Of a stretch of DNA of 64,000 nt, positions 1-64,000 are shown piece by piece. The translations under genes and the position numbers were made by a program. The stretch covers positions 7,739-71,738 of the forward strand of contig JAHFEG010000009.1 in NCBI GenBank assembly GCA_023248595.1. The letters run 5' to 3'. Source of the DNA: Myxococcales bacterium. Lineage in GTDB: Bacteria > Myxococcota > UBA727 > JABDBI01. The notes beneath the pieces are model-generated. The model saw nothing but the letters and a program-made list of their open reading frames with translations. It made no database searches and had not been told where the DNA came from. The first letter of the stretch is position 1; every line of letters begins with the position of its first letter.

Positions 1-77
1 GGCCGGACTCAGGCCGTACTAACTGAAAAAACGGGAAATTTAGCCTGCTTAAACCCCGTCTAAGTGCTTGATAATAT

Positions 78-154
78 TGGTGCGCCCTACAAGATTCGAA
101 CTTGTGACCCCCGGCTTAGAAGGCCGGTGCTCTATCCAACTGAGCTAAGAGCGC
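78..154 (-). tRNA. tRNA-Arg(TCT)
   Basis: Reverse complement GCGCTCTTAGCTCAGTTGGATAGAGC...CCGGC-CTTCTAA-GCCGG...GTTCGAATC...GGGCGCACCA; cloverleaf, anticodon TCT, encoded CCA. Confidence 0.97.
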
Positions 155-247
155 ACGCATTAAAGCATGTAACTGATTCGTGCTTATGACGCATTTCGAC
201 ATTGTCTGCAAGTCGCGAGATCAAAAAAACAAAAACGTAACAGGGCG

Positions 248-1495
248 TCACTTGAAAAGCGGATTTAAGCTAAGTCCTCTTGCAGCCTTCTGCGCTCGCT
301 CGTTGTCTTTTAAGTGCATATCAAAAATATCTTTTTGAGACAGAAAAGATTGGCTGTCTTTCATTTCGCCCAATCTCATGTACGGATAGGGTAAATTTTC
401 TGGCATCAATTCGTCTTTACAAATTCCGCCAGCTTTTATTTCATCACAAAATTTTTGCGTTGGTCTTTGGCAACTATTTTTGTAGGGAACACTCACATAA
501 GAGAAAAAGTCATTTTGGTAATAATGCGTTAAAATGCTGCCACCATATAACATCCTAGGCCAAATGATGTCGCGCGCAAACATCTCATCATCGCCGTAGT
601 AAAGATGATAAGGATATTTTTCGATATAATCTTTTAGATCGGGAAAAGAGCCCTCACCTACATGTTTTCCAGCCCAAAGACCACCAAAAAGAGGCCCCAT
701 GCAACCAGGCAAAAGTTGAGTCCGATGAAAGTCAAGTCCGCTATTGATCCATTCACCCGCCATTAAAGCTTCCGCGGCCGTTAGAATCCAATCAGCATCT
801 CGTATCATATAACGAATGCTTTCTTTGTTTTTCATGTTTTCTGACACAACCATAAAACGCCAAAAGAACGCATCGATGCCGGCAACGTCAAGTCCGCTAT
901 CAACAAAGACTATCTCACATCCCAAATCTAACAATTTTTGAATGAAAGCATCGGGCAGCTCCCCCTTTATCGGCGTCATTTTTTTTGAAGTGGGATTTCG
1001 TTTTGGAACATAGACGCGAAAAGTAAAAGTTTCATAGCCCCATAGTTCATTAGAGGGAATATTATTAAATGCTTTTAATGACTGATTAGATTCTATAAAA
1101 GTTTCCAATCCATTGATGTATTTTGGATTATCTCCAAAAAGCGTTACAGCAATGACTCTTGCTTCAAAGGGAACCTTCCAATATTCTTTTTTTGTCGCAA
1201 TTGGGGCGGTGCTTTTTAAGGTGGTTTGTGTCTTGGGATTTTTATATTGATATTGCCAAATATCAACTGTTGGGCAGTCTGGTTGGCAATCTGATTTGCC
1301 ACGAAATGAACGGAGAATAGAGTGGTCATAGGCCCTGGTCGCTGGCTTGCTGAGGGGCACCCAAAGATTTAAGAGCGGATTGGAACGTCCTTTTTCTAGT
1401 TTGCTTCTTGCCACTCGAAAACAAGCGTTACTGCAAAGCAAAAAAACAAGCATGCTTAAAAAATACAAACATTTAATTGTAACTCGACTAAGCAT
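248..1495 (-). CDS. Exported/lipoprotein-type putative GT-A glycosyltransferase-like protein
   Basis: ATG 1495 with GGGGA SD just after valS stop; hydrophobic N-terminus ending FLLCSNAC; motifs TLFGDNPKY, FFWRF, IRDAD (DxD), GGLW, GDDEMF. Confidence 0.6.
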   Translation of the reverse strand: MLSRVTIKCLYFLSMLVFLLCSNACFRVARSKLEKGRSNPLLNLWVPLSKPATRAYDHSILRSFRGKSDCQPDCPTVDIWQYQYKNPKTQTTLKSTAPIATKKEYWKVPFEARVIAVTLFGDNPKYINGLETFIESNQSLKAFNNIPSNELWGYETFTFRVYVPKRNPTSKKMTPIKGELPDAFIQKLLDLGCEIVFVDSGLDVAGIDAFFWRFMVVSENMKNKESIRYMIRDADWILTAAEALMAGEWINSGLDFHRTQLLPGCMGPLFGGLWAGKHVGEGSFPDLKDYIEKYPYHLYYGDDEMFARDIIWPRMLYGGSILTHYYQNDFFSYVSVPYKNSCQRPTQKFCDEIKAGGICKDELMPENLPYPYMRLGEMKDSQSFLSQKDIFDMHLKDNERAQKAARGLSLNPLFK

Positions 1496-1512
1496 TCGTT
1501 CCCCCAAAAAAT

Positions 1513-4449
1513 CTAACCAATTCGTCCAATGGCTTTTTGCAAACGTGTTTGCTTTTCTTGCAATTCATCCAACTGTTTTTGATATTGCAAAATTACGTCT
1601 GCTGGCGCCTTAGCCACAAAACCTGCATTACCAAGACGAGCACTCAAAGAGTTTGCCTCTTTTTCAACTTTTTCCAGCTCTTTTTCTAAGCGCTTTTGTT
1701 CACTCCCTAAATCTATCACACCCTCAAGCGGTAAAACAACTTCAAAAAATGCGTCTGCATTTACGGCCGCTAGCTTCGGTACGGTGAATCCCTCTCTTGG
1801 TTCAATGCGCAAAGATTCAAGTAAAGCTAACTTAGAAATGGCAGCTGAAAAAGATTGTAGCAATAGCAAATGTTCTTGAGCTGATGCAAGTATTACTGCC
1901 GGCAATTTTTTCTGCGCTGGCAGATTGGATTCTTGCCGAGCATTGCGGATCATGACAATGACATTTTGAATTAAACGCAATTTTTTTTCTGCAACGAAGT
2001 CTATTAAGCTGATGTCCGCTTTGGGAAAAGGCGCAACCGCACAAAAGCCAGAAGCTTTTCGTGGTAATTTTTGCCAAATTTCCTCGCTAATAAATGGACA
2101 AAATGGATGAAAAAGACGCATACTGGTGTCTAGTAATTCCACTAGAACTGTTCGGGCTGCTTCGCGTTTTTGCGGGTGACTTTCTGGGTTGAGTCTGAGC
2201 TTGGCAAACTCGATATACCAATCACAGAATTCTGACCAAAAGAAATGATAAATACACTCTGCTGCTTCACTGAACTGATATTTTTCAATGCCAGTCTCTA
2301 CCGTTTGAATTGCTTTTTGCAAACGTGACAAAATCCATCGATCTTCAACTTCTAAGTCAGCTTTGACTTCGGACAAAGATAGTACGGGCTCACCACCTAA
2401 ACGCATCAAAACAAAACGAGAAGCATTCCAAATTTTATTCAAAAATGCACGATATCCGCTCACGCGAGCAATCGACAATTTGACATCACGGCCCTGTCCC
2501 GACAAAATCGCCAAACTTAAGCGTAAACCATCTGCACCAGAAGCCGGGATTCCCTCCGGATAATCTTTTTGGATGCCATCTAAAACCTGAGGTAAAAGAT
2601 GAGGCGGTACTGGATAGCTTTTTGTTTTTGCAAGTAAATCATCTAAGGCGATGCCTTCGATCACATCGACAGGATCAATGGCGTTTCCCAAGGACTTAGA
2701 CATTTTTCTACCATGAGAATCTCTAACCATGGCGTGCAAATAGATATCTGAAAATGGTGAGCGTCCCATAAAATGAATACCAAACATCACCATACGTGCG
2801 ACCCAAAAAAACAAAATATCAAACCCGGTCTCTAAGACAGCGGAAGGATAAAATGCTTTAAGGTCATCGGTATTTTCTGGCCAGCCCAATGTTGAAAAAG
2901 GCCAAAGACCGGAAGAAAACCAAGTATCGAGAACGTCTTCCTCTTGAATAAAAAAAGCATCCCCGTATTTCGCTGTCAGATCTTCCATGCTTGCTATCGA
3001 AAATGATTGCACTGCTTCATCGGGTAATTCATTCAAGGCAATTTGCACAATTTGCTTCACTGGTTCGCTAGAGTCTAGGGCTTTTAAACTTTCTGTTTGG
3101 ATTCCTTTTTTTTTGGAATCTTCAATGATCGCGATTTTTAATTTTTCAACATCATAGAAAACGGGAATTTGATGTCCCCACCAAAGCTGACGGCTGATGC
3201 ACCAATCTTGAATGTTAAGCAAAAAATGATGCCAGGTTTTTTTCCAACTGGCCGGGATAATGCGCGTTTCACCTGACTCAACAGCGTCATATGCTTTCTT
3301 GGCAAGCGTTTGTGTTTTCACAAAATACTGGCGGGACAACATGGGTTCTATGTCCACCCCTGATCTTTGCGAAATGCTCACATTGTGTTCGATCTTCTCA
3401 GACCCTCTAAAGAAACCTAAATCAGTCAAAGCTTGTTTGATTTTTTCGCGCGCCTCAAAGCGATCAAGACCGATATAAACACCACCTTGATCGTTGATTT
3501 TTCCATCGCGGGTTAAGATATTGATACGTGCGAGGTTGTGCCGGCTCCCCATTAAAAAATCGTTGGGATCATGGGCTGGCGTAATTTTAACAGCTCCAGT
3601 GCCAAAATCGATCTGCACAGTCTCATCCGCAATAATTTGAAACTCGCGTGTCGGGAAAAATGGATGAACCAAAGTTTCGCCGATAAGATCTTGATAGCGA
3701 TCATCTTGTGGATGAACAGCCACCGCGGTATCGCCCAACATGGTTTCTGGACGCGTCGTGGCTACGACAATTTCTCTGCCTGGTTTATTTTTCAGAGCAT
3801 AGGCAAAGTGCCATAACTCGCCTTCTCTGGTCACGTGTTCGACTTCTTCATCGCTTAAAGCCGTCTGGGACGCGGGATCCCAATTCACCAACCGCTCGCC
3901 CCGGTAAATGAGACCTTCATTCCACAGTTGCACGAATGCTGTTTTGACGGCGGTCGTGCATCCTTCATCCATGGTAAAGCGACAGCGATCCCAGTCTGCT
4001 GAAGCCCCCATCATTTTGAGCTGCTCAACAATGCGTGAACCATTTTTCTCTTTCCACTGCCAAATGCGTTCTAAAAATGCCTTTCGTCCAATGGTGTGAC
4101 GATTGGTTTTTTCTGTTCGCACCAATTCCCGTTCGACCACTGTTTGTGTGGCGATGCCAGCATGATCAATTCCCGGCAGCCATAAAGTGTTTTCGCCCAG
4201 CATGCGATGATAGCGAACCAAAACATCTTGCAAGGTCACAAACAAGGCATGGCCATTATGTAAAGCGCCGGTCACGTTGGGCGGAGGCATAATCACAACA
4301 TAAGATTTTTTGAAAGGTATTTGGTTGGGCAAAGAATCTTGAGCATGTGCAGCAAAAAGCTTGGCATCCATCCAAGTATCATACCAACGAGATTCTACTT
4401 CTTTGGCATCATAGCTTTTGGAAAGAATATCTGTTGCCGGTTCCGTCAT
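1513..4449 (-). CDS. valS: Valine--tRNA ligase
   Basis: PPPNVTGALHNGHA (HIGH-like), DWCISRQLWWGH, KMSKS, C-terminal coiled coil; ATG 4449 with GGAG SD. Confidence 0.98.
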   Translation of the reverse strand: MTEPATDILSKSYDAKEVESRWYDTWMDAKLFAAHAQDSLPNQIPFKKSYVVIMPPPNVTGALHNGHALFVTLQDVLVRYHRMLGENTLWLPGIDHAGIATQTVVERELVRTEKTNRHTIGRKAFLERIWQWKEKNGSRIVEQLKMMGASADWDRCRFTMDEGCTTAVKTAFVQLWNEGLIYRGERLVNWDPASQTALSDEEVEHVTREGELWHFAYALKNKPGREIVVATTRPETMLGDTAVAVHPQDDRYQDLIGETLVHPFFPTREFQIIADETVQIDFGTGAVKITPAHDPNDFLMGSRHNLARINILTRDGKINDQGGVYIGLDRFEAREKIKQALTDLGFFRGSEKIEHNVSISQRSGVDIEPMLSRQYFVKTQTLAKKAYDAVESGETRIIPASWKKTWHHFLLNIQDWCISRQLWWGHQIPVFYDVEKLKIAIIEDSKKKGIQTESLKALDSSEPVKQIVQIALNELPDEAVQSFSIASMEDLTAKYGDAFFIQEEDVLDTWFSSGLWPFSTLGWPENTDDLKAFYPSAVLETGFDILFFWVARMVMFGIHFMGRSPFSDIYLHAMVRDSHGRKMSKSLGNAIDPVDVIEGIALDDLLAKTKSYPVPPHLLPQVLDGIQKDYPEGIPASGADGLRLSLAILSGQGRDVKLSIARVSGYRAFLNKIWNASRFVLMRLGGEPVLSLSEVKADLEVEDRWILSRLQKAIQTVETGIEKYQFSEAAECIYHFFWSEFCDWYIEFAKLRLNPESHPQKREAARTVLVELLDTSMRLFHPFCPFISEEIWQKLPRKASGFCAVAPFPKADISLIDFVAEKKLRLIQNVIVMIRNARQESNLPAQKKLPAVILASAQEHLLLLQSFSAAISKLALLESLRIEPREGFTVPKLAAVNADAFFEVVLPLEGVIDLGSEQKRLEKELEKVEKEANSLSARLGNAGFVAKAPADVILQYQKQLDELQEKQTRLQKAIGRIG

Positions 4450-4744
4450 TTGCGCTCCCAATTACCCATTTATTGACTTTAGCACTTTCTCTTTTGGCTA
4501 TTTTTCAGGTTTAATCAATATCAGGGCGTTTTTTTTTGTCTTTGTTTTTATACGACAAAGGGCGGCTTGACTGTCATTTATGTTCCAAGATAACTCTAAG
4601 AATAAGACTTGTCAGAAGGCTGCAAATGCTTCTTTCGGCTATTTTGTAAAAAAAATAGGTTTGATGGTTTGCAATTGTCTAACCAAGTAACGGATATTGG
4701 TGAGGGGGCGAAAAAACCCCTCGTTCATTCAAAAGGAGATTAAA

Positions 4745-5272
4745 ATGAACAAAACATTGAAACTTGCGATGCGACTTTTACTCGGCGCCGTCCTTTTAAC
4801 CAGTTCGTCACAGGCCTTGGCTGAAAAGCTAGACCTTTCTAAGGGCACCATGATGCTTGGCGGTGCGGGACACTTACACCTCAAAGCCACGGGAGGGGAT
4901 GTTGGCAATGGAACATGGGCACATAAAGGAAGCATTGAATTCGGTTATTTCGTGATCGACAGACTGGCAGTGACCGCATCTCTTGGCGGCGAGGGTCCTT
5001 TCTCTCTAACAAATACGTTCACCAAGGCAGGAGCAGGGGTTGGGGTTGCTTATGCTTTTGATATCAACAGCATTGTCAGTCCTTATTTAGGCGCAAAAGG
5101 TGTCGTTGGGTTTAAGCCTGCCATGACCTGGGGCATTGAAGGAAATGCAGGTATTCTCATTGCATTGAATCAGCATGTTGCTGTCGATCTTGGTCTTAAA
5201 GTTGGATACAACTTTACGAACAAAGAATTAAATGGTGCACTTGGCTTTGTTGGCGTACGCGGATTCTTCTAA
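4745..5272 (+). CDS. Small outer-membrane beta-barrel protein (OmpA/OmpW-like)
   Basis: AAGGAG SD, signal peptide ending ALA, alternating Gly/aromatic strands, C-terminal Phe. Confidence 0.8.
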   Translation: MNKTLKLAMRLLLGAVLLTSSSQALAEKLDLSKGTMMLGGAGHLHLKATGGDVGNGTWAHKGSIEFGYFVIDRLAVTASLGGEGPFSLTNTFTKAGAGVGVAYAFDINSIVSPYLGAKGVVGFKPAMTWGIEGNAGILIALNQHVAVDLGLKVGYNFTNKELNGALGFVGVRGFF

Positions 5273-5292
5273 AAAAAAGCATAGCGTAACTT

Positions 5293-5326
5293 GAAAGAAG
5301 GCAGAGCGATCTGCCTTTTTCTTTTT
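5293..5326 (+). terminator. Intrinsic terminator
   Basis: AAGGCAGA-gcga-TCTGCCTT followed by T-tract. Confidence 0.8.
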
Positions 5327-5398
5327 CAAAATGCCCCCTTTGCGAGAAGTTTTATTTTATGGCACATCTCCGTCTCTTTTCGTTTGAGAGGTATCGGC

Positions 5399-6127
5399 GT
5401 GATAAAACTTGGCATTATTTTATCTTTAATTTCATTCAATGCAGCTGCTGCTTTTGTTTCCCAAAAAGACGCGTCAGTGATCGCCCTTGCTGCGCCAGAA
5501 GGTTTGCAGCCTTATCAGGGCGCTCCGCCTGTTATCCAATTAACGCCAGCGCAAAAAGAGCAGCTTGCTCAGGGCAAGGCTGTTTACCCTCCTCTTGTTG
5601 ACAACAAAGATGGAGGCTCGGCAATTGCTGTTTTCAAAGTGAATGCACCCGCTGAATTTATTTGGAAAGTGATCTCCCAATTTGATCAGTATCCCAACTG
5701 GGTTGATGGCGTTAAAAAGACAATTCACTATAAGCCAGCCGAAGGCGATAGCGTTTACATTCAATTCACGGTTGGTAAGTGGTTTACACCTTCGTACACT
5801 TATCACATCATCCACAACTTCCCTAAACTCAAAACAGGTTGGGGTACTTGGTCGCTTGACACGAGCCAGTCCAACGATTTAGTCAATTGCCGCGGTTTTT
5901 GGCGTGTGACACCAGCGATCAGTAACCTCAATCAAAGTATTGTAGAATACTCTGTCGATCTAAAAGGCAAAGGAATGATGATGGAAATTGCCCGTCCCAC
6001 TTTGCTTAAAGATGGCGTGGAAAATGCAACTTCTTGGGTCAGCAAACAAGCAGAAGTTGTTTTTGCAGAGCACGTTAAACAGACGCCAAAGCCTCTTGCC
6101 GAAAACACAATTGGCACAAATAATTAA
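5399..6127 (+). CDS. Exported SRPBCC/START-like (polyketide cyclase family) lipid-binding protein
   Basis: GTG start with GAGAGG SD, signal peptide, VNAPAEFIWKVISQFDQYPNWV signature. Confidence 0.7.
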   Translation: MIKLGIILSLISFNAAAAFVSQKDASVIALAAPEGLQPYQGAPPVIQLTPAQKEQLAQGKAVYPPLVDNKDGGSAIAVFKVNAPAEFIWKVISQFDQYPNWVDGVKKTIHYKPAEGDSVYIQFTVGKWFTPSYTYHIIHNFPKLKTGWGTWSLDTSQSNDLVNCRGFWRVTPAISNLNQSIVEYSVDLKGKGMMMEIARPTLLKDGVENATSWVSKQAEVVFAEHVKQTPKPLAENTIGTNN

Positions 6128-6286
6128 TTTTAATTAAAGAAACCTGCTTAGGCTGCTTGCTATCAACTTCCATTTCTGGATAAACAGTTGAAGAAGTGCT
6201 ATTGCTTTAAAAGCTGATTTTGGTATAGTGAGGGTGCTTTTTATCTAAGTTTTATCAATTTTAATCTATGTATTTGGAAATAATAA

Positions 6287-7765
6287 ATGATTTTAGAAAA
6301 TTCTGCTCTTACGAAAATCAGGCAATTTTTATGGCCCATTTATGGGGAAGAGCATAAACGCTTCTTGCCTATGATGTTGATGATTGCGTTTATCATTTTC
6401 AACTACACCGTGTTGCGTAACATCAAAGATGCCTTAATCGTTACAGAAGCTGGCGCCGAGACCATTACCTTTCTTAAGTTTTGGGCGGTTGTTCCCGCAG
6501 CTTTCATTTTTTTCCTGTTTTATTCAAAAATGACCAACATTCTGTCTTCTAAGTCAGTCTTTTATGTCATGGTTTTGCCTTTTATTGCTTTCTTTGCGAT
6601 TTTCGCCTTATTTCTTTACCCTAATCGCGAATTGCTTCACCCAACACTTTCCGCTGATTGGCTGCAAAGCATATTTCCTCCCGGCCTTGCTGGGATGGTT
6701 GCTATTTACCGTTACTGGACCTTTTCCCTGTTTTATGTGCTCGCAGAACTATGGGGAAGTGTTGTTCTTTCCTTGCTTTTTTGGCAGTTTGCTAACTCCG
6801 TAACGCCTGTTGCAGATGCTAAACGTTTTTATCCTCATCTCTATTTGCTGGGCAATGTGGCCAACATGTTGGCCGGTTACATCACTTTTTACTTCTCCAA
6901 TTTAGGCAAAACATCCAATGCCGCAGATCCTTGGCAGGTTTCTCTTAACTATTTAATGCTAATTGTGGTGTGCGTTGGTTTAGCTGCAACGGCAATCTAC
7001 TTTTACTTAAGCCAAGTTGTATTCAAAGAAGCTCCCGTATCTGCCACGGCGGCTCCTAAAAAGAAGAAACCAAAGCTTAGTATGGCAGAAAGTTTTAAAT
7101 TTTTATTTAGCTCTAAATACTTGGGACTGATTGCTGTTCTTGTGATTGCCTATGGTATTTCTATCAATCTCGTAGAGGTTTCCTGGAAGAACCGCTTAGG
7201 GATGCAATATCCTGATAAAAATGATTACAATGCTTTCATGGGCATGCTCTCTGGCACCATTGGTTTTGGAACTGCTTTGGTTATTTTGCTAGGTGGATCC
7301 ATTATTCGAAAATTCGGATGGAAAAAAGGCGCACTGGCTACTCCCTATATTTTGGGCTTTACCGGTATCGCATTTTTTGCTTGCGTCATCTTCCCGGATT
7401 TCTTTGCTCCAGTTGCGGTACTGATGGGAACAACTCCATTGATGATGGCTGTCATGTTTGGCTTCGCTCAAAATGTATTGAGCAAAAGCACCAAATACGC
7501 TCTTTTTGATCCGACCAAAGAAATGGCTTACATTCCGTTAGACGATGAATCCAAATCTAAGGGTAAGGCAGCTGTAGATGTTGTTGGTGCTCGCCTTGGC
7601 AAATCAGGCGGCTCGTTGCTTCAGCAGTTTATGTTTGCTTTCATTGGTCCAATTGGCGTCATCATGCCTTATTCTGCAGCCATCGTTGTCATCATTGTGG
7701 GTGTCTGGATTGTTGCAGTTTATGCACTCAGCAAGCGTTACACCGCGTTGAGTGGTGATAAATAA
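6287..7765 (+). CDS. tlcA: ATP/ADP translocase (Tlc/Npt1 nucleotide transporter)
   Basis: About 12 TM segments; FNYTVLRNIKD, FYVLAELWG, KYALFDPTKEMAYIPLD, KGKAAVDVVGARLGKSGG motifs. Confidence 0.96.
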   Translation: MILENSALTKIRQFLWPIYGEEHKRFLPMMLMIAFIIFNYTVLRNIKDALIVTEAGAETITFLKFWAVVPAAFIFFLFYSKMTNILSSKSVFYVMVLPFIAFFAIFALFLYPNRELLHPTLSADWLQSIFPPGLAGMVAIYRYWTFSLFYVLAELWGSVVLSLLFWQFANSVTPVADAKRFYPHLYLLGNVANMLAGYITFYFSNLGKTSNAADPWQVSLNYLMLIVVCVGLAATAIYFYLSQVVFKEAPVSATAAPKKKKPKLSMAESFKFLFSSKYLGLIAVLVIAYGISINLVEVSWKNRLGMQYPDKNDYNAFMGMLSGTIGFGTALVILLGGSIIRKFGWKKGALATPYILGFTGIAFFACVIFPDFFAPVAVLMGTTPLMMAVMFGFAQNVLSKSTKYALFDPTKEMAYIPLDDESKSKGKAAVDVVGARLGKSGGSLLQQFMFAFIGPIGVIMPYSAAIVVIIVGVWIVAVYALSKRYTALSGDK

Positions 7766-7792
7766 ACGTCTTCAAGCGGCACAGAGTATTTC

Positions 7793-8104
7793 TTAAATAA
7801 TCCTTATGCTGAACGGTATTTCAATAGTCAAATCTGCATCAATTTCGGTCTGGCAAGCTAGGCGACTTGTCAAAGACAAATGTTTGCCTAGTTCTTGCAG
7901 CTGCTCAAATTCATCTTCACTGGGATTTTCTAGGGCTTCAAATCCATCTTTAATAACCACATGACAGGTTGTACATGAACAGCCGCCACCGCAAACGTGC
8001 TCTAAATTAATACCTGCCTTCAGCGCAACGTCAAGCAGTCTGTCCCCCTTGCGGGCCCAGGCCACTTGATTGGTGGGCAAGAATGTTACTTTATATTCGG
8101 TCAC
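7793..8104 (-). CDS. fdx: 2Fe-2S ferredoxin (ISC/adrenodoxin type)
   Basis: LEHVCGGGCSCTTCHV ... SRLACQ. Confidence 0.92.
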   Translation of the reverse strand: MTEYKVTFLPTNQVAWARKGDRLLDVALKAGINLEHVCGGGCSCTTCHVVIKDGFEALENPSEDEFEQLQELGKHLSLTSRLACQTEIDADLTIEIPFSIRII

Positions 8105-8122
8105 GATGTGTACAAATAGATG

Positions 8123-8530
8123 TTAAAGTGAAAACGATTTACCACAGGAACAAGATTTGGTCTCGTTTTTATTGCGCAGTCGGAATCCGTTGCTACCAAG
8201 CTCTTCGTGCCACTCTAAAAGCGAGCCACCTAAAAGCTTGAGAGATTTTGGATCCACGCAAACGCGGATGCTTTGGTTTTCAAAAATAAAATCGTTTGAT
8301 GCCGGTTCGGTTTCAATTGCAAAATGATAACTAAATCCAGAGCAGCCGCCACCCACAATGCCGACGCGCATCAAGGCGCTTGAAGCCTGCGCTCTTAATA
8401 ATTCATGAATCCGTCGTGCGGCTGAATTGGCGATCCGTAATTCGTTTGGCCCAATCTCGGGAAAGGGCTCGGCAATAATTCCGGCCGATGAAGCGTTCTT
8501 GTCTTTTTTGGTAATTGCCAATAAACCCAT
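8123..8530 (-). CDS. iscA: HesB/IscA family A-type Fe-S carrier
   Basis: GGGCSGFSY and SCSCGKSF. Confidence 0.92.
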   Translation of the reverse strand: MGLLAITKKDKNASSAGIIAEPFPEIGPNELRIANSAARRIHELLRAQASSALMRVGIVGGGCSGFSYHFAIETEPASNDFIFENQSIRVCVDPKSLKLLGGSLLEWHEELGSNGFRLRNKNETKSCSCGKSFSL

Positions 8531-8591
8531 ATAGGTCTTCCGTTTTTAAAATATTTGATAACAAAGTTACTATACTTTGTGAAAGGTTTTC

Positions 8592-9893
8592 ATGAAAGGA
8601 CAATATTTTTGGTGCCTGCTGAGCGGTTTAATCAGCATTGTCCAGGTAGTGTCCTTGCGCGCCGGCCCTTCAGAAGACAGCTTTGGCGCAGGTAGTCGCG
8701 TGCAGGCGATGGGGGGTGCAGGTGTGGCACTAAGTCAAGACGCCTCTTCCGCGTTTTACAACCCAGCGCTTCTCACAAAATGCCCTAAACAGACCCTGTC
8801 TTTGGGCTATCAATTGATGCGCACCAACTTGAAAGTCCAAGACAGCAAAAAGGAGACATTGCAGAATAAGCAGCTGGGTCTTTTGCAAACTGCCAATCTC
8901 GGAGTTTGCCTTTCACCTTTTACAAATTTTGGTTTTGGTTTGTATGCTTCTTTTCCCGCGCAATTGCCTTTGCGGCTTCCCAGCATAGAGTCTTTAAATG
9001 CTACTCCGCAGTTTCTCATGTACGGGGACAATGCTGTATTTCCGTCAGTGATAGTTGGTCTTGCATATGCACCTATTCGCCAACTTTCTTTTGGTTTAGC
9101 TGCTGCCATATCGGCCAGTGTCGCCATACAGCAGAGCATGCACATGCCTGTTTTCGCTGCGACGGTTTCTCCTCAACTCTCTCCTGCTATCCAGCTCATT
9201 GCAGGAGTTGCGGGAGAACCTGTTGAGAAACTTCGTTTAAGTTTCGTCTATAGGCAGGCAGGTTTTGGTCGATTTGATGTCGATGTCGACACCAAGGCCT
9301 TCTTTAGAATACCTGGGCTTGGAAATGTTGGAGATGCCTCTTTACCATTTTTACTGGGAAGTGTCTTAAGCTATTCGCCTGCGCAAATCGCTTTTGGTTT
9401 ATCCTACCAGCCAGATATTTTTTGGTTGATTGGTGCAGATGTAACTCACTACCAATGGTCTGACTATACTGGCCCTTTTATGTCAGCCAGAGCCAAAAAG
9501 AATACCTGGGGAGCCTATCCTATTACTTTTCCCCCAGAAGAAATTTTAAGTTTTCGTGATACTTTTGTGCCACGCCTTGGTCTCGAATGTCGCTTAAACG
9601 AAAAAGTAAAAATCAGGGCAGGTTACGCATTTCACATGTCCCCGGCGCCAGTGCCTTCGAAGATAAGCAATTTGCTTGATAACAACGTACATCGCGTGAC
9701 TCTTGGCGGTGGTTATCGTCTTGTTTCGTTGACTGATTTAACCATCATATTAGATGCTTTTGTGGCCGTGGATGTCATGCTGCAAAGATCTGTGAAGAAA
9801 GTTATCAACAAACTAACGCCTAACCAGCCGACTGATTATAATTTCGGCGGAACCGCAATGAGTGCGGGTTTGACATTAAAAGCTGAATATTAA
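8592..9893 (+). CDS. OmpP1/FadL-family outer-membrane transporter
   Basis: Signal peptide, AMGGAGVA..DASSAFYNPA hatch motif, beta-strand pattern, C-terminal aromatic residue. Confidence 0.85.
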   Translation: MKGQYFWCLLSGLISIVQVVSLRAGPSEDSFGAGSRVQAMGGAGVALSQDASSAFYNPALLTKCPKQTLSLGYQLMRTNLKVQDSKKETLQNKQLGLLQTANLGVCLSPFTNFGFGLYASFPAQLPLRLPSIESLNATPQFLMYGDNAVFPSVIVGLAYAPIRQLSFGLAAAISASVAIQQSMHMPVFAATVSPQLSPAIQLIAGVAGEPVEKLRLSFVYRQAGFGRFDVDVDTKAFFRIPGLGNVGDASLPFLLGSVLSYSPAQIAFGLSYQPDIFWLIGADVTHYQWSDYTGPFMSARAKKNTWGAYPITFPPEEILSFRDTFVPRLGLECRLNEKVKIRAGYAFHMSPAPVPSKISNLLDNNVHRVTLGGGYRLVSLTDLTIILDAFVAVDVMLQRSVKKVINKLTPNQPTDYNFGGTAMSAGLTLKAEY

Positions 9894-9969
9894 TGGTGGT
9901 CCCGGTAGGACTCGAACCTACGACCTCCACCTTGTAAGGGTGGCACTCTACCAACTGAGTTACAAGACC
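9894..9969 (-). tRNA. tRNA-Val(TAC)
   Basis: Reverse complement GGTCTTGTAACTCAGTTGGTAGAG...CCACC-CTTACAA-GGTGG...GTTCGAGTC...GGGACCACCA. Confidence 0.97.
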
Positions 9970-10097
9970 ATCTAAAATGCGTAATGAGTGGTACTCGAGA
10001 TATTTTTAGATGACAAGAGGGTTTTCAAATAGGCTTTGATTATGATTTTTGTTAAAAGCAATTGTGAATTTTTTTTTGACAAAAAGAGTAGAGCCCC

Positions 10098-11309
10098 ATG
10101 ACCCAAGTTGATCTCTTCCAATTTGATTTGTTTAATCCAACACAAGAGCATCAAATGCTCAGACAAACAGTGCGCCAGTTTACTGCTAAAAACATTGAAC
10201 CTGGTGCACTTCAGCGAGACAAGCAGGAATTTTTCGACGTCAATTTGTTTCGACAAATGGCAGAGTTGGGTTTGCTTGGCATCACCGTATCCCCAGAATA
10301 TGGGGGATCAGGCATGGATGCCTTGGCGGCAGTGATTGTACACGAGGAACTTTCTTTTTCTGATCCCGGCATGTGTCTTGCTTATTTAGCGCACGTCATG
10401 CTCTGCGTAAACAACCTGGCTATTAACGCGAATGCTGAACAAAAAGAAAATTATTTGCCAAAACTGTGTTCAGGCGAGTGGATCGGTTGCATGGCCATGT
10501 CTGAACCAGAAGTGGGGACAGATGTTTTGGGCATGAAAACCACAGCCAGGCGAGAAGGAAATAATTACATCATCAATGGTCGCAAGATGTGGATTACTAA
10601 CGGCGCCATTGACGATAAAGGAACACCCGCAGATGTCGTTTACCTGTATGCCAAAACGGGAGAAAAAGGAAACAAACCTCAAATCTCGACGTTTATCGTG
10701 GATGGATCATGCTCTGGATTTAAAGTCGGACAAAAAATCAAAGATAAAACAGGAATGCGCGCGTCCACAACTGCCGAGTTGGTGTTTGAAAATTGCCGAG
10801 TTCCTGCCGAAAATCGCATTGGCGAAGAGGGTGAATCCATCAAACACATGATGCGCAATTTAGAAATTGAGCGATTAACTTTAGCTGCTATGGGTCTTGG
10901 TATTGCGCGCCGCTCGCTCGACGTGATGAATCGTTATGCCAATGAACGTCGGGCCTATGGTGTTCCCTTGACGCAATTTGGACAAATCCAACGCTATATT
11001 GCAGAAAGTTACGCTGAGTATCGCGCTGCGCGTTCTTATATTTACGATACTGCTCGCCGATTATTGCTAGAAAAAAGCGGCAGCCGCTTAGACTCCGACG
11101 CTGTCAAATTAATAGCAGCATCGATGTCTAAGAAAGTAGCCGATTATGCCATGCAAGTTTTGGGTGGTTACGGTTATGTCGGTGAATATGTTGTGGAGCG
11201 CCTATGGCGAGATGCTAGATTGTTAGAAATTGGCGGTGGCACCATCGAAGCGCATCAAAAAAATATCACCAATGATTTAAAGCAAAACCCACAAGCTATC
11301 TTGAGCTAA
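10098..11309 (+). CDS. Acyl-CoA dehydrogenase, isovaleryl-CoA dehydrogenase-like
   Basis: CMAMSEPEVGTD, GRKMWITNG, QVLGGYGY, RDARLLEIGGGT. Confidence 0.9.
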   Translation: MTQVDLFQFDLFNPTQEHQMLRQTVRQFTAKNIEPGALQRDKQEFFDVNLFRQMAELGLLGITVSPEYGGSGMDALAAVIVHEELSFSDPGMCLAYLAHVMLCVNNLAINANAEQKENYLPKLCSGEWIGCMAMSEPEVGTDVLGMKTTARREGNNYIINGRKMWITNGAIDDKGTPADVVYLYAKTGEKGNKPQISTFIVDGSCSGFKVGQKIKDKTGMRASTTAELVFENCRVPAENRIGEEGESIKHMMRNLEIERLTLAAMGLGIARRSLDVMNRYANERRAYGVPLTQFGQIQRYIAESYAEYRAARSYIYDTARRLLLEKSGSRLDSDAVKLIAASMSKKVADYAMQVLGGYGYVGEYVVERLWRDARLLEIGGGTIEAHQKNITNDLKQNPQAILS

Positions 11310-11312
11310 AAC

Positions 11313-11783
11313 ATGACTGATGAAACAAAAACTGATCTCTATTTCATGAACGAGGCAATTGTCTTAGCCAAAGAAGCAGCCAGTTTAGGTGAAATTCCCA
11401 TCGGCGCGATTGTTATTTTCAAAGAGCATATTGTTGGAAAAGGCTATAACCGTCGAGAAATTGATTTTGACCCATTGGCGCATGCAGAACTGCTGGCCAT
11501 TAAGCAAGCTTCACAGCACTTGAATAGTTGGCGACTTTTAGATTGTACTTTGTATGTGACCGTCGAGCCTTGCCCGATGTGTGCGGGAGCTTTAGTCAAT
11601 GCGCGCGTCAAACGTTTGGTTTTTGGCTGCAAAGATCTGAAGGCTGGTGCGGTTGATTCGCTATTTCATATTTGCAATGATCCCCGGCTAAACCATCGTC
11701 TCGCAATTACTGCTGGTGTTGAAGAAGAAGCGTGTGCCAATTTGCTAAAGAATTTTTTCAAAGAGTTAAGAAAACCTAATTAA
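11313..11783 (+). CDS. tadA: tRNA adenosine(34) deaminase
   Basis: HAE, PCPMCAGA, LNH motifs. Confidence 0.95.
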   Translation: MTDETKTDLYFMNEAIVLAKEAASLGEIPIGAIVIFKEHIVGKGYNRREIDFDPLAHAELLAIKQASQHLNSWRLLDCTLYVTVEPCPMCAGALVNARVKRLVFGCKDLKAGAVDSLFHICNDPRLNHRLAITAGVEEEACANLLKNFFKELRKPN

Positions 11784-11796
11784 AATATGTGGCTGA

Positions 11797-12645
11797 GTGA
11801 AAATGCTTTCATTAGATCAAATATCTTCTTATCAAGAAAATGGCTTTCTTATCCTCGAAAACTTAATCGATAAAAGAGATTGTGATAATTTGAAAGAGCG
11901 CATCCATTTTTTAATTGAAAACGAATATGGAAACGAGCCTATCAGTATTTTTGATACCGATCGTGAAAAGCATATTAATGACGAATATTTTTTAAACTCA
12001 GGTGATAAAATTCGATTCTTTTTCGAGAGAGAAGCTTTTGTCGATGAAGAAATCCGAAAAAAACCTGTTGAAGCACGTCTCAACAAAATAGGCCATGCGC
12101 TTCATGATTTAGATCCTGTTTTTAATAAATTTTCTAGACAAGAAAAGCTGGCGGAACTCGTTCATGACTTGGGTCTTCTGGATCCACTTATTGTGCAATC
12201 CATGTATATCTTTAAGCAACCGCATATTGGTGGTGAAGTGAACCCACACCAAGACGGGACTTTTTTAATTACCAGCCCCGACACTTTAGTGGGACTTTGG
12301 TTTGCTCTCGAAGATAGTACCCTCGAGAATGGTTGCTTGTGGGCCATTCCTAAAGGGCATCATGATCCCCTTAAAAGTATTTTTGTGCGCAGGCCAGAGC
12401 ATGCTCCCGGGTTTGTTGATTACGATTCGACACCGTGGAATCTAAAAGAGATGATTCCGCTCGAAGTGAAAAAGGGAGCAGTGATTGTTTTGCACTCCCG
12501 CCTTCCACATATGAGCTTTGAAAACCGTTCTAGCCAATCACGACATGCCTACACATTGCATTGCATCGAAAAAAATAGCGAGTATGCAAAAAACAATTGG
12601 TTGCAACGCAGTCCTGGCATGCCGTTTAAAGGGTTTTTTCCTTAA
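11797..12645 (+). CDS. Phytanoyl-CoA dioxygenase family protein (PHYHD1-like)
   Basis: LNKIGHALH, QSMYIFKQP.IGGEV.PHQD, ENGCL, distal His in LPH. Confidence 0.9.
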   Translation: MKMLSLDQISSYQENGFLILENLIDKRDCDNLKERIHFLIENEYGNEPISIFDTDREKHINDEYFLNSGDKIRFFFEREAFVDEEIRKKPVEARLNKIGHALHDLDPVFNKFSRQEKLAELVHDLGLLDPLIVQSMYIFKQPHIGGEVNPHQDGTFLITSPDTLVGLWFALEDSTLENGCLWAIPKGHHDPLKSIFVRRPEHAPGFVDYDSTPWNLKEMIPLEVKKGAVIVLHSRLPHMSFENRSSQSRHAYTLHCIEKNSEYAKNNWLQRSPGMPFKGFFP

Positions 12646-12668
12646 AAAATAATTTATTATTCAGACCG

Positions 12669-12718
12669 AGCGCCATTAGGAGCGATTTTTGATAGCCCAG
12701 GGTCTTGACCGCAGGGGT
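12669..12718. repeat. Degenerate REP-like element related to the REP flanks at 56.8-57.3 kb
   Basis: gcgccattaggagcg...atagcccagggt...ccgcagggg resembles cgctccaaaggagc...acagcccagggt...ccctggg; lies between convergent genes. Confidence 0.45.
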
Positions 12719-12737
12719 GTATGCTCAACAAGAATTA

Positions 12738-14045
12738 CTAAAAGTGCGGTGACTTTTCATCCCGTGGCATTTCAATGAAATAGCCGCGAATTTCACCCAC
12801 CAAGTAAAGAGAGCCGGCGACTAATACAAATCCTTTTTTCTCTTTGGCAACGACCAGGGCTTTTTCGATTGCTTCTTGGCTTTCGCTTGTTGTTAGCAAA
12901 AAAAATTCAAAACCTTCTTTCAAAAAAGCATCTTTTAGATTGGCCACCGGTAAAGCTCGGGGAACTTTCGCCTGTGTTATAATTACTTTTTCCAACCGAG
13001 GCAGCGCTGCTCGCCAAAGCGTTGTCATCTGTTTGATATCGTGCCCCTCTGTCATTCCAATCACAAGCACCATCGGTAAATTGACCAGACGTCCATCTGT
13101 CATGACTGTTTCCAGCAATGCCTGCATGCCCGCGGGGTTATGCGCGCCATCGAGAATCACCAGCGGATCTTTGTTCACTGTTTCATAACGTCCAGGCCAT
13201 TTGGCGTTCTCCACACCCCAGCGCCGCATATTTAAATCAGGAACTAGTCCAGAAAGTTCAATCATAGAAACAGCCACTGCTGCATTATGAATTTGATGAG
13301 AGCCACGTAATGAGGGTTTGCTTTTTGGCAGAAGTAATTTGTCTTGGTGAAAAACACACATGCTATCGTCGAAATTACTGATCTGAATATCGGAGCCTAT
13401 TTGCCACAAAGGTGCTTGCATTTTTTCTGCGTATGATTTGATGACTGCTGCCGCTTCTGGATTTTGAGCGTCACTAACCACGGGAATATTTTTTTTAATA
13501 ATACCTGCTTTTTCTGTGGCAATTTGGGCGAGCGTATTTCCTAAAATATGTGCATGATCAATATCGATCTGTGTGATACCGCACACTGTAGGCTGGACGA
13601 TATTCGTTGCGTCTAAACGACCGCCTAAACCAACTTCGAGAATAGCGACTTTCACATTTGCTCTTTGAAAAGCGAGAAGTGCCATTACCGTCATGCGCTC
13701 AAAAAAAGTTGTGCTTTCAGAGTGCGATAAACATATTTCATTAACCAGTATCTCAACTGCGCAGAATTCTTGTTCACTAATATGTTCGCCATTAATTAAA
13801 ATGCGTTCGCGTACACATTGCAGGTGCGGACTGGTATAGCGCCCACGCGATATTTTTGCTTTTGCTAAAATTGCATCGAGGAAGGCGCAGGTGCTGCCTT
13901 TCCCGTTGGTGCCAGCAATATGAAAAATCAAATAGTTTTGTTGTGGGTTATTTAAAAGAGCAATCAATTTTTGTACACGATCAAGGCCGAACTTTGGTGC
14001 TGGTTCTAAATTGAGAAGTCTACTTAAACTTTTTTGATAATTCAT
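12738..14045 (-). CDS. folC: Folylpolyglutamate synthase/dihydrofolate synthase
   Basis: HIAGTNGKGST, EVGLGGRLDATN, WPGR, LDGAHNP, GSLYLVG. Confidence 0.96.
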   Translation of the reverse strand: MNYQKSLSRLLNLEPAPKFGLDRVQKLIALLNNPQQNYLIFHIAGTNGKGSTCAFLDAILAKAKISRGRYTSPHLQCVRERILINGEHISEQEFCAVEILVNEICLSHSESTTFFERMTVMALLAFQRANVKVAILEVGLGGRLDATNIVQPTVCGITQIDIDHAHILGNTLAQIATEKAGIIKKNIPVVSDAQNPEAAAVIKSYAEKMQAPLWQIGSDIQISNFDDSMCVFHQDKLLLPKSKPSLRGSHQIHNAAVAVSMIELSGLVPDLNMRRWGVENAKWPGRYETVNKDPLVILDGAHNPAGMQALLETVMTDGRLVNLPMVLVIGMTEGHDIKQMTTLWRAALPRLEKVIITQAKVPRALPVANLKDAFLKEGFEFFLLTTSESQEAIEKALVVAKEKKGFVLVAGSLYLVGEIRGYFIEMPRDEKSPHF

Positions 14046-14123
14046 TTATTTGCCACACCCTATTGCGACTGATTGAAAATCCACAAAATGTATATGCATT
14101 CTATTTTAAAAAACGGAGAGACC

Positions 14124-15185
14124 ATGTCTAATGTTGGTTGCATCTCTTATAAAGACGCTGGTGTCGATGTTAACTATGGTGAAACATCTGTCAAGCATAT
14201 GAAGCCTGCTGCGCAAAGGACCCATCGCGCTGGAGTCTTAAGCGGCATTGGCGGGTTTGCCGGTTTATTTTCTCTGAAAGATGCGCTGCCACAGTTGCAA
14301 GATCCGGTGCTTGTTTCTGGAACAGACGGTGTTGGTACAAAATTGCTGGTTGCCATTGAGGCCAATCGACACGAAGCCATTGGACAAGATTTGGTAGCGA
14401 TGTGCGCTAACGATGTTCTGTGTGTCGGAGCCAAGCCCCTTTTCTTTTTAGATTATTTTTCCTCAGGCAGCTTAGAAAAAAGTCCATTGCTGCGCGTTGT
14501 GCAAAGCATCGCTGAAGCTTGCCAAAGCATTGAGTGCGTTTTAATTGGCGGAGAGTCTGCTGAAATGCCTGGACTTTACATGCAAGGCCATTATGACCTC
14601 GCGGGATTTTGTGTGGGCGTCGTTGAAAGAAAAAACATGATTGATGGCGGTCGAGTTAAGCCCGGCGATCAAATCATTGGACTTGCTTCTTCTGGACTTC
14701 ACTCCAATGGTTTTTCTTTAGCCCGCAAAATTATTTTGGAGCGCATGAATCTATCGGTTCACGAAAGTATTTTTATTGAAGGTCATGGCAATGTTGCACT
14801 TGCTGAAATTTTGCTGGAACCAACTAGGTTATATGTTAATTCGATCCTTTCTTTATTGAATGACGGTGTTCCTATCAAAGCCATGGCCCATATCACAGGT
14901 GGAGGAATTGCGGGTAATTTGCTTAGGCCTTTTCCCAAGGGGCTCTCTGCAACTGTTGACACGCGTACTTGGATAGAACCAGCGCTGTTTAATTTATTAA
15001 GAACCCAGGGTCCGGTGACTGAAGAGGAAATGCGTAAAACGTTTAACCTTGGTATCGGTTTTGCTATCGTCGTTGATTCAACAATTGCAAACCAGGTTGT
15101 GGAAAATTTAACCCAATCTGGAGAGTCGGCTGCTATCATTGGCCATGTCGTTGAACGAGATGGCCCCGTTGCTTTTGTGGGTTAA
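14124..15185 (+). CDS. purM: AIR synthase
   Basis: YKDAGV, GTDGVGTK, GGESAEMP, SSGLHSNGFS, HITGGG; GGAG SD. Confidence 0.97.
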   Translation: MSNVGCISYKDAGVDVNYGETSVKHMKPAAQRTHRAGVLSGIGGFAGLFSLKDALPQLQDPVLVSGTDGVGTKLLVAIEANRHEAIGQDLVAMCANDVLCVGAKPLFFLDYFSSGSLEKSPLLRVVQSIAEACQSIECVLIGGESAEMPGLYMQGHYDLAGFCVGVVERKNMIDGGRVKPGDQIIGLASSGLHSNGFSLARKIILERMNLSVHESIFIEGHGNVALAEILLEPTRLYVNSILSLLNDGVPIKAMAHITGGGIAGNLLRPFPKGLSATVDTRTWIEPALFNLLRTQGPVTEEEMRKTFNLGIGFAIVVDSTIANQVVENLTQSGESAAIIGHVVERDGPVAFVG

Positions 15186-15249
15186 AATCAGGTCCTTGTG
15201 GGGCTATCATTCAAAGACCTCATTAGAAACGCATGCGCTGATGTCTTAT

Positions 15250-16020
15250 TTAAGCCCTATCGATGGGAAAATCGGTAAAGCGCTGCAGCTCTCTGTCGAT
15301 AATGGCCATGAGCTTTTCACCGGCAATATTCGCTGGTTCTCTCATAATGATGTATTCGATGAGATCACCATCTAAAAGCGGGCGATTATCGAGACCGTTT
15401 AAGAGTGGAAATTGGGCACGCCACTGATCTTTGTTGAATCCGTATAAATGCTTGGCATAAACAATTTTTGATTTGTCCTCCCTGGCGGGGATTCCATTTA
15501 GAAATGGATATTTCATGCGCAACAAATGGGCTTCACTGGGAACCACTTTTGGCTCGGGTAACGGCTCGGGTCTAATTTGTGCCTTTAATTCTTTGTATGT
15601 TTGTTGCCAATTGCTAAACGGTGAGATTGGATAGGAAGAAGGTTGCTCTTGTTTGTCATGCCAGCGCAGGCTGGCATCCAGATTGTCGACGCCGGGAAGA
15701 CTGCCCTCTCCTAATTTTTCCAAGGAAAAATTTTCCTCTCCCGCTAGCGCAGGCGAGGCATTTTTAAAAATATATTTCTTGTAGCGTTTATCGAACAACC
15801 CAACATGCTGAATCAGCCCTGCTTCTTCGAGCGCTTTCACGGCACGACGCAAGGTGCTGTCACAAATTCCAAGCAGCTTACTCAGCTCTTTGGGTTTAAC
15901 CACAAATTCACCAACTGCACCTTTGGGTAAAAGAGAAAGTTCAGCCCAAACAATGCGAGCACGTGGCGATAAATGAAAGTTACGAATAATTTCAACAGGA
16001 ATACAAACCTTGTTTTCCAT
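15250..16020 (-). CDS. Winged-helix (Rep/HTH_36-like N-terminus) protein of unknown function, copy 1
   Basis: LSPRARIVWAEL...KELSKLLGICDSTLRRAVKALEEAGLI HTH; close paralog at 34669 differing mostly at synonymous sites. Confidence 0.75.
   Translation of the reverse strand: MENKVCIPVEIIRNFHLSPRARIVWAELSLLPKGAVGEFVVKPKELSKLLGICDSTLRRAVKALEEAGLIQHVGLFDKRYKKYIFKNASPALAGEENFSLEKLGEGSLPGVDNLDASLRWHDKQEQPSSYPISPFSNWQQTYKELKAQIRPEPLPEPKVVPSEAHLLRMKYPFLNGIPAREDKSKIVYAKHLYGFNKDQWRAQFPLLNGLDNRPLLDGDLIEYIIMREPANIAGEKLMAIIDRELQRFTDFPIDRA
15654..15760. repeat. In-frame palindromic elements (RPE/WPE-like plus CCTCTCCCG-type REP)
   Basis: tgtcatgccagcgcaggctggcatccag (15654-15681, encodes LDASLRWHD) and cctctcccgctagcgcaggcgagg (encodes SPALAGE). 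Confidence 0.7.
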
Positions 16021-16235
16021 AAACAATCCTTCCGCTCAGGAGCAAACCTGAACTTGACAAGGTCAGTCGAAGATTTTATGGATTCTTCCGACTGACATAA
16101 ACGGTCTGCCGCGCCTCAAGCTTTAGTAGGATTGGGCGCGGTACTTTAATTGACCGCACACCATGCGCGATCAATTCGAGTATTTAGAATCTAAATTAGA
16201 TGTGAATTTAAATGCAAATTGTTTTTGAAAATAAT
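16021..16235 (-). promoter_or_regulatory. Sigma70 promoter plus structured four-hairpin 5' leader, copy 1
   Basis: ATTATTTTCAAA, TTGCAT (16217-12), 18 nt, TAGATT (16193-88); hairpins colinear with 34465-34668. Confidence 0.65.
16089..16150 (+). ncRNA. Putative cis-antisense RNA to the copy-1 leader
   Basis: TTGACA at 16054-59, weak -10 TATGGA, terminator-like CCGCGCC..GGCGCGG-tacttt. Confidence 0.35.
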
Positions 16236-16270
16236 TTTTCTAACACTCCAAAGGACCGCATCTCGTGTAC

Positions 16271-16936
16271 ATGCAACCATTAATTTCTGACACGCCGCGC
16301 ACACCGAAAAATCCACTTCGTTTATGTGTTTTTGTTTCGGGAAATGGTTCCAACTTGCAAGCACTCATCGATGCTGCCAATGCACCTAATACTTGTTTTA
16401 AAATCGCCCTCGTGATTTCTAATATCAAAAATACTTTTGCGCTTGGGCGCGCGCACGCTGCCGGAATTCCGGCAGTTACTATTTGTCATAACGATTTTTC
16501 TTCACGTCTAGATTTTGAAAAAACATTAATTACGCAGTGTATTGATTATCACGTCGAACTTGTGGTTTTGGCTGGCTTCATGCGTGTGCTCAGTCCTCAT
16601 TTTTTGAGCTATTTCCCAAATCAGGTTGTCAATGTCCATCCTGCTCTATGCCCAGCGTTTCCAGGCATTCATGCCGCGCGACAAGCGCTTGCTCGTGGTG
16701 TAAAATATGCGGGCTGCACTGTTCATTTGGTAAACGAAGGTGTCGACGAAGGACCAATCATTGCTCAAGCGATTGTGCCGGTTTACCCAGACGACGATGA
16801 AAATAGATTACAAAAGCGGATTCAAATTCAAGAACATCTACTGCTTCCAAAAATGATTCAAGAAATTGCGATAGGTAATGTTTTAATTGCCGACAGTGAA
16901 ATTTGTCTGAGGAAGAAAAGTGATCCCGTTATCTAA
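16271..16936 (+). CDS. purN: GAR transformylase
   Basis: VSGNGSNLQAL, LAGFMRVL, NVHP, GCTVHLV.EGVDEGPIIAQ. Confidence 0.96.
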   Translation: MQPLISDTPRTPKNPLRLCVFVSGNGSNLQALIDAANAPNTCFKIALVISNIKNTFALGRAHAAGIPAVTICHNDFSSRLDFEKTLITQCIDYHVELVVLAGFMRVLSPHFLSYFPNQVVNVHPALCPAFPGIHAARQALARGVKYAGCTVHLVNEGVDEGPIIAQAIVPVYPDDDENRLQKRIQIQEHLLLPKMIQEIAIGNVLIADSEICLRKKSDPVI

Positions 16937-17006
16937 GTCATAGATGGACTATTTAAGAACACCGCTTTGTTTACCCATCAGGATCAAAAAATATACGAGG
17001 CTTGAT

Positions 17007-17468
17007 GTGCATAAACCGCTGCTTCATGGATTTTTTCTTGTGTCATTTCTATTATTTGCTTGTCCAATGATGGCGCTTACAGAAGAAGAAAAAGCGTTCA
17101 TAGAATATGCAAAAGCAGGTAACCTAGATGGAGTTCAAGGGGCTGTCGCTAATGGCATTAATATAAATGCGCAAAACGAAGACGGGCAAACCGCTCTTCA
17201 TTGGGCTGCTTGGAAAAGCCATGAAAAAATTGTTGATTATTTACTTCTTCGCAATGCAGATACAACGATTCAAAGTCATAAAGGACATGATGCGGCTTTT
17301 CTCTGCGAAAATAAAAAAATCAAACAGATGTTGAACAATGCGAGCTGGCGAATTAACTCAAGAAGAATTGTCTCTTCTTTGCCGCCAACAAGCGTTGGCC
17401 TTGTATCTGCATTCTCATTCTTGATCACGTTCTTTTACGATAGCCTCGCTGCTGTATCCAAACAGTAA
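17007..17468 (+). CDS. Ankyrin-repeat protein with signal peptide and C-terminal hydrophobic segment
   Basis: GININAQNEDGQTALHWAAW...IVDYLL; start uncertain (16944 or 17007). Confidence 0.8.
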   Translation: MHKPLLHGFFLVSFLLFACPMMALTEEEKAFIEYAKAGNLDGVQGAVANGININAQNEDGQTALHWAAWKSHEKIVDYLLLRNADTTIQSHKGHDAAFLCENKKIKQMLNNASWRINSRRIVSSLPPTSVGLVSAFSFLITFFYDSLAAVSKQ

Positions 17469-17496
17469 GCCTCTTTTTTTAACTTTACTTATAATG

Positions 17497-18957
17497 TCAA
17501 TTTCTATTTAAATTTCCGATTTTGCTATGTCGTTTACTGTAAAGAAAATAAAGAGCGCATCCAGCCACCATAAATCCAAATAGCTGCAGCCAAATCACCC
17601 AAGGCATTGAAATCATCAATGTTAAGCAAGAAAGTGCGCCCAGCAAAGGCACCCATGGATATAAGGGTGTTTTAAAAGGTCGATGCAGGCCGGGCTGAGT
17701 GATACGTAAAATCAAAACACCCAAGCAGACCATTCCAAACGCCAGCAAGGCACCCATCGAGGTTAGTTTTCCGAGAATCCCAATAGGAAAAAAACCGGCC
17801 ATGCTCATTCCCGCAACAGTGACGATAATTGTTGCAAAAAATGGTGTGCGAAACTGGGGATGAATTTTACCAAACGCCTTTGGTAAAAGACCGTCTTGCG
17901 CCATGGTATAAAATACCCGGGCTTGGCCCATTAACATGACGAGGATGACAGATGTTAAACCGCACAAGATCGCAACATTGGTTACATATTTTAGCCACCA
18001 AAAGTGGGGACCAAAAGCGCTGACCGCAACCGAAATCGGATCATCAACACCCAATGCTGTGTAACTCACGACGCCAGTCAACACTAAACCGCATAAAATG
18101 TACAAGAGTGTACAAATCAAAAGGGAACCAAGCATGCCAATCGGCATGTCTTTTTGTGGATTTTTAGATTCCTGGGCCAGGGTGGAAACAGTATCAAAAC
18201 CCAAGAAAGCAAAGAAAACGATTCCAGCTCCGCGCAAAATTCCACTAAAGCCAAACTCTCCAACAACACCCGTATTAGGTGGAATAAAAGGAACCAGGTT
18301 GTCGGTGTTCACATACACAAGGCCACAAGCAATAAACAAAAAGATGACGCCGACTTTGACATAGACAAGAATATTGTTCAAAGCAGTCGCTGTTTGTACG
18401 CCTCTGGCGGCGAGTAACCCTAAAAGACAAATAATAATCATAGCAGGAAGATTGATAGCAGAACCTGTTTGCATCCAACCCATTTGTTCGCTGTGCGCGA
18501 GTGGAGCCTTTGCAAAGAAAGCAGGGATATCGATGCCGCAATCACGCATAAAACTGGAGAAATAAGCTGACCAACCAACAGCAACAGTCGAAAAGGCAAA
18601 TAGATATTCAATGGTGAGGGCGATTCCCATGATCCAAGCAAAGAATTCTCCCATGGCGACGTAGGCGTAGGTATAAGCGCTACCAGCTATTGGAATTAAA
18701 GAAGCAAACTCGGCATAGCAAAGGGCTGCAAAAGAGCAAACGATAGCGGCGACAACAAACGAAAGTATGACGGCTGGCCCTGCAGCATTGGCAGCAGCAT
18801 CACCGGTGAGTACAAAGAATCCAGCGCCAATGATAGCTCCAATACCAATCGCAATCAAGCTTGTCGGACCCAAGGTTCTCTTTAAGCCATTCGTGGTATC
18901 CGATGCTTCTAGCAATATCGAGTCAAGCGTTTTTTTTGCGAAAAGCCCTTTGAACAT
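17497..18957 (-). CDS. APC-family (cationic) amino acid permease
   Basis: GAIIGAG, GSAYTY, FFAFLGFD, EsKNPQKD; 12+ TM segments. Confidence 0.93.
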   Translation of the reverse strand: MFKGLFAKKTLDSILLEASDTTNGLKRTLGPTSLIAIGIGAIIGAGFFVLTGDAAANAAGPAVILSFVVAAIVCSFAALCYAEFASLIPIAGSAYTYAYVAMGEFFAWIMGIALTIEYLFAFSTVAVGWSAYFSSFMRDCGIDIPAFFAKAPLAHSEQMGWMQTGSAINLPAMIIICLLGLLAARGVQTATALNNILVYVKVGVIFLFIACGLVYVNTDNLVPFIPPNTGVVGEFGFSGILRGAGIVFFAFLGFDTVSTLAQESKNPQKDMPIGMLGSLLICTLLYILCGLVLTGVVSYTALGVDDPISVAVSAFGPHFWWLKYVTNVAILCGLTSVILVMLMGQARVFYTMAQDGLLPKAFGKIHPQFRTPFFATIIVTVAGMSMAGFFPIGILGKLTSMGALLAFGMVCLGVLILRITQPGLHRPFKTPLYPWVPLLGALSCLTLMISMPWVIWLQLFGFMVAGCALYFLYSKRHSKIGNLNRN

Positions 18958-19245
18958 AATCAATCCTAAATTCTCAAGTACTTAATTATCTATTACTAAC
19001 TGCATGCAAAAGTAGTGTATTCTAGGTTAACGCTTTTGGCAATACGACCTTTGAAACCGATTTGTCGCAACTTGAGAAATGTTTACCGGATTGATAGACT
19101 CATTATGCATACGTGAAAGTTCTTAAAAGACAGATTAGCACGATCTTTATTTGTGATGCTTTGGTCCCAATAAACTTGCTTAAGTATTAGTTCAATGGAT
19201 ATAACGACAATGGTTTGCATACATTTTTAAAATTGATCAGCACCA

Positions 19246-22200
19246 ATGTCGGACAATGCCATGGTTCAAAATAGCCACACCGAAAATACTTCTCCCTTAA
19301 TGCTAAACAATAAAATTCGTTTTGTGACGGCGGCATCCCTCTTTGATGGGCATGATGCTGCTATTCATATCATGCGGCGCATTTTGCAAAGCGAGGGTGC
19401 CGAGGTCATTCATCTTGGACATAATCGTTCCGTTCAAGAAGTTGTGGACGCTGCTATTCAAGAAGATGCCCAGGGGATTGCCATTTCAAGTTATCAAGGA
19501 GGGCATATTGAATATTTTACTTATGTATTGGAGCTGCTCAAAAAAAATGGTGCCAGCCATATAAAAGTTTTTGGCGGCGGTGGTGGCGTCATTGTTCCTG
19601 AAGAAATTGAATTACTGCATGCTCGCGGTGTTACACGCGTTTTTTCACCGCATGATGGGCAGAGTATGGGGTTGGTAGGCATGATCCACTTTATGCTGCA
19701 AACTTGTGATCACTTGCCAGGAGAACTTGTCTCGTCGCTGCCAAGCTCTTTAAGTCCAAGTGATGTGAATTTTATTGCCAGAGGCATCACGACTCTTGAA
19801 ATTGACCAAGAAGAAAATACGGTAGCTGAATTTAAGAATGCAGCCGAATCTCTTAAAGAAAATATTCAAAAACGTCTGCAAGAAAAAAGTTTTTGTCCCG
19901 TCATTGGCATTACTGGCACTGGCGGTGCAGGTAAAAGTTCCCTGATCGATGAAACCTTGTTGCGCTTTCTAAGTGTATTTCCAGAAAAACGAATCGCTGT
20001 TTTAAGTGTCGATCCAACACGTAAACGGACAGGTGGTGCATTGCTTGGCGATCGTATTCGAATGAATTCAGCGCGAGACGCGCGGGTTTATATTCGTTCT
20101 ATGGCCACCAGGCGGGCAAACTTAAGTACCAGCGCGACCGTAAAAGATGCGCTTTCCTTGTTAAAAGTTTCTAATTACGACGTGGTGATTTTAGAAACTG
20201 CTGGTATTGGCCAAAGCGACAGCGAAGTCACAGAGCTTGCGGATATTTGCGTGTACGTCATGACGCCAGAATATGGCGCTTCTTCTCAGCTTGAAAAAAT
20301 CGATATGTTGGACTTCGCTGATCTGGTTGCTATTAACAAATTTGATAAGCGCGGCGCACTTGATGCTTTGCGCGATGTTCGAAAAACATATCAGCGTAAC
20401 CACAAATTATTTGATCAAGATGTCTCTACGATGCCTGTTTTTGCGACGAGCGCCCATCAATTTAACGATCAAGGCACCAATCGATTTTTCAATGCGCTCT
20501 TTCAGTTGGTTGGCCAACGTTCACCCAATAATAATGGCTGGAATTTTGAGAAATTACCTGAAGGCGATCCAGAGATTCACCCCATCATCCCTGCAGTTCG
20601 CGCACGTTATTTAAGTGAAATATCCAATCAGATTCGCTCTTATCATGACCATCTCGACAATGAAGCCGAAGCTGCCGATAAGGCACAAGCTTGTTCCATT
20701 GCGCTTTCAGAAATGCATGCGAGAAAACACGGCGATAAGGCCATGAAAATCCTCAACGAGTTGGCCACTGAATTAACCCAAAATTTAAATGCCGAGACAA
20801 AAAGAAATATCGAACAATTTAACCAGTTTCACACTCATTATGAAAGTAAAACCCACAAGTATGTTGTTCGGGGGAAAACGGTTGAAGTCAATAATTTTGA
20901 AACCTCGCTAAGTCATCAACCTATCCCTAAAATCGCTCTACCCCATTTAAAAAGCTGGGGTGACCAACTTCGTTTTATGCAGCTGGAAAACTTGCCAGGC
21001 TATTTTCCTTATACTGCTGGTGTATTTCCATTTAAGCGACAAGGCGAAGATCCGGCGCGTATGTTTGCTGGTGAAGGCATGCCCGAACGCACCAACAAGC
21101 GATTTCACTATTTATCTTTAGACCAAAGCGCCAAGCGCTTATCAACAGCTTTTGATTCCACCACACTTTATGGCGCAGATCCAGACTTGCGTCCTGATAT
21201 TTACGGAAAAATTGGTAATGCCGGTGTTTCAGTTTGTTCATTAGACGACGCCAAGCGTCTTTATTCTGGATTTGATTTGTGTTCGCCGAGCACTTCAGTA
21301 TCCATGACGATTAATGGCCCAGCTCCGACCGTTTTAGCTTTTTTTCTAAACGCTGCCATTGATGCAGCCTGTGAGCGCGAATTAAAAGCAAGTGGACAAT
21401 GGGAAGAGAGTGAAGAAAAAATATTTGAATGGTTCGCACTTCGTGGCGTTGGTCGACCTATTTATCGTGCACAAGATTTGCCACAAGGTCATGACGGAAT
21501 GGGCCTTGGCTTTTTAGGTCTACCCGCTGATTTGATCGTAGATACAAAATTTTATAACAAAATAAAAAAAGAAGTTTTAGAGGCAATTCGCGGGACTGTG
21601 CAGGCTGACATCCTAAAAGAAGATCAAGCACAAAACACGTGTATTTTTTCCACTGAATTTGCATTGCGCATGATGGGCGATGTGCAACAATATTTCATAG
21701 AAAATAATGTTCATAATTTTTATAGCGTCAGCATTAGTGGCTATCATATTGCTGAGGCAGGCGCTAATCCTATTACGCAGTTGGCTTTAACCTTGGCGAA
21801 TGGTTTTACGCTGGTTGAGTACTATCGCGCGCGCGGCATGGATATTAATGCTTTTGCTTCCAACTTAAGTTTCTTTTTTTCCAATGGGCTAGACCCTGAA
21901 TACAGCGTTATTGGACGAGTTGCTCGTCGTATTTGGGCAATTGCGATGCGTGACCTATATCAAGCCGACGATCTTAGCCAAAAGCTCAAATATCATATCC
22001 AAACATCTGGTCGCTCTTTGCACGCACAAGAAATTAATTTCAACGATATTCGCACCACTCTGCAGGCCTTGTACGCTATCATGGATAATTGCAATTCGCT
22101 GCATACCAATGCTTACGATGAAGCCATCACCACACCGACCGAAGAATCCGTGCGTAGAGCGCTTGCGATCCAACTAATTATTTATCGAGAACTGGGCCTC

Positions 22201-22689
22201 ACTAAAAATGAAAATCCTTGGCAAGGCAGTTATTTCATTGAATATATGACCAATTTAGTCGAGGAGGCCGTGTTAAAAGAATTTGAAGCCCTCGATTCTA
22301 GGGGCGGTGTTCTTGGTGCCATGGAAACAATGTATCAACGTAGTAAAATCCAAGAAGAAAGCATGTACTATGAAAATAAAAAAATGAACGGCGAGCTTCC
22401 TATCATCGGTGTAAACACATTTTTAAATGATCAGAAAAACCAAGAGCCAGCCAAAACTGAACTCATCCGTTCCACCGCAGAAGAGAAAGATTGGCAGGTC
22501 GAACAAGTAAAAGAGCTGGCAAAACTTTGGGAAAAGGAAAGTGCACAAGCAATCGAGGCTTTGAAAAAAACAGCGTTCTTGGGCCAAAATATTTTTACAG
22601 AGCTCATGGAGGCCAGCAAATATTGCACCCTGGGTGTCATCACTGAAGCACTCTATGAAGTTGGCGGTGCCTACCGAAGAGGAATGTAA
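19246..22689 (+). CDS. icmF: Fused isobutyryl-CoA mutase/MeaB-like GTPase
   Basis: B12-binding DGHDAA, P-loop GTGGAGKSS, ETAGIGQ, mutase RLSTAFDS, GTVQADILKEDQAQN, YHIQTSGRSLH. Confidence 0.96.
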   Translation: MSDNAMVQNSHTENTSPLMLNNKIRFVTAASLFDGHDAAIHIMRRILQSEGAEVIHLGHNRSVQEVVDAAIQEDAQGIAISSYQGGHIEYFTYVLELLKKNGASHIKVFGGGGGVIVPEEIELLHARGVTRVFSPHDGQSMGLVGMIHFMLQTCDHLPGELVSSLPSSLSPSDVNFIARGITTLEIDQEENTVAEFKNAAESLKENIQKRLQEKSFCPVIGITGTGGAGKSSLIDETLLRFLSVFPEKRIAVLSVDPTRKRTGGALLGDRIRMNSARDARVYIRSMATRRANLSTSATVKDALSLLKVSNYDVVILETAGIGQSDSEVTELADICVYVMTPEYGASSQLEKIDMLDFADLVAINKFDKRGALDALRDVRKTYQRNHKLFDQDVSTMPVFATSAHQFNDQGTNRFFNALFQLVGQRSPNNNGWNFEKLPEGDPEIHPIIPAVRARYLSEISNQIRSYHDHLDNEAEAADKAQACSIALSEMHARKHGDKAMKILNELATELTQNLNAETKRNIEQFNQFHTHYESKTHKYVVRGKTVEVNNFETSLSHQPIPKIALPHLKSWGDQLRFMQLENLPGYFPYTAGVFPFKRQGEDPARMFAGEGMPERTNKRFHYLSLDQSAKRLSTAFDSTTLYGADPDLRPDIYGKIGNAGVSVCSLDDAKRLYSGFDLCSPSTSVSMTINGPAPTVLAFFLNAAIDAACERELKASGQWEESEEKIFEWFALRGVGRPIYRAQDLPQGHDGMGLGFLGLPADLIVDTKFYNKIKKEVLEAIRGTVQADILKEDQAQNTCIFSTEFALRMMGDVQQYFIENNVHNFYSVSISGYHIAEAGANPITQLALTLANGFTLVEYYRARGMDINAFASNLSFFFSNGLDPEYSVIGRVARRIWAIAMRDLYQADDLSQKLKYHIQTSGRSLHAQEINFNDIRTTLQALYAIMDNCNSLHTNAYDEAITTPTEESVRRALAIQLIIYRELGLTKNENPWQGSYFIEYMTNLVEEAVLKEFEALDSRGGVLGAMETMYQRSKIQEESMYYENKKMNGELPIIGVNTFLNDQKNQEPAKTELIRSTAEEKDWQVEQVKELAKLWEKESAQAIEALKKTAFLGQNIFTELMEASKYCTLGVITEALYEVGGAYRRGM

Positions 22690-22693
22690 TTTT

Positions 22694-23233
22694 ATGTCAA
22701 ATTTTAATCTCGCCCAATTATTAAATCAGTATTTTCCCAAAGACCAAGCTGAAGTGGATTGTAAAAATCGCATGTTGCAATTTTTGCTCAAACATCCTGA
22801 TTGTTTTGAACGTTTCTTGCAGGTAGGCCATTTCACGGCTTCTGCCTGGCTAATCAATCGCTCGGGGCAAAAGGCTTTGTTGATGCATCACAAAAAATTG
22901 AACAATTGGCTTCAACTCGGTGGGCATGCAGACGGCGACACGGATTTGTTGAATGTCGCAATTAAAGAAGCCATTGAAGAGTCGGGCATTGACGACATTG
23001 CGCCTGTGCAAACAACAATTTTTGATATCGACATTCACACTATCCCAGCGAATAAAAAAGATCCTGAACACGAACATTTTGACGTTCGTTTCCTTTTGCG
23101 TGTACAAAGCGGTGTAGATTTTTTGAAAAATGACGAATCAAATGAGCTCAGATGGATCGATAAAAGTGAAGCAAGTTTACCGACGACAGAGGCTTCCATC
23201 CTGCGCATGTTTCATAAATGGTGCTCGCTTTAG
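22694..23233 (+). CDS. NUDIX hydrolase
   Basis: GHFTASA, WLQLGGHADG...AIKEAIEESG, HEHFDVRF. Confidence 0.92.
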   Translation: MSNFNLAQLLNQYFPKDQAEVDCKNRMLQFLLKHPDCFERFLQVGHFTASAWLINRSGQKALLMHHKKLNNWLQLGGHADGDTDLLNVAIKEAIEESGIDDIAPVQTTIFDIDIHTIPANKKDPEHEHFDVRFLLRVQSGVDFLKNDESNELRWIDKSEASLPTTEASILRMFHKWCSL

Positions 23234-23415
23234 AAACCAGGATTACCACAAACAAATTTAAACCCCTCTCTTGCAAACTTGCGGGTGAGGGAGAAGAATC
23301 GACACCGGAAAAATTCCCTAAAACGTTTTGCTAAGTGATTCTTCATTGCCCTGTAACTTATGTTTTCCTCCTGACAAACGAAACAATTTCCTATATTTTT
23401 ATCTGTTTTCGTCAT
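23230..23415 (-). pseudogene. Truncated N-terminal fragment of a Zn-finger (CxxC...H) conserved protein
   Basis: GNCFVCQEENISYRAMKNHLAK, then runs into a palindrome and loses coherence; SD lies in the upstream gene end. Confidence 0.4.
23263..23292. repeat. Degenerate CCCTCTCCCG/CGGGAGAGGG-type REP palindrome
   Basis: ccctctcttgcaa-ac-ttgcgggtgaggg. Confidence 0.45.
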
Positions 23416-23426
23416 TTAAATTTATC

Positions 23427-24470
23427 CTAGTTTCCTTTATTCAGCTTGTCTGTTTCTGTTTGTCTGGAAAATAAGTTTTGAAAATTTCGAGACATGGAAG
23501 CTCCTTCAATCGCTTTGACGGCGATGTCTTGGATCTGCAATGTTGCCTGATTGCTCTTTTGCGTGAGTTGCTCAATCAGCCCATCCTTTTCCTTGATTTT
23601 CATATCCAGCGTCGTAATCATTTGTTTAAGAAGCTTAGTCTCTCCTTCTGTTTCTTTTATCTTGAGATTGGCTTCGTATTGATACTTCGATTGTAATCGT
23701 TCAGCAGTGTTTTTTTCGACTTCTTTGACGGAAGTTTCCAATGTTACCGGAAAGCTTGTAACTTTTTCACGCAAATCAAAGAGCTCAGCCTCGCGCGCTT
23801 TGATGCTGGCTTCTCGTTCAGCGCAGGATTTTTCGAAAACAGTCTTTTTTTCTGTCAATTCATTGTCCAGCGCAAGTTTTTTAAAGGCATATTGATCGGC
23901 ATCTTTCTGGCGTTCAAGTTTAAGTTTGTATTGGTATTCTTCATTCTCACGTAGTCGTTCTTTTTGCGACTTTTCCTGAGTTTCTTTAGATTGTTGTTCA
24001 AGTTGATCTTGTTGTCGTTTCCACGCCTGGCGCTTCTCTGTCATTTCATCGTCAAACAAGGCCCTGCTCTGACTTATTGATTGTTCAAATTCTGTTTTTT
24101 TGACTTTGTTGCCAAGCAGTAAGGCAGCCAGCGAATCAGATTCAGCACGGATTTCATAAAGCTCTGCTAATTCTTTGGTTTCAATTTCAATCGCATTTTG
24201 CAAAATCGTAAATTTCTTTTGTTGCTCAAGTAATTGCTCTGCTAAACCATCGAGTGATTTCATAACCTCCATTTTAAGGGAAGCCAGACCGGAAATAATT
24301 TTATCACTAGAATAGACTGATGCACTTTTTACTGTTTCTTTTTTTTCTTGGAGCTCTTTCTCAACTTTTTTACTAGGCTGACTGGCTTCTTTCGCTTGTT
24401 GAAGCAGTTCTTCATAGGCTCTCAAAATTTCACTTTTGGTATTTTTCTCACTCACCGCAATTTGCGACAT
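23427..24470 (-). CDS. Conserved coiled-coil hypothetical protein
   Basis: GAGGAG SD; KNTKSEILRAYEEL start and IAVKAIEGAS end; E/K/Q-rich heptads. Confidence 0.8.
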   Translation of the reverse strand: MSQIAVSEKNTKSEILRAYEELLQQAKEASQPSKKVEKELQEKKETVKSASVYSSDKIISGLASLKMEVMKSLDGLAEQLLEQQKKFTILQNAIEIETKELAELYEIRAESDSLAALLLGNKVKKTEFEQSISQSRALFDDEMTEKRQAWKRQQDQLEQQSKETQEKSQKERLRENEEYQYKLKLERQKDADQYAFKKLALDNELTEKKTVFEKSCAEREASIKAREAELFDLREKVTSFPVTLETSVKEVEKNTAERLQSKYQYEANLKIKETEGETKLLKQMITTLDMKIKEKDGLIEQLTQKSNQATLQIQDIAVKAIEGASMSRNFQNLFSRQTETDKLNKGN

Positions 24471-24617
24471 AATTTCGCTCCTCTAAAAAGAATTAAATTT
24501 GTCTTCTTTTGCCACGGTGCGGCTTGCAGTCAATGGAGCACCTATTTTGTATTAGCTCAGGAATTTTGCGGCAAAGGCCTGTGAGAAAATATGAGCATTT
24601 CATTGGTCATGGTTTGA

Positions 24618-25013
24618 TTAAAGCAAAGTAAAATTAGCCAAAGATTTTGTTGCCTGGTCGAAAGAAAACGTCGTTTTACAACCGGCCAGTTCGTTTTTCA
24701 TACCAATCAGAACGTCTGCAAAATCAGCCTTACGATCTTTAAAATCTTTCACGGCGCGCAAGGCAACCGCTTTATCTTCAAAAGCAAAGTGTTTCGTGTA
24801 AAGAATTTTCTCCATCACATCAATAATATCTGTTTTTTGCAATTTGTATGCGCGCGACAAAACCCACCAAGTTTCACACAAGACAATATGATTAATATAA
24901 AGCGGCTGCTCGTCACGGCATGCTTTCTCAATGCGGACATTGGCAATTTTGCTTTGTGCCGGATCATCTTGCACGATGAAGCGAATCAATACATTCGTAT
25001 CAAGCCCAATCAT
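24618..25013 (-). CDS. vapC: VapC/PIN-domain toxin
   Basis: MIGLDTNVLIR, VLCE, ADFAD, TFSFD; start overlaps antitoxin stop. Confidence 0.93.
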   Translation of the reverse strand: MIGLDTNVLIRFIVQDDPAQSKIANVRIEKACRDEQPLYINHIVLCETWWVLSRAYKLQKTDIIDVMEKILYTKHFAFEDKAVALRAVKDFKDRKADFADVLIGMKNELAGCKTTFSFDQATKSLANFTLL

Positions 25014-25258
25014 CGTTTTGCCCCAGTAGCACCCTTCACAATGGCATCTTCCATGTCTTTTATGCTCACGGCCTTCGAAATTTTAGACTTCAAAATACCT
25101 TTTAATTGCATCACATTAATTGTTGCTGCATGAATGGTGACAGTTCCATTTTTTTCCACCACATAGTCTATCTGGTCACCAGGATAGAGATGCAAATAGT
25201 CTCTGATCTCTTTCGGTATGGTAACCTGACCTTTACTGGTAAGTGTAGCGCTTGCCAT
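25010..25258 (-). CDS. vapB: AbrB/MazE/SpoVT-type antitoxin (VapB)
   Basis: ATLTSKGQVTIPKEIRDYL. Confidence 0.92.
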   Translation of the reverse strand: MASATLTSKGQVTIPKEIRDYLHLYPGDQIDYVVEKNGTVTIHAATINVMQLKGILKSKISKAVSIKDMEDAIVKGATGAKR

Positions 25259-25261
25259 ATT

Positions 25262-25324
25262 TTTCCTTACTTTTACAGCATTCCTTACTTTGTTGTAATG
25301 TGATCGCTGGCAAAAGTAAAGAAA
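25262..25324 (-). promoter_or_regulatory. Probable vapBC autoregulatory operator repeats
   Basis: TTCCTTACTTT at 25263 and 25281, with an inverted AAAAGTAAAGAA at about 25312. Confidence 0.5.
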
Positions 25325-25465
25325 GCTTACATTAAAATTGATTGGTTTTCAGTAAAAGATCGCTCTTACTAAAATCGGATTCATTTAAAACCTTTGTTCA
25401 AATACTCGGGGTGCTCTGCATTCAAGTGGTCTTGGTGCAGAGCAATCGAGTTTGTGATGTTCTAC

Positions 25466-26332
25466 TTATAATATCAATGGCTGAATCTCTTTCTGAAGCG
25501 CGGCAATTGCTGTTCGAATCAAAGTGTTTTTCTCAGAATCGCCGAGTATTTTGCGATACGCGTGCATGATGGTCGTATGATCCCGTCGTCCAAAATGCTT
25601 ACCAATCTCGCTAAAGCTCATACAAAGATGCTTGCGAACCAAATAAATCGCAATCTGTCTCGGCAATGAAATTGCTTGTGTCCGCAAAGCTGATTTGAGA
25701 TCTTCGCTTTGCATTCCAAAATGCAGCGCAACAGCATGTTTGATAATATTGACGGGGGCCTGTCTTATAAGAGTTTGAGTGGCAGGAGCATGATTCTGGA
25801 AATGGGCATCGAGTTTGTCGAACCTCTGTTTGAACATGTTCTCCAAAGACTCAAGCCTTGGTGATAAATCAGGCTGGAAGTTTTTTTGTTCGTTTCGAAG
25901 CTGAACGAAAATTCTCATGATTTCGATGTTGACCTGAATAGCTCGCTGACTATGGAGCACAGAGGAAAGCATCGCGACTCCAAGCTCAGTAAAAGCCATG
26001 GGTGTGTAACGACTTCCGCCATGCCCGCCCGACTCGCGTTCTACATTTGAGGTGCCAATTTGTGACCTCAAAAATGGCCTGGCGTCTACCTCATAAAAGT
26101 TTTCCACACTTGAGGTCACAATTTGTGACCTCAAGATTTCAAGCTCGTGCTTTGTTGGCTCGAACATGAAATCTTCCGGGAATCGTTCAATATTTCTTTT
26201 AACCGCTTGCTTTAAAACCTTTGTTTCAACCTCGTAAATCTCTGCCAAGTCGCGGTCCAACATGACCTGACTTACTCGTAGCGTGTAGATTCGTTTGCTG
26301 ACTTCGCTTGTTGCTATTTCTTTTTTTGCCAT
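25466..26332 (-). CDS. ORF6N-domain protein fused to a C-terminal DnaA domain IV-like HTH
   Basis: VMLDRDLAEIYEVETKVLKQAVKRNIERFPEDFMF, PMAFTELGVAMLSSVL (ORF6N); LPRQIAIYL...SFSEIGKHFGRRDHTTIMHA (DnaA_C). Confidence 0.88.
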   Translation of the reverse strand: MAKKEIATSEVSKRIYTLRVSQVMLDRDLAEIYEVETKVLKQAVKRNIERFPEDFMFEPTKHELEILRSQIVTSSVENFYEVDARPFLRSQIGTSNVERESGGHGGSRYTPMAFTELGVAMLSSVLHSQRAIQVNIEIMRIFVQLRNEQKNFQPDLSPRLESLENMFKQRFDKLDAHFQNHAPATQTLIRQAPVNIIKHAVALHFGMQSEDLKSALRTQAISLPRQIAIYLVRKHLCMSFSEIGKHFGRRDHTTIMHAYRKILGDSEKNTLIRTAIAALQKEIQPLIL

Positions 26333-26518
26333 GATGCTCTCCATTTGGAGAACCGCTTCATTTGACAACCTGAGGTCTGTGCCATACTTGAGGCACAGAC
26401 CTTAACTGGTTGCCGTTCGCGCTACTTTTTCTAGGGGAAGCGCGCGCGGCTCTTATGTTTTAGGCATGCAAAATCGCATGCATGCATCAGCCTAAATCAA
26501 GCGCTCAGAAAAAAGCAA
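26333..26518 (-). promoter_or_regulatory. Sigma70 promoter plus structured leader with the architecture of 16021-16235 and 34465-34668
   Basis: TTGCTT (26518-13), 18 nt, TAGGCT (26494-89); GCCG..CGGC hairpin 26412-50; AGGTCTGTGCC/GGCACAGACCT hairpin; TTGTCAA; SD-sequestering TTCTCC/GGAGAG stem. Confidence 0.55.
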
Positions 26519-26523
26519 TCCGT

Positions 26524-26952
26524 CTATCTTGGTTTGTTTTTTAACAAGGCCTCAACAGTGAGGACATCGTTTAAATCTTTTTCTCTGGCCATTTTGCGTT
26601 TGTAGTACAAAACGTGTTCGAGTGACTCAAAGGGCAAGCCGTCAATCATTTCTGCTGCGGCAATTCGTTCAGCAATCGAAGGTGCATCTTGAAAATTTTC
26701 CTCTAAATTAAAAGATCCTTCTCGAAATGCTTCAATGTTCTCGCCAGCAAATACAATTTTATCGACAGCGTCGGTAACAGTGACGCCATATTTTTCTGCA
26801 AGTTCGTCCCAAAGTTTTTGGGTTACAATGATATCGATGTCGCCTATTTCTCTTAAACCACGAATTCCTAAAGGACCACTACCCGTGATGGCATATTGAT
26901 CCACGGGGAGGTTGTACTTCTTTAAAGCTTCAAATTTTGCTGAGTTGTGCAT
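26524..26952 (-). CDS. Hypothetical protein, nucleotidyltransferase-like (Pol-beta GS..DxD)
   Basis: ITGSGPLGIRGLREIGDIDIIV; REKDLND C-terminal helix. Confidence 0.6.
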   Translation of the reverse strand: MHNSAKFEALKKYNLPVDQYAITGSGPLGIRGLREIGDIDIIVTQKLWDELAEKYGVTVTDAVDKIVFAGENIEAFREGSFNLEENFQDAPSIAERIAAAEMIDGLPFESLEHVLYYKRKMAREKDLNDVLTVEALLKNKPR

Positions 26953-26955
26953 AAA

Positions 26956-27031
26956 TGGAGCCGACAGCCAGAATCGAACTGGCGACCTACTGTTTACGAA
27001 ACAGTTGCTCTACCAACTGAGCTATGTCGGC
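26956..27031 (-). tRNA. tRNA-Thr(CGT)
   Basis: Reverse complement GCCGACATAGCTCAGTTGGTAGAGC-ACTGT-TTCGTAA-ACAGT...GTTCGATTC...GTCGGCTCCA. Confidence 0.97.
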
Positions 27032-27174
27032 AATCGGCTGTGAAGGTGTATAAAATCACGCGGTCTGTCAATCCCAATGCCCCGTAGTATTTTCATGCCG
27101 CATCGGTTAATCGGTTGTTTTTTAAATTCGCGATTGCTAATACAACTCACCGTTCCAATACGCGAGGGAAAACC

Positions 27175-28335
27175 ATGAGAACACATGCACATCTATTTAC
27201 CAGTGAATCTGTAACTGAGGGACACCCTGACAAAATGGCCGATCAGGTTTCTGACGCCGTTTTAGATGCTTTGCTCAAGGTGGATCGCAACTCAAGATGC
27301 GCGGTCGAAACATTATTTAAGACTGGTGTTTGCATTGTCGCTGGTGAAGTCAGAACCAATGCCTGGGTCGACGTCCCTTCTGTGGTACGCAATACCATCA
27401 AAAAAATTGGATACACCTCGTCGGACACAGGATTCGATGGTTTTACTTGCGGCGTTTTAGTAGCCATTGAAGGGCAATCAAGTGATATTGCTATGGGCGT
27501 AGATGCCTCAGATGGCAAAGAGCAAGGCGCGGGTGATCAAGGCATGATGTTTGGCTATGCTTGCGACGAGACTGACGAATTAATGCCCACACCAATTGCC
27601 TATGCTCATCGCTTAGCACGTCGTTTGGCACAAGTGCGGCATGAGAAAATTTTGCCATGGGTAAGGCCCGACGGTAAAAGCCAAGTGACTGTTGCCTATG
27701 AAAATGGCCGGCCTGTTGGTATCGACACCGTTGTGATTTCCACACAGCATACACCGGATATTGCCATCGGCGCTTTGCGTGAAGCGGTCATCGAAGAGGT
27801 TGTGAAAAAAGTTGTGCCTGCATCTTTGATGATGCCCAAGATTCGTTACCACATTAATCCAACGGGGCAGTTTATCATCGGCGGTCCCATGGGCGACACC
27901 GGTGTTACTGGTCGTAAAATTATTGTAGATACTTACGGCGGTATGGGTCGACACGGTGGCGGTGCTTTTTCAGGGAAAGATCCATCGAAAGTGGATCGCT
28001 CAGCTGCTTACATGGCGCGATATGTCGCTAAAAACATTGTAGCCGCAGGATTGGCAAAACGTTGCGAAGTTCAATTGGCCTATGCCATTGGTGTCGCTGA
28101 ACCTGTTAGTATTATGGTGGAAACTTTTGGCACATCCCAGGTGGACGATGAGAAACTTGAGCGCGCGGTTCGGGAAGTATTTCCTTTGACGCCAGCCGGA
28201 TTGGTTGAACATTTGCAATTGCTGAGGCCAATCTATGAACAGACGGCGGCGTATGGTCATTTTGGCCGCAATGAAGATACCTTTACGTGGGAAAAAACTG
28301 ACATGACCGACAAGTTGCGTGCCAAGCTTGCATAA
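27175..28335 (+). CDS. metK: S-adenosylmethionine synthetase
   Basis: [35 protein letters not shown]. Confidence 0.98.
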
Positions 28336-28336
28336 A

Positions 28337-29149
28337 TCAAAACGGTTTTTCCGCGTAGCCATCCATCAGCCAGGGATTTTCCAGGTAGTGCCTAATGGTT
28401 TTGGCTAAAACAGCACCTTGAAAACCATCCATGAAGCGATGATCAATGGTTGCCATTAAATCGAGTTCTGGCCGAATGACAATTTGCCCATTGTGTACCA
28501 CGGGACGTTCTTTCACACGTGTCACCACCAGATAAATCGGAACACGCGCAAAAGGCGTGGGTGGCGCAAAACCTTCATCGATACCGAGCATGCCAACGCT
28601 AGTCACGATACAAACACCAAAAGGAAACCGCTCCAGACCCAATGGCTTTAGATCAAGTCCTATCGCGCCGGTAACATATCCTGTCGCCCACAGCAAAGGT
28701 CGAATTAACCAAGTGGGTAAATGTTTAAGCACTTTTGTGCTTTTTTGAAAGTCAGTATTTTGGCCTTTACGCAAAGCCTGAGCGCCTTCGGTGAGTTCAC
28801 GGGCAATCTCGATGGTTGATTTTTGATCGATGTTACAAACTTTAAACTTAGCGAGATCTGAACCCTCTGGCAGCGCTACCAGAAAAGCCAAGTCGACAGT
28901 TTTATGAGGAATATAGCGTCCAAAAACAATGCGGCCATTCAGGTCTGGCGCGTTTTTCAGGGCCATCCCTGCGGCTTTGCCGACCAAATGGGTAATCGTT
29001 ACTTTTTCACCTTTTTTTTCTCGTAAATAATCAAGGTAAGCAAGAGCGCCCGTCATCTCGATCGTTAGCTTACCGTAGATATTGCCCTCGCTTGGAGAGC
29101 TCCAAGTGGCAATTGCCAGCTTTCGACGCGTCGACATTTTATATTTCAT
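28337..29149 (-). CDS. Stand-alone 2-oxo-acid dehydrogenase E2-like acyltransferase catalytic domain
   Basis: TIDHRFMDG catalytic motif; no lipoyl domain. Confidence 0.85.
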   Translation of the reverse strand: MKYKMSTRRKLAIATWSSPSEGNIYGKLTIEMTGALAYLDYLREKKGEKVTITHLVGKAAGMALKNAPDLNGRIVFGRYIPHKTVDLAFLVALPEGSDLAKFKVCNIDQKSTIEIARELTEGAQALRKGQNTDFQKSTKVLKHLPTWLIRPLLWATGYVTGAIGLDLKPLGLERFPFGVCIVTSVGMLGIDEGFAPPTPFARVPIYLVVTRVKERPVVHNGQIVIRPELDLMATIDHRFMDGFQGAVLAKTIRHYLENPWLMDGYAEKPF

Positions 29150-29173
29150 TTGATCCTCACCAACTTTAAATCT

Positions 29174-30439
29174 CTAGCTTATTTTAAGCGCTTCTTCGAT
29201 AGCAGAACCTAAAAGGGAAACACTCAAAGTCTCCCCCGTGCTCAACAGCTTCAGTTGACCTCTTTGTTCCTGGACTTCTTTTTCACCTAAAACAATAACT
29301 GTTTTGCTGCCGAGCCGATCAGCTCTACGCATTTGTGCTTTCACGCTTCTGCCCTTGTGGTCCAAATCCGCCTTCATATTTTTGCGACGTAAATCGTATA
29401 AAAGTTCGAAAGCTTTTTCTTTGCCAACGCTGTCAGCATAAATCAGAACCACATCGAGTAAATTAGCTGGCGCAGCATCGACTTGCTCCGCTAGCAACAG
29501 TACAATACGCTCGATTCCTGCCGCAAAACCAAAAGCTGGAACATCTCTACCGCCCAATTTTTTGACCAGGCCATCATAACGTCCGCCTGCGGCAACTGCA
29601 TTTTGCGAACCCAGCCCCAGGCTTGCCACCATCTCAAAAACCGTGCGGTTATAATAGTCCAGTCCGCGGACCAACCTTGGAGAGACCTCGTAAGGAATAG
29701 CTAACCTGCTTAGCCCTGCTTGCACTTCATCAAAATGACTTAATGACTCTTCAGATAAAAACGCTTGAATTAAAGGTGCCTCTTCGGCAATCTTGATGCA
29801 GTGCGGTTGTTTGCAATCTAAAATACGCAATGTATTTTTTTGCAATCGCCGCTGGCAATCAGAGCAAATGTTATCGGCATGCAAAACAAAATAATCGTAC
29901 AATGCTTTCGCGTAATCCACCCGTTCTTCAGGTTGTCCGAGTGTATTTAAAATCAGCCGCAAATTTTGAAGTCCCAACGCACTGAGCAGATCATGGAGCA
30001 TGGCAATCACTTCAACATCGACAGTGGGTTCGGAAACACCTAGAAATTCGGCACCAATTTGATGAAATTGTCTGAGCCTTCCTTTTTGGGGACGTTCTCG
30101 GCGAAACATGGGCCCAATATAAAAAGATTTCATCTCACCGTCTAAACCAACTTTATTGTTTTCGATGACGGCGCGGACAACCCCAGCGGTGCCTTCTGGT
30201 CTTAAAGAAAGCAACTTTTCGTCCCGATCTTTCAAGACATACATTTCTTTTCCAACAATATCAGTTTCTTCGCCAACACTGCGAACAAAAAGGCTGAGCT
30301 CTTCTAAAATCGGAGTGCGAATTTCTTGAAATCCATAGGCAGAAAATATTTCGGCAGTGGTTTTCTCAACTTTTTGCCAAATATTTAGTTCGGGGCAAAA
30401 CAAATCATTCATGCCTTTTACGGCGCGCAAGATAGTCAT
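29174..30439 (-). CDS. hisS: Histidine--tRNA ligase
   Basis: LRPEGTA, FRRERPQKGRLRQFHQ, LVRGLDYY, GGRYDGL. Confidence 0.98.
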   Translation of the reverse strand: MTILRAVKGMNDLFCPELNIWQKVEKTTAEIFSAYGFQEIRTPILEELSLFVRSVGEETDIVGKEMYVLKDRDEKLLSLRPEGTAGVVRAVIENNKVGLDGEMKSFYIGPMFRRERPQKGRLRQFHQIGAEFLGVSEPTVDVEVIAMLHDLLSALGLQNLRLILNTLGQPEERVDYAKALYDYFVLHADNICSDCQRRLQKNTLRILDCKQPHCIKIAEEAPLIQAFLSEESLSHFDEVQAGLSRLAIPYEVSPRLVRGLDYYNRTVFEMVASLGLGSQNAVAAGGRYDGLVKKLGGRDVPAFGFAAGIERIVLLLAEQVDAAPANLLDVVLIYADSVGKEKAFELLYDLRRKNMKADLDHKGRSVKAQMRRADRLGSKTVIVLGEKEVQEQRGQLKLLSTGETLSVSLLGSAIEEALKIS

Positions 30440-31113
30440 TTTCGATAAACCTTTTCGATTTGATTTTTAATTTGTTCAATCACTTGGCGTTGCACAAGTC
30501 CGTCCGTATTAATTAAAATAGCCTCTGGTGCGGCAAACAATGGTGCAACTTCTCGTTTTGCGTCACGCTCGTCTCGCTCTTTTAAATCAGCAAGCACCGT
30601 TTCATAAGCAACTTTATCGCCGCGCTGCGCTAGCTCTAAAAAGCGACGTTTGGCTCGCTCTTCATCGCTGGCATTTAGAAAAAATTTAATGTCTGCATTT
30701 GGAAAGACCACAGTTCCAATGTCTCGACCCTCTAAAACCGATCCCGTTGCTGATTCTTCGCCAAGCCGTCTTTGCAGTGCTAACAAACGAGAGCGAACCT
30801 CGCCATATTGGCTTACTTTTGAAGAACCTTGACTGATTTCTTCGGTTCGAATTGCGGTTGAAACATCTATTTTTTTTAACAGTGTTTTTTGACCGTTCAC
30901 ACTTGGCAAAAAAGAAATGTCGAGAGATTCGGCTAAATTAGCTAAGGCTGCCGGGTCTTGCCAGGAAACTTTTGCTTCTAAAGCGGCTAAAGCTAAAGCA
31001 CGATAAATAGCGCCCGTGTCCACATAAGCAAACCCGAGTTCTAAAGCCACTGCTTTGGCAACTGAACTTTTTCCAGACCCCACCGGGCCATCGATTGCGA
31101 CAATAAAAACCAT
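30436..31113 (-). CDS. cmk: Cytidylate kinase
   Basis: AIDGPVGSGKSS, DTGAIYR, EGRDIGTVVFP. Confidence 0.97.
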   Translation of the reverse strand: MVFIVAIDGPVGSGKSSVAKAVALELGFAYVDTGAIYRALALAALEAKVSWQDPAALANLAESLDISFLPSVNGQKTLLKKIDVSTAIRTEEISQGSSKVSQYGEVRSRLLALQRRLGEESATGSVLEGRDIGTVVFPNADIKFFLNASDEERAKRRFLELAQRGDKVAYETVLADLKERDERDAKREVAPLFAAPEAILINTDGLVQRQVIEQIKNQIEKVYRK

Positions 31114-31145
31114 CTTAAGCTTTTACGCGAATCGATATTGAACCG

Positions 31146-31784
31146 TCAATGTGATGTTCGCATCTTTTTGACTAGCCATACCAAAACCCAACCCAAGAAG
31201 AGCGTCCCCAATAAGGTCAACATGGCTGCAGTGTATTTGTTCACCAACTCTAGAAGTGATTCCAGGTTGTCACTAAAGAAATAGCCGAAGGCTATGAGTA
31301 AGCTGTTCCAAAGTAATGCTGAAACCGTGCCCCAAATAATCACAAGACGAAGCGGAATTTGCGCTAAGCCAGAAGCAACCATGAAAACGCCGCGGACACC
31401 AGGCAGGAATCGGTTGATGATTAAGATGGTCACGCCATAGCGCTTGTACAGTTTTTGCAGACGCTCCAAATTTTGTGGTTTAACGAATTGTAGAACGCGT
31501 TGTTTGCTCCAAGGATGTTGAAACGCAAAATGTCCAAGCCACCAACCCAACATACAGCCTGTTGTCGATCCAAGAACTAAAACCGTAAAAGTCACATAGA
31601 GCGAAATGGCCCCGCGCGCAGCGAAAAATCCGCCGGCCACCAGAATAGTATCACCAGGAAAAGGCGGAAAAATGTATTCTATCCAAGTTGCAAAAAACAA
31701 AACCACAGCAGAAACCCAGGCGGGCGCTGTTTCGACAACCTTCACCAAATGATTGGTAATTTCATTGATAGATTCGATGTTCAA
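31146..31784 (-). CDS. DedA family membrane protein
   Basis: IEYIFPPFPGD, NRFLPGVR. Confidence 0.9.
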   Translation of the reverse strand: MNIESINEITNHLVKVVETAPAWVSAVVLFFATWIEYIFPPFPGDTILVAGGFFAARGAISLYVTFTVLVLGSTTGCMLGWWLGHFAFQHPWSKQRVLQFVKPQNLERLQKLYKRYGVTILIINRFLPGVRGVFMVASGLAQIPLRLVIIWGTVSALLWNSLLIAFGYFFSDNLESLLELVNKYTAAMLTLLGTLFLGWVLVWLVKKMRTSH

Positions 31785-33265
31785 TTGACCTGTACCCTCT
31801 CAATGGCTTTTTTCCATTTGCTCAAGTGTTTTTTAAGCACTTCTTCTGACATGGTCGGCAAAAAAATGGACTCGGCTTTGGCGAGTTCTTTAAGCGCAGC
31901 CTTGTTTTGGAAAATACCGATCGATAAACCTGCAAGAGCTGCTGCACCTAATGCAGTCGTTTCTAGTATGTGTGGCCGCAGGCAGGGAATTTGTAAGATG
32001 TCTGCTTGAAATTGCATTAATAGGTTATTAGCACAGGCGCCGCCATCCACTTTTATCGCGCGCATGCTTCCTCCTTCTTGCTGCATCACTTCCATCATAT
32101 CACGATTTTGTAGGGCAATGCCTTCTAATACGGCTCTCGCAATATGCGCTTTTGTCGTATCTCTCGAAATGCCGCATAGTAGACCTTTTGCGTGAGGCTG
32201 CCAATATGGTGCTCCTAATCCAGCCAGTGCTGGAACGAAAGCAACGTCGCCGCTATCTGTTACCTGGGCAGCGAGTTCTTCTACTTGAGAAGATTTATTA
32301 ATTACGCCTAAGCCATCTCTGAGCCACTGCACCGCTGCGCCCGCGATAAAGGCAGAGCCTTCTAAACAATACTGAACTTCATCTTCCAGTTTAATCGCAA
32401 CAGAAGTCAAGAGTCCATGCTTAGAGCGAATTAAGTTTTTTCCTGTATTCAATAGGATAAAACAACCCGTTCCATAAGTCGCCTTCACTTCTCCTTCTTC
32501 AAAACAAGCTTGACCAAACAGGGCTGCCTGTTGATCGCCAGCCATGCCTGCGATGGGAATACCGTCCGGCAAAAATGATAAACCCTTGGTGTGCCCGTAA
32601 GCATGGCTATTTCCATGAATCGCGGGCAAGCAATTCTTGGGAATGCCAAACACAGAAAGCAATTCGTCGTCCCACTGACAAGTGCTCAAATCCATCATGA
32701 GGGTTCGGCTAGCATTGGTCACATCGGTGGCATGAACTGCTCGACCTGTTAATTGATAAAGTAGCCAGGTATTGATGGTACCAAATAAGGCATCGCCTTG
32801 TTCAACCAATTTCCGCGCGTCTTTGACATGCTCCAATAGCCACATGAGTTTGGTTGCTGAAAAATAAGGATCAAGCACTAGTCCCGTTTTGTGCTGGATC
32901 ATCTTTTCCAGTCCACGATTCTTTAAGTCTCGGCAGATGTCCGCAGTGCGCCGACATTGCCAAACAATAAAATTATGTAAAGCCGAGCCATCTCTTTGGA
33001 AAAGGCATGTGGTTTCACGTTGATTTGCAATGCCGATTGCTGCGATTTGACTGGCCTTAACGCGACATTTATTCAAGCAATTATCAATGGCTTGATGGAC
33101 CGACTGCCAGATGTCTTCAGCTTTGTGTTCAACCCAGCCGGGCTTGGGGAAAATTTGAGCGAATTCAGCATTCGCTTTCCCCAGAACATGAAGCGTTTGA
33201 TCTAAAATCAATGCAGTTGTCCCAGTGGTTCCTTGATCAATAGCCAGAATTAATTTTTGCGACAT
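31781..33265 (-). CDS. glpK: Glycerol kinase
   Basis: AIDQGTTGT, NQRET, DPYFSATK, TDVTNASRT, GDQQAALFG, TYGTGCF, DGG. Confidence 0.96.
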   Translation of the reverse strand: MSQKLILAIDQGTTGTTALILDQTLHVLGKANAEFAQIFPKPGWVEHKAEDIWQSVHQAIDNCLNKCRVKASQIAAIGIANQRETTCLFQRDGSALHNFIVWQCRRTADICRDLKNRGLEKMIQHKTGLVLDPYFSATKLMWLLEHVKDARKLVEQGDALFGTINTWLLYQLTGRAVHATDVTNASRTLMMDLSTCQWDDELLSVFGIPKNCLPAIHGNSHAYGHTKGLSFLPDGIPIAGMAGDQQAALFGQACFEEGEVKATYGTGCFILLNTGKNLIRSKHGLLTSVAIKLEDEVQYCLEGSAFIAGAAVQWLRDGLGVINKSSQVEELAAQVTDSGDVAFVPALAGLGAPYWQPHAKGLLCGISRDTTKAHIARAVLEGIALQNRDMMEVMQQEGGSMRAIKVDGGACANNLLMQFQADILQIPCLRPHILETTALGAAALAGLSIGIFQNKAALKELAKAESIFLPTMSEEVLKKHLSKWKKAIERVQVN

Positions 33266-33431
33266 GATGCAGATTCCTTTTACGCGCAGGCCTTGGAATT
33301 GTGATGTACGATGCCTCAACAATTAAAAGGTTCTACTCATGCCCTACTTTTCTGAACTTGTTTACTTAAAAACCCGGAAATATTTTTACAAAGTTCCACT
33401 GTTTCGTTGAAGGCTGGCTACTTTGCATTTT

Positions 33432-34004
33432 ATGAAACCGGAGCGGGTATTGAATAAAACGACAAGGGCGATCGTGTTTGCTGTTTTCATGCTAATTTCT
33501 CTCCACCCACGGACTACAATCGCGGCCGTACACCCCAACACTGTTGCGGCATGTGCGTTTGGGATTTTTTTGGTGGGCACAGCGCTCATTTTGACGAGCG
33601 CTTTTCAATTTGGAAAATCCGGAGAAAAAGAGGTTCTCATGAGTTGCCCCCAATCCAGTAAGTTGGTTTGCTGCTCAATGAGCGAGGGTACTTTCTTGAA
33701 TTGCAAAGAAATGACAGAGCCCTGCCCTGATAAGAAGGGTCCTGTTTGCCTGCCGACGAATCTTGAAAGTGCTTCAACGTTCCCTGCTTATCATGAAAAA
33801 AAAATGGACCAAGTGATTGCGTTTGCCTCGGCAGTCATTGGTCTCATCGCAGTAGGCATATCCTTTGGTTTATATAAACTCCCACTTGGACACCAAACCG
33901 GGGTCATGCCGGGCGTTCACCGCTTGGCCAACCCTCCTCCGGCCTATCGTTCTACGTCTTCTATGCCGCCGCCATATGAACAAATTGCAGGAGGACGAGT
34001 TTAG
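33432..34004 (+). CDS. Cys-rich membrane protein with C-terminal PPAY and PPPY motifs
   Basis: Signal-like N-terminus, TM, Cys-rich loop, TM, tail NPPPAY...MPPPYEQ. Confidence 0.6.
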   Translation: MKPERVLNKTTRAIVFAVFMLISLHPRTTIAAVHPNTVAACAFGIFLVGTALILTSAFQFGKSGEKEVLMSCPQSSKLVCCSMSEGTFLNCKEMTEPCPDKKGPVCLPTNLESASTFPAYHEKKMDQVIAFASAVIGLIAVGISFGLYKLPLGHQTGVMPGVHRLANPPPAYRSTSSMPPPYEQIAGGRV

Positions 34005-34005
34005 T

Positions 34006-34434
34006 ATGAAATCAGCTGCACGTATTATTTTTTTGAGTCTATTTACATTTTTTTTGATGCTGTCTCCCAAGGAAGCCGAAGCTAACTTTTATAAAAATAC
34101 GCAACTCACTCAAATTGCGTGGCTGGTCAGTATCATGGCTTTTATCTATCCGGCCCTGTATTTGCAAGGCGTCTCTAAAAATCCAGGGCTGACTCCTCAG
34201 TGTCCAGATTGGTTTTTACTTGCATATTGCGATCCAAATATTGATCATTGTGTAACGCCGCGGGAAGATGGAAAGGCGGCAGTTTGCATTAATCCCGATG
34301 CAAACAAAAATGCGACTCAATTTCCTGTTTATGTTAAAGCTGGTCGCCCAAATGTTTTAGCCATCCCACTTTTAATAATAGCAGGCGTCTTTTCTAGCGT
34401 CGCCTCCGCAGTTTTATTTTGCTGCCGTCTCTAA
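34006..34434 (+). CDS. Cys-rich membrane protein, probable paralog of 33432
   Basis: GGAGG SD; shared CP..L..C..C..K..VC..A..FP.Y loop pattern between two TM segments. Confidence 0.6.
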   Translation: MKSAARIIFLSLFTFFLMLSPKEAEANFYKNTQLTQIAWLVSIMAFIYPALYLQGVSKNPGLTPQCPDWFLLAYCDPNIDHCVTPREDGKAAVCINPDANKNATQFPVYVKAGRPNVLAIPLLIIAGVFSSVASAVLFCCRL

Positions 34435-34464
34435 AAAAGACAAGACCTTGACCTAAGGTCGCAT

Positions 34465-34668
34465 ATTATTTTCAAATTTTAATTGCTTTCAATTTGGTTT
34501 TTAATTTATGGTCTTCTTACTGCTTTGATTCACATGGTGTGCATCAAAAAAAGTACCGCGCCCTAATCTGACAAAAGTTGAGGCGCGGCAGATTCACCTA
34601 AGAACCGGGGCGAAAATTAGCACTCCGGTTCTTGTTGTCAAGCTTTGTCGAAAAAGCTTGGAGTGTTT
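34465..34668 (+). promoter_or_regulatory. Sigma70 promoter plus structured four-hairpin leader, copy 2
   Basis: ATTATTTTCAAA, TTGCTT (34483-88), 18 nt, TATGGT (34507-12); hairpins covary with copy 1. Confidence 0.65.
34545..34607 (-). ncRNA. Putative cis-antisense RNA to the copy-2 leader
   Basis: Minus-strand TTGACA (34641-36), 16 nt, TGc-TAATTT; terminator CCGCGCC..GGCGCGG-tac-T7. Confidence 0.45.
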
Positions 34669-35493
34669 ATGGAAAACAAAGTTTGTATCCCCCTCGATAT
34701 TATTCGCAACTTTAATTTGTCGCCACGGGCTCGTATTGTTTGGGCAGAGCTTTCTTTGTTGCCCAAAGGTGCTGTTGGCGAGTTCGTCGTTAAAATAAAA
34801 GAGCTAAGTCAACTTTTGGGAATTTGTGACAGTACCTTGCGTCGTGCTGTGAAAGCGCTCGAAGAAGCGGGGCTGATCCAGTGTGTTGGGCTTTTTGAAA
34901 AACGCCACAAGGAATATGTGTTTAAAAACGCCGAGGAAGTGCTGATGGATTGTCATTCCGGACTCGTTCCGGAATCCATCCCAAGCACTGAAAACCTGGA
35001 TGCCAGCCTGCGCTGGCATGACAAAGAAGAAACGCCAATTCCCAGCGTCGACAGCCTGGATGCCAGCCTGCGCTGGCATGACAAACAAGAGCAGCCTTCT
35101 TCCCATCCAATTACGCCGTTTAGTAATTGGCAACAAACATACAAAGAATTAAAAGCACAAATGAAACCCGAGCCCACACCAAAGCCAGAACAAAAAGTGG
35201 ACCTAAGTGAAACTGATTTGCTGCGCATGAAATATCGATTTGCCAATGGAAAACCCTGCAGTGATGACAAACCCAAACTTGCTTACGCCCAGCAGTTGTA
35301 CAACTTTTATCAAAATCAATGGCGTGCTCAATTTCCACTTTTAAACGGTCTCGATAACCGTCCGCTTTTAGATGCTGGTCTCATCGAATATATTATCATG
35401 AACGAACCAGCAAATATTGCCGGTGAAAAAATGATGGACATCGTCGATAAAGAGCTACAACGCTTTACCGACTTTCCTGTCGACAGGGCTTAA
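34669..35493 (+). CDS. Winged-helix protein of unknown function, copy 2
   Basis: GGAG SD; highly similar to 15250-16020 except in the central linker. Confidence 0.75.
   Translation: MENKVCIPLDIIRNFNLSPRARIVWAELSLLPKGAVGEFVVKIKELSQLLGICDSTLRRAVKALEEAGLIQCVGLFEKRHKEYVFKNAEEVLMDCHSGLVPESIPSTENLDASLRWHDKEETPIPSVDSLDASLRWHDKQEQPSSHPITPFSNWQQTYKELKAQMKPEPTPKPEQKVDLSETDLLRMKYRFANGKPCSDDKPKLAYAQQLYNFYQNQWRAQFPLLNGLDNRPLLDAGLIEYIIMNEPANIAGEKMMDIVDKELQRFTDFPVDRA
34951..35085. repeat. In-frame RPE/WPE-like palindromes; 31-bp unit repeated at 60-bp period
   Basis: tgtcattccggactcgttccggaatcca (34951-78); cctggatgccagcctgcgctggcatgacaaa at 34995 and 35055. Confidence 0.8.
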
Positions 35494-35619
35494 AGAGAAG
35501 CATCAAAATAACGAAACCCTCTTCTAAACAGACATATCGGGGAGGGTTTGCTGGTGTTTCTGACCATTGTGCGATTATTGCTGATATCTTAAAACGACAA
35601 GCTTGCACCGCCGGCACTT

Positions 35620-35955
35620 TTAAATATGCTCTAATTTGTCTATTTTGGCTGCACAGATGAAATCGTTATCAGATAAACCCTGTATTGCGTGTGTCGTATA
35701 AGTTACACGGCATGAATTATAGGCAACCACTAGGTCTGGATGATGATCTTCACGATGTGACAAAAAAGCAACCGCGTTTACAAAAGCCATGGTGTGGTAA
35801 TAATTTCTAAACGTATAATATTTCCCAATTGATTTGCCATCACTGTCAAGATTCCATTTATCAAGGCTTGCTAGGAGTTTTTTTGCTTCATCTTGGGTGA
35901 GAGGCGTTACGCCTCCTTCACAGGGAGCGCAATGTTTTTGATGTAAACTTGTCAT
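35620..35955 (-). CDS. phhB: Pterin-4-alpha-carbinolamine dehydratase
   Basis: CAPCEGG, EDHHPDL, THAIQGLSDNDFICAAKID. Confidence 0.94.
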   Translation of the reverse strand: MTSLHQKHCAPCEGGVTPLTQDEAKKLLASLDKWNLDSDGKSIGKYYTFRNYYHTMAFVNAVAFLSHREDHHPDLVVAYNSCRVTYTTHAIQGLSDNDFICAAKIDKLEHI

Positions 35956-36105
35956 TAAATTTCCCGCAGAATCGATTTTTCACATGCTCCGATACCAAAA
36001 ACAACGAATATTAACAGCGGTAAACCAAGTAATTTTTAAGTATATTGCCCCCCGCTTATTTACAGTGTAGCATTACGGTCTGTCTATTTTATCGATTCTT
36101 AAGGC

Positions 36106-37002
36106 ATGTTTGTGTTCAATCAGGCACATTATTTTTTAGCAAACCAAGAACGGCTGGTTGAAGAATCTGCGGAAGCGGTTTTCAAATTGCTGCTGGACTT
36201 TTTTTCGACACACTCTAACACGCGTTCATCCTATGAAAAAGCCATTTTTGATACGCTGTTTTTTCTCTGCAGACCGGGTTGGATAGGGGAAACTTTAACC
36301 GAGCCAATTAAAAAAGAGGCCTATGAAAAACTTCTTCATTTAGGGCAACCGATTTATTACTCTAAAGACGAAAACACGCTTCGAATGTTTTCGAAAAATG
36401 CGACTAAAACAATTGCATCACTAGCGCCGCCTAAAAAATCAACAAATAAATCAAAGAGTCGTTCCAATGCAAACGATATTTCTGCCATTATTAAGGCTGA
36501 ATTAGATACATCTGAAGATAAGAAAAGCGCTGTCGCTAAGGCTGTATTTCGCATGTATCATGCTGGGAAAAAGCAAAAACGCCAATTCGTTGCTCCGATT
36601 CTAGGCGACGACAATCCGCTTCGAACTGTTTTAGGGTTACCCAAGTCACAAAAAACGACATTGCCATACGATGATGTGCGCATGCATATTTTAAAATGCA
36701 CCAAGGGTAATGCTAAAAAAAATGAAGTACCTCTCATGACTCTTTTGCAAAAAGCTGCGCCTTTTTCGGCTCGTATTTTACAAAGCGTACTGGGAGTAGA
36801 AATTTACAAACGGTTTAAGCCGGTTGGCTATTTTGATCAGCAGTGTCAAATCGTTCTCATCGAAGTGACTTCATCTTCTGATGCCTATGAGCTAACCTTT
36901 CGCAAGGCAGAACTTCTTAAGCTACTCAAAACCGTTTCTGGTTTTGAAAAAATTACAGACATACGCTCTGTTGTAGGTGTTAAGAGTCCAAATCGGGAGT
37001 AA
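36106..37002 (+). CDS. Protein with C-terminal DUF721/DciA-like domain and long N-terminal extension
   Basis: VLGVEIYKRFKP...LIEVTSSSDAYELTFRKAELLKLL...ITDIR pattern. Confidence 0.55.
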   Translation: MFVFNQAHYFLANQERLVEESAEAVFKLLLDFFSTHSNTRSSYEKAIFDTLFFLCRPGWIGETLTEPIKKEAYEKLLHLGQPIYYSKDENTLRMFSKNATKTIASLAPPKKSTNKSKSRSNANDISAIIKAELDTSEDKKSAVAKAVFRMYHAGKKQKRQFVAPILGDDNPLRTVLGLPKSQKTTLPYDDVRMHILKCTKGNAKKNEVPLMTLLQKAAPFSARILQSVLGVEIYKRFKPVGYFDQQCQIVLIEVTSSSDAYELTFRKAELLKLLKTVSGFEKITDIRSVVGVKSPNRE

Positions 37003-39922
37003 AGCCTCGACGCATGGTATTTTCCGTAACACAGTACGGGTCTACAAAATTGAGCAGATAGTTTGGACCACCTGCTTTTGTTCCAATGCCACTCATTTTA
37101 AATCCGCCGAACGGTTGTCTGTGAACCAAGGCACCTGTGCAAGAACGATTCAAATATAAATTACCTACCTGAAATTGCGTTCGCGCTTTTTCAATATTGA
37201 ATGGGCTTCTTGAGTAAACTGCGCCCGTCAAAGCAAACTGCGTTGAATTCGCGATTTGCAACGCTTCATCAAAATTAGCAACAGGCATAATGGCTATAAT
37301 TGGGCCAAAAAATTCGTTTTGCATCAAGGGATCATTTGCTCGGCTAACTTCAAAGATGGCAGGAGAAATAAAATAGCCGCCGAAAGGAACATCTTTGGTA
37401 AATAAAAGTTTTGCTGATTGGGAGCCGCTGGCAATTTCTTTTTTTAATCGATTGTATGCATCGATATCAATTACCGGACCCATGGAGCAAGAAGGCTCAG
37501 TTGCAGCTGCGATATGCAAACTGCGACAGGCTTCAGTTAAGCGATTTACAAAAACATCGTAGACCGCTTGCACGACAATAACTCGAGAACAAGCTGAACA
37601 TTTTTGCCCGGAAAAACCAAAAGCTCCTTGCATCACTCCGACGACAGCTTCATCCAGATCGGCATCATCATCTACAATGACCGCATTTTTCCCACCCATT
37701 TCACAGACCACACGTTTTACTTGCGGTTGATTGCTTTCTGTCTTGGCGGCACGTTCTATAATTTGCAAACCCACCTGTTTGCTTCCCGTAAATACAATTT
37801 GAGAAACCAGGGGATGGCCAACTAAGTAAGGACCTATTTTCTCGCCATCGCCGGGAAGAAAATGCACGACATCTTTTGGAAATCCGACTTTTAACATTTT
37901 CTCGAACAGAAAGTGTGCCGTTACGGATGACTGCTCTGATGGTTTCATCAAGACCGTATTGCCAGAAACCAACGAGGCAACTGTCATGCCGCACAGAATA
38001 GCCAACGGAAAATTCCAGGGAGCAATAACAGCTGCCGGTCCTCGCCCTTGGTATTTTAATTCATTGTGTTCGCCCCAGACATTTCCTTGAACGCGTGGTG
38101 CCAATTCAATGCGTGCTCGCCACGCATAGTATCGGCAAAAATCAATTGCTTCAGCCACGTCTGCGTCTGCCTCAATCCACGGTTTTCCCACTTCCAATGT
38201 TTGCAATGCTGCTAATTCAAAGCGATCAGCTTCTAATTCATCGGCCAATTTCTCGAGCAAAATGGCGCGCTCTTCGATTGGTCTGTCCCGCCATGAGGGG
38301 AAAGCCGCATATGCAGCTTGAATTGCTCTCTCGCAAAGCGATTCATTGGCAAAAGCAATTTCTCCGGTGATTAACCGTGTATCGCTTGGACAAATTTGTT
38401 GCTTTTTTTCTGATCCTGCCTCGAATTTTCCCGACACAATAACTGGTACTTGATATGGGAATTGAGATCGGCACTTGGCAATACTGCTTGAGAAACGATG
38501 CCGATTTACTTCTTGAGTAAAATCAAGAAATGCACAATTGGAAAACTCCTCAGAGATGGAGCTATTTTTTTCGCGCTTAGTGGCTATGGGCTTTTGTAAT
38601 AACTCTTGCGTATTCATTTCGCTATGATGGCTCATTCGTAAGAAACCAGAATTTGATGTATTCTCGAGCAGGCGTCTCACTAAATAAGCCATGCCTGGCA
38701 ACAATTCACCAATCGGCGCATAAACCCGGACACGATTTCCCATCGCTCGCAACACTTTGCGCTCTGGCTCAGCCATACCGTAAAGCATTTGCATTTCGTA
38801 CGCTGAATTAGGAATGCCTCTTTCCTGCGCACAAACCATGGCATGCACTAGCGAGCGTAGGTTGTGACTTCCGAACGCGGGGCTTAAGAAATCAATGTTG
38901 TCTAATATATAACCTGACAACATTTCATAATTGGCATCTGTCGCACTTTTTTCCATAAATACCGGACAGGGTAGACCACGTTGTCTTGCTGTCACGACTT
39001 CAAAATCCCAATAGGCACCTTTTACCAATCGAATCGTCAAAGGGGCGCCGCGCTTTTTGGCCAGTGCTAACAAGCGATCGACATCTCTTTGGGCATTTTT
39101 TAAATATGCTTGCACCACAATGCCGACATGGGGCCAATTTCTAATTGCTGGGTCCAGTAAAATCTCTTCAAATAAATCATAAGTAATCTCGTGCACATCC
39201 CATTGTTCGAGATCCATATTGATAAAAACGTTGTGTTCTTTGGCTGCCAAAAATAAAGGCAACACCCGTTTCTTTAGACGATCAACCGCACCTCTTGGAT
39301 CAACTGCTTTTAGTTGCGTATCCATCGCTGTAATTTTAATCGATACGTTAACACGAGGGATAGGGCCTAAGTGATTGCGATCAATTATGTTGTCTTCTGG
39401 CCATTTCTTTGCTTCACTTGCCAAATTCACAATTAAATCGAGATATTTTTTTTGATAGGCTTCAGCTTCTTTGTCGCTCAATGTTAATTCGCCAAGTAAG
39501 TCCACAGTGAATGCAATCCCTTGCTTGTGGAGAATTTTTAGCGTTTCATGAGCACTTTGTGCATCGTTACCCACGATAAAACGTTGGGCCATGTCTGTTA
39601 CATTTTTACGAATCGCTTTTGCCGCAAGACCTGAGGTGATCCCGCTGGCTGCAGCTTTCAGAGCTGTTTCAATTAGGGTTGGTAGTTCTCGTCCTTCTTT
39701 TAACAAATACTCTCGGACATGTCTGGAAACTTGTTCTGAGGTTTCGAGCTGAGGAAGTACGTCGACAAAACGAAACATATCAACTTTAAAACTTGGGTCT
39801 TTCATGACCCAATCCATGATTCGGCCCTGCCAATAGTCTTTGTTGAATATGCCTGGTTTTTCGCCACGCATTTGAGTAAAAACCTTCTCGCCAAGCAATT
39901 CAATTTGTTTTTGCTGTTCCAT
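36980..39922 (-). CDS. putA: Bifunctional proline dehydrogenase/P5C dehydrogenase
   Basis: FRFVDVLP, RLVKGAYWD, YLVRRLLEN, PWNFPLAI, CEMGGKN, GQKCSACSR, EFFGP. Confidence 0.96.
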   Translation of the reverse strand: MEQQKQIELLGEKVFTQMRGEKPGIFNKDYWQGRIMDWVMKDPSFKVDMFRFVDVLPQLETSEQVSRHVREYLLKEGRELPTLIETALKAAASGITSGLAAKAIRKNVTDMAQRFIVGNDAQSAHETLKILHKQGIAFTVDLLGELTLSDKEAEAYQKKYLDLIVNLASEAKKWPEDNIIDRNHLGPIPRVNVSIKITAMDTQLKAVDPRGAVDRLKKRVLPLFLAAKEHNVFINMDLEQWDVHEITYDLFEEILLDPAIRNWPHVGIVVQAYLKNAQRDVDRLLALAKKRGAPLTIRLVKGAYWDFEVVTARQRGLPCPVFMEKSATDANYEMLSGYILDNIDFLSPAFGSHNLRSLVHAMVCAQERGIPNSAYEMQMLYGMAEPERKVLRAMGNRVRVYAPIGELLPGMAYLVRRLLENTSNSGFLRMSHHSEMNTQELLQKPIATKREKNSSISEEFSNCAFLDFTQEVNRHRFSSSIAKCRSQFPYQVPVIVSGKFEAGSEKKQQICPSDTRLITGEIAFANESLCERAIQAAYAAFPSWRDRPIEERAILLEKLADELEADRFELAALQTLEVGKPWIEADADVAEAIDFCRYYAWRARIELAPRVQGNVWGEHNELKYQGRGPAAVIAPWNFPLAILCGMTVASLVSGNTVLMKPSEQSSVTAHFLFEKMLKVGFPKDVVHFLPGDGEKIGPYLVGHPLVSQIVFTGSKQVGLQIIERAAKTESNQPQVKRVVCEMGGKNAVIVDDDADLDEAVVGVMQGAFGFSGQKCSACSRVIVVQAVYDVFVNRLTEACRSLHIAAATEPSCSMGPVIDIDAYNRLKKEIASGSQSAKLLFTKDVPFGGYFISPAIFEVSRANDPLMQNEFFGPIIAIMPVANFDEALQIANSTQFALTGAVYSRSPFNIEKARTQFQVGNLYLNRSCTGALVHRQPFGGFKMSGIGTKAGGPNYLLNFVDPYCVTENTMRRGFTPDLDS

Positions 39923-39960
39923 GCTCAATTTAGCTCTCAGGTAATTTAATTGGTGTTTTT

Positions 39961-40152
39961 TTAAAATCGCATGCTGTTTTTGACTCGGTATTGGAACCAA
40001 TTCCATCCCCAGTAAGCACCTAGGCCCATCAATGGAACACCAAGCCATGGCGTTATAAGAACAGACAAAACAAGTCCTGTCGCTTCCGCACCAAGAAATA
40101 AATAGCGCTTTTTTTTCTCTTCTTGTTGTCTTCTTGTCATCATTGTACTCAT
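39961..40152 (-). CDS. Small membrane protein
   Basis: Strong GAGGAG SD, two short hydrophobic segments, basic ends. Confidence 0.65.
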   Translation of the reverse strand: MSTMMTRRQQEEKKKRYLFLGAEATGLVLSVLITPWLGVPLMGLGAYWGWNWFQYRVKNSMRF

Positions 40153-40253
40153 GTCACTCCTCGCGGTTGTTTTGCATGATACTAGGAGTGATTAATAGAG
40201 CAATCAAGAAATTTTCTACAAAAATGCGATCATACTCATACGACAGTAAAGAC

Positions 40254-40925
40254 ATGATAGAAAAAAGTGCACATTCCCTTTTATCAATTGAAAAATGGTT
40301 AGATGCCCTGTTGCCATCCAGGTGCGCTGCTTGCGATACAGTTTCCAACTTGCAGTTAATTTGTTCGCTTTGTGAGAGCACAATTTCTCTGGCCAATTCA
40401 GGCCAGAGCATAGAAATAAATTCTGTATTTTCTTATAGCGGCGCTATTAAAAAAATGATTATAGAAGCAAAATTCTGTCGTAATGAAAAAAAAGCGCATG
40501 CGCTTATTTCTTACTGGTCCAAACAAAGCTCTCAAGAAAACTTATTGGAAAGGCTGGAAAATAAAATTTTTAATGCTGTTTGCTTTGTCCCCATCCATTG
40601 GCGTAGGCGTTTATGGCGTGGATTTGATTTATCTGCACTCTTTGCCAATGCCGTTTCTCATAAGTTAAACCTGCCTTTAGTTGACTTGCTAATTTCAAAT
40701 CGGCTCGATAAGCCGTTGACATTGGCACACAGCAAAACCGAACGAGAGCACATGACAAAAGACCGATATGTCATGAGAAAATCTCTTGCTTCCCCCTTAA
40801 GTATTTTACTTGTTGACGATGTCACTACAACAGGAGCAACCCTGCGTGCAGCTTCTCAAGTTTTGCAAAAAAATGAGCATAAGGTCTGTGCATTGACTTT
40901 AGCGAAGACACCAGCGAGACCATAG
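40254..40925 (+). CDS. comF: ComF family phosphoribosyltransferase-like protein
   Basis: CAAC/CSLC Zn finger, VPIH..R...RGF, LLVDDVTTTGATL; start uncertain. Confidence 0.88.
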   Translation: MIEKSAHSLLSIEKWLDALLPSRCAACDTVSNLQLICSLCESTISLANSGQSIEINSVFSYSGAIKKMIIEAKFCRNEKKAHALISYWSKQSSQENLLERLENKIFNAVCFVPIHWRRRLWRGFDLSALFANAVSHKLNLPLVDLLISNRLDKPLTLAHSKTEREHMTKDRYVMRKSLASPLSILLVDDVTTTGATLRAASQVLQKNEHKVCALTLAKTPARP

Positions 40926-40943
40926 TGAACTAAAAGGGAGATT

Positions 40944-41396
40944 ATGATGACTCTTTGTAAAAATTCAAAATTATTGCTGACGCTTTCTTTGCTTGTTTTT
41001 TCTCTTTCATTTGCGGCTTGTTTTAATTGCTGCACTCCACAAAAACGTGTTTTTTTTGAAAACTTAAAAGACAATCAAGTTGTGCCTGAGCATTTCCAGG
41101 TTCGGTTTGGTTCTGAAAATTTGCAGATAAAGCCTGCGGGTACCGATATAGAAAATAAATCTGCTGGTCACTTCCATATTTTGATTGATGACCCAGCGTC
41201 GTTTACGCCTGAAGGCGAAATTATCCCTGCCGATGCAAACCACATTCATTATGGCCAAGGCGATACAGAAACATTTTTGACCCTGTCACCAGGAAAACAC
41301 GCGCTGACACTGCAATTTGGAGATGGAATACACCGATCTTATGGAAAAGCGCTTTCTTCAATAATCACCGTCGATGTGCAAGCAACCACACCATAG
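40944..41396 (+). CDS. DUF4399-domain exported protein
   Basis: GHFHILID, HIHYGQGDTET, PGKHALTLQFGDGIH. Confidence 0.85.
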   Translation: MMTLCKNSKLLLTLSLLVFSLSFAACFNCCTPQKRVFFENLKDNQVVPEHFQVRFGSENLQIKPAGTDIENKSAGHFHILIDDPASFTPEGEIIPADANHIHYGQGDTETFLTLSPGKHALTLQFGDGIHRSYGKALSSIITVDVQATTP

Positions 41397-41463
41397 GTCA
41401 ATCTACCTATTGGTTATTTAGGTATCGTTTTTTAGTCTCCGCTACTTGGTTGGGACTAAAAAA

Positions 41464-43374
41464 ATGGTTGTATTTCGTTTGTTGTTCGTCGTCATTTTTG
41501 TGTTTTTTATTTTATCTTGTTCTGAATCAGAAATCTTGATTCGCTATCAAGATCAAGAAACAAGCTCTCAAAAAAACAATGATGATAGGTGCTTAGATAA
41601 CTCGGGCTGTCATGAAAATGAAGTTTGCGTGGAGGGAAGATGTGTTGATGCCTCTCTAACACCTTGCCAGATCAATCAAACTCCTTTGCTGCATGTTTCT
41701 GCTGGGTCACTTAATTTTGGTTCTGCCCGCTTGGGACAGACGGCTGAAAAAGAAATCACCATCAGCAATGTGGGCAACTGCACCCTGGTTGTTTCCAGAT
41801 ATTTTATTGAACCAAATAGCAAAGATGGGTTTTCGTGTCCAAGATGTGAGCAAAAACCCGTTGCTATCTTGATTGCACCGACGCAATCTATACAGTTAAA
41901 ACTTCGTTTTTCTCCTCAAAAACCAGGCCAACAGGCAGCATTCTTAACGTTGCTTAGCAATGATTTTTCCATCAATCCTTCCGGTAAAATGCAAATTGTG
42001 CTCACAAATGAATTTTCTGGAAAACCGCAAATTGTTTTGCAGCCCTCTGACTTAAGTTGGGGTTATGTTCCATACAATTACAGTAATTCTGCTGTCGCAA
42101 CAAAAAAAATTCGCATTGCTAATTTTGGCACTAATTTGGGAGCTGTTTTCATCGAGAGTATTGCGATTGATGGCGACAATGCTTTTTCTATTTCGCCGCA
42201 ATTTGTAGAAAAATTCATTCCGATCTGGTTAGAGCCAACCGCAGAGGAACACGCCAACTCTTTTATTGATGTTCCGATTGCTTTTCTCCCGCGCGGCTTT
42301 GATAAACATCATGCGCGTCTTGTTGTTACTGCTCATAATTGGGGTGAAACAACCCCCTTCAAAATGACTGCATTATTGTCTGCTTCTTCGAAGGGACAAC
42401 CGAAAATTAAAATAAGCCAGGAAGAGCTCCTTTTTAGATCCGAGAGCAACGAGCCTTTATTGGTTGGTTCTGTCACGTCAAAAGAAATGCAAATTACCAA
42501 CGTGGGTGAATCGGAATTAATGATCAGCAATATTGCTACCTCAATTCAAAATGGTTTTTCTTTTTTTCCAAGTTTTTTACCAGCGATTTTTCCTGGCGAA
42601 TCGGTAACGGTTAACGTTTTTTTTGCGCCAAGCTTTGTTCAGGCTCCAGCCAATGCGGAGCAAACTTTTTCGATTCAAAAAAGCAGACTTTTCTTTATTA
42701 GCAATGATCCACAAAAAGCTTCGACTTCAGTCGGATTATTTGGATGGACCAAAAATTCAACAGAAGAAACCTTAACGATTGAAATGAACTTTGATAATGC
42801 AGCCTCCGGGTGGAGTGGCGATGATTTTCGCAATGTCGACCTAGAGCTTATCAGTCCGACAGGATTTTCTTGCACCAAATCTGATCCACATTATTCTAGT
42901 TTGGGAAAGCTAGACGGAATCCGTGACTATTGCAGCGAATGGAACAATTTTCTCAAAGAAGGCCGTACCCACTGGATAGCTTTGGGACCTTTCGAAAAAC
43001 CGGAGCGCATCAGTCTTTATGGCCTCGATCCACTTCTGCTTTCTGAGCAAATTTTTACTGCTCGGGTTCGCTACGTAGAAGATTGTTCTTATATGCCGGG
43101 GGCCTTACTTGCTAATCTCTTAGGAATTGGAACCAGCATGTTAACCTCTGTCCTAAGCAGCCAGGCAGGCGCGACTGTCGGCATTTCACCTGCACATATT
43201 AGCAATGTGATTTCAAAGTACTGTGTATCTCATTCGCCCACTCAGGCGACCATTCGTTTTTCCGTAAATGGTCTAGAGATCGCTTCACCGCAAGTACTTT
43301 TGTATCAAAAAGGCGACTTCATCGATGTACTTAAGATTCACCGTCGCAACAATCATTTTGAGGTCATTCAATGA
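41464..43374 (+). CDS. Surface lipoprotein with Cys-rich motif and ASH/choice-of-anchor-D Ig-like repeats
   Basis: Lipobox FILSC; repeats LNFGS..ITISNVGN, IANFG, ITNVGE, SND. Confidence 0.75.
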   Translation: MVVFRLLFVVIFVFFILSCSESEILIRYQDQETSSQKNNDDRCLDNSGCHENEVCVEGRCVDASLTPCQINQTPLLHVSAGSLNFGSARLGQTAEKEITISNVGNCTLVVSRYFIEPNSKDGFSCPRCEQKPVAILIAPTQSIQLKLRFSPQKPGQQAAFLTLLSNDFSINPSGKMQIVLTNEFSGKPQIVLQPSDLSWGYVPYNYSNSAVATKKIRIANFGTNLGAVFIESIAIDGDNAFSISPQFVEKFIPIWLEPTAEEHANSFIDVPIAFLPRGFDKHHARLVVTAHNWGETTPFKMTALLSASSKGQPKIKISQEELLFRSESNEPLLVGSVTSKEMQITNVGESELMISNIATSIQNGFSFFPSFLPAIFPGESVTVNVFFAPSFVQAPANAEQTFSIQKSRLFFISNDPQKASTSVGLFGWTKNSTEETLTIEMNFDNAASGWSGDDFRNVDLELISPTGFSCTKSDPHYSSLGKLDGIRDYCSEWNNFLKEGRTHWIALGPFEKPERISLYGLDPLLLSEQIFTARVRYVEDCSYMPGALLANLLGIGTSMLTSVLSSQAGATVGISPAHISNVISKYCVSHSPTQATIRFSVNGLEIASPQVLLYQKGDFIDVLKIHRRNNHFEVIQ

Positions 43375-45392
43375 AAAACTTAGCTTTTATGTGTTTATTT
43401 TTAACCCTTGTTTCTTGTACTGATGATCGTTGGTCTAATTATGATTCATCCGGAATATTGCTTTCAAATGGAATGCTTCTTTCGAACACGCAGACTTCAA
43501 AACTAATCATCGATCCAGAATTTGGGATTGCCTTTGATTGTGTGATTTTGGGTTGTCGACAAAGTCGTTCCATTAGAATCACAAACGGCAGCGGAAATCC
43601 TATCACAATCTATAAAATGGAATTAGCCAAGGATAGCTCATCGGACTTTTCGCTTGTAGAAAACCCGGCAATGATGATGCGCTCAAAGCCAATTTCTTTG
43701 GCGCCTCGCGAACACCTAATTGTCGATGTCCTTTATCAGCCAAGTGATGGCAGTGCTGATGGTGCTTCTTTGCTGATTGACTGGCAGGGTCAACAAAAAC
43801 TAATTCCGATTCGCACGCGCATTTTAGGTGAAAAAGTTGCCAAAACTTCGGATTCATCTCTCAATTTTGGATACGTTGCAGTGGGTCAACAAAAAACCTT
43901 ATATTTTCCCATCGAAAATACGAGCACGGGAAACGCTGTTATTTCTATCACAACCGATAGAGATTTAAAAAATAGCGATGTTTTTACGCCTGAATTTGAA
44001 AAAAAGCTTTACCTCAATCCCGGCCAAAAAACAAAAATACCGATTCTTTTTTCACCGAAAGAAGAGGGCGTTTTTGAGCATGAAATCGCATTTCTAATTG
44101 AGGGCTCAACTGCGCCTCGCATCATTGCTCGTTGCATGGGCACTTCTGTGGCCAAAACCAAGATCACATTTGTCGATCCTAAAGAAGGCCTCGTCGATTT
44201 TGGCACGCATCCTTATGGCGCTATTCACAAAAGAACTGTTACCGTTCGCAATGAAGGTCATGCTCCAACAGCTCTAGATGTTCAGCTATTCTCGGAGCCA
44301 AAAAATGCTTTTCTTTTGGAAGAGCTGTCTTCTCAAAATGAAATGCTTTTAGCGCCCATGGAAACTGTTACGCTTTCCTTAATTGCTTCGCCTAAAATTG
44401 GTGGAAAAAATCATGGGCAGCTTAAAATTAAACCAATAGTGGATGACGCTGCATCCATTTTTTTGCCAATGAGCATTTTTTCGCTAACACCACAGGCTCG
44501 CTTATCGCGAACAGAATTAAATCTTTCCAGCGTAGCGCTTGGTTGGGAAGGCAGCACGCATTATGTGCAAATTGATAACAGTGGCGTTGGCACTCTTATC
44601 ATTGATGCAATTACTTTATCTTCTGATTCTTCGTCTTTACTTACCTTAACGGAAATTCCGATATTGCCTCTTCGCATGGTCCCTGGAAATCTGCCCATAA
44701 AGATCGGTGTTAAACTAAATGGCCATTTTGCTGGCGATGTTTTTGGCCAATTGCAGATTCACAGCAATTCAACAGAATCAGCACTTTTGACGGTTAATAT
44801 TAGTGGTCAAGTGCGAACATGTGATGAGCAATGTTCTCTTGCTCACTGTCAAACGAATTGCTTGCAAGGAAAATGTGGAATTTCTCAATGCGAACGTGGC
44901 TGGCATGACGCCGACACCCAAAGCTCAAATGGATGCGAATGCCGAGAAGACTTCTCCACCAAAGACATTGGTGACACTTGTTCAACTGGTCTGCAACTTG
45001 GCGTTATAGGAGATGCTTGTTCATCATTTGAAAAAACCAAAGAATACCAAGGCACGCTCCACGATAAAAACGATATTGATCTCTTCTTTGTGAAGAACAA
45101 AGATGAAGGAGGCCTTTTTTGTGATGTTTTTGGAGATTCTTTTGAGGCGAGTGTTTCTTTAACAAAAGCTCCACCGGGGCTAGTTTTATGCACAAATATA
45201 CAACCTTTTGGAACTGGCTGTGGTGGCTATCGGCATGAATTTGATCCAAATATTTGTGGACGAACCCGACACATTAAAACGGGAAAATATCGATCAAACG
45301 AATCCAGCGATATTACTGCATGGGTTATGTGGCACCCTGATGCTCAACCTGTTTGTGGCGAATACACTGTTTTATTTAAAGCGAAGAAGTAG
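43371..45392 (+). CDS. Surface lipoprotein with Ig-like repeats and myxobacterial-type Cys-rich (GCEC) domain
   Basis: Lipobox LVSC; LNFGYV, VDFG..VRNEG; CERGWHDADTQSSNGCEC; ATGA overlap with upstream gene. Confidence 0.75.
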   Translation: MKNLAFMCLFLTLVSCTDDRWSNYDSSGILLSNGMLLSNTQTSKLIIDPEFGIAFDCVILGCRQSRSIRITNGSGNPITIYKMELAKDSSSDFSLVENPAMMMRSKPISLAPREHLIVDVLYQPSDGSADGASLLIDWQGQQKLIPIRTRILGEKVAKTSDSSLNFGYVAVGQQKTLYFPIENTSTGNAVISITTDRDLKNSDVFTPEFEKKLYLNPGQKTKIPILFSPKEEGVFEHEIAFLIEGSTAPRIIARCMGTSVAKTKITFVDPKEGLVDFGTHPYGAIHKRTVTVRNEGHAPTALDVQLFSEPKNAFLLEELSSQNEMLLAPMETVTLSLIASPKIGGKNHGQLKIKPIVDDAASIFLPMSIFSLTPQARLSRTELNLSSVALGWEGSTHYVQIDNSGVGTLIIDAITLSSDSSSLLTLTEIPILPLRMVPGNLPIKIGVKLNGHFAGDVFGQLQIHSNSTESALLTVNISGQVRTCDEQCSLAHCQTNCLQGKCGISQCERGWHDADTQSSNGCECREDFSTKDIGDTCSTGLQLGVIGDACSSFEKTKEYQGTLHDKNDIDLFFVKNKDEGGLFCDVFGDSFEASVSLTKAPPGLVLCTNIQPFGTGCGGYRHEFDPNICGRTRHIKTGKYRSNESSDITAWVMWHPDAQPVCGEYTVLFKAKK

Positions 45393-45415
45393 ATCCAAGC
45401 ATTATGCTTTAAATC

Positions 45416-45922
45416 TTAATTTTTATATCGCCGCGCATAGTCGACATATGCTCGCCAGCCACCGTCAATCATATTTTTTTCTTTCTCGCCGGTAGGACGC
45501 AAAATTTTTCCAGGACTGCCCATGACCAGGGAATTGGGTGGAATTTTGGTGCCGGCGGTGATGAGACTGCCCGCCGCAATGAGAGAACCCTTTCCGATAA
45601 CGCAATTGTCTAGCAAGATAGATCCCATTCCGATGAGACAATCATCCTCGACAATGCAGCCATGCAAAATAACGCGATGTCCAACCGTGACGCGGTCACC
45701 CACCAAAGTTTCACTTAAACCCTCGGTGATATGACAAATGCTGCCGTCTTGAATCGAGGTGCTTTCGCCGATTTTGATGCGGCCCATATCGCCTCTCATG
45801 ACGACGCCGGGCCAAATACTGCTATGGGCTCCGACTTCGACTTGACCAATCAAAACGGCGCTTTCGTGAACGAATGCATCAGGGTGGACAATGGGACTAA
45901 ATTTAGAAAAGCGAGAAATCAT
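45416..45922 (-). CDS. Gamma carbonic anhydrase family (YrdA-like hexapeptide repeat) protein
   Basis: RGD, IQDG..CH, TVGH.VILHGC, GSPGK. Confidence 0.92.
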   Translation of the reverse strand: MISRFSKFSPIVHPDAFVHESAVLIGQVEVGAHSSIWPGVVMRGDMGRIKIGESTSIQDGSICHITEGLSETLVGDRVTVGHRVILHGCIVEDDCLIGMGSILLDNCVIGKGSLIAAGSLITAGTKIPPNSLVMGSPGKILRPTGEKEKNMIDGGWRAYVDYARRYKN

Positions 45923-45930
45923 AAATGGCC

Positions 45931-46401
45931 TTAAGGATCGTTTATAAAAAAAACTGCCTGCATATTTTTCTTTATGCCACGTTTTTGTGCGAGTCCACCG
46001 TTGATCTCAAGAACATAACGGCTGGGGCGATCAACAGATAGTGGGGCCAGCGATTGAGGCGTCGCATTTTCAATGATGCCGACCACTCTTTTTTGGTTGT
46101 CTAAAAAAATAAGATCGAGTGCAATCAAGGTATTTTTCATCCAAAAAGTCTGTTCTGTTTCTGAATCAAAAATAAAAAGCATGCCAGCATTTTTTTCAAG
46201 ATTTTTCCTAAACATTAGACCATTTTGTCTCGATAAAAATGTTTGCGCAACTTCTACTTCGAAAGAAATATCACCATCGGGTGCCTGAAAAGTGACCCGT
46301 GATGTTTGGTTTTGCGCAATAGGTCGAGATGGCTGTTGCTGTGGATTGAGTGAGCAAGCGCCGCACATTGTCCCAATTATTGCGATCAAAAAAAAATTCA
46401 T
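45931..46401 (-). CDS. DUF192 family lipoprotein
   Basis: GLMFR..GMLFIF..FWMKNT..LDLIF..YVLEINGG; lipobox CGAC. Confidence 0.9.
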   Translation of the reverse strand: MNFFLIAIIGTMCGACSLNPQQQPSRPIAQNQTSRVTFQAPDGDISFEVEVAQTFLSRQNGLMFRKNLEKNAGMLFIFDSETEQTFWMKNTLIALDLIFLDNQKRVVGIIENATPQSLAPLSVDRPSRYVLEINGGLAQKRGIKKNMQAVFFINDP

Positions 46402-46509
46402 ATCCGAAACATGACCTCGCATTTTCTTCAGGTTATCGGTAATTCTGTCGATGGTCAAATCGCTTTTAATCCGCGTTCAATGCTCGTTCCACAGAACTCG
46501 GAGCAAAAC

Positions 46510-48171
46510 ATGCACCCATCGCAATACAAGACTGCACCCGATCCTAATTTGAAAGGTTGGCCAAAAGGAGTTCGTTATATCATCGGTAACGAAGGCTGCG
46601 AACGATTTAGCTATTATGGCATGAACGCTATTTTGTATATGTACATTGTTTCGCTTTACGCCGGAATCGGCATAGTTGATGACAAATCTGCAGACATGGC
46701 AACCTCGACAGTTCATTTTTTTAAGACAGGTGTTTACGCTTTGCCTATGATTGGCGCAATTGTTGCTGATCGATTTTTAGGAAAATATCGAACAATTTTG
46801 TGGCTTTCTTTCGTTTATTGCGCTGGGCATTTCGTTTTATCTTTAACTGAGGGGTCTGTTAGTGGTTTATATGTTGGACTTTTTTTGATTGCTTTAGGTT
46901 CGGGAGGAATTAAGCCTTGTGTTTCTGCCCATGTCGGCGATCAATTTGGTAAATCAAATTGGCACTTGATGGATAAAGTTTACCAAGGATTTTATTTCAT
47001 TATTAATTTTGGGTCATTTTTCTCAACCTTATTTATTCCTTTAGTCCAAAAATGGTTTGGCTGGCGCATTGCTTTTGCCATCCCCGGCATACTGATGTTT
47101 GTTGCGACTTTCGTGTTTTGGTTAGGGCGAAAAGAATTCGTGCATGTTCCTGCGAAACCTGGCGGTTATGTTGGATTTTTAGATGCCACCAGTTCTGTTT
47201 TACTTTTTATGACATTTGGATCTTTATTTTTTACAGCAAACCAATCTCTTTGGCTGATGACGGTTGTTTCATTTTCTTGCATGGCGGCGGGGCTCTGGGT
47301 GTTTCAAGTACGGCAAAGCATTGTCGCTGATGATGGCTTTTTAGCAGTCTCTATTTTTACTTTGAAAGAATGGTGCAAACAGCTTGCGTTTAATCGAGGT
47401 GAAGTTGCGCTTGCTGTGGGCAGTGGCGGAAGAGGTCTTATTAAAAGTGGTCAGCCGGGTGGTTCATGGCGTATGAATTTAAGGCAGCAGTTTAGCAATG
47501 ATGCGATTGAGGGAACATTGGCTGTTTTGAAAATTATTAGTATTTTCTTCTTGGTTAGTATTTTCTGGTCGTTATTTGATCAAAGTACTTCTTCCTGGAT
47601 TCGGCAGGCAGAAATGATGAACCGACAAGTCACTTTACCATTTTTTGGTCAATTTGAAATTTTGTCGTCTCAAATACAGGCGTTAAACCCCGTCCTTGTG
47701 ATGATTCTGATTCCAATCATGCTGTATGGTTTGTACCCGTGGATGGAAAAAAGAGGAATGCGCTTAAGCGCTCTGATGCGTATGTCAATTGGGATGTTTA
47801 TCGCAAGTCTTTCATTTGCGATGATTGCTTGGATCCAATATGAAATTGATGTTTTAGCGCTTCAAAATCAGCAACTGCATGTGGGATGGCAATTTTTCCC
47901 TTATGTCATTATTACCTTAGCGGAAGTTTTAGTTTCGATCACGGGCCTTGAATTTGCTTACACACAAGCACCTAAACGCATGAAATCGACAGTGATGGGT
48001 TTCTGGCTTTTAAGTGTAGCGCTCGGCAACATTTTAGTGGCTTTGACGGCACGGTTTGCAGATTTAAAGTTGGTTAATTTCTTTTGGGTTTTTGCTGGGC
48101 TCATGGGTCTGGCAGCATTGCTTTTTTACGTGCGTTCTTTGTTCTATGTTCAGCGCGATTATTACCAATAA
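46510..48171 (+). CDS. POT/PTR family proton-dependent oligopeptide transporter
   Basis: EGCERFSYYG, GSGGIKPCVSAHVGDQF, FYFIINFG, YTQAPKRMKS. Confidence 0.94.
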   Translation: MHPSQYKTAPDPNLKGWPKGVRYIIGNEGCERFSYYGMNAILYMYIVSLYAGIGIVDDKSADMATSTVHFFKTGVYALPMIGAIVADRFLGKYRTILWLSFVYCAGHFVLSLTEGSVSGLYVGLFLIALGSGGIKPCVSAHVGDQFGKSNWHLMDKVYQGFYFIINFGSFFSTLFIPLVQKWFGWRIAFAIPGILMFVATFVFWLGRKEFVHVPAKPGGYVGFLDATSSVLLFMTFGSLFFTANQSLWLMTVVSFSCMAAGLWVFQVRQSIVADDGFLAVSIFTLKEWCKQLAFNRGEVALAVGSGGRGLIKSGQPGGSWRMNLRQQFSNDAIEGTLAVLKIISIFFLVSIFWSLFDQSTSSWIRQAEMMNRQVTLPFFGQFEILSSQIQALNPVLVMILIPIMLYGLYPWMEKRGMRLSALMRMSIGMFIASLSFAMIAWIQYEIDVLALQNQQLHVGWQFFPYVIITLAEVLVSITGLEFAYTQAPKRMKSTVMGFWLLSVALGNILVALTARFADLKLVNFFWVFAGLMGLAALLFYVRSLFYVQRDYYQ

Positions 48172-48278
48172 GGTTAACTTTATGGATTTTCTGTGTAGAT
48201 TTAGTGTGGGATTTTTTTAGTTTTGTGCTAGGCATCAGTTCTGTTTATTTGCGTGATTGATGTTGAGGAGTAGCCATT

Positions 48279-49046
48279 ATGGCCATTTTACAAAGATTTT
48301 GGACAGTGCTTAAGTCAAACTTAAACCACTTGATTGGTAGAGCGGAAGACCCCGAAAGAATGTTGAATCAAATGTTGCTTGACATGCAAGAGCAGCTGAT
48401 CTCTGCTAAAAAGCAAGTGGCCATGTCCATTGCTGACGAAAAAAGATTGCTGCAGCAGTACGAGCAAGAAAAGCAGCTTTCTATAGAGTGGGAAAAACGC
48501 GCCATGCTCGCCGTGAAAGCTGGCAATGACGACCTGGCTACACAGGCATTGGCTCGTCAGGCAGATCACGCGAAACAGGCGCAAGGTTTTGAGCAAAATT
48601 GGCACGTGCAAAAAAATGCTGTAGAGCAATTGAAAACAGCGTTGCAAAAACTAAGTGAAAAAATTAACGAGGCGAAACGCAAGAAAAATTTGCTGATTGC
48701 CAGGGCCAAACGGGCACAAGCACAACAACAAATTACCGAAACCATGAACGGACTTTCAGGTGCGGGCTCCTTTGAGACCATTGAGCGTATGGAAGAAAAA
48801 ATTGATCGCATGGAAGCTGAAGCTCAAGCCACAACAGAGTTGGCTAATGAAATTGTTTCCGATGATCTCATGAACCAGTTTGAAAAATTAGAAGTTTCGG
48901 AAACAAGCGATGCGCTTGCTGCGTTGAAACAGAAGATGGGTGTTATCGCTCCAGCTAGCTCAATGGAACCAAGCGAAACTGTCAAGAAAAACACGCTGGC
49001 GGAAATTGAAAAACAAATAGAAGCAGAGATTGCCGCCAAACGATAG
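48279..49046 (+). CDS. pspA: PspA/IM30 family protein
   Basis: AEDPERMLNQ, GNDDLA..AL, FETIERMEEKI coiled coil. Confidence 0.9.
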   Translation: MAILQRFWTVLKSNLNHLIGRAEDPERMLNQMLLDMQEQLISAKKQVAMSIADEKRLLQQYEQEKQLSIEWEKRAMLAVKAGNDDLATQALARQADHAKQAQGFEQNWHVQKNAVEQLKTALQKLSEKINEAKRKKNLLIARAKRAQAQQQITETMNGLSGAGSFETIERMEEKIDRMEAEAQATTELANEIVSDDLMNQFEKLEVSETSDALAALKQKMGVIAPASSMEPSETVKKNTLAEIEKQIEAEIAAKR

Positions 49047-49064
49047 GCAAATGGGAGGCCAAAG

Positions 49065-49811
49065 ATGAAAATTCTGGTTACCGTGAAGCGCGTTACTGAT
49101 TATGAGGCAAGATTAAAAATAAAGCCAAGCGGTGAAGGCATCGAAACCGACGGCGTTAATATGATTGCCAATCCATTTGACGAGATCGCTGTTGAAGAAG
49201 CCTTGCGTTTAGTCGAAAAACATGGCGGCGAAGTTTGTGTGGTTTCTGTTGGGGCCACTGAAGCAGCGACTCAGATAAGAAGCGCCTTGGCTATGGGCGC
49301 TGATCGCGGCGTGTTGGTGTTGCATGATCAACCATTAGATTGCAGTGGTATTTCGCTTCTTCTAGAACAAGTCGCGTTGCAAGAAAAACCAGATATCATT
49401 TTAATGGGAAAACAAGCTGTTGATGATGACAGTCATCAAGTCGCTGAAATGTTGGCAGAGCGTCTTGGCTTTGGTCAGGCAACTCAGGCAAATAAAATTA
49501 GCATTGAAGGCAATCTTGCCACAGTGGCCCGTGAGGCAGATGGCGGTATTGAAACTTTGGGTGTGCAGCTTCCTTGCGTAATTACCACAGATTTGCGGCT
49601 AAATACGCCTCGTTATGCTTCTTTGCCAGGAATTATGAAAGCAAAGAAGAAACCAATCGACGAGAAAAAGGCTGCTGACTTTGGCCTTGATCTTACCCCC
49701 AAAGTGCGGATGACACATTTTGAATTTCCCCCTAAAAAACAGGCAGGTCAAATCGTTCCCGATGTGACCACGCTGCTCGCTAAATTGCGCACAGAAGCCA
49801 AAGTGCTTTAG
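49065..49811 (+). CDS. etfB: Electron transfer flavoprotein beta subunit
   Basis: NPFDEIAVEEA, GKQAVDDD, DLRLNTPRY. Confidence 0.97.
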   Translation: MKILVTVKRVTDYEARLKIKPSGEGIETDGVNMIANPFDEIAVEEALRLVEKHGGEVCVVSVGATEAATQIRSALAMGADRGVLVLHDQPLDCSGISLLLEQVALQEKPDIILMGKQAVDDDSHQVAEMLAERLGFGQATQANKISIEGNLATVAREADGGIETLGVQLPCVITTDLRLNTPRYASLPGIMKAKKKPIDEKKAADFGLDLTPKVRMTHFEFPPKKQAGQIVPDVTTLLAKLRTEAKVL

Positions 49812-49894
49812 GAATTTAATCCCCCTTAGAAAATACCCTAAAGGGCGCGAGGGGGTAGGGGGATTTAAAGTCCCTCAACAGGAGAGAAAAAAAG

Positions 49895-50845
49895 ATGGCA
49901 ATCCACTTAGTTGTCGCTGAACACGATGGTCTTCACCTCAAAAATGCGACGTTATCGGCTTTGACTGCAGCAAAAAAAAATCCTGGCGCTATGCACGGAT
50001 TGGTTTTAGGAAAAAATGTAAAAGCAATCGCAGAGACCTTTGCAAGCTACGTTGGCAAGGTGCATTTGGCAGAACACGAGGCGCTGGAACATCGCTTAGC
50101 TCAAGGCTATGCCAAAGTGATTGCCGATGTGGCTAAGTCAATTGGCGCGACCCATATTTGGGCAGCAGCAACGGTGGCTGGAAAAGACATAATGCCTCGT
50201 GTCGCAATTCGCCTTCAAGCAGGAATGGCTTCTGAAATTCAAGAAGTGATCACAGAAAATTCATTTAAAAGACCCGTGTGGGCTGGTGATATTACGGGAA
50301 CGGTTGAAATCAATTCGCCAATCAAAGTGATCACTGTACGTGCGACAGAATTTGATCCTGCTGAAAGTTTAGGTTTAGGAGAAGTGGCGGCGATTTCAGT
50401 CGAGCCGGGCACCACAACCATGCAGTATCTTTCGTTTGATGCCGTTAAGTCTGAACGGCCAGAATTAGGGGATGCCAGGGTTGTCGTTTCAGGTGGAAGA
50501 GGTCTTAAGGGACCTGAAGGATTTAAGCAGTTGATGGAGCCTTTGGCTGATGCATTGGATGCTGCCATTGGAGCAAGTCGCGCAGTTTGTGACGCGGGCT
50601 GGGTTCCCAATGATTGGCAGGTTGGGCAAACAGGTAAGGTGGTGGCGCCAGATCTTTATATTGCCGTTGGTATTTCAGGTGCGATTCAGCATGTGGCAGG
50701 CATGAAAGGCTCGAAAGTCGTCGTTGCGATCAACAAAGATCCAGAAGCACCTATTTTCCAAGTGTGCGATTATGGTCTGGTCGCGGATGCATTTACTGCG
50801 GTCCCAGAACTAATTAAGGGATTGAAAGAGGGAAAGAGTCGGTAG
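49895..50845 (+). CDS. etfA: Electron transfer flavoprotein alpha subunit
   Basis: VSGGRG, GASRA, QVGQTGK, GISGAIQH, INKD. Confidence 0.97.
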   Translation: MAIHLVVAEHDGLHLKNATLSALTAAKKNPGAMHGLVLGKNVKAIAETFASYVGKVHLAEHEALEHRLAQGYAKVIADVAKSIGATHIWAAATVAGKDIMPRVAIRLQAGMASEIQEVITENSFKRPVWAGDITGTVEINSPIKVITVRATEFDPAESLGLGEVAAISVEPGTTTMQYLSFDAVKSERPELGDARVVVSGGRGLKGPEGFKQLMEPLADALDAAIGASRAVCDAGWVPNDWQVGQTGKVVAPDLYIAVGISGAIQHVAGMKGSKVVVAINKDPEAPIFQVCDYGLVADAFTAVPELIKGLKEGKSR

Positions 50846-50918
50846 AGTCAAATTTATGAACCGGAGCAACTTGACTTTATGGTTTCGCTCTGGTTTGTAA
50901 GAAGCGAAGTTTAAGTAT

Positions 50919-50994
<76 letters not shown>

Positions 50995-51000
50995 AATGAG

Positions 51001-51032
51001 AAAGATCAGACATTATATCTGATCTTTTTTTT
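51001..51032 (+). terminator. Intrinsic terminator after tRNA-Asn
   Basis: AAAGATCAGA-cattata-TCTGATCTTT followed by T-tract. Confidence 0.8.
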
Positions 51033-51115
51033 GCTTAATTTTTTGCTGTTAGGTATTTTAATGTAGTTAGACGCGTGTACCGTGAGTTTCTTTAAAATCA
51101 TATGTGGAACACTGA

Positions 51116-52993
51116 TTGAAATTAGCAAACATAAGATGTGGATTAACTAAAGCGTTAGTATTGCTTGCCGTGCTCCCGCTATTTTCGTTTACCTGCGAAG
51201 AGTCTCCTACCCCAGAGGAAATTTCTAAAGCAAGAAAAATTGATATTTTTTACAAAACTTATAAAAATGACGACGCATTTTTGAGGTTGTCCTTGGCAAC
51301 ATTGGATCGGTTTGCCGTAGGGTTTCGAAAAGTGGTTATTGTAACTGATTCTGATCATGATCTGAAAGCGAGTGATTTCAACCTCAAGAACATCAAAATT
51401 GAGATTTTTAAAGAAGTTATTCCCTCGGGCTGGGGATCTTTGGAAAGATATAACCATCAGCAATACGTGAAGATGAATTTCAAAAAGTGGACTGATGCAA
51501 ATGCAATTTTGAGTTTGGACTCGAATGTTATTTTATATAATACAATAACACCGGATATCTACTACTCGAATAAAAGCAAACCAATTTGGTTGTTTGAGAG
51601 TTATGAAGAAGTATTTAAGGGCATAGACCAGGGAATGGTAGATGCACTTGGTATGCGGAGATCTGCTGTTGGTTATTTTTTGCAAAGAAAACCTGAAGAA
51701 GTTCAATCTGAATTTATGCGGTTTCCGGGGTTCCTCATCACGCGAAAGCTAGCAGATAAGGTTGAAGGTCACATCAAGAAGACATTCAATAAATCCGTTT
51801 ATGAATTCATGACAGAACCCTCAATTATTGATTCCCATAAGCATACGGAATTTAATTATCTAGGCGCATTCGCGTACTATCTAGATCCTGAGAAAGAATA
51901 TGATTTTATTGACATTAAAAAATCTATCATTAGTTACTCTAAAACTAATTCTCAGATACCTGAGGCTATCCAAAGAAAATTCCCCATAGATGGCCGACCC
52001 TATCCACTGATTCAATACCATTCATATACTAAAGATCCGAGGGAGCTTACGGAAAGCTTCGAGCCTTTGTTCGCAGAATATCAATTATGGGATTACCTAC
52101 ATGTACCAAAAGATAAATATTTAGTGCTTTCTTTTGGTGCTAGAACGGGTATGGCTAATCGAATAAAATCCACTGTCTCGGCTCTTGTCTCGGCTGAGCT
52201 TACTGGCAGGAAGGTTTGTTTGGCCTGGCCAATTAATGACGATATGGTTGCGGGTTTTGATGACCTTTTTATTAATGATATACCGTTACTCTATAATTTT
52301 GCTCCTCTTACCAAGAAAAGACTAATTTTTAGATTTCCCTATGAGCAAACCAACCAATATGAACCTCGAATTGCTTCTAGTACATCAGATGTTGTTTTGA
52401 TGGATTCATATAAAACATTTAGGGATAGGGATATTAAATTTAAGGATTTCTTTGCTTTGTATCTAAAACATCTGAAATCTCTGAAACCAGTTAAAGATAT
52501 TTCTGAAGATGTTAATAGATTTGCAGCAAGAAATTTTAATGGGAAAGATGTTGTTGGGATTCACTTTCGATCTTGGTCAGCGGGTGTGGGTGATGAGAGT
52601 TGGAATCTGAAGTCAGAGAATATTTCTGAATTTTTCAAGGAAATGGATAAAGAATTAAAACAAAATCCAGAAGTTTTCTTTTTTGTTACCGCTGACGACA
52701 AAAAATTAAAAGATAAATTTGTCGAACAGTATGGGGATAAAATAATTTTATCTGGAATTCCGGTGATCGCTCGCAATACGGTTGAAAGTCAAAAATATGG
52801 TCTCTTTGAATGGTTATTGCTTGGTAAAACAAGATTTATTATAGGCACTACCTTGAGTACATTTTCAGATGAGGCTGCACTGTTAACAATTGAGCAGAGA
52901 AAAATTAACATTGGGACAAGCCAATTTTCTTCAGACCATAATCCGGTGATATGTTTTGATAAAACAGGTCAAGTTAAAGAGTGTATAAACTAA
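51116..52993 (+). CDS. Two-domain exported glycosyltransferase: GT-A-like (DUF6492-like) plus fucosyltransferase-like GT-B domain
   Basis: Signal ending FSFTC; QQYVKM..LDSN; GMANRI, VVGIHFRS..D, FFVTADD, FIIGT.LSTFS; TTG start uncertain. Confidence 0.7.
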   Translation: MKLANIRCGLTKALVLLAVLPLFSFTCEESPTPEEISKARKIDIFYKTYKNDDAFLRLSLATLDRFAVGFRKVVIVTDSDHDLKASDFNLKNIKIEIFKEVIPSGWGSLERYNHQQYVKMNFKKWTDANAILSLDSNVILYNTITPDIYYSNKSKPIWLFESYEEVFKGIDQGMVDALGMRRSAVGYFLQRKPEEVQSEFMRFPGFLITRKLADKVEGHIKKTFNKSVYEFMTEPSIIDSHKHTEFNYLGAFAYYLDPEKEYDFIDIKKSIISYSKTNSQIPEAIQRKFPIDGRPYPLIQYHSYTKDPRELTESFEPLFAEYQLWDYLHVPKDKYLVLSFGARTGMANRIKSTVSALVSAELTGRKVCLAWPINDDMVAGFDDLFINDIPLLYNFAPLTKKRLIFRFPYEQTNQYEPRIASSTSDVVLMDSYKTFRDRDIKFKDFFALYLKHLKSLKPVKDISEDVNRFAARNFNGKDVVGIHFRSWSAGVGDESWNLKSENISEFFKEMDKELKQNPEVFFFVTADDKKLKDKFVEQYGDKIILSGIPVIARNTVESQKYGLFEWLLLGKTRFIIGTTLSTFSDEAALLTIEQRKINIGTSQFSSDHNPVICFDKTGQVKECIN

Positions 52994-53030
52994 GATAGTA
53001 ATGTATTATGCGGGCAATGGGGGTATAGTG

Positions 53031-53960
53031 ATGAAATTGGGACTTGTTATGCTTTTAACCTTGGTCGCTTGCTACCCGACAAAGGAGCGAGAACCGCAGG
53101 TTATAATTATTCATAAAGACGCCTACCCTTCTGTCCAGAAAATAGCGATTATTGTGGAGCCGAGAGACCATCCTCTTTTGGTTCCGATTGTTCAGAGCGT
53201 GATGCGGGTACTGGGAGATGATTGGAAAATCCAGATATTTCACAGTGTGACAAATGAAAAATATATTCAAGATTCTGCTTTGAGAGCTGATATCGAAAGC
53301 GGAAAAGTATACCTAAGTAAAATGCTGGTTGAAAATAATATCAGTATTGGGATTTATAATTCAATGATGATAAGTTCCTATTTTTGGGAACAAGTTTTGG
53401 GCGAAGAGGTTATATTATTCGAGACGGATTCTGTGATGTGTCGTTCTTCCGGTATCAAGTTGTCGGAATTTAGTGAAAATTATGACTACGTAGGAGCTCC
53501 ATGGGGCACCTTCAAAAATGCTTGTTATGTCTCTCGAGATGATAGATATAACAAGTGGCGAGTTGATATGTCAGAACCAACTCAGAAATATAGTTCCAAG
53601 CCCATTGAATTTTTTGAGGCTCAAGTTGGAAACTCAGGATTCTCGTATAGAAACAGGAAAAAAACTCTCGAAATTTTGACCAATTACGTTCCGGTAAATG
53701 ATTATTATTATAATTTTTCAAGTGACCTCTTTTATGCTTGCGCATTCCAGCATTCGGCATCAGGCTCTAGGGTCCCTTCTGTTGAACAGGCTTCTCACTT
53801 TTCGGTGGAAACTATCATGCAGGATGCACCAATTGGAGTGCATAAGCCATGGCTTTATTTAAAGACCGATGAGATGGAAAAACTGGAGGTGGCTTGCCCA
53901 GAAATACTGATTTTGAAGCCATACTATTTAGAGAAAGGGCATCCTTGGGGGACAAAGTGA
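53031..53960 (+). CDS. DUF5672-family (GT-like) lipoprotein
   Basis: Lipobox LVAC; IVEPR, LFETDS, YDYVGAPW, VGNSGFSYR, FSVET..PIGVHKPW. Confidence 0.8.
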   Translation: MKLGLVMLLTLVACYPTKEREPQVIIIHKDAYPSVQKIAIIVEPRDHPLLVPIVQSVMRVLGDDWKIQIFHSVTNEKYIQDSALRADIESGKVYLSKMLVENNISIGIYNSMMISSYFWEQVLGEEVILFETDSVMCRSSGIKLSEFSENYDYVGAPWGTFKNACYVSRDDRYNKWRVDMSEPTQKYSSKPIEFFEAQVGNSGFSYRNRKKTLEILTNYVPVNDYYYNFSSDLFYACAFQHSASGSRVPSVEQASHFSVETIMQDAPIGVHKPWLYLKTDEMEKLEVACPEILILKPYYLEKGHPWGTK

Positions 53961-53963
53961 AAA

Positions 53964-54860
53964 ATGTTTTTGTTTAAAAACATAAATTTATTTAATTCTT
54001 TTAGAGAATTTAATCGTCAAAAGAGAATTTTACTTTCCCTTCCTTTTTTTATTGTTGCGCTCATTTCCTCATCCTGTGAACCGCCTAAGCCCAAGTGCGT
54101 AATTCTATTACAGCGGAGTAACGAGGGCATGTTTGCCTCTCTCGGGGATGTTGTATCGCTAATGAATGATTACGAAAATAAAAATGTTGCATGCGCAATC
54201 GTTGATTTCGGAAATACAGGCCTTTATTATGATAAAAACAAGGGACCTAATTGGTGGCAATATTACTTTGAGCCACTAGAAATAGGCGACATCGATAAAG
54301 ATAGAACTTTTGAGTTTAGGGATAACGGGCGTTACTATGAGGAAAACTTTTCTAGAGAACAATTCTATGCGCTTATAAAAAAATATGTTCATATTAAGCC
54401 CGAGTTGCAAAGCAAAATCGAACAATTTTTTCAAGAAAACCTTGCTGGGTCATATGTGATTGGAGTGCACTATAGAGGGACTGATAAAGTTAATGAGGCT
54501 TCGCGAATAAAATACGAGACTGTCAAGAAAGCAATTGACGAGCAGATACATGGTTTAAAAAATAAGTATGGAAGCAACTATAAAGTATTTGTCGCGACAG
54601 ATGAAGGCGGATTTTTAGCATACATGGAAAACGTCTTTGGCGATAAAATTTATGCACAAACAATAGATCGATCGACAGACGGCAAGCCTATTCATTCTAA
54701 TCCAAAAGGTACTCCTTATGAAAGCGGTGAGGGCGCATTGCTTGATTGTATTCTTCTATCCAAGGCGAGCATTCTTATTCGAACGAGTTCTAATTTGAGT
54801 AGATGGTCTACTTACTTTAATCCGGATATTCCTGTAATAGAACTCGGTGGTAGGTGGTAA
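53964..54860 (+). CDS. NodZ-like alpha-1,6-fucosyltransferase family lipoprotein
   Basis: Signal ending ISSSC; NWWQYYFEP, IGVHYRGTDK, FVATDE, LLSKASILIRTSSNLS. Confidence 0.82.
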   Translation: MFLFKNINLFNSFREFNRQKRILLSLPFFIVALISSSCEPPKPKCVILLQRSNEGMFASLGDVVSLMNDYENKNVACAIVDFGNTGLYYDKNKGPNWWQYYFEPLEIGDIDKDRTFEFRDNGRYYEENFSREQFYALIKKYVHIKPELQSKIEQFFQENLAGSYVIGVHYRGTDKVNEASRIKYETVKKAIDEQIHGLKNKYGSNYKVFVATDEGGFLAYMENVFGDKIYAQTIDRSTDGKPIHSNPKGTPYESGEGALLDCILLSKASILIRTSSNLSRWSTYFNPDIPVIELGGRW

Positions 54861-54929
54861 CAGGTTGATAACGAGTAAAACTCAGTGTCTTTTGTGTTAC
54901 AGCAGTCCACGGGAAAGGAAAATTAAGAC

Positions 54930-55868
54930 ATGAAGCATAGAACAAATATAACGCTACTCTCTTTTACCTGGGATAGATTGATAAAGAGTGCTGCGGTTTT
55001 AATGTTATTGATCTGTTTGGGTGGTAGCGGTTGCAATGGTCCCCAAGCGCCAGTTGTTGCTGAAAAATTATTTGTCGTTAGTTTAAAATCAGCATCTGAG
55101 CGGAGAAATTATATGGAAAGGCAAATAGAAAAATTTGGTTTTCCTGATGATAAAGTTGTTTTTATTGATGCGGTGGACGGAAGAAAAGAATTTGCTCCGC
55201 AATGCAATCCTCCTGGTTCTGCGTGCTGGGGCCCACCTGATCCCAGTAAGGCATACACAAGATTGAATCTGTCCAAATATTCAGGAGTGCCAACAGAGGC
55301 ATATGAAACGACATTCAATGGCTGGAAGTGGAAAGGGACTATCTTGAGTGAGCTTGTCAATTCAGGAGCTATGGCAAAAGATAGCACCATTGGGCCTACT
55401 GAGTACGCGCTAATAGAATCAAATAAGAAAGCTTGGAAAGAAATTGTCGATAATAATATTAGCTGGGCCGTCGTTGTCGAAGATGACGCTGAATTTAAAA
55501 TAGGGACATGGCCAGAGCTATTCAATTTGGGGGATTTTAACGAAGACGCGGAATATGTTCAACTGTTTATAAATGGCAGCTCTTGTGGGTGGGCCTGGAA
55601 TGGCTCTCCTGTGAGATTTGGCGGCGGAACTGTTGGATATGCAATATCTAAGAAGGGCGCTGAAAAGGCATTGCGTGCCTTTAGCCCTGCATATTACCCC
55701 GTGGATCATCAGCTATTTGAACACTTTGCTTACTACTTCTCTGGTTACTATAATAGTGCCTATGTGAACAGTTACCTAAAAGAATTTTCATTAATTAATG
55801 CCTACTGTAAGTCGCCAGAAATAATTTCAGAATCTAATTATGGGAAAAAAAGCACCATCGATAATTAA
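54930..55868 (+). CDS. GT25-family glycosyltransferase with lipoprotein signal
   Basis: Signal ending GGSGC; VVSLKSASERR, IDAVDG, VVEDDA, GYAISKKGAEK, PVD. Confidence 0.8.
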   Translation: MKHRTNITLLSFTWDRLIKSAAVLMLLICLGGSGCNGPQAPVVAEKLFVVSLKSASERRNYMERQIEKFGFPDDKVVFIDAVDGRKEFAPQCNPPGSACWGPPDPSKAYTRLNLSKYSGVPTEAYETTFNGWKWKGTILSELVNSGAMAKDSTIGPTEYALIESNKKAWKEIVDNNISWAVVVEDDAEFKIGTWPELFNLGDFNEDAEYVQLFINGSSCGWAWNGSPVRFGGGTVGYAISKKGAEKALRAFSPAYYPVDHQLFEHFAYYFSGYYNSAYVNSYLKEFSLINAYCKSPEIISESNYGKKSTIDN

Positions 55869-55879
55869 AGAGGCCAATT

Positions 55880-56686
55880 ATGCGAAAATTTTTAAATAGT
55901 GTACTTTTAGCTCTTTTTTTATTTGTTCTACTTGGTTCTCACTGTAGCGGCAATGACTGTGGCCCAACATTTCCAAGTCTTGCAAAAGATGAAGTATGCG
56001 AGAATTGTGAGCTAAAAATTCCTAAAATTATTCATCAAATATGGCATTCTTGGAAACACGGAGGCGATGAAATATCTCCTTTCTATCAACAATTTGTAGA
56101 TAGGCTTAAAAAAAATGAAACAGGCTGGAAGTATGAATTTTGGGATGCAAGCAGAAGCCGCGACTTTATCCAGAACCATTATCCTGACTTTCTCAAGACA
56201 TATGATGGTTATGACAAACCTGTAAAGCGTCACGATGCTTTACGTTATTTTATTATGGATCATTATGGTGGTGTTTATCTCGACATGGGTTTTTTAAGTA
56301 TAAAGGACATAGAACCTTTATTGAGAGGAAAAGATCTTGTGTTTTCCGAGCAAACATCAATTTGTCACTCAGTTGCAAATGGGTTTTTAGCATCCATACC
56401 GAAGCATCCCTTTTGGCAGTTTTTAACCAGCAAATTAGAGATACGAAAAAACGATTCTATCATCTATGCAACAGGACCTGTTTTTCTGACAGAAATGATT
56501 CATGAATATGTTAAGTCTAATGAAGGTGCAAGCATATTGCCCTCTAAGTATATGTTTCCATTTGGTTGGTATGAAAAACAAAACGAAACCGCCAAGAAAT
56601 GCATAGAGAATTATGATGCGTGTAAAAAAATATACCCAGATGCGTACCTTGTTAACTTTTGGAGAGGTTCTTGGTTGGATCAATAA
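55880..56686 (+). CDS. GT32 (Och1/Sur1-like) glycosyltransferase with lipoprotein signal
   Basis: Signal ending LGSHC; KIPKIIHQIW, DALRYFIM..YGGVYLD, NGF..S.PKHPFW, ATGP.FLT, W.GSW. Confidence 0.85.
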   Translation: MRKFLNSVLLALFLFVLLGSHCSGNDCGPTFPSLAKDEVCENCELKIPKIIHQIWHSWKHGGDEISPFYQQFVDRLKKNETGWKYEFWDASRSRDFIQNHYPDFLKTYDGYDKPVKRHDALRYFIMDHYGGVYLDMGFLSIKDIEPLLRGKDLVFSEQTSICHSVANGFLASIPKHPFWQFLTSKLEIRKNDSIIYATGPVFLTEMIHEYVKSNEGASILPSKYMFPFGWYEKQNETAKKCIENYDACKKIYPDAYLVNFWRGSWLDQ

Positions 56687-56706
56687 GTTTTTTGCCCCAG
56701 CAAAGC

Positions 56707-56744
56707 CCGAATTTTTACCGCTTGCCAACTTGGAAGCTTTAGGC
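56707..56744 (+). repeat. 38-bp direct repeat, copy 1
   Basis: ccgaatttttaccgcttgccaacttggaagctttaggc; 37/38 identical to 57343-57380. Confidence 0.9.
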
Positions 56745-56803
56745 GTTGTATTTTCATGTCTACTTGCATCTGAGGTGAAACTCCTCATAATCGGCGATTC
56801 AGC

Positions 56804-57311
56804 AGATTTCCGCTCCAAAGGAGCAACCCGTGCAACAGCCCAGGGTTAAGCGCAGCGGTACCCTGGGAGAAACATATCCCCTAACAAAATCGCCCTGAAG
56901 GGGCAAAGACTAATCCCATAAATATTTTTCATCGAATGAAAGACAGGTGTTTTTTAAAAATAGACGCATCTCATCTTGAAAACTATTTTGTTGATGGTGT
57001 TTTTCTTGTTCTCTAATGTATCGACGCACAAAATCAATTTTAGAAGAGCTTACCGAAAAAGCACCGCAGCCATTTTGCCAGGCAAAAGCAGCCATGTAAT
57101 AAAACAAATTAGGACGAATACGATCATTTAAAAACGCGTATCTGAATTGGGTGCTAAAATTAGGTGGATGTTAATTTCTGCGAGAGATTGGGCCATGCTT
57201 TTAATGCCCTTTCAGGGCGATTTGGATGGTGTTGCTGTGTTTTCCCAGGGTACCGCGCTTTGCGCTTAACCCTGGGCTGTTGCACGGGTTGCTCCTTTGG
57301 AGCGGAAATCT
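56804..57311. mobile_element. Defective REP-associated tyrosine transposase (RAYT/IS200-like) locus with inverted REP flanks
   Basis: 51-bp perfect terminal inverted match extending imperfectly to about 105 bp; hairpins CCCAGGGT..ACCCTGGG and GCCCT-GAA(A/G)-GGGC. Confidence 0.85.
56910..57196 (-). pseudogene. Y1 (HUH) transposase remnant
   Basis: MAQSLAEINIHLI, frameshift, STQFRYAFLNDRIRPNLFYYMA joined directly to FAWQNGCGAFSVS..YIREQEKHH..FDEKYLWD; HUH segment missing. Confidence 0.85.
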
Positions 57312-57342
57312 TTACGAAGCGCTACCACGTCACAAAATCCTT

Positions 57343-57380
57343 CCGAATTCTTACCGCTTGCCAACTTGGAAGCTTTAGGC
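57343..57380 (+). repeat. 38-bp direct repeat, copy 2, overlapping the probable pstS -35 (TTGCCA)
   Basis: Matches 56707-56744; followed by CATGAT -10-like box. Confidence 0.85.
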
Positions 57381-57416
57381 ATGATGTTCCGCAGTGTCTT
57401 TTATAAGGGGTAAAGC

Positions 57417-58412
57417 ATGCGAAATGTCTTAAGGGTCAGTCTCCTGGTTCTTTTTAGTGTCTGCGTAATTGGGGTAGGCGCTTGTAAGAGACAAAAAAAA
57501 AGTCAAATTCGCATTGATGGTTCAAGCACAGTATTTCCAATTACCGAAGCTGTTGCCGAAGAATTTCAGAAAAAAAATAGAAGTCGAGTTACCATCGGAA
57601 TTTCTGGAACGGGTGGCGGCTTTAAAAAGTTTTGCTCTAAAGAAGCTGCAATTGTACAAGCATCGCGACCTATCACCAGTATGGAAATCGAAATTTGTCG
57701 CAAAAATCAAGTTGAGTACATTGAGTTACCCATTGCCTACGACGGTATTGCCGTTGTTGTTCATCCTACCAATAACTGGGTGAGCGATATTTCAATCGAC
57801 GAATTAAAAAAGATTTGGGAACCAGCAGCACAAAATAAAATCACAAAATGGAATCAAATACGGCCTGAATGGCCCAATCAAAAAATTAATTTATTTGGAC
57901 CCGGAGTTGATTCGGGAACGTATGATTATTTTACAGAAGCTGTCGTGGGCAAAGCGCATGCTAGCCGTGGAGATGTGACTTCAAGTGAAGACGACAATGT
58001 CTTAGTTCAAGGTGTTGCCATGGATAAGTATGCGCTAGGTTTTTTTGGACTTGCTTACTACTCCGAGAACAAGGAAAAACTCAAAGGGCTTTCTGTCGCG
58101 GGAGTTTTGCCGTCTTTTGACACTGTCTCCGACGGAAAGTATCGACCATTGTCACGTGCCATTTTTATTTATGTTAATAAAAAGGATGCAGGCGCGGCAG
58201 ACGTAAAAGCGTTTGTTCAGTTTTATTTAAAAGAAGGAATACCCTTAATTCAAGAAGTAGGTTATGTGCCTTTGTCCGATAAAGCCTATGAATTAGTTAG
58301 AATACGATTCGATCAGCAAGTAATAGGGTCCATTTTCTCTGGTAGCGGGATAAATCAATCAGGGAAAGTAGAAAAGATTTTAAGTGGTGATCCTCATGGG
58401 TTCGGCGGTTAA
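57417..58412 (+). CDS. pstS: Phosphate ABC transporter substrate-binding lipoprotein
   Basis: IDGSSTVFPI, SGTGGGF, DSGTYDYF; lipobox VGAC. Confidence 0.96.
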   Translation: MRNVLRVSLLVLFSVCVIGVGACKRQKKSQIRIDGSSTVFPITEAVAEEFQKKNRSRVTIGISGTGGGFKKFCSKEAAIVQASRPITSMEIEICRKNQVEYIELPIAYDGIAVVVHPTNNWVSDISIDELKKIWEPAAQNKITKWNQIRPEWPNQKINLFGPGVDSGTYDYFTEAVVGKAHASRGDVTSSEDDNVLVQGVAMDKYALGFFGLAYYSENKEKLKGLSVAGVLPSFDTVSDGKYRPLSRAIFIYVNKKDAGAADVKAFVQFYLKEGIPLIQEVGYVPLSDKAYELVRIRFDQQVIGSIFSGSGINQSGKVEKILSGDPHGFGG

Positions 58413-59334
58413 GCTTAAACGGTTATTTGCAAGTATGAGAGAGGGAAATTTAAGAGCCATTTTTGAATTGCTCATGGAATTTCTGTTGCTATTGTGCGGC
58501 CTTGTCTGTGTTTTAACAACGCTCGCTGTGCTATTTGTTCTTGGTTATGAGACGTTTATTTTTTTTAAAAAAGTTTCTTTTTTCGATTTCTTGACAGATA
58601 CGCAGTGGACGCCTCTTTTTGCTGATAAGCATTTTGGTATTTTGCCTCTACTTGGAGGCACCATTTTGACGTCTGCCATTGCGATGATGGTGGCGCTGCC
58701 TTTTGGATTATTAGCAGCGATCTATTTGAGTGAATTTGCTTCTCAGGGCGCTCGAAGAACTTTAAAGCCGCTTCTTGAATTGCTGGCCGGGATTCCTACT
58801 GTTGTATATGGATATTTTGCTCTGATTTTCATGACACCTTTTTTGCAAAAAATTATTCCAAATCTTGCAGGTTTTAACGGATTAAGCCCCGGTATTGTAA
58901 TGGGCATTATGATTATCCCCATGGTTTCTTCTTTGAGTGAAGACGCGCTTTATGCGGTTCCGCAAAATTTGAAAGAGGCAAGCTATGCACTTGGTGCACG
59001 AAAGTTACTAACCATTTTTCACGTTGTAATTCCTTCTGCTTTTTCAGGGATTGCTGCAGCTATTACTTTGGCAACAGCCAGAGCGGTTGGGGAAACAATG
59101 ATTGTGACGATTGCTGCAGGACAAAGGCCAACATTTACCCTTGATCCAAGGGTGCCAATTGAAACTATGACGGCCTATATCGTACAGGTCAGCATGGGAG
59201 ATACGCCGAGAGGAACTTTAGAGTATCAGACTATTTTTGCAGTTGGTTCTTCTTTGTTTGCGCTTACCTTTGGAATTAATTGGTGGAGCCAGCGATTGGC
59301 GAGACGTCGACGTTTGGATAGTGCATGCAATTAA
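58396..59334 (+). CDS. pstC: Phosphate ABC permease
   Basis: [27 protein letters not shown]. Confidence 0.96.
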
Positions 59335-60182
59335 AAAAGTCAGATTACATTTTGGAAAAAATGTTTGAAGGCATATGTCTGACGGCAGTTTTATTGCCGT
59401 TGCTGATTTTGTTAATGTTGCTTTTTAATGTATTTAGCGATGGGCTTGGGCGGTTGAGCTTTGATTTTATTTTTGGGTTTCCCTCTCGAAATCCAGATTT
59501 GGCAGGAATTTATCCCGCCATGATTGGAAGTATTTTACTGATCAGTTTAAGTGCGATGATTGGTTTGCCCATTGGCGTAGGGGCAGCAGTTTATTTAGAG
59601 GAATATGGAAAAAACCATAAAATAGCGCATTTGATCGAGATAAATGTAGCGAATTTAGCGGGCGTACCCTCTATTATTTATGGGCTTTTGGGGTTGGAAA
59701 TTTTTGTTCGTATTTTAGGATTTGGGCATAGCATTTTAGCGGGTGCGGCAACGATGGCTTTGCTGATATTGCCAATTGTCATTACTGCTTCCAGAGAAGC
59801 TTTACGAACCGTTCCATTGCACTTTCGGGAAAGTTGCTATGCGCTGGGTGCAACGAAATGGGAGGCGATACGTCAAGTTGTTTTACCCATGGCTCTTCCT
59901 GGTATTTTGACGGGTGCTATTTTGGCGGTATCGCGTGCCATTGGTGAGGCAGCCCCGTTGATTGTGATTGGTGCGGCCACCTATATGGCATTTGTTCCAG
60001 ATGGACTGGACTCAGACTTTACTGCGCTGCCAATTCAAATTTTTAACTGGGTATCAAGACCGCAAAAAGGTTTTTTGGTAAACGCGGCAGCTGGAATTGT
60101 CGTGTTGCTTTTTATTTTGCTGGTGTTAAATGGTATGGCGATTTGGCTTCGTAACCGTTATCAAAAACGGCGTTTGGTGTAG
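59325..60182 (+). CDS. pstA: Phosphate ABC permease
   Basis: [21 protein letters not shown]. Confidence 0.96.
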
Positions 60183-60184
60183 GC

Positions 60185-60955
60185 GTGGTGGATTTGTCGC
60201 CCATTAAATTTCATGTTTCTCGGCTATCTGCATGGTACCGCGACAATTGCGTTCTAAATAAAATTTCGATTGATTTGCCTCATCGTCAGGTGACTGCCAT
60301 TATCGGGCCATCTGGTTGCGGTAAGTCGACATTTATACGCTGTCTTAATCGGATGCATGAATTAACCGAAGGCGCGCGTCTTGCAGGTGAAGTCAAATTA
60401 GACGGTCTAAATATTTACGATTCTTCAATCGATCCTGTTTTGTTAAGGCGTAGAGTTGGCATGGTTTTTCAAAAACCAAATCCTTTTCCAACTATGACCA
60501 TTTGGGAAAATGTATTAAGTGGTCTTAAACTGACTCACCGTCTTAAAAAAAATCAAAGTGCCCAAATCGTTGAATCAGCTCTTCGCAAGGCAGCCTTGTG
60601 GGACGAAGTAAAAGATAGATTGCATCGTCCAGGCGCAGGGTTGTCTGGTGGACAGCAACAGCGTCTTTGTATTGCTCGAACACTTGCGGTAGAGCCTGAG
60701 GTGATTTTGATGGATGAGCCTTGCTCTGCGCTTGATCCAATTGCAACCGCTCGCATTGAGGATTTGATTCATGAACTCAGAAAACAGTACACAATTGTGA
60801 TTGTGACGCACAATATGCAACAGGCTGCTCGTGTTTCTAATTTTACTGCTTTTTTTCTAAGCGGAGATTTGGTAGAATTCGCAGGAACGGGGCAGTTGTT
60901 TACTTCACCATCAGATAGTCGGACAGAAGACTATATTACTGGGAAATTTGGCTGA
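60185..60955 (+). CDS. pstB: Phosphate ABC ATPase
   Basis: [38 protein letters not shown]. Confidence 0.97.
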
Positions 60956-60985
60956 TCTCGTTGCTGGATGCAAAGGGAGATGGTG

Positions 60986-61669
60986 ATGCTCAAACAACAT
61001 ACGAACAGAGAATACGAAAACGAACTGATGCTCCTGCGGGAGCGGATTGCCCAAATGGCTTTTCGTGTTCAAGAAATGATCGACAAGTCTATAATTGCAT
61101 TGATGCATTCGGATTTAGAATTAGCAAGACACACAATTGAAATGGATCGTTTGGTTAACAGGGACGAGAAAGAGATCGATGAACTTTGTCTTGTTTTATT
61201 GGCAAAACGCCAACCGCTTGGAACAGATTTACGATTGATCGCGATTGTTTTAAAAATGGTGACAGACCTGGAACGTATCGGTGATCTTGCTGTGAATATT
61301 TGCGAAAGAACGATTAAGTTGCATAAAATATCAACAGTTGTTCCTCTTTTGTTGATTTCAAAAATGGCTAAAATCGTTCAGACTATGATTAGCGAGGTGA
61401 TTGACTCATTTATTAATTTGGATGCCATTAAGGCAGAGGCCGTGATCGCTCAAGATGATGAGGTGGACGAGCTATATCATTTAGCATTGCGCGAAACTTT
61501 AAAAATGATGCTGGAAAAAGAAAATTTAATTGAGCCATTGATTCAGGTTCAATCCGTTGCGAAATGGTTAGAGCGTATCGGTGATCATTGTACAAATCTT
61601 GCCGAGAAAGTCATTTTTGTTGTCCGCGGCACGGATATTCGTCATATGGGAAAAACAGAAAACCTCTAA
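60986..61669 (+). CDS. phoU: Phosphate signalling protein PhoU
   Basis: QP..TDLR, DLERIGD, LERIGDHCTNLAE. Confidence 0.96.
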   Translation: MLKQHTNREYENELMLLRERIAQMAFRVQEMIDKSIIALMHSDLELARHTIEMDRLVNRDEKEIDELCLVLLAKRQPLGTDLRLIAIVLKMVTDLERIGDLAVNICERTIKLHKISTVVPLLLISKMAKIVQTMISEVIDSFINLDAIKAEAVIAQDDEVDELYHLALRETLKMMLEKENLIEPLIQVQSVAKWLERIGDHCTNLAEKVIFVVRGTDIRHMGKTENL

Positions 61670-61755
61670 AAGGCGACCTTTAAGTTCAACGAGCGTGCCA
61701 ACTAAAAAAGTTGCAGATACAATCAATGACAACAATTGTTTCTATAGGACAAATT

Positions 61756-62019
61756 GTGATTGTGTGTCTGTGTGAAGGCATTTCTGAAACCGAAATTAAG
61801 CGATTGATAAAAAACGGCGCCGAATCTCTTGAAGATATCGAGAAGGAATGTGGAGCAGGAGGCAAGTGTGGTGGATGCTTGTGGCAATTAGTTGAAATAT
61901 TAGAAACAGAAAAACCACTAGATAAAAATGGCTCTCGTGATATGGCAAAAAAACCAACTTGCAAAACGTGGACTTGTATAATTGAGAAGGAAAGTAATTA
62001 TGGAAAAATCTCCTACTGA
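61756..62019 (+). CDS. bfd: Bacterioferritin-associated ferredoxin
   Basis: IVCLC...CGAGGKCGGC, directly upstream of bfr. Confidence 0.85.
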   Translation: MIVCLCEGISETEIKRLIKNGAESLEDIEKECGAGGKCGGCLWQLVEILETEKPLDKNGSRDMAKKPTCKTWTCIIEKESNYGKISY

Positions 62020-62485
62020 TAAAGCGGTTATATCGCTGCTGAATGATGTTTTGAGTGCGGAACTGACTGCGATTAATCAGTATTTTATTCATGCTGAATT
62101 GTGTAACCACTGGGGTTATACAAGGCTGTATAAATTGGTGCGTAAGCAGTCGATTGATGAAATGAAACATGCAGAGGAATTGATTGAGCGCGTTTTATAT
62201 CTCGGCGGTATTCCCAATATGCAGCGACTTTTTAAGGTTAATATTGGAGAAACCGTTCCAGAGCAATTTAAGTTAGATATGGATCTTGAAAAAGAAGCGA
62301 TTAGCCGATTAAACGAAGGTATTGCAGCTTGCAGGGTCGCTGCTGATCACGGCAGCATGATGTTATTACAAGAAATTTTAAAATCTGAAGAGGAACATTT
62401 AGACTGGTTAGATGCGCAAATAGAATTAATTAGAAATGTAGGAGAATCAAATTATCTGGCACAGCAAATCGTTTGCGATGCGTAA
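62000..62485 (+). CDS. bfr: Bacterioferritin
   Basis: [26 protein letters not shown]. Confidence 0.96.
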
Positions 62486-62641
62486 AAATTAAAAAAGAGG
62501 CATCGGATATCTTAGCGATGTGCGGATAATTGAATTTCAATAGATTTCTCTCGAGACGCAGAAAATAAATTTCATTTTTTTGCGACGTGATTTCTGGCGG
62601 CGGCATGGAGCTTTCGCTAATGAAACACCCTGGGGAATTCG

Positions 62642-63232
62642 ATGAAAAGGTTTCTTTTATCGCTAGCGCTTACACTGGTTGCTCTGCCCGGCATGGCGGA
62701 CACTGTTCGTTTGGGTAATCCTGCCTATGGTGGAACAGGTTGCCCAGGAGGCTCTGCTTCAGCGGCCTTGAGTCCAGACGCTCAATCACTTAGCCTTTTG
62801 TTTGATCAATATGTTGTAGAAGCAGGTGGAAATTCTGGCAGAGTCACTGATCGCAAAACCTGTAATGTTGCGATACCTGTTCATATTCCCCAAGGAATGA
62901 GTCTTTCAATTTTCAAAGTAGACTACCGTGGCTTTAATAGCCTACCTTATGGGGCATACTCACAATTCAATGTCGAGTATTTCTTCGCTGGTTCACGTGG
63001 ACCAAGCTATAGCAAAACTTTTTATGGCTCACTAAACGACAACTATTTGTTAACCAATACGCTGGCAGCTTCCGCTATTGTTTGGTCCCCTTGTGGACAA
63101 GAAGTGATTTTGCGTTCTAACTCGAGCATGCTTGTTCGAACTAATAATCAAAGAAGTCAGGCTTTCGCAACGGTAGATAGTGCTGATTTTCGTGCAGGCT
63201 TAGTATACCATCTACAATGGCGTCGTTGCTAG
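62642..63232 (+). CDS. DUF4360 family secreted protein
   Basis: Signal peptide; YGGTGCP, RKTC, DYRG, WSPCG, WRRC. Confidence 0.88.
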   Translation: MKRFLLSLALTLVALPGMADTVRLGNPAYGGTGCPGGSASAALSPDAQSLSLLFDQYVVEAGGNSGRVTDRKTCNVAIPVHIPQGMSLSIFKVDYRGFNSLPYGAYSQFNVEYFFAGSRGPSYSKTFYGSLNDNYLLTNTLAASAIVWSPCGQEVILRSNSSMLVRTNNQRSQAFATVDSADFRAGLVYHLQWRRC

Positions 63233-63251
63233 TAAGCGGAATTAGAAAAAT

Positions 63252-63280
63252 AAAAACCACCCTGTTTGGGGTGGTTTTTT
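63252..63280. terminator. Bidirectional intrinsic terminator
   Basis: AAAAACCACCC-tgtttg-GGGTGGTTTTT between convergent genes. Confidence 0.85.
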
Positions 63281-63300
63281 AATTACGAGGACATATCTTT

Positions 63301-63891
63301 TTAGCAACGTTGCCATTTTAAATGATATTGAATCCCTGATTTAATATCCATGCTGTCGAGTGTAGACATGGCTTCTGCAAAATTAGGAGTTGTCTTGACA
63401 AACATGCTGGTATTGGCTCTCAAAATAACGTCTTGACCGCAGGGGGACCACGTTGTTGCTTGGCCAACCAAATCGCTGCTGAGTAAATAATTGTCAACCA
63501 AGGGACCGCTAAATGTTTTTGTGACACGCGGTCCACGTGAACCAGCGAAGAAATACTCGACATTGAATTGTGAGTATGCCCCATAAGGTAGATTATTAAA
63601 CCCTCGATAATCAATTTTGAAGATAGAGACGGTTAATCCTTGGGGCACGTGGACAGGAATACCGATGTTACAGGATTTTCGATCTCCTTGCTTTCCTGAA
63701 GTACCTCCTGTTTCGACGACAAACTGATCAAAAAGAATTGTTAGAGATTTTGCATCAGGACTCAAGGTGGCTGAAGCAGAACCGGCTGGGCAACCATTAC
63801 CGCCATAGGCAGGAATACCCAAACGAATATCATCAGCAAAGCTGGAAAAAGAGAAGAGGCCAACAATGGCAAGCAAGGAAACTTTCTTCAT
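63301..63891 (-). CDS. DUF4360 family secreted protein (paralog)
   Basis: Signal peptide; YGGNGCP, RKSC, DYRG, WSPCG, WQRC. Confidence 0.88.
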   Translation of the reverse strand: MKKVSLLAIVGLFSFSSFADDIRLGIPAYGGNGCPAGSASATLSPDAKSLTILFDQFVVETGGTSGKQGDRKSCNIGIPVHVPQGLTVSIFKIDYRGFNNLPYGAYSQFNVEYFFAGSRGPRVTKTFSGPLVDNYLLSSDLVGQATTWSPCGQDVILRANTSMFVKTTPNFAEAMSTLDSMDIKSGIQYHLKWQRC

Positions 63892-64000
63892 TTAAACTGT
63901 CCTGTTAAAGGATGGCCACGCATGATTGGCGGCCAAATGTTTGTAAAGAAAGTTATCCGCAGACTAGCGGTTTTGGTTTTTATAAAACAAAGAATTTTTG

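Follow-up and report, generated by a model that had tools for sequence, protein, structure and literature searches.

Arrangement of the purM-purN locus and its twin

The window, that is, the whole stretch of 64,000 nucleotides analysed here, carries purM and purN on the plus strand with a single antisense gene, its leader and a candidate promoter between them (copy A), while a diverged version of the same arrangement (copy B) lies further downstream on the plus strand. The features of the two copies are as follows:

14073..15185, plus strand: purM (flank), with AIRS and AIRS_C domains
15187..16269, minus strand: whole copy A segment, including its unique ends, which a relative lacks at its empty purM-purN site (contig of run X5)
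15187..15249, minus strand: copy A 3′ tail, 63 nt past the stop codon, with a weak hairpin; unique in the genome
15250..16020, minus strand: copy A ORF, 256 amino acids from the ATG at 16020 (start of the automatic ORF: TTG at 16026)
15253..15609, minus strand: copy A C-terminal domain, helical and carrying the motif FPLLNGxDxRPLLD; confined to the family of the unit
15610..15765, minus strand: copy A disordered linker, the DNA of which holds palindromic REP-like elements
15655-15678: REP-like element in the copy A linker, GATGCCAGC-CTGC-GCTGGCATGAC
15766..15999, minus strand: copy A N-terminal winged helix-turn-helix (wHTH), PF13730 (HTH_36), 25.3 bits at a cut-off of 25; pLDDT ~90
16027..16193, minus strand: copy A leader, hairpins P1-P4 and Shine-Dalgarno sequence (positions 1-167 of covariance model R1; G000:C42:23765-23931)
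16194..16239, minus strand: copy A A/T-rich promoter region, with which the shared unit opens on its left, and with candidate -35 TTGCAT and -10 TAGATT and an upstream A/T tract
16271..16936, plus strand: purN (flank), Formyl_trans_N domain, probable start ATG at 16271
34465..34504, plus strand: copy B candidate promoter region
34505..34670, plus strand: copy B leader, P1-P4 (covariance model; G000:C42:42243-42408)
34669..35493, plus strand: copy B ORF, 274 amino acids from the ATG at 34669
~34951-34977 (E1), 34999-35022 and 35059-35082 (E2, twice, within a 60-nt direct repeat), plus strand: copy B linker palindromes
35514..35549, plus strand: copy B post-stop hairpin AAACCCTC...GGAGGGTTT, terminator-like as read from the sequence, which is absent from other copies

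The ORFs called in the window span 15250-16026 (minus strand, 258 amino acids) and 34645-35493 (plus strand, 282 amino acids). The true starts are likely the ATG codons at 16020 and 34669, from which the products begin MENKVCIP, since a GGAG-type Shine-Dalgarno sequence precedes each of them and relatives in the databases start there. A unit of ~1 kb with a diverged twin at 34465-35493 had been described in a first-pass annotation of the window, and the two copies do encode paralogues (72% amino acid identity; BLASTP e-value: 8e-143) behind a shared upstream leader. The inverted repeat arms pair 15249-15558 with 35185-35494 (79%), 15547-15698 with 35039-35190 (88%), 15757-16029 with 34660-34932 (83%) and, in the leader, 16105-16153 with 34544-34592 (80%). 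Similarity between the pair opens at ATTATTTTCAAA (16235 in copy A and 34465 in copy B) and closes at the stop codon, precisely where its limits had been placed.

Dispersal of the unit and its insertion between purM and purN

The host genome (G000; 1.99 Mb, 99.99% complete) contains ~24-26 copies of the unit, of which the two that had been recognised are an under-count. The genome-wide count that had been proposed as a check returned many, dispersed copies: nhmmer, with a profile of 13 copies, located 24 5′ ends and 26 3′ ends, and the inventory comprises 13 complete copies, two N-terminal halves and 17 fragments at contig ends, with two further copies truncated at the 5′ end adjoining rve-type (IS-like) transposase ORFs. 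Matches to the leader covariance model number 22 in this genome, 21 on the sense strand and one weak match antisense, while 13, nine, seven and two matches are found in G001, G016, G018 and G009, respectively. Comparison of the 13 complete copies shows common left and right ends. Nine of them lie between convergent 3′ gene ends, at 2-150 nt from housekeeping genes, and no recurrent neighbour gene is found across the 13. What is observed is a one-gene unit of ~1.0-1.1 kb, present in diverged copies with common ends. The raised summed contig depth over the unit merely reflects its many copies, some of them from other organisms.

In a 612-nt contig of run X5, from another metagenome, position 15186 is joined to position 16270, with 1083 nt skipped and seven other letters between, at 28 mismatches in 240 nt on the left side and 8 in 365 nt on the right. 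Since purM and purN are joined directly in this contig, without 15187-16269, the unit is an insertion: copy A interrupts a purM-purN junction which a relative has kept whole. The two genes lie 7 nt apart in the X5 contig and overlap in the relative G002, in agreement with the earlier statement that they are usually adjacent. In G016, a 132-amino acid ORF is located upstream of purN, and purM was not found adjoining it.

The absence of a transposase, terminal inverted repeats and a target duplication, as first reported, holds for the unit's only ORF, for the 13 copies and for the one empty site, respectively: the best flanking inverted repeats are no better than those of shuffled sequences in 12 of the 13 full copies, and no target duplication is seen at the single empty site (X5). 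Conserved terminal hairpins and a shared left-flank or target motif were likewise not found across the 13 copies. The unique ends of copy A have no repeat elsewhere in the genome and hold no REP, and 12 nt of its 5′ end match other copies at their Shine-Dalgarno region (e-value: 1.7). An imperfect GGTCCTT(G)TGG repeat can be seen by eye at both ends of the copy A insertion (chance estimated at roughly 0.1).

Seven of the ten copies in the sister species G001 occupy places that are empty in G000, and at the nucleotide level homology between the two genomes stops at the flanking gene, short of the junctions. The FHA-panD spacer, for example, is occupied by a unit in G001 and there measures ~690 nt, as against 11 nt in G000. 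The other three G001 copies share a neighbourhood with a G000 copy; copy B and a G001 copy both adjoin glpK, and copy B may be common to the two genomes. A similar single-gene unit is present in G016 in five copies at 88-90% identity, while a metagenome scan for relatives returned four loci only. With purM and purN joined without copy A in a relative, copy A does not keep a fixed syntenic position, and with seven of the ten G001 copies elsewhere, few positions are shared.

These distributions have to be reconciled with the age of the copies. Old (dS ~0.7) and nearly all intact, they are closer to a maintained gene family than to a typical insertion sequence, and a conventional host family of regulators or nucleoid proteins, which grew by segmental duplication and was trimmed by selection until nothing but the functional gene, from promoter to stop, is recognisable, would require no mobility at all. 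At a median dS of 0.6-0.7 the copies are so diverged that neutral flanks would be unrecognisable, and purifying selection, an invariant recognition helix, evident gene conversion among copies and the three shared neighbourhoods in G001 are all consistent with such a family. It does not readily accommodate the sharp ends of the closest pair of copies, which are 95% identical and in which similarity stops 33 nt past the stop codon, nor the five similar copies in G016, the seven G001 copies without a counterpart, the copies wedged in few-base spacers between housekeeping genes or the precise joining of purM and purN in a relative and their overlap in the outgroup. We consider a host family improbable, and copy A is probably one copy of a dispersed element of ~1.0-1.1 kb that holds a single gene, is self-contained and is restricted to this lineage.

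The encoded protein, its leader and the resemblance to minimal replicons

PF13730 is the sole Pfam match for copies A and B, at its cut-off (25.3 and 28.0 bits, respectively; gathering score: 25), and matches 18/18 family members at e-values up to 5 (best: 1.6e-7). The modelled N-terminal domain is most similar to 4pta_D, a RepA_N protein (Z: 9.1; rmsd: 2.3; 85 residues; rank 1 of 48,161 chains), with generic wHTH folds as runners-up at Z ~8, so that the margin of RepA_N over ordinary wHTH regulators is small. The top Foldseek matches are 4pql, 4pt7, 4pta and 5kbj (e-values: 8e-3 to 3e-2, with 4pql at 8e-3), the PHROG matches consist entirely of replication initiators and DnaD-like loaders (e-values: 4e-5 to 5e-5), and O-like PHROG proteins match copy B (e-values: 2e-4 to 7e-4). 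The proposed resemblance of the wHTH to phage and plasmid initiators is thus upheld, in that its closest match by fold is a plasmid initiator of the RepA_N type. PF06970 (RepA_N) is absent from the Pfam families listed for the 18 members at e-values up to 5, and a whole-genome search at e-values up to 10 placed PF09524 (Phg_2220_C) in none of the units, with one unrelated weak match (C39). NCBIfam and PADLOC gave weak generic wHTH matches only, such as Csa3/CasR and LrpA, and a sequence search of solved structures found nothing below an e-value of 0.04.

The C-terminal domain had been called unrecognised, a description that stands, as it has no fold match and almost no relatives: its model (pLDDT: 85) reaches a best Z of 5.2 with an ORC subunit, no initiator is among the structures listed, and of 1.84 billion protein cluster representatives just 13 contain it. 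The Atlas leads to 'Rep' (0.93) and Phg_2220_C (0.91) fall in a score range attained by chance in 4-10 of 100 cases, and all Atlas structure rows fall below TM 0.5. With PF13730 as the only match, a RepA_N-like N-terminal domain and an orphan C-terminal domain, the protein is not an ordinary known regulator. Invariance in the C-terminal domain is confined to P, L, G and N residues, which makes it unlikely that the protein is itself a recombinase.

Selection on the protein, claimed from the two copies in the window, is purifying in both domains (dN/dS: 0.11 and 0.22). Between copies A and B, the N-terminal domain shows 28.5 synonymous and 15.5 non-synonymous differences (dN/dS: 0.106; dS: 0.79) and the C-terminal domain 32.3 and 37.7, respectively (dN/dS: 0.216; dS: 0.68); the accompanying claim that differences are mostly synonymous therefore holds for the N-terminal domain and, in raw counts, fails for the C-terminal domain. 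The median dN/dS values over 107-120 pairs are 0.10 for the N-terminal and 0.22 for the C-terminal domain, and the median dS among copies is 0.6-0.7. The recognition helix is invariant among family members, and 16 of the 17 listed ORFs are intact, the remaining one being truncated where its contig ends. The clades of the C-terminal domain are discordant with N-terminal domain similarity, and parts are exchanged among the copies by recombination.

The leader lies directly upstream of the HTH_36 ORF and on the same strand wherever it was compared with ORFs, is ~165 nt in length, and folds into four hairpins, P1-P4, in all 30 leaders examined. RNAalifold identifies 10/19 pairs as compensatory. 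In a 62-row alignment, which was fitted to the model's own structure and is as such biased toward pairing, 91.7% of the cells pair, as opposed to 72.6% in shuffles, and 31/33 pairs change on both sides, a number reached by 0/500 shuffles; slid controls show 29-42% pairing. These substitutions show that compensatory changes have maintained the four hairpins of the leader in at least three genera. The wobble asymmetry (72 G-U versus 54 A-C cells) favours neither strand clearly as the folded one. At the gathering threshold, Rfam recognises only four tRNAs in the window, and the best match to the leader at e-values up to 10 falls short of its gathering score (15.2 versus 65.3 bits). A consensus promoter scan called outward-facing sites at the left end of the unit; it called neither the proposed sense promoters of copies A and B nor an antisense promoter of the leader.

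The DNA of the linker holds an inverted REPIN-like pair (TGTCAT-stem-loop-stem-ATCYAG facing its mirror), which is kept in nearly all copies. An N-terminal wHTH, a dispensable linker with a palindrome pair, a small C-terminal domain and a structured leader together resemble the layout of a RepA_N/pPR9-type minimal replicon, and lambda O has the same minimal-replicon layout. In ori-lambda, dyad-symmetric repeats lie inside the linker-coding DNA of the O gene. The proteins of the unit likewise have a PF13730 domain followed by a C-terminal domain, and copy B has its O-like matches; in contrast, PF09524 does not match the units, which have no P-like or helicase-loader gene beside any copy examined, nor is the unit part of a prophage, and no relative was found in any of the viral contigs searched. 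In PMC5509034, DopC/O-like proteins are described as a PF13730 N-terminal domain followed by a C-terminal partner-binding domain (HTH_36 + Phg_2220_C). According to PMC5703833, the Rep of pPR9 has a PF13730 N-terminal domain and supports replication, the origin of pSK41 sits in the rep linker, and an antisense RNA of ~83 nt acts on the pSK41 leader. These plasmid modules of 1-2 kb share with the unit an N-terminal winged-helix initiator (PF13730 in pPR9), a dispensable central linker, the DNA of which is a cis-acting site in the plasmids, a small helical C-terminal domain, which in RepA_N initiators has five helices and binds primase, and a structured leader of at least ~100 nt, which in the plasmids is RNA-controlled.

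Given these precedents, the units could be lambda-O/RepA_N/pPR9-style minimal replicons, with an origin in the linker and an antisense-controlled leader, which have settled in the chromosome and move through a replicating episome. Furthermore, the top fold matches of the N-terminal domain, 4pta being the best, are RepA_N initiators, the palindrome pair is retained in nearly every copy, and the Atlas leads for the C-terminal domain point in the same direction, with scores within the range of chance given above. By eye, the antisense strand holds TTGACA, 16-17 nt and a TA-starting hexamer in the P3 loop, and a P2 stem followed by a T-run, although the scan passed over this candidate promoter, in which the -10 hexamer lacks the final T in 3/5 stem types. 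In contrast to the staphylococcal plasmids, the unit is chromosomal, present in ~25 copies and harbored by a Gram-negative-type lineage labelled Myxococcales; its C-terminal domain matches no listed structure, and PF06970 is unmatched, as is PF09524. Its linker repeats are REP-like palindromes that are also found elsewhere, ~25 origins per chromosome would require silencing, and no circular or excised form, nor a circle junction, appears in the assembled contigs, which are hardly able to show one. Integrated mini-replicons are, on balance, distinctly unlikely.

Possible routes of spread

The dispersed single-gene element favoured above would be transcribed from its own candidate promoter. Its structured 5′ leader, in which P4 abuts the ribosome-binding site, would set the amount of protein, and either the protein itself or a countertranscript could exert control; the protein would bind DNA via its initiator-type winged helix and its C-terminal domain would recruit a partner. 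The first description, of a self-contained unit spreading by a route it left unnamed, still fits. Mobilisation in trans by HUH (Y1) transposases of the genome, or by a different single-strand route that depends on hairpins, is the likeliest of the named candidates, though itself less likely than not; a replicon-like episome recombining into the chromosome is unlikely, REP-mediated ectopic recombination is about as unlikely, and the protein itself acting as a new recombinase is very improbable. The remainder of the probability falls to some other route.

IS200/IS605 elements have no terminal inverted repeats, cause no target duplication, have similar hairpins close to both ends, use a fixed target motif and are small. 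The unit is similarly small, lacks both terminal inverted repeats and target duplications, is hairpin-rich at its 5′ end, with its structured leader, and resides in a genome with Y1 transposases; unlike these elements, its only ORF is a PF13730 protein without PF01797 (Y1), its 3′ hairpins differ from P1-P4 and from one another, and it has no target motif. It might hence be a non-autonomous cargo of the resident HUH (Y1; IS200/RAYT-type) transposases, moved as single strands via its hairpins, a route which would account for the absent inverted repeats and target duplications. G000 holds three intact Y1 genes and a fragment, as well as a decayed Y1 gene in the window (56804-57311), and Y1 genes occur in every unit-bearing genome searched (G001: 1; G009: 3; G012: 5; G016: 4; G018: 7). 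They are also present in 16/20 family genomes, including unit-free ones, and show no correlation with units. The units are hairpin-rich and often flanked by REP-like palindromes, copy A being an exception in having ends without REP, and a Y1 gene lies within ~1.6 kb of a unit three times (G000:C35, G012:C172 and G018:C179), against a roughly estimated 0.7 expected, and contig ends accumulate repeats of both kinds. Comparison of Y1 element ends with unit ends (nhmmer, leader model) revealed no common sequence save the unit's own leader on C35, and the unit flanks share no target tetranucleotide. We regard a Y1 cargo as doubtful.

Other classes of mobile element were considered. An IS110 element (DEDD transposase with bridge RNA) was rejected, as PF01548 is absent throughout G000, as was a retroelement, there being no PF00078 (reverse transcriptase) in this genome, and an integron cassette, since the copies are scattered singly between housekeeping genes rather than arrayed. 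Three Phage_integrase matches are present in G000.

A more far-reaching reading, which we hold to be unlikely, is that the unit is an autonomous single-gene mobile element, in which the initiator-like protein, the leader and the linker palindromes would suffice for copying and re-insertion. It would be a mostly integrated minimal replicon, or would recruit host replication and repair proteins to hairpin DNA, without a classical transposase or integrase, and the leader would constitute a novel class of cis-regulatory RNA, perhaps alongside a matching countertranscript that keeps ~25 copies from interfering. Were the unit self-moving, it would represent a class of mobile DNA invisible to current annotation, which misses it because transposases and integrases are what is sought. 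Regardless of mobility, the locus presents a structured leader motif across genera with no Rfam match, a protein domain that no more than 13 of the 1.84 billion cluster representatives contain, and a gene-sized repeat that splits the conserved purM-purN operon in a reduced, probably host-associated genome. It furthermore offers a natural test of the reach of initiator-type winged-helix proteins, with sites in their own genes, beyond plasmids and phages.

The linker can be compared with two further systems. Its inverted REP-like pair, together with the Y1 genes of G000, is reminiscent of REPIN-RAYT systems, while Rickettsia palindromic elements are palindromes that insert in frame into genes. 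Both would account for the linker, but not for the 1 kb gene unit. The same palindromes also occur outside the units in G000, where the pair sits, for example, in frame in polA.

Copies A and B belong to a multicopy family

The gene lying antisense between purM and purN (copy A) and its counterpart at ~34.5 kb (copy B) are best described as copies of a self-contained gene cassette, mobile or recently mobile, that encodes a leader-controlled DNA-binding protein of the initiator type.

Copies A and B (ORFs from the ORF listing) and the flanks of copy A
14073-15185, plus strand: purM, flank of copy A
15250-16026 as called (likely start ATG 16020), minus strand: copy A ORF
Probable start ATG 16271, plus strand: purN, other flank of copy A
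34645-35493 as called (likely start ATG 34669), plus strand: copy B ORF

The first-pass annotation had described B as a twin of A, with similarity running from ATTATTTTCAAA to the stop codon. Both observations are correct, as the proteins share 72% amino acid identity (E 8e-143) and the DNA likeness, bounded in this pair by those limits, comprises the ORFs and ~200 nt upstream, including the leader. The annotation's count of two copies was far too low. The source genome G000 (1.99 Mb; 61 contigs; 99.99% complete), in which the window spans C42:7739-71738, yielded 43 matches to the unit protein and 56 to a DNA profile made from 13 copies. The latter comprise 13 complete copies, two 5′-cut copies adjoining rve-type (IS-like) transposase ORFs (C6, C13), two internal N-halves (C2, C7), 17 fragments at contig ends and about a dozen short matches to the linker palindrome only. 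Twenty-four 5′ ends and 26 3′ ends were tallied, together with 21 sense-strand leaders (by covariance model) and 20 PF13730 matches, and another copy (C42:71763-72162, by DNA profile) begins 24 nt past the window end. Copies A and B are members of a family, not a lone pair.

The left end of the unit is an A/T-rich region of three or four types, each common to several copies, with candidate promoter hexamers (-35 TTGC.., -10 TAnnnT). This candidate sense promoter went uncalled in a simple consensus scan, which called outward-facing promoter-like hexamers at the left end (16207-16235, plus strand; 34463-34504, minus strand). The copy A site lies 36 nt ahead of the purN ATG, facing that gene, and might serve as its promoter now that the operon is split. 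Downstream follows a ~165-nt leader of four hairpins, found in 30/30 leaders examined: P1 with a UGG-type triloop, P2 with an invariant G+C stem (ACCGCGCC/GGCGCGGC) closing a ~20-nt loop that varies, P3 with at least seven stem versions, all retaining pairing, and an A-rich loop, and P4 abutting the Shine-Dalgarno sequence. AlphaFold predicts a confident winged helix (residues 10-87), a disordered linker (91-139) and a confident helical domain (165-255). The 3′ tail extends 30-60 nt past the stop codon and includes a hairpin of variable sequence.

Sixteen of the 17 ORFs listed are intact. Comparison of A with B gave dN/dS values of 0.106 (N-domain; dS 0.79), 0.27 (linker) and 0.216 (C-domain; dS 0.68), with medians over all pairs of 0.10 and 0.22 for the N- and C-domains, respectively. 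The C-domains form a main clade (90-96% identity), a clade including copy A (82-95%) and a C37 pair with 54% identity to the others; these clades are at odds with N-domain similarity, showing that copies recombine. At C37:14201-17276, two direct-orientation units with 100% identical C-domains enclose a Fic-domain gene (motif HPFLDGNGRLGR) in the manner of a composite element.

Insertion and turnover

As dS between A and B is ~0.7, the sharp ends of this pair by themselves prove little, and the argument for insertion draws on sharp ends in near-identical pairs and on an empty site. In the closest pair of copies, likeness stops 33 nt past the stop codon. Logan contigs from four sequencing runs were aligned to window 14000-17400; in a 612-nt contig from lake water (run X5, which belongs to another study than the best-matching run), 14947-15186 (28 mismatches) and 16270-16634 (8 mismatches) are bridged by seven other letters, with 1083 nt absent. 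This single empty site shows no target duplication, as the first-pass annotation had stated; likewise, the units were found to lack terminal inverted repeats and a transposase, as well as an integrase or second gene. The annotation took purM and purN to be usually adjacent. They are joined in the X5 contig; in the relative G002 they overlap, which makes adjacency the older state. In G016, purM was not found beside purN, so not every family member has this arrangement.

Positions were furthermore compared with ten copies in the sister species G001, whose flanking genes share 72-95% protein identity with those of G000. Seven occupy places without a G000 copy; the other three share a neighbourhood with one, the first being inverted, the second displaced by 3.3 kb and the third adjoining glpK, as does copy B. 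The FHA-panD spacer measures 11 nt in G000 and about 690 nt in G001, where it contains REP-like palindromes and a truncated unit. Two small, overlapping membrane-protein-like ORFs (33423-34434) separate glpK from copy B; in G001 they are absent and glpK lies ~140 nt from the unit. Several G001 copies (e.g. L023 3001-3312, L025 3001-3369) are N-domain-only ORFs of 103-122 amino acids that end within the palindromic linker, directly followed by other genes; they are either truncated or represent a wHTH form that stands alone.

Nine of the 13 complete G000 copies lie between convergent gene ends, with gaps of 2-150 nt to their neighbours. The neighbours of the complete copies have housekeeping roles (for example priA, polA, nadE, holA, speA and aroB; names read from translations), and none of them recurs. 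No IS110-type transposase or reverse transcriptase was found in G000, which encodes three intact Y1 (HUH) transposases, three tyrosine recombinases and rve-type transposases. A ~508-nt element at 56804-57311 has terminal inverted repeats (51 bp perfect, about 100 bp imperfect) and an 86-amino acid Y1 remnant; fuller relatives with intact Y1 genes occur at C47:26863-27503 and C35:652-1334, and a further remnant at C55:13864-14260. Six contig ends carry a 100% identical repeat, probably an insertion sequence; in two different units (C18:7277, C31:5874) it occupies one and the same base of the P1 loop (CACATG|), and may therefore target the P1 hairpin.

Relationships of the protein and leader

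PF13730 was the sole Pfam match of the N-domain in 18/18 members, and PHROG matches comprise replication initiators and DnaD-like loaders. RepA_N plasmid initiators ranked first both in Foldseek (4pql; E 8e-3) and in an independent aligner (4pta_D; Z 9.1), closely followed by ordinary wHTH regulators, and with DnaB and DnaD N-domains at Z 7.2-7.5. The proposed likeness to phage and plasmid initiators is supported, as is the description of the C-terminal domain as unrecognised: modelled alone (pLDDT 85), it had no structural match (best Z 5.2), and its profile matched 13 proteins among 1.84 billion cluster representatives. All nine of these 13 that were inspected share the architecture, and a word-indexed search recovered 33 relatives among 5.8 billion proteins.

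In PMC5703833, pSK41 Rep is described as having a wHTH N-domain, a dispensable origin-encoded linker and a primase-binding C-domain, with its rep leader targeted by a ~83-nt antisense RNA; pPR9 Rep, in which a PF13730 N-domain replaces RepA_N, supports a mini-replicon. According to a figure legend (PMC5509034), O-like proteins pair PF13730 with PF09524; the units share the former but have no match to the latter. What the unit shares with minimal replicons is layout rather than family membership. A 298-amino acid ORF at 36106-37002 has a weakly DciA-like C-terminus (E 3.7e-4; 21.1 bits; cut-off 24).

Relatives from other genera have multicopy PF13730 genes of 150-230 amino acids. PF13730 matches number 11, 19, 13 and 24 in G009, G012, G016 and G018, 7 in the sister species G001, 0-4 in remaining family members and 0-2 in the order's 5-8 Mb genomes. 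P1 (CAUGGUG centre), P2, P3 and P4 recur upstream of the genes from other genera with differing stem sequences, and a covariance model built on 30 leaders matched nine sites in G016, seven in G018 and two in G009, those compared each lying directly 5′ of, and co-oriented with, a PF13730 ORF. The leader is conserved past the genus, and no Rfam family matches it. In a 62-row alignment, which favours the structure since it was fitted to the model, 91.7% of cells are paired (72.6% when shuffled; 29-42% in slid controls) and 31/33 pairs vary on both sides. MAFFT/RNAalifold, which like the single-sequence folds is free of this bias, gave 10/19 compensatory pairs. Wobble counts (G-U 72 vs A-C 54) leave the folded strand undecided. 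In G016, too, one gene of ~660 nt makes up the repeat unit, whose five copies share 88-90% identity.

Linker palindromes and further repeats

The linker DNA of nearly every copy contains two mirror-oriented palindromes with a spacer between, the first (TGTCAT-stem-loop-stem-ATCYAG) translated as CHSGLVPES and the mirror form as LDASLRWHDK; together they form a REPIN-like pair. Units account for 1.06% of G000 and contain seven of 17 exact palindromes of one type and eight of 20 of another. The palindromes may be cis-acting sites, or may equally represent an old REPIN insertion copied together with the unit. The same pair also occurs in frame (ACHSGLVPESTPNTKNLDASLRWHD) in a polA-like (DNA polymerase I-like) ORF (C34:4911-7363) and at C57:20152-20247, and linkers of relatives from other genera are likewise full of REP-like peptides (PAKAGIQ, LDSSLRWNDK, PPFSKGE). 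Near the window end, 62688-63845 carries 151- and 174-nt inverted repeats that are 75-79% complementary, with BLAST matches at this place only. An ankyrin-repeat protein adjoins purN (16944-17468) and a leucine-rich-repeat-like protein, judged by eye, is encoded at C48:45921-47507; together with the small genome, these suggest a host-associated life.

What the first reader, a model, noticed from the sequence alone, without database searches (positions are those of the whole stretch)
16021..16235. Four-hairpin leader with an embedded antisense promoter and terminator: candidate antisense-RNA control system (three copies in the window)
Seen in copy 1 (16235->16021) and copy 2 (34465->34668) with identical promoter spacing: ATTATTTTCAAA, 6 nt, TTGC(A/T)T, 18 nt, TAGATT/TATGGT, 6 nt, ACT. 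H1: TTGATCGCGCA-tgg-TGTGCGGTCAA versus TTTGATTCACA-tgg-TGTGCATCAAA. An A-tract precedes H2, whose CCGCGCC/GGCGCGG stem is conserved while the loop differs (cctactaaag versus ctgacaaaag, each with a YUNR-like motif). H3 has unrelated sequence but keeps its pairing (GTCAGTC/GACTGAC versus AAGAACCGG/CCGGTTCTT). An invariant TTGTCAAG follows, then H4 next to the SD. On the opposite strand TTGTCAA is a perfect TTGACA -35, the -10 falls in or near the H3 loop, and H2 plus the A-tract reads as an intrinsic terminator, predicting a ~60 nt antisense RNA. Established analogues: plasmid countertranscript RNAs (R1 CopA, pT181, repABC ctRNA), P22 Sar, SymR. Inference: loop divergence gives each copy its own specificity. 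The copy-1 antisense -10 (TATGGA) is weak.
Basis: partly seen in the sequence, partly recalled or inferred. Interest (0 to 1): 0.88.

Follow-up and report, generated by a model that had tools for sequence, protein, structure and literature searches.

The report
Antisense-controlled leader of multicopy HTH genes
A structured 5' leader that very probably encodes a ~60-nt antisense RNA on its opposite strand sits in front of a DNA-binding-protein gene that is repeated about 20 times in this small genome; it is a new example of plasmid-style antisense control and is not in Rfam.

Summary
The sequence features are real and sit at the stated coordinates. The scale was underestimated. The leader is the 5' UTR of a ~1-kb cassette (promoter, leader, ~250-aa winged-helix HTH_36 gene). 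The cassette has 21 copies in this 2-Mb genome. A cross-genus model gives 72 matches in 7 of 21 genomes of the same bacterial family, and an earlier genus-level model found none in 40 genomes outside it.

Window copy 3 is only a weak, distant member and precedes a different gene.

H1, H2 and H3 covary. Rfam has no match. No RNA data cover the locus.

Comparative evidence still favours an antisense RNA:
- a TTGAC -35 followed 16-18 nt later by a hexamer starting TA, in 63 of 68 leaders;
- a covarying GC hairpin followed by a U-run, in 53 of 61 leaders;
- a small extra hairpin that forms only on the antisense strand, with 66 G·U pairs against 2 on the sense strand, more stable in 52 of 55 distinct sequences.

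The predicted RNA has a 5' hairpin, a terminator hairpin and a U-tail. It most resembles pMV158 RNAII and the repABC ctRNA.

How it acts on the mRNA is inferred only. Per-copy loop specificity is only partly supported: what is nearly unique per copy is the combination of two variable modules. Confidence in the antisense RNA is about 0.7.

The parts
16188..16235 (-). Copy 1 sense promoter region: ATTATTTTCAAA, -35 TTGCAT (16217-16212), 18-nt spacer, -10 TAGATT (16193-16188). Start site expected near 16181.
   Evidence: Read. In the alignment of 20 genomic copies, TTG of the -35 and T-A-n-n-n-T of the -10 are kept in 20 of 20.
16150..16174 (-). Copy 1 H1, a sense-strand hairpin with the conserved apex C-A[UGG]U-G.
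   Evidence: The apical pairs are C-G 36 of 36 and A-U 36 of 36. The sense fold is more stable than the antisense fold in 40 leaders against 7, with 49 against 15 G·U pairs.
16109..16141 (.). Copy 1 H2: a CCGCGCC/GGCGCGG stem with a variable ~19-nt apex. On the + strand it reads as the terminator hairpin of the predicted antisense RNA, followed by a weak U-run (TACTTTAATTG).
   Evidence: The stem is 98.8% paired and 5 of 7 pairs covary across genera.
16062..16096 (-). Copy 1 H3. Its loop carries the antisense -10, TATGGA at 16077-16082 on the + strand.
   Evidence: H3 is 95.3% paired and 8 of 11 pairs change on both sides.
16053..16060 (.). TTGTCAAG. On the + strand, TTGACA (16054-16059) is the predicted antisense -35.
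   Evidence: TTGAC is kept in 20 of 20 G000 rows and in all rows from the four other genera. It is TTTAC in 9 of 10 G001 rows.
16021..16051 (-). Copy 1 H4 (TCAGG/CCTGA, 16051-16036) and the SD AAGGA (16031-16027).
   Evidence: H4 is specific to this genus.
15250..16020 (-). Copy 1 gene: 256 aa, with an N-terminal winged helix (HTH_36), a disordered linker and a conserved helical C-terminal domain. It is inserted between purM and purN.
   Evidence: Pfam HTH_36 at 25.3 bits against a cut-off of 25. AlphaFold2 mean pLDDT 74.9. Neighbours identified.
16089..16150 (+). Predicted antisense RNA of copy 1 (~62 nt): a 5' hairpin GACUG/CGGUC with a U·G pair, then the H2' terminator hairpin.
   Evidence: Folds at -25.8 kcal/mol, z -3.9. 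Both the -10 and the U-run are weak in this copy.
34465..34512 (+). Copy 2 sense promoter region: -35 TTGCTT (34483-34488), 18-nt spacer, -10 TATGGT (34507-34512). Start site expected near 34519.
34524..34548 (+). Copy 2 H1.
34556..34588 (.). Copy 2 H2, preceded by A7 (34546-34552). On the - strand this is a terminator hairpin followed by UAC-U7.
34600..34633 (+). Copy 2 H3. Its loop holds the antisense -10, TAATTT (complement of 34614-34619).
34635..34661 (+). TTGTCAAG (34635-34642; antisense -35 TTGACA is the complement of 34636-34641), then H4 (34638-34661), which runs into the SD GGAG (34660-34663).
34669..35493 (+). Copy 2 gene, 274 aa. My queries used 34660-35493, which adds three residues in the same frame.
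   Evidence: HTH_36 at 28.1 bits. P0001 is 100% identical at 274 aa.
34546..34607 (-). Predicted antisense RNA of copy 2 (~61 nt): a 5' hairpin GGUUC/GAAUC with a G·U pair, the H2' terminator hairpin and a U7 tail.
   Evidence: Folds at -22.5 kcal/mol, z -3.1. Scores 51.5 bits against antisense model R3 as L001:1533-1594.
26348..26514 (-). Copy 3, a distant and weak member of the leader family. H2 is at 26450-26412, H3 at 26401-26374 and TTGTCAA at 26368-26362. The antisense -10 would be TACTTG.
   Evidence: R2 with filters off gives 17.6 bits, E 7e-5. R1 does not find it. The predicted antisense RNA folds at -25.4 kcal/mol, z -2.9.
25466..26332 (-). Gene behind copy 3: ORF6N (KilA-N-like) plus the DnaA C-terminal HTH. 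It is not a paralog of the HTH_36 gene.
   Evidence: Pfam ORF6N 7e-32 and Bac_DnaA_C 7e-26.

Best explanation
Each cassette carries two convergent promoters about 90 nt apart.

**Sense side.** The sense promoter (TTGCwT, 18 nt, TAnnnT) makes an mRNA. Its ~150-nt leader folds into H1, an A-tract, H2, a single-stranded spacer, H3, GUCAA and, in this genus, H4 next to the SD.

**Antisense side.** A promoter has its -35 at the conserved TTGAC between H3 and the SD, and its -10 (TAnnnn) in the H3 loop. It starts transcription inside the 5' arm of H3. Transcription stops at H2 read backwards, a GC hairpin followed by the U-run that complements the A-tract.

**Product.** The result is an RNA of ~56-64 nt. 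It has a short 5' hairpin that exists only on this strand, the terminator hairpin with a variable apex, and a U-tail.

**Action (inferred).**
- The RNA pairs with its fully complementary target in the leader (spacer, 5' arm of H3 and H2). Pairing starts at the single-stranded spacer and/or by loop-loop contact at the H2 apex.
- It lowers expression of the winged-helix gene through one or more of three routes: duplex cleavage, refolding that hides the ribosome-binding site (predicted only for this genome's copies), and collision or occlusion between the convergent promoters.

**What is shown and what is inferred.** The sequence elements, their conservation, covariation and strand-specific wobble pairing are shown. 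Transcription, pairing and the regulatory outcome are inferred.
For: 1. **Conserved structured leader.**
 - 21 full-length hits in the genome.
 - 72 matches in 7 of 21 genomes of the family, 5 of 13 genera. With R1, 0 of 40 genomes outside the family.
 - On 36 leaders, 88.5% of cells are paired against 77.8 +/- 0.6 in shuffles. 28 of 42 pairs change on both sides against 18.7 +/- 1.6 (0 of 500 shuffles reach this). Slid controls give 4-13.

2. **Antisense promoter.**
 - 63 of 68 rows have TT[G/T]AC followed 16-18 nt later by a hexamer starting TA. This holds across a dozen or so unrelated H3 sequences.
 - T at the last position of the hexamer in 43 of 63.

3. **Antisense terminator.**
 - The H2 stem covaries between genera: CCGCGCC, CCGUUUCC, CCGCUUCC, CCGGGCUCUCU.
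 - 53 of 61 leaders have at least 5 T in the 9 nt after the stem on the antisense strand.
 - No U-run follows H2 on the sense strand (read).
 - The base pair closing the stem is G-C in 35 rows and G·U in 26. The G·U can form only on the antisense strand.

4. **Strand-specific structure.**
 - The segment from the predicted start to H2' forms a 4-7-bp hairpin on the antisense strand in 54 of 55 distinct sequences.
 - It is more stable than its sense complement in 52, less in 2 and equal in 1.
 - G·U pairs number 66 of 267 on the antisense strand against 2 of 167 on the sense strand.
 - Against composition-matched shuffles, the antisense segment gives -4.30 versus -1.06 kcal/mol (42 of 54 at p<=0.05). 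The sense segment gives -2.16 versus -0.84 (14 of 54).
 - On 61 rows aligned to antisense model R3, 89.3% are paired against 77.2 +/- 0.9, and the covariation score is 0.455 against 0.245 (0 of 500). All 4 pairs of the small hairpin change on both sides.
 - H1 shows the opposite bias, 40 against 7 for the sense strand. So both strands carry RNA-level constraints.

5. **Size.** The predicted product length is steady at 56-64 nt across genera.

6. **Known analogue.** The architecture matches a characterised countertranscript. pMV158 RNAII has a 17-nt 5' region, a GC hairpin that is the terminator, and a U-tail (PMC4485353, abstract and passages).
Against: - No expression data exist. The only RNA run holding any of the stretch covers 35637-35797 and nothing of the leader.
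- The -10 lacks the usually essential final T in 20 of 63 leaders. This includes 0 of 7 in G009, 0 of 3 in G012 and window copy 1 (TATGGA).
- The -35 is TTTACA in 9 of 10 G001 copies.
- Copy 1 and five G016 copies have poor U-runs.
- The session's consensus scanner flagged neither the antisense promoter nor the H2 terminator in copies 1 and 2. By its stated criteria the -10 matches only 3 of 6, the apex exceeds the scanner's loop limit, and the U-run starts 3 nt after the stem.
- H2 and H3 show no clear strand preference: antisense more stable in 33 against 22 for H2, sense more stable in 24 against 29 for H3.
- The predicted effect on ribosome-site accessibility is not conserved: lower in 30 of 51 leaders, higher in 9, and mostly confined to this genome. 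The masking in that script was imprecise.
- The alignments used for pair counts were fitted to the models.
- Copies are related by descent, so the counts overstate independence.
Confidence: 0.7

Rival explanations
1. A sense-only regulatory leader. On this view H1-H3 are mRNA structures that bind a protein, for example the encoded winged-helix protein in autoregulation, or that set mRNA stability or translation. GUCAA, the A-tract and the UA in the H3 loop would be sense-RNA or operator motifs. The resemblance to a promoter and terminator on the other strand would be coincidental.
For: - H1 is clearly a sense-strand structure with an invariant apex.
- H3 tolerates G·U pairs on the sense strand.
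- The antisense -10 is imperfect in a third of the leaders.
- H4 or neighbouring sequence occludes the SD in several genera.
- No transcript data exist.
Against: - It does not explain the small hairpin that pairs only on the antisense strand, with 66 against 2 G·U pairs.
- It does not explain the G·U closing pair of H2 that can form only on the antisense strand in 26 of 61 rows.
- It does not explain why an A-run directly abuts a covarying GC hairpin in 5 genera.
- It does not explain the fixed 16-18-nt distance between TTGAC and TA across unrelated H3 sequences.
Confidence: 0.15
2. An antisense RNA is made, but pairing with the cis leader is not its main role. It could act chiefly by transcriptional interference between the convergent promoters. 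Or it could be a family of trans-acting small RNAs whose variable apex and tail select other targets.
For: - The promoters face each other about 90 nt apart.
- In genus g13 the antisense -35 lies 2 nt from the SD.
- The antisense RNA never overlaps the SD or start codon.
- The predicted effect on SD accessibility is not conserved.
- The apex and tail are the most variable segments.
Against: - Perfect ~60-nt complementarity to the leader makes cis pairing unavoidable if both RNAs are present.
- No other target was found. The one 10-nt match between an apex and its own coding region was a coincidence, with own-copy mean 5.4 nt against 4.9 nt for other copies.
Confidence: 0.1
3. A DNA-level element. 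The inverted repeats would be recombination or replication signals of a mobile cassette (cruciforms, an origin, integron-like sites) and not RNA structures.
For: - The ~1-kb unit is dispersed in about 21 copies.
- Copy 1 sits between purM and purN.
- The protein looks like phage or plasmid replication initiators.
- The invariant H2 stem flanks a variable core, and modules are reshuffled between copies.
Against: - Wobble pairing is strand-specific in opposite directions for H1 and for the antisense hairpin. That signature belongs to RNA, not duplex DNA.
- No terminal inverted repeats or iterons were seen at the unit ends or inside it.
- Homology stops at the stop codon.
Confidence: 0.05

Closest known systems
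pMV158 antisense RNAII (control of repB)
   Same: It is a small cis-encoded countertranscript from within the leader of an initiator-type gene. A 5' region is followed by a single G-C-rich hairpin that is itself the intrinsic terminator, then a U-tail. Binding is thought to start at single-stranded regions, with the hairpin loops assisting (PMC4485353, abstract and passages).
   Different: - RNAII is 48 nt with an unstructured 17-nt tail. Here the RNA is 56-64 nt and its 5' part forms a small hairpin.
- RNAII covers the repB translation-initiation region. Here the overlap ends 35-60 nt upstream of the SD.
- This system is chromosomal and multicopy, not on a plasmid.
- There is no sequence or Rfam relationship.
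repABC plasmid ctRNA (p42d, Ti plasmids)
   Same: It is a short antisense RNA encoded upstream of the initiator gene. Pairing switches the leader between alternative folds, and it acts as an incompatibility determinant among co-resident replicons (PMC3155836, Background passage).
   Different: - In repABC, pairing creates a terminator in the repC leader. No sense-strand terminator is evident here.
- The protein is not RepC. Only a weak match to the N-terminal domain of RepC (Pfam RP-C, 18.2 bits against a cut-off of 24.4) occurs in one G006 homologue.
- The Rfam ctRNA families do not match.
R1 CopA/CopT and pT181 RNAI (recalled from general knowledge; both are named in the introduction of PMC4485353)
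   Same: An antisense RNA binds a structured target in the rep leader. Loop-loop kissing and loop sequence act as the specificity and incompatibility determinant.
   Different: - Those RNAs are longer (about 90 nt and more) and have separate recognition and terminator hairpins.
- The best Rfam sub-threshold hit was ctRNA_pT181 at 19.6 bits against a gathering score of 56, E=3, which is noise.
Phage P22 Sar / ant and P1 c4 / ant (recalled)
   Same: A short antisense RNA is made from a promoter inside the leader of an antirepressor gene. Window copy 3 precedes an ORF6N/KilA-N-type gene of the kind that PHROGs annotates as anti-repressor.
   Different: - There is no prophage context around the cassettes.
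- Nothing in the window reaches any Rfam family's gathering score apart from four tRNAs.
- Most family members precede HTH_36 genes, not antirepressors.
Multicopy chromosomal type I toxin-antitoxin loci (hok/sok, Ibs/Sib; recalled)
   Same: They are several dispersed paralogous loci per chromosome. Each has its own cis-antisense RNA, with divergent recognition sequences that limit cross-talk.
   Different: The regulated gene here encodes a ~250-aa winged-helix DNA-binding protein, not a small hydrophobic toxin.

Membership tests
Cis-encoded countertranscript (ctRNA-type) control of an initiator-like gene | Promoter-like -35/-10 on the antisense strand inside the leader | tested here: met
   TT[G/T]AC followed by a TA-hexamer at 16-18 nt in 63 of 68 rows, with the final T in 43 of 63. 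The consensus scanner did not flag it.
Cis-encoded countertranscript (ctRNA-type) control of an initiator-like gene | Intrinsic terminator that ends the antisense RNA | tested here: met
   A covarying GC stem. At least 5 T in the next 9 nt in 53 of 61. The tail is weak in copy 1 and in 5 of 8 G016 copies.
Cis-encoded countertranscript (ctRNA-type) control of an initiator-like gene | Selection for RNA structure on the antisense strand | tested here: met
   G·U pairs 66 of 267 against 2 of 167. The antisense strand is more stable in 52 of 55. Shuffle control. Pair counts.
Cis-encoded countertranscript (ctRNA-type) control of an initiator-like gene | The antisense transcript is actually made and represses the gene | not testable with these tools
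   Only one RNA run held any of the stretch. It covers 35637-35797 only.
Cis-encoded countertranscript (ctRNA-type) control of an initiator-like gene | The target gene is the replication initiator of a plasmid or phage replicon | tested here: inconclusive
   - The N-terminal winged helix resembles phage and plasmid initiators only weakly: PHROGs E 4e-5 to 5e-3, Foldseek best E 6e-3 with none at or below 0.001, and Atlas look-alikes.
- The cassettes lie among chromosomal housekeeping genes.
Rfam ctRNA families (ctRNA_pT181, ctRNA_pGA1, ctRNA_pND324, ctRNA_p42d) and every other Rfam 15 family | Score at or above the family's gathering threshold | tested here: not met
   The window gives only 4 tRNAs at gathering thresholds. 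The best sub-threshold hit is ctRNA_pT181 at 19.6 bits against 56, E=3.
Type I toxin-antitoxin locus | A small (<60 aa) hydrophobic toxin ORF as the antisense target | tested here: not met
   The target ORFs are 232-274 aa with a winged helix.
Insertion sequence with antisense control (IS10 RNA-OUT type) | Terminal inverted repeats and a transposase | tested here: not met
   Homology runs from about 45 nt upstream of the -35 to the stop codon with no terminal repeats seen. No transposase domain was found.
Riboswitch or other ligand-sensing leader | Conserved unpaired junction nucleotides forming a pocket, and a known family match | tested here: not met
   Outside the stems only the H1 apex, the A-tract, GGCA and GUCAA are conserved. 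The H2 apex and the spacer are the most variable parts. There is no Rfam match.

The most novel reading that the evidence does not exclude
The ~20 dispersed cassettes per genome would be kept individually regulated by a two-site antisense code. The two sites are the 5'-hairpin/spacer module and the H2-apex module. The code would be reshuffled by recombination at the invariant H2 stem. That would be a plasmid-incompatibility-type specificity system operating among chromosomal paralogs of a replication-initiator-like gene. It would be found in a bacterial family whose genomes in this collection are small (0.3-3.4 Mb).

The evidence is compatible with this.
- Among 69 genus pairs whose H3 is at least 97% identical, the apex is only 42% identical.
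- Only 3 of 190 copy pairs share both modules.
Probability: 0.25. Interest if true: 0.75.

Novelty: new member of a known kind. Interest (0 to 1): 0.6.

Why it matters
It adds an RNA family that Rfam lacks. That family consists of a structured leader plus a predicted two-hairpin countertranscript. It has about 70 natural variants across five genera of uncultured bacteria. This is a ready-made covariation and specificity data set for antisense recognition.

It also shows plasmid-style antisense control attached to a gene that is amplified about 20-fold on a chromosome. That raises three testable questions: what the winged-helix protein does, why it is amplified, and whether the copies are insulated from each other.

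Methodologically, counting wobble pairs separately on the two strands gave evidence for an antisense RNA without any expression data.

Tried and rejected
**Expression evidence.** The look-up of sequencing runs listed 14 runs, 1 of them RNA. Read laying on X10, X1, X2 and X3 gave a single RNA contig at 35637-35797 and nothing over the leader. This says nothing either way.

**Consensus scanner.** It flagged neither the antisense promoter, nor the sense promoter, nor H2 as a terminator. I attribute this to its stated criteria, not to absence.

**Rfam.** Gathering and E-value modes gave no family.

**Leader peptide starting at the AUG in the H1 loop.** Rejected. The A-tract length varies from 5 to 7, so the frame and stop are not conserved, and no SD precedes it (read).

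**Apex-to-CDS pairing.** A 10-nt complement was seen in copy 2. It is a coincidence: own-copy mean 5.4 nt against 4.9 nt for other copies, over 16 copies.

**Anti-SD switch.** The idea was that the 3' arm of H3, freed by the antisense RNA, pairs with the SD.
- Accessibility falls in this genome's copies, typically from 0.44 to 0.22, but not in other genera.
- Overall it is lower in 30 of 51, higher in 9 and unchanged in the rest.
- The masked interval was mis-set in many rows. I do not rely on it.

**Pair-type counts on the model-fitted alignments.** There were too many misaligned cells. They were replaced by per-hairpin folds.

**RNAalifold on the MAFFT alignment of antisense segments.** It recovered only the terminator. 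The small hairpin was out of register, so model R3 was built and used.

**Mobile-element ends.** None were seen.

**Empty-site comparison at purM-purN.** The same-genus genome G001 (73% complete) had no PurN match. Dropped.

**Taxonomy.**
- The search for related loci with the HTH protein found nothing.
- With PurM the best hit was 55% identity to a MAG labelled Myxococcales. Many of the next hits were labelled Gammaproteobacteria, mixed with other phyla.
- No 16S rRNA gene was found in the assembly.
- The DotI/IcmL search found nothing, but it also rang in no control genome, so it says nothing.
- SD-like motifs precede 41% of 806 long ORFs against 11% at random positions. I take this only as support for ordinary SD use.

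**Fold search.** No PDB hit at E<=0.001. The C-terminal domain stays unassigned.

**Literature.**
- 'HTH_36' with 'antisense RNA' returned 2 papers on Paracoccus plasmids, seen as listing only.
- The other searches served to find the comparison papers.
- I found no description of this motif. These word searches cannot exclude one.
- No supplementary files were consulted or needed.

Full report
**1. Checking the observation**

Both strands of the three places were read. In copies 1 and 2 every quoted element is present at the quoted coordinates, with identical spacing. The elements are:
- ATTATTTTCAAA, then 6 nt, then TTGCAT or TTGCTT, then 18 nt, then TAGATT or TATGGT;
- H1 with a UGG loop, and an A-rich run;
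- H2 with the CCGCGCC/GGCGCGG stem;
- H3 with unrelated but self-complementary arms;
- TTGTCAAG, then H4 and the SD.

The leaders fold far better than dinucleotide shuffles. Copy 1 gives z -5.2 and copy 2 gives z -4.5, with 0 of 200 shuffles as stable in either case. Unconstrained folds of all 20 genomic copies examined give the same four hairpins.

Copy 3 shows the same order of elements by eye.
- It is not similar by BLAST and is missed by the genus-level covariance model.
- The cross-genus model reaches it only with filters off, at 17.6 bits and E 7e-5 in 12 kb, with the next best hit at 8.4 bits.
- Its gene is an ORF6N plus DnaA-C protein, not the paralog behind copies 1 and 2.

**2. What the leader belongs to**

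The leader is the 5' part of a repeated unit of about 1030 bp. The unit runs from about 45 nt upstream of the -35 to the stop codon of one gene.
- The 1.99-Mb, 61-contig assembly holds 21 full-length leaders. It holds further gene fragments, many at contig ends.
- The gene encodes 232-274 aa. It has a highly conserved N-terminal winged helix (Pfam HTH_36 at 25.3 and 28.1 bits against a cut-off of 25).
- A variable linker holds in-frame copies of a small palindromic repeat. A conserved C-terminal part of about 110 aa follows.
- AlphaFold2 gives a confident winged helix and a helical C-terminal domain joined by a disordered linker (mean pLDDT 74.9).
- Foldseek finds only generic winged-helix proteins. 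The best E is 6e-3 and none is at or below 0.001. Four entries among them are titled as plasmid initiators or a Rep-DNA complex.
- PHROGs and the Atlas point weakly to phage and plasmid replication proteins.
- The protein family is rare and unnamed: 35 clusters among 5.8 billion.
- Copy 1 lies between purM and purN. The other neighbours are housekeeping genes.
- No terminal repeats or iterons were seen.

**3. Distribution**

- Model R1, built from 20 copies, hit 5 of 61 related genomes. All were in the same family, and 0 of 40 genomes outside it were hit.
- Model R2, built from 36 leaders of four genomes, hit 7 of 21 genomes of the family, in 5 of 13 genera. There were 72 matches: 21, 12, 12, 14, 7, 2 and 4 per genome.
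- In 10 of 10 downstream ORFs tested from the other genera, HTH_36 is matched, over its cut-off in 9.
- The link between leader and winged-helix gene, and its multicopy state, are therefore old and general in this family.

**4. Sense-strand structure**

On the 36-leader alignment:
- 88.5% of cells pair, against 77.8 +/- 0.6 in shuffles;
- 28 of 42 pairs change on both sides, against 18.7 +/- 1.6 (0 of 500 shuffles reach this);
- slid controls give 4-13 such pairs.

H3 is 95.3% paired, with 8 of 11 pairs covarying. The H2 stem is 98.8% paired, with 5 of 7 covarying.

H1 keeps an invariant apex, C-A[UGG]U-G, in 36 of 36 rows. A motif of that type lies beyond H2 in 54 of 61 leaders of the wider set. 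It is missing in G006, in G012 and in two G009 copies.

H1 is more stable on the sense strand in 40 leaders against 7, with 49 against 15 G·U pairs. It is therefore an mRNA structure.

The sense promoter shows the expected signature. TTG of the -35 and T-A-n-n-n-T of the -10 are kept in 20 of 20 copies, while the middle of the -10 varies.

These alignments were fitted to the models and the copies are related. The numbers therefore overstate independence.

**5. Evidence for an antisense RNA**

*Promoter.* Read on the opposite strand, GUCAA becomes TTGAC.
- 63 of 68 rows have TT[G/T]AC followed 16-18 nt later by a hexamer beginning TA. That hexamer lies in the H3 loop. This holds across a dozen or so unrelated H3 sequences.
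- The final T of the hexamer is present in 43 of 63. By genome: 13 of 20, 9 of 10, 9 of 9, 10 of 12 and 2 of 2, but 0 of 7 in G009 and 0 of 3 in G012.
- One of the five misses is a truncated duplicate row.

*Terminator.*
- H2 read backwards is a GC hairpin. The A-tract becomes its U-run. 53 of 61 leaders have at least 5 T in the next 9 nt.
- In genera g9, g12 and g13 the run abuts the stem directly.
- No U-run follows H2 on the sense strand.
- The closing pair of the stem is G-C in 35 rows and G·U in 26. The G·U can form only on the antisense strand.

*A hairpin that exists only on the antisense strand.*
- The segment between the predicted start and H2' forms a 4-7-bp hairpin on the antisense strand in 54 of 55 distinct sequences.
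- It is more stable than its sense complement in 52, less in 2 and equal in 1.
- It uses 66 G·U pairs of 267, against 2 of 167 for the sense complement.
- A G/U-rich strand will always fold somewhat better, so I compared with composition-matched shuffles. The antisense segment gives -4.30 against -1.06 kcal/mol (42 of 54 at p<=0.05). The sense segment gives -2.16 against -0.84 (14 of 54).

*Formal count.* A covariance model of the antisense RNA (R3) realigned 61 of the 63 segments.
- 89.3% of cells pair, against 77.2 +/- 0.9.
- The covariation score is 0.455 against 0.245 (0 of 500 shuffles reach it).
- All four pairs of the small hairpin change on both sides.

*Product.* The predicted length is steady at 56-64 nt. 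The window's three predicted RNAs fold as a 5' hairpin plus a terminator hairpin, with z -3.1, -3.9 and -2.9.

**6. What speaks against it**

- There are no expression data. One metatranscriptome held a small share of the stretch and covers only 35637-35797.
- A third of the -10 hexamers lack the final T. Copy 1 is among them, and its U-run is weak too.
- G001 mostly has TTTACA as its -35.
- Five G016 copies have poor U-runs.
- The session's simple scanner flagged none of these sites.
- H2 and H3 show no clear strand bias.

**7. How it probably works**

The target of the antisense RNA is the single-stranded spacer, the 5' arm of H3, and H2. The overlap ends 35-60 nt upstream of the SD, so direct masking of the ribosome site is unlikely. 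Three outcomes are possible, and none was tested:
- cleavage or decay of the ~60-bp duplex;
- refolding of the leader;
- interference between the convergent promoters.

For refolding, this genome's copies have a 3' arm of H3 that complements the SD. Forcing the target region open lowers the predicted SD accessibility from about 0.44 to 0.22. This does not hold in other genera, and the script's masking was imprecise.

For interference, the antisense -35 lies 2 nt from the SD in genus g13.

*Specificity.*
- The H2 apex (mean identity 0.46) and the spacer (0.56) are more variable than four-fold sites of the adjoining gene (0.65). They sit between stems that are 100% identical.
- Among 69 of 435 genus pairs whose H3 is at least 97% identical, the apex is 42% identical.
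- The apex keeps a shared AAAGUU-like motif. 36 of 190 copy pairs share 8 nt or more there, and only 7 of 20 copies have an apex without a 10-nt match elsewhere.
- Only 3 of 190 pairs share both the apex and the tail target.

Specificity, if it exists, is therefore combinatorial. Module reshuffling by recombination explains the pattern as well as diversifying selection does.

**8. Comparison with known systems**

In function and architecture the nearest are two plasmid countertranscripts.
- pMV158 RNAII has a 5' region, a GC hairpin that is the terminator, and a U-tail (PMC4485353, abstract and passages).
- The repABC ctRNA switches the repC leader between folds and determines incompatibility (PMC3155836, Background passage).

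R1 CopA, pT181 RNAI, P22 Sar, IS10 RNA-OUT and the multicopy type I toxin-antitoxin loci are recalled analogues.

This system is not a member of any Rfam family. The window gives only tRNAs at gathering scores. The best sub-threshold hit is ctRNA_pT181 at 19.6 bits against 56, E=3. The regulated gene is not shown to be a replication initiator, and the cassettes are chromosomal.

I file it as a new member of the known kind 'cis-antisense countertranscript control'. Its unusual feature is about 20 dispersed paralogous copies per genome.

**9. Verdict**

| Question | Verdict |
|---|---|
| Observation | confirmed |
| An antisense RNA of the predicted form is made and acts on the leader | about 0.7 |
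| Interest | 0.6 |

Noticed in passing
window 34978-35090 (copy 2 linker); also the linkers of most paralogs in G000 and of homologues in other genera: Small palindromic repeats are inserted in frame in the linker of the protein. They translate as CHSGLVPES... and ...LDASLRWHDKQ. Copy 2 holds two tandem units, 53 nt long with 60-nt spacing. The same palindromes flank several cassettes. This recalls palindromic elements that insert into ORFs in other small genomes (recalled).
   Followed up: partly
window 15186-16264: Copy 1 fills almost the whole space between purM (14073-15185, +) and purN (16265-16936, +), on the opposite strand. This fits insertion of a mobile cassette into a usually contiguous gene pair. 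No empty site could be found for comparison.
   Followed up: partly
upstream of the sense -35 in many copies, e.g. G000 C55, C23, C37 and L023, L024, L025: A short conserved motif, GACCGAT(A/T) or (A/G)TCGTATTGC, lies just upstream of or overlapping the -35 in several genera. It may be an operator for the encoded winged-helix protein (read).
   Followed up: no
G000 C54:11813-11986, C47:64077-64249, C35:177-348: In three copies the sequence that follows GUCAAG no longer matches the other copies. In C35 the gene start lies about 150 nt further on, which looks like an insertion. C54 and C47 run off their contigs. All three share one H3 class but have different H2 apexes.
   Followed up: partly
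window 24618-25258 (-): A PIN-domain ORF (131 aa, Pfam 4.5e-8) overlaps by 4 nt an 82-aa ORF upstream of it. This looks like a VapBC-type toxin-antitoxin pair, next to the copy-3 gene.
   Followed up: no
window 19246-22689 (+): An 1147-aa fusion of a B12-binding domain, a MeaB-type GTPase and a methylmalonyl-CoA-mutase domain. This is the fused isobutyryl-CoA mutase type.
   Followed up: no
window 26956-27031 (-) and 26524-26952 (-): tRNA-Thr (CGT) lies just upstream of a 142-aa ORF with no Pfam match. That ORF precedes the copy-3 leader, so the small region may be an island at a tRNA gene.
   Followed up: no
G000 C7:18852-19025 (-), and gene copies on C6 and C13: One further diverged leader scores 79.5 bits with R1. 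Some gene copies begin only at H4 or the SD and lack the conserved leader. Not every paralog is under this control.
   Followed up: no

Follow-up and report, generated by a model that had tools for sequence, protein, structure and literature searches.

In plasmid R1 (CopA/CopT) and in the IncB/IncI-alpha systems (Inc RNA), the rep leader itself gives rise to an antisense RNA, and the stem-loop that this RNA targets is located far ahead of the start codon. The Shine-Dalgarno (SD) sequence of these systems is held in a hairpin, and sequence variation in the loop sets specificity and thereby incompatibility. The antirepressor genes of phages P22 (sar/ant) and P1 (c4/ant) have a small antisense RNA that arises within their leader, and the two promoters converge. 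In pMV158, the small cis-antisense RNA RNAII starts with 17 single-stranded nt, continues into one hairpin with a bulge and ends in a U-rich stretch, and it lowers translation of the replication-initiator gene repB (PMC4485353).

Here, we analyzed a 64,000-nt stretch of DNA (the window) from a Myxococcales bacterium whose genome comprises 1.99 Mb in 61 contigs. Positions 26333-26518 on the minus strand (the target) hold the putative promoter and the 5' leader of an ORF6N+DnaA_C gene, in the order promoter, H1, A-tract, H2, H3, GTCAA, H4 with the SD, and ATG (Table 1). An earlier note on this DNA had listed these elements and had called the region a third copy of an antisense-type leader that also precedes two wHTH genes of the window. 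Direct reading of the minus strand found every one of the listed elements in its place. On the opposite strand, TTGACA at 26362-67 is followed after 15 nt by CATACT, as had been noted, and TACTTG after 17 nt also fits. The target has the same order of elements as the two wHTH leaders and little primary identity to them, and the scores of two covariance models described below (R2 and R3) back the view that all three are of the same leader type. The target is indeed a further copy, but the count of three was too low, since the genome holds 23 such leaders.

The 211-nt region folds with -77.4 kcal/mol compared with -56.6 +/- 4.2 kcal/mol in shuffles (z -4.94), and none of 200 shuffled sequences was as stable. 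The 64-kb window has just 8 perfect hairpins whose stem reaches 9 bp or more, and H3 is one of them. The loop of H2 contains AGAAAAAG. On the plus (antisense) strand, H2 forms a continuous hairpin of -20.7 kcal/mol, a putative terminator and recognition hairpin for the antisense RNA, and in the mRNA it forms an interrupted hairpin of -16.9 kcal/mol. Visual inspection also showed the promoter pattern T(T/G)GC(T/A)T-N17/18-TAGnnT in wHTH leaders from this genome and from relatives, and an nhmmer alignment pairs the promoter stretch of the target exactly with the wHTH leader profile. By eye, H1 of the target is like H1 of the small-wHTH leaders of one relative (G009), which is centered on CATGGTG; models R2 and R3 exclude H1. 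When the leader was compared with its own genome by blastn, no copy was found beyond a 34-nt match at the ORF6N paralogue. A search against Rfam 15 returned only tRNAs above threshold in the window, and the leader belongs to no Rfam 15 family. With permissive thresholds, the only matches were sub-threshold ones to sok and mir-275, which we rejected; the match to RF01794 (sok antitoxin), which spans the entire leader in sense orientation, reached 17.1 bits, compared with a gathering score of 59.

Table 1. Positions, strands and key features of the target leader, the predicted antisense RNA and the regulated gene (window coordinates).
Feature	Position	Strand	Details
Putative sense promoter	26489..26518	(-)	TTGCTT 26518-26513, 18-nt spacer, TAGGCT 26494-26489; read directly
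H1, 5'-proximal mRNA hairpin	26464..26481	(-)	GCATGCG-ATTT-TGCATGC; seen in folds
A-rich tract	26462-26451	(-)	read directly
U-rich tail 3' of antisense H2, putative antisense 3' end	26451..26464	(+)	TCTTATGTTTTAGG; read directly
H2	26412..26450	sense (-), antisense (+)	outer GCCG/CGGC, internal CG/AA loop, inner CGCGCT/AGCGCG
Predicted antisense RNA, ~65 nt	26395..26461	(+)	~17-nt 5' tail, H2 hairpin, U-rich tail; inferred from promoter and terminator positions
H3, mRNA hairpin	26373..26402	(-)	perfect 11-bp stem, 8-nt loop
Putative antisense promoter	26362..26390	(+)	TTGACA 26362-26367; TACTTG 26385-26390 (17-nt spacer) or CATACT 26383-26388 (15-nt)
TTGTCAA	26368-26362	(-)	complement gives plus-strand TTGACA 26362-26367
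H4, sequesters SD	26337..26352	(-)	TTCTCC(aaat)GGAGAG; seen in folds
Start codon ATG	26332-26330	(-)	read directly
Regulated gene, 288 aa	25466..26332	(-)	ORF6N 7.3e-32 + Bac_DnaA_C 7.3e-26 (Pfam); DnaA C-terminal helix-turn-helix

The predicted RNA resembles RNAII of pMV158 in its layout, with ~17 nt of 5' tail followed by a single hairpin (H2) and a U-rich end, and in facing a gene with a replication-initiator-like DNA-binding domain. The differences are that RNAII was experimentally shown whereas the RNA here is predicted, that the hairpin here is longer (~39 nt), that the predicted footprint ends ~50 nt before the SD, and that no CopG-like co-repressor was seen. Unlike the pMV158 system, the cassettes described here are chromosomal, reach 27 per genome and have no sequence similarity to plasmids. 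With CopA/CopT and the Inc RNAs, the target shares an antisense RNA (predicted here) from within the leader, an upstream target stem-loop and an SD held in a hairpin; unlike in those systems, neither a leader peptide nor an activator pseudoknot is demonstrated, the setting is non-plasmid, and no origin was identified. A plasmid replication-control region would be marked by a location on a plasmid or at an origin and by a bona fide Rep gene, and neither was found for the target. As in sar and c4, a small antisense RNA (predicted here) would arise within the leader between convergent promoters, and the ORF6N domain of the downstream gene matches a PHROG annotated as anti-repressor. Unlike in sar and c4, the target does not lie in a prophage setting, pattern scans of viral contigs produced 0 real matches, and most members of the family precede wHTH genes rather than antirepressors.

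The 288-aa protein matches anti-repressor and replication-initiation PHROGs, and its homologues begin at the same ATG. The matches of the wHTH and ORF6N+DnaA_C proteins to replication-initiator PHROGs are weak (1e-4 to 1e-8), and so are those to anti-repressor families. Upstream of the leader lie a 142-aa ORF (26524-26952) and then a tRNA-Thr gene. The only match of the 142-aa ORF is a PHROG of unknown function, and in a genome of the same genus (G001, locus L060) this ORF is cut to about its last 30 nt and the leader is retained. Directly downstream of the ORF6N gene we observed a VapBC-like pair (24618-25258) that consists of a MazE/AbrB-type antitoxin and a PIN toxin. In addition, the ORF6N coding region contains an 11-bp perfect inverted repeat (26109-26135) and a degenerate second copy (~26045-26075), and both repeats encode a recurring LRSQI.TS peptide. 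The leader copies are chromosomal and lie among housekeeping genes. The window also carries genes for a TLC ATP/ADP transporter and an ankyrin-repeat protein (6287-7765 and 16944-17468), which suggests an intracellular lifestyle for the bearer of this 2-Mb genome.

The two wHTH leaders of the window lie upstream of paralogous HTH_36 genes at 15250-16026 (minus strand) and 34645-35493 (plus strand), which are 72% identical and belong to a gene family with 39 tblastn matches in the genome. By profile, the genome contains 21 complete or near-complete wHTH leaders (21 nhmmer hits with E<=1.1e-35). An alignment of 20 of these leaders (A1) shows the invariant blocks AAGTACCGCGC, GCGCGGCA and GTCAAG. 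Four sequence versions of H3 exist, each of which still pairs, and compensatory changes are found at nine pairs. The earlier note had expected the target to be recognized by a covariance model trained on the two wHTH leaders, and in its narrow form this expectation failed. The model that we built from the 20 wHTH leaders of this genome (R1; effective sequence number 2.27) found all wHTH leaders (21 hits) but scored the target at background, with 11.2 bits and an E-value of 0.75 in the window with filters off; a hit in a coding region outscored it with 16.1 bits, and the target was absent from the whole-genome search at E<=10. We judged this score not to be decisive because a model with such a low effective sequence number is too narrow. 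An nhmmer profile that included the promoter returned the target with an E-value of 0.019 as the best non-family hit of the genome, and the aligned parts were the promoter and H2. By themselves, the R1 and nhmmer outcomes range from marginal to negative.

Several further observations were made on the HTH_36 genes. Gene and leader together form a repeat unit of ~1.03 kb that runs exactly from the sense -35 to the stop codon. The copies of this unit are 72-93% identical and dispersed, many of them at contig ends and one between purM and purN on the opposite strand, and some adjoin tRNA genes. Neither a transposase nor terminal repeats were seen in the repeat unit. One wHTH copy (G000:C6:10435-10485) has no leader, and the 3' end of an rve-type, IS-like integrase lies directly upstream of it. 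Three partial leaders (G000:C18:7206-7288, C31:5802-5885 and C2:37101-37169) consist of the promoter and the 5' half of H1 only, fused to unrelated sequence. The wHTH frame at 34645-35493 and further ones in this genome and in relatives (loci L164, L176, L178, L209, L212 and others) carry short in-frame inserts with recurring peptides, which have the appearance of palindromic repeats that entered the genes.

Homologues of the ORF6N+DnaA_C gene were found in G001, G009, G016 and G018, and a broken paralogue lies on contig C48 of the target's own genome; every such homologue has a target-like leader. In an alignment of 11 ORF6N-type leaders, little or no variation is seen in the outer stem of H2, in TTGTCAA and in H4, and the inner stem of H2 and H3 covary. 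One H3 G-C pair has become G.U in the G001 ortholog. By eye, a mini-frame of 8 codons from ATG to stop lies 5' of H2 in five of the 11 leaders (L059, L061, L062, L066 and L068), where it encodes similar peptides; the target has no such frame. A reciprocal covariance model was built from these 11 leaders alone (R2). When R2 was run on the 2-Mb genome, the two ORF6N-type leaders came out on top, and wHTH leaders made up 14 of the 15 best non-self hits (25.8-13.7 bits, E-values of 1.2e-3 to 2.2). The remaining hit (C36:12977-13114) is an ordinary terminator-like hairpin, unrelated to the family, and was discarded. With filters off, R2 hit all 20 wHTH leaders at full length and on the correct strand. 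Within the taxonomic family, R2 hits occur in 7 of 21 genomes.

A broader model (R3) was built from an alignment (A6) of 41 wHTH-gene leaders fitted to the structure of R2, none of them of the ORF6N subtype, plus one probably spurious row. A6 was guided by the model because RNAalifold on a MAFFT alignment of 41 mixed leaders (A5) had recovered only H2; A5 missed H3 since H3 is offset by one column between subfamilies. R3 scored the target at 65.7 bits (E-values of 1.4e-14 genome-wide and 4.6e-16 within the window), which places it third among the 23 family hits of the genome, and the best unrelated hit in the genome reached 20.2 bits, with the training alignment itself fitted to R2's structure. 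Across the 42 leaders of A6, 92.1% of the cells are paired compared with 75.0% in shuffles, and none of 500 shuffles reached the observed values. Furthermore, compensatory changes on both sides were found in 22 of 23 pairs, and slid controls were only 30-49% paired; the copies are paralogues and not independent.

At E<=1e-4, R3 gave 108 hits in 8 of the 38 genomes of the order. All eight belong to the window's own family, in which they make up 8 of 21 genomes with this one included, and carry 1-27 copies each; the 17 genomes of other families in the order gave 0 hits. In viral contigs, pattern 1 produced 45 matches, none of which scored with R3 at E<=1, and the ORF6N-type pattern produced 0 matches. 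In metagenome contigs, 0 of 80 loci among the loose-pattern matches listed reached R3 E<=0.01, a result that is uninformative on distribution. PLSDB contained no match for the leader (blastn) or the wHTH protein (tblastn). Taken together, the leaders of the homologues with their covarying H2 and H3, the reciprocal hits of R2 and the R3 score show that the target is a true member of a lineage-specific, multi-copy leader family. That the leader belongs to a structured 5' UTR family with clear covariation is well supported even if the antisense RNA should be absent. A title-level look through the literature on ORF6N and antisense RNA, on countertranscript control of initiators and on reduced-genome Myxococcota endosymbionts found no description of it.

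To see which genes follow the leader, we examined 72 further R2 hits (16 + 20 + 36). A downstream ORF of at least 80 aa was present in 46 cases, of which 40 matched an HTH family and 36 matched HTH_36; the six ORFs without an HTH match are short or degenerate, and the hits without an ORF are truncated or at contig ends. A separate scan found HTH_36 in 8/8 ORFs. No gene class other than the wHTH type followed the 72 further hits, and the leader family normally precedes replication-initiator-like wHTH genes. The genes listed downstream of the model hits are DNA-binding genes, chiefly HTH_36. The proposal that the cassette is portable between different DNA-binding genes was borne out by leaders of the ORF6N subtype that precede HTH_36 genes in G009 and G018 (R2 scores of 124.8 bits at G009:C1, 117 bits at G018:C29 and 100.9 bits at G018:C24, where the HTH_36 gene is truncated). 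Because the same leader subtype stands before both ORF6N and HTH_36 genes, the leader has been swapped between unrelated gene families, and these results show that the cassette moves between gene families.

Judging from the arrangement of signals on its opposite strand, the cassette probably carries its own cis-antisense RNA of ~65 nt. A look for sequencing runs that contain this DNA turned up 8, all of them DNA runs. The putative antisense -10 falls in the loop and 3' arm of H3, and the predicted antisense start falls in the 5' arm of H3. GTCAA, the complement of the putative -35 hexamer, is the one motif kept across all subfamilies. The exception is G001, where six wHTH leaders (L167, L174, L224, L227, L232 and L237) have GTAAA instead, whose complement TTTAC is still -35-like. 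Of 98 distinct leaders, 88 carry TTGAC or TTTAC on the antisense strand with a TA 16-18 nt further on (17 nt in 60 cases), and the target fits with TTGACA-17-TACTTG. Elsewhere between 10 and 25 nt (13 spacings), TA occurs 15 times in total and at most 5 times at any one. On the sense strand, the 10 nt preceding H2 contain five or more A in 66 of 72 leaders, and these give a U-rich tail after the hairpin on the antisense strand. In addition, H2 is stabler on the antisense strand in all 11 ORF6N-type leaders (mean of -20.6 vs -15.4 kcal/mol) and in 13 of 20 wHTH leaders, and a fixed sense C.A in H2, which corresponds to an antisense G.U, occurs in 11/11 ORF6N-type leaders. The loop of H2 is the most variable segment (column identity of 0.59 vs 0.99 in stems), and 20/20 loops are distinct. 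Such variability would be expected if the loop sets the specificity of each pair, and relaxed constraint would look alike.

It is also conceivable, though rather unlikely in our view, that the leader is a sense-only 5' UTR regulator without a functional antisense RNA, in which H1-H4 act in the mRNA, for example through stability, SD masking by H4 or recognition by a protein or small ligand. In that case, the TTGAC-N17-TA pattern would have arisen as a side effect of constraints acting on the H3 loop and its flank. The covariation of H3 and H4 is consistent with this reading, as are the wobbles in both hairpins, which favor the sense strand (15 G.U vs 4 A.C in H3; 7 G.U vs 0 A.C cells in H4, which is kept in 11/11 ORF6N-type leaders). 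H4 also masks the SD in all 11 of these leaders whether or not the antisense footprint is blocked. Moreover, a simple consensus scan of 26200-26700 on both strands flagged no promoter, sense or antisense, and no terminator, and the same scan of the two wHTH leaders found no promoter or terminator for an antisense unit; the terminator rule demands a loop of 3-8 nt, and loops of 15-23 nt, as in H2, are unusual for intrinsic terminators. Just 38 of the 88 candidate antisense -10 hexamers end in T, and the target's own -10 (TACTTG or CATACT) is weak. What a sense-only regulator does not account for is the better pairing of H2 on the antisense strand in every ORF6N-type leader, with its fixed C.A mismatch on the sense strand, the A-run that precedes H2 throughout most of the family, and the fact that the sole motif invariant in all subfamilies is a -35 complement with TA at promoter spacing. 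The lack of any Rfam family at threshold counts against it as well.

Alternatively, the leader could act as DNA, its palindromes serving the encoded wHTH or DnaA_C proteins or a host factor as operators, iteron-like sites or recombination sites, or marking the end of a mobile module; we regard this as improbable. All of the downstream genes encode DNA-binding proteins that are similar to replication initiators or anti-repressors, the repeat unit runs exactly from the start of the leader to the stop codon, and the modules are dispersed, some of them beside tRNA genes, all of which would suit such an element. The folding energy of H3, which shows no strand preference, would suit it too. However, leader subtype is uncoupled from gene family, and one H3 variant was seen by eye with different wHTH N-termini, which argues against a protein-specific operator. 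The asymmetries between G.U and A.C wobbles point to selection on RNA and not on duplex DNA, and the identity of only 72-93% among the copies is unlike that of a recently active transposon.

A mere chance likeness, in which an ordinary intergenic spacer combines the terminator of the upstream 142-aa ORF with an unrelated promoter, would fit the background score with R1 and the blastn search that found only the 34-nt paralogue match, but it is highly improbable, since the R2 and R3 searches already weigh strongly against it (65.7 bits for the target vs 20.2 bits for the best unrelated hit with R3), the leader is conserved and covarying upstream of homologues in 4 other genomes, G001 keeps it with the 142-aa ORF almost wholly gone, and none of the hairpins of the region has a U-run after it in the sense direction.

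The best explanation, to which we assign a probability of roughly 0.6, is that the leader is a family control cassette from whose opposite strand a cis-antisense RNA of ~65 nt lowers the level of the downstream DNA-binding protein. In this mechanism, the complement of GTCAA would serve as the antisense -35 and the H3 loop would provide the -10; the RNA would start in the 5' arm of H3 and end at the H2 hairpin and its U-rich tail. The convergent putative sense and antisense promoters lie ~130 bp apart. By pairing with the H2-to-H3 part of the mRNA, the antisense RNA would reduce the amount of protein made. In the wHTH leaders, the loop and 3' arm of H3 are complementary to the SD region, and antisense pairing may free the 3' arm to pair with the SD. 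When the antisense footprint was blocked in silico, the predicted accessibility of the SD went down in 8 of 18 wHTH leaders and up in 1. For the ORF6N-type leaders, H4 covers the SD with or without the block, the simulated accessibility changes in only 2 of 11, and the predicted footprint stops well short of the SD. Because H4 already masks the SD in this leader type, duplex-triggered decay or interference by convergent transcription would be the more likely route there. The variable top of H2 and the spacer could provide each copy with a private antisense/target pair.

A more far-reaching version of this idea, which we put forward as speculative, is that the cassette is a plug-in module that gives each of up to ~27 paralogous replication-initiator-like or antirepressor-like genes per small genome a private antisense RNA through the hypervariable H2 top and spacer. 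This would be a chromosomal analogue of plasmid incompatibility groups, in which selfish or domesticated genes might be throttled individually, or only one or a few of them expressed, and recombination at the start codon might carry the module onto unrelated genes.

Should the antisense RNA prove real, the leaders would represent an undescribed RNA family with 108 copies in 8 genomes, none of them in Rfam. Plasmid-style countertranscript control would then have been reused as a movable cassette on chromosomal DNA-binding genes, and this in a host lineage of uncultured, small-genome bacteria that carry an ATP/ADP transporter. The many naturally diverged antisense/target pairs within one cell would lend themselves to the study of orthogonality in RNA-RNA specificity. 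A further question posed by the family is why dozens of replication-initiator-like genes persist in a reduced genome.
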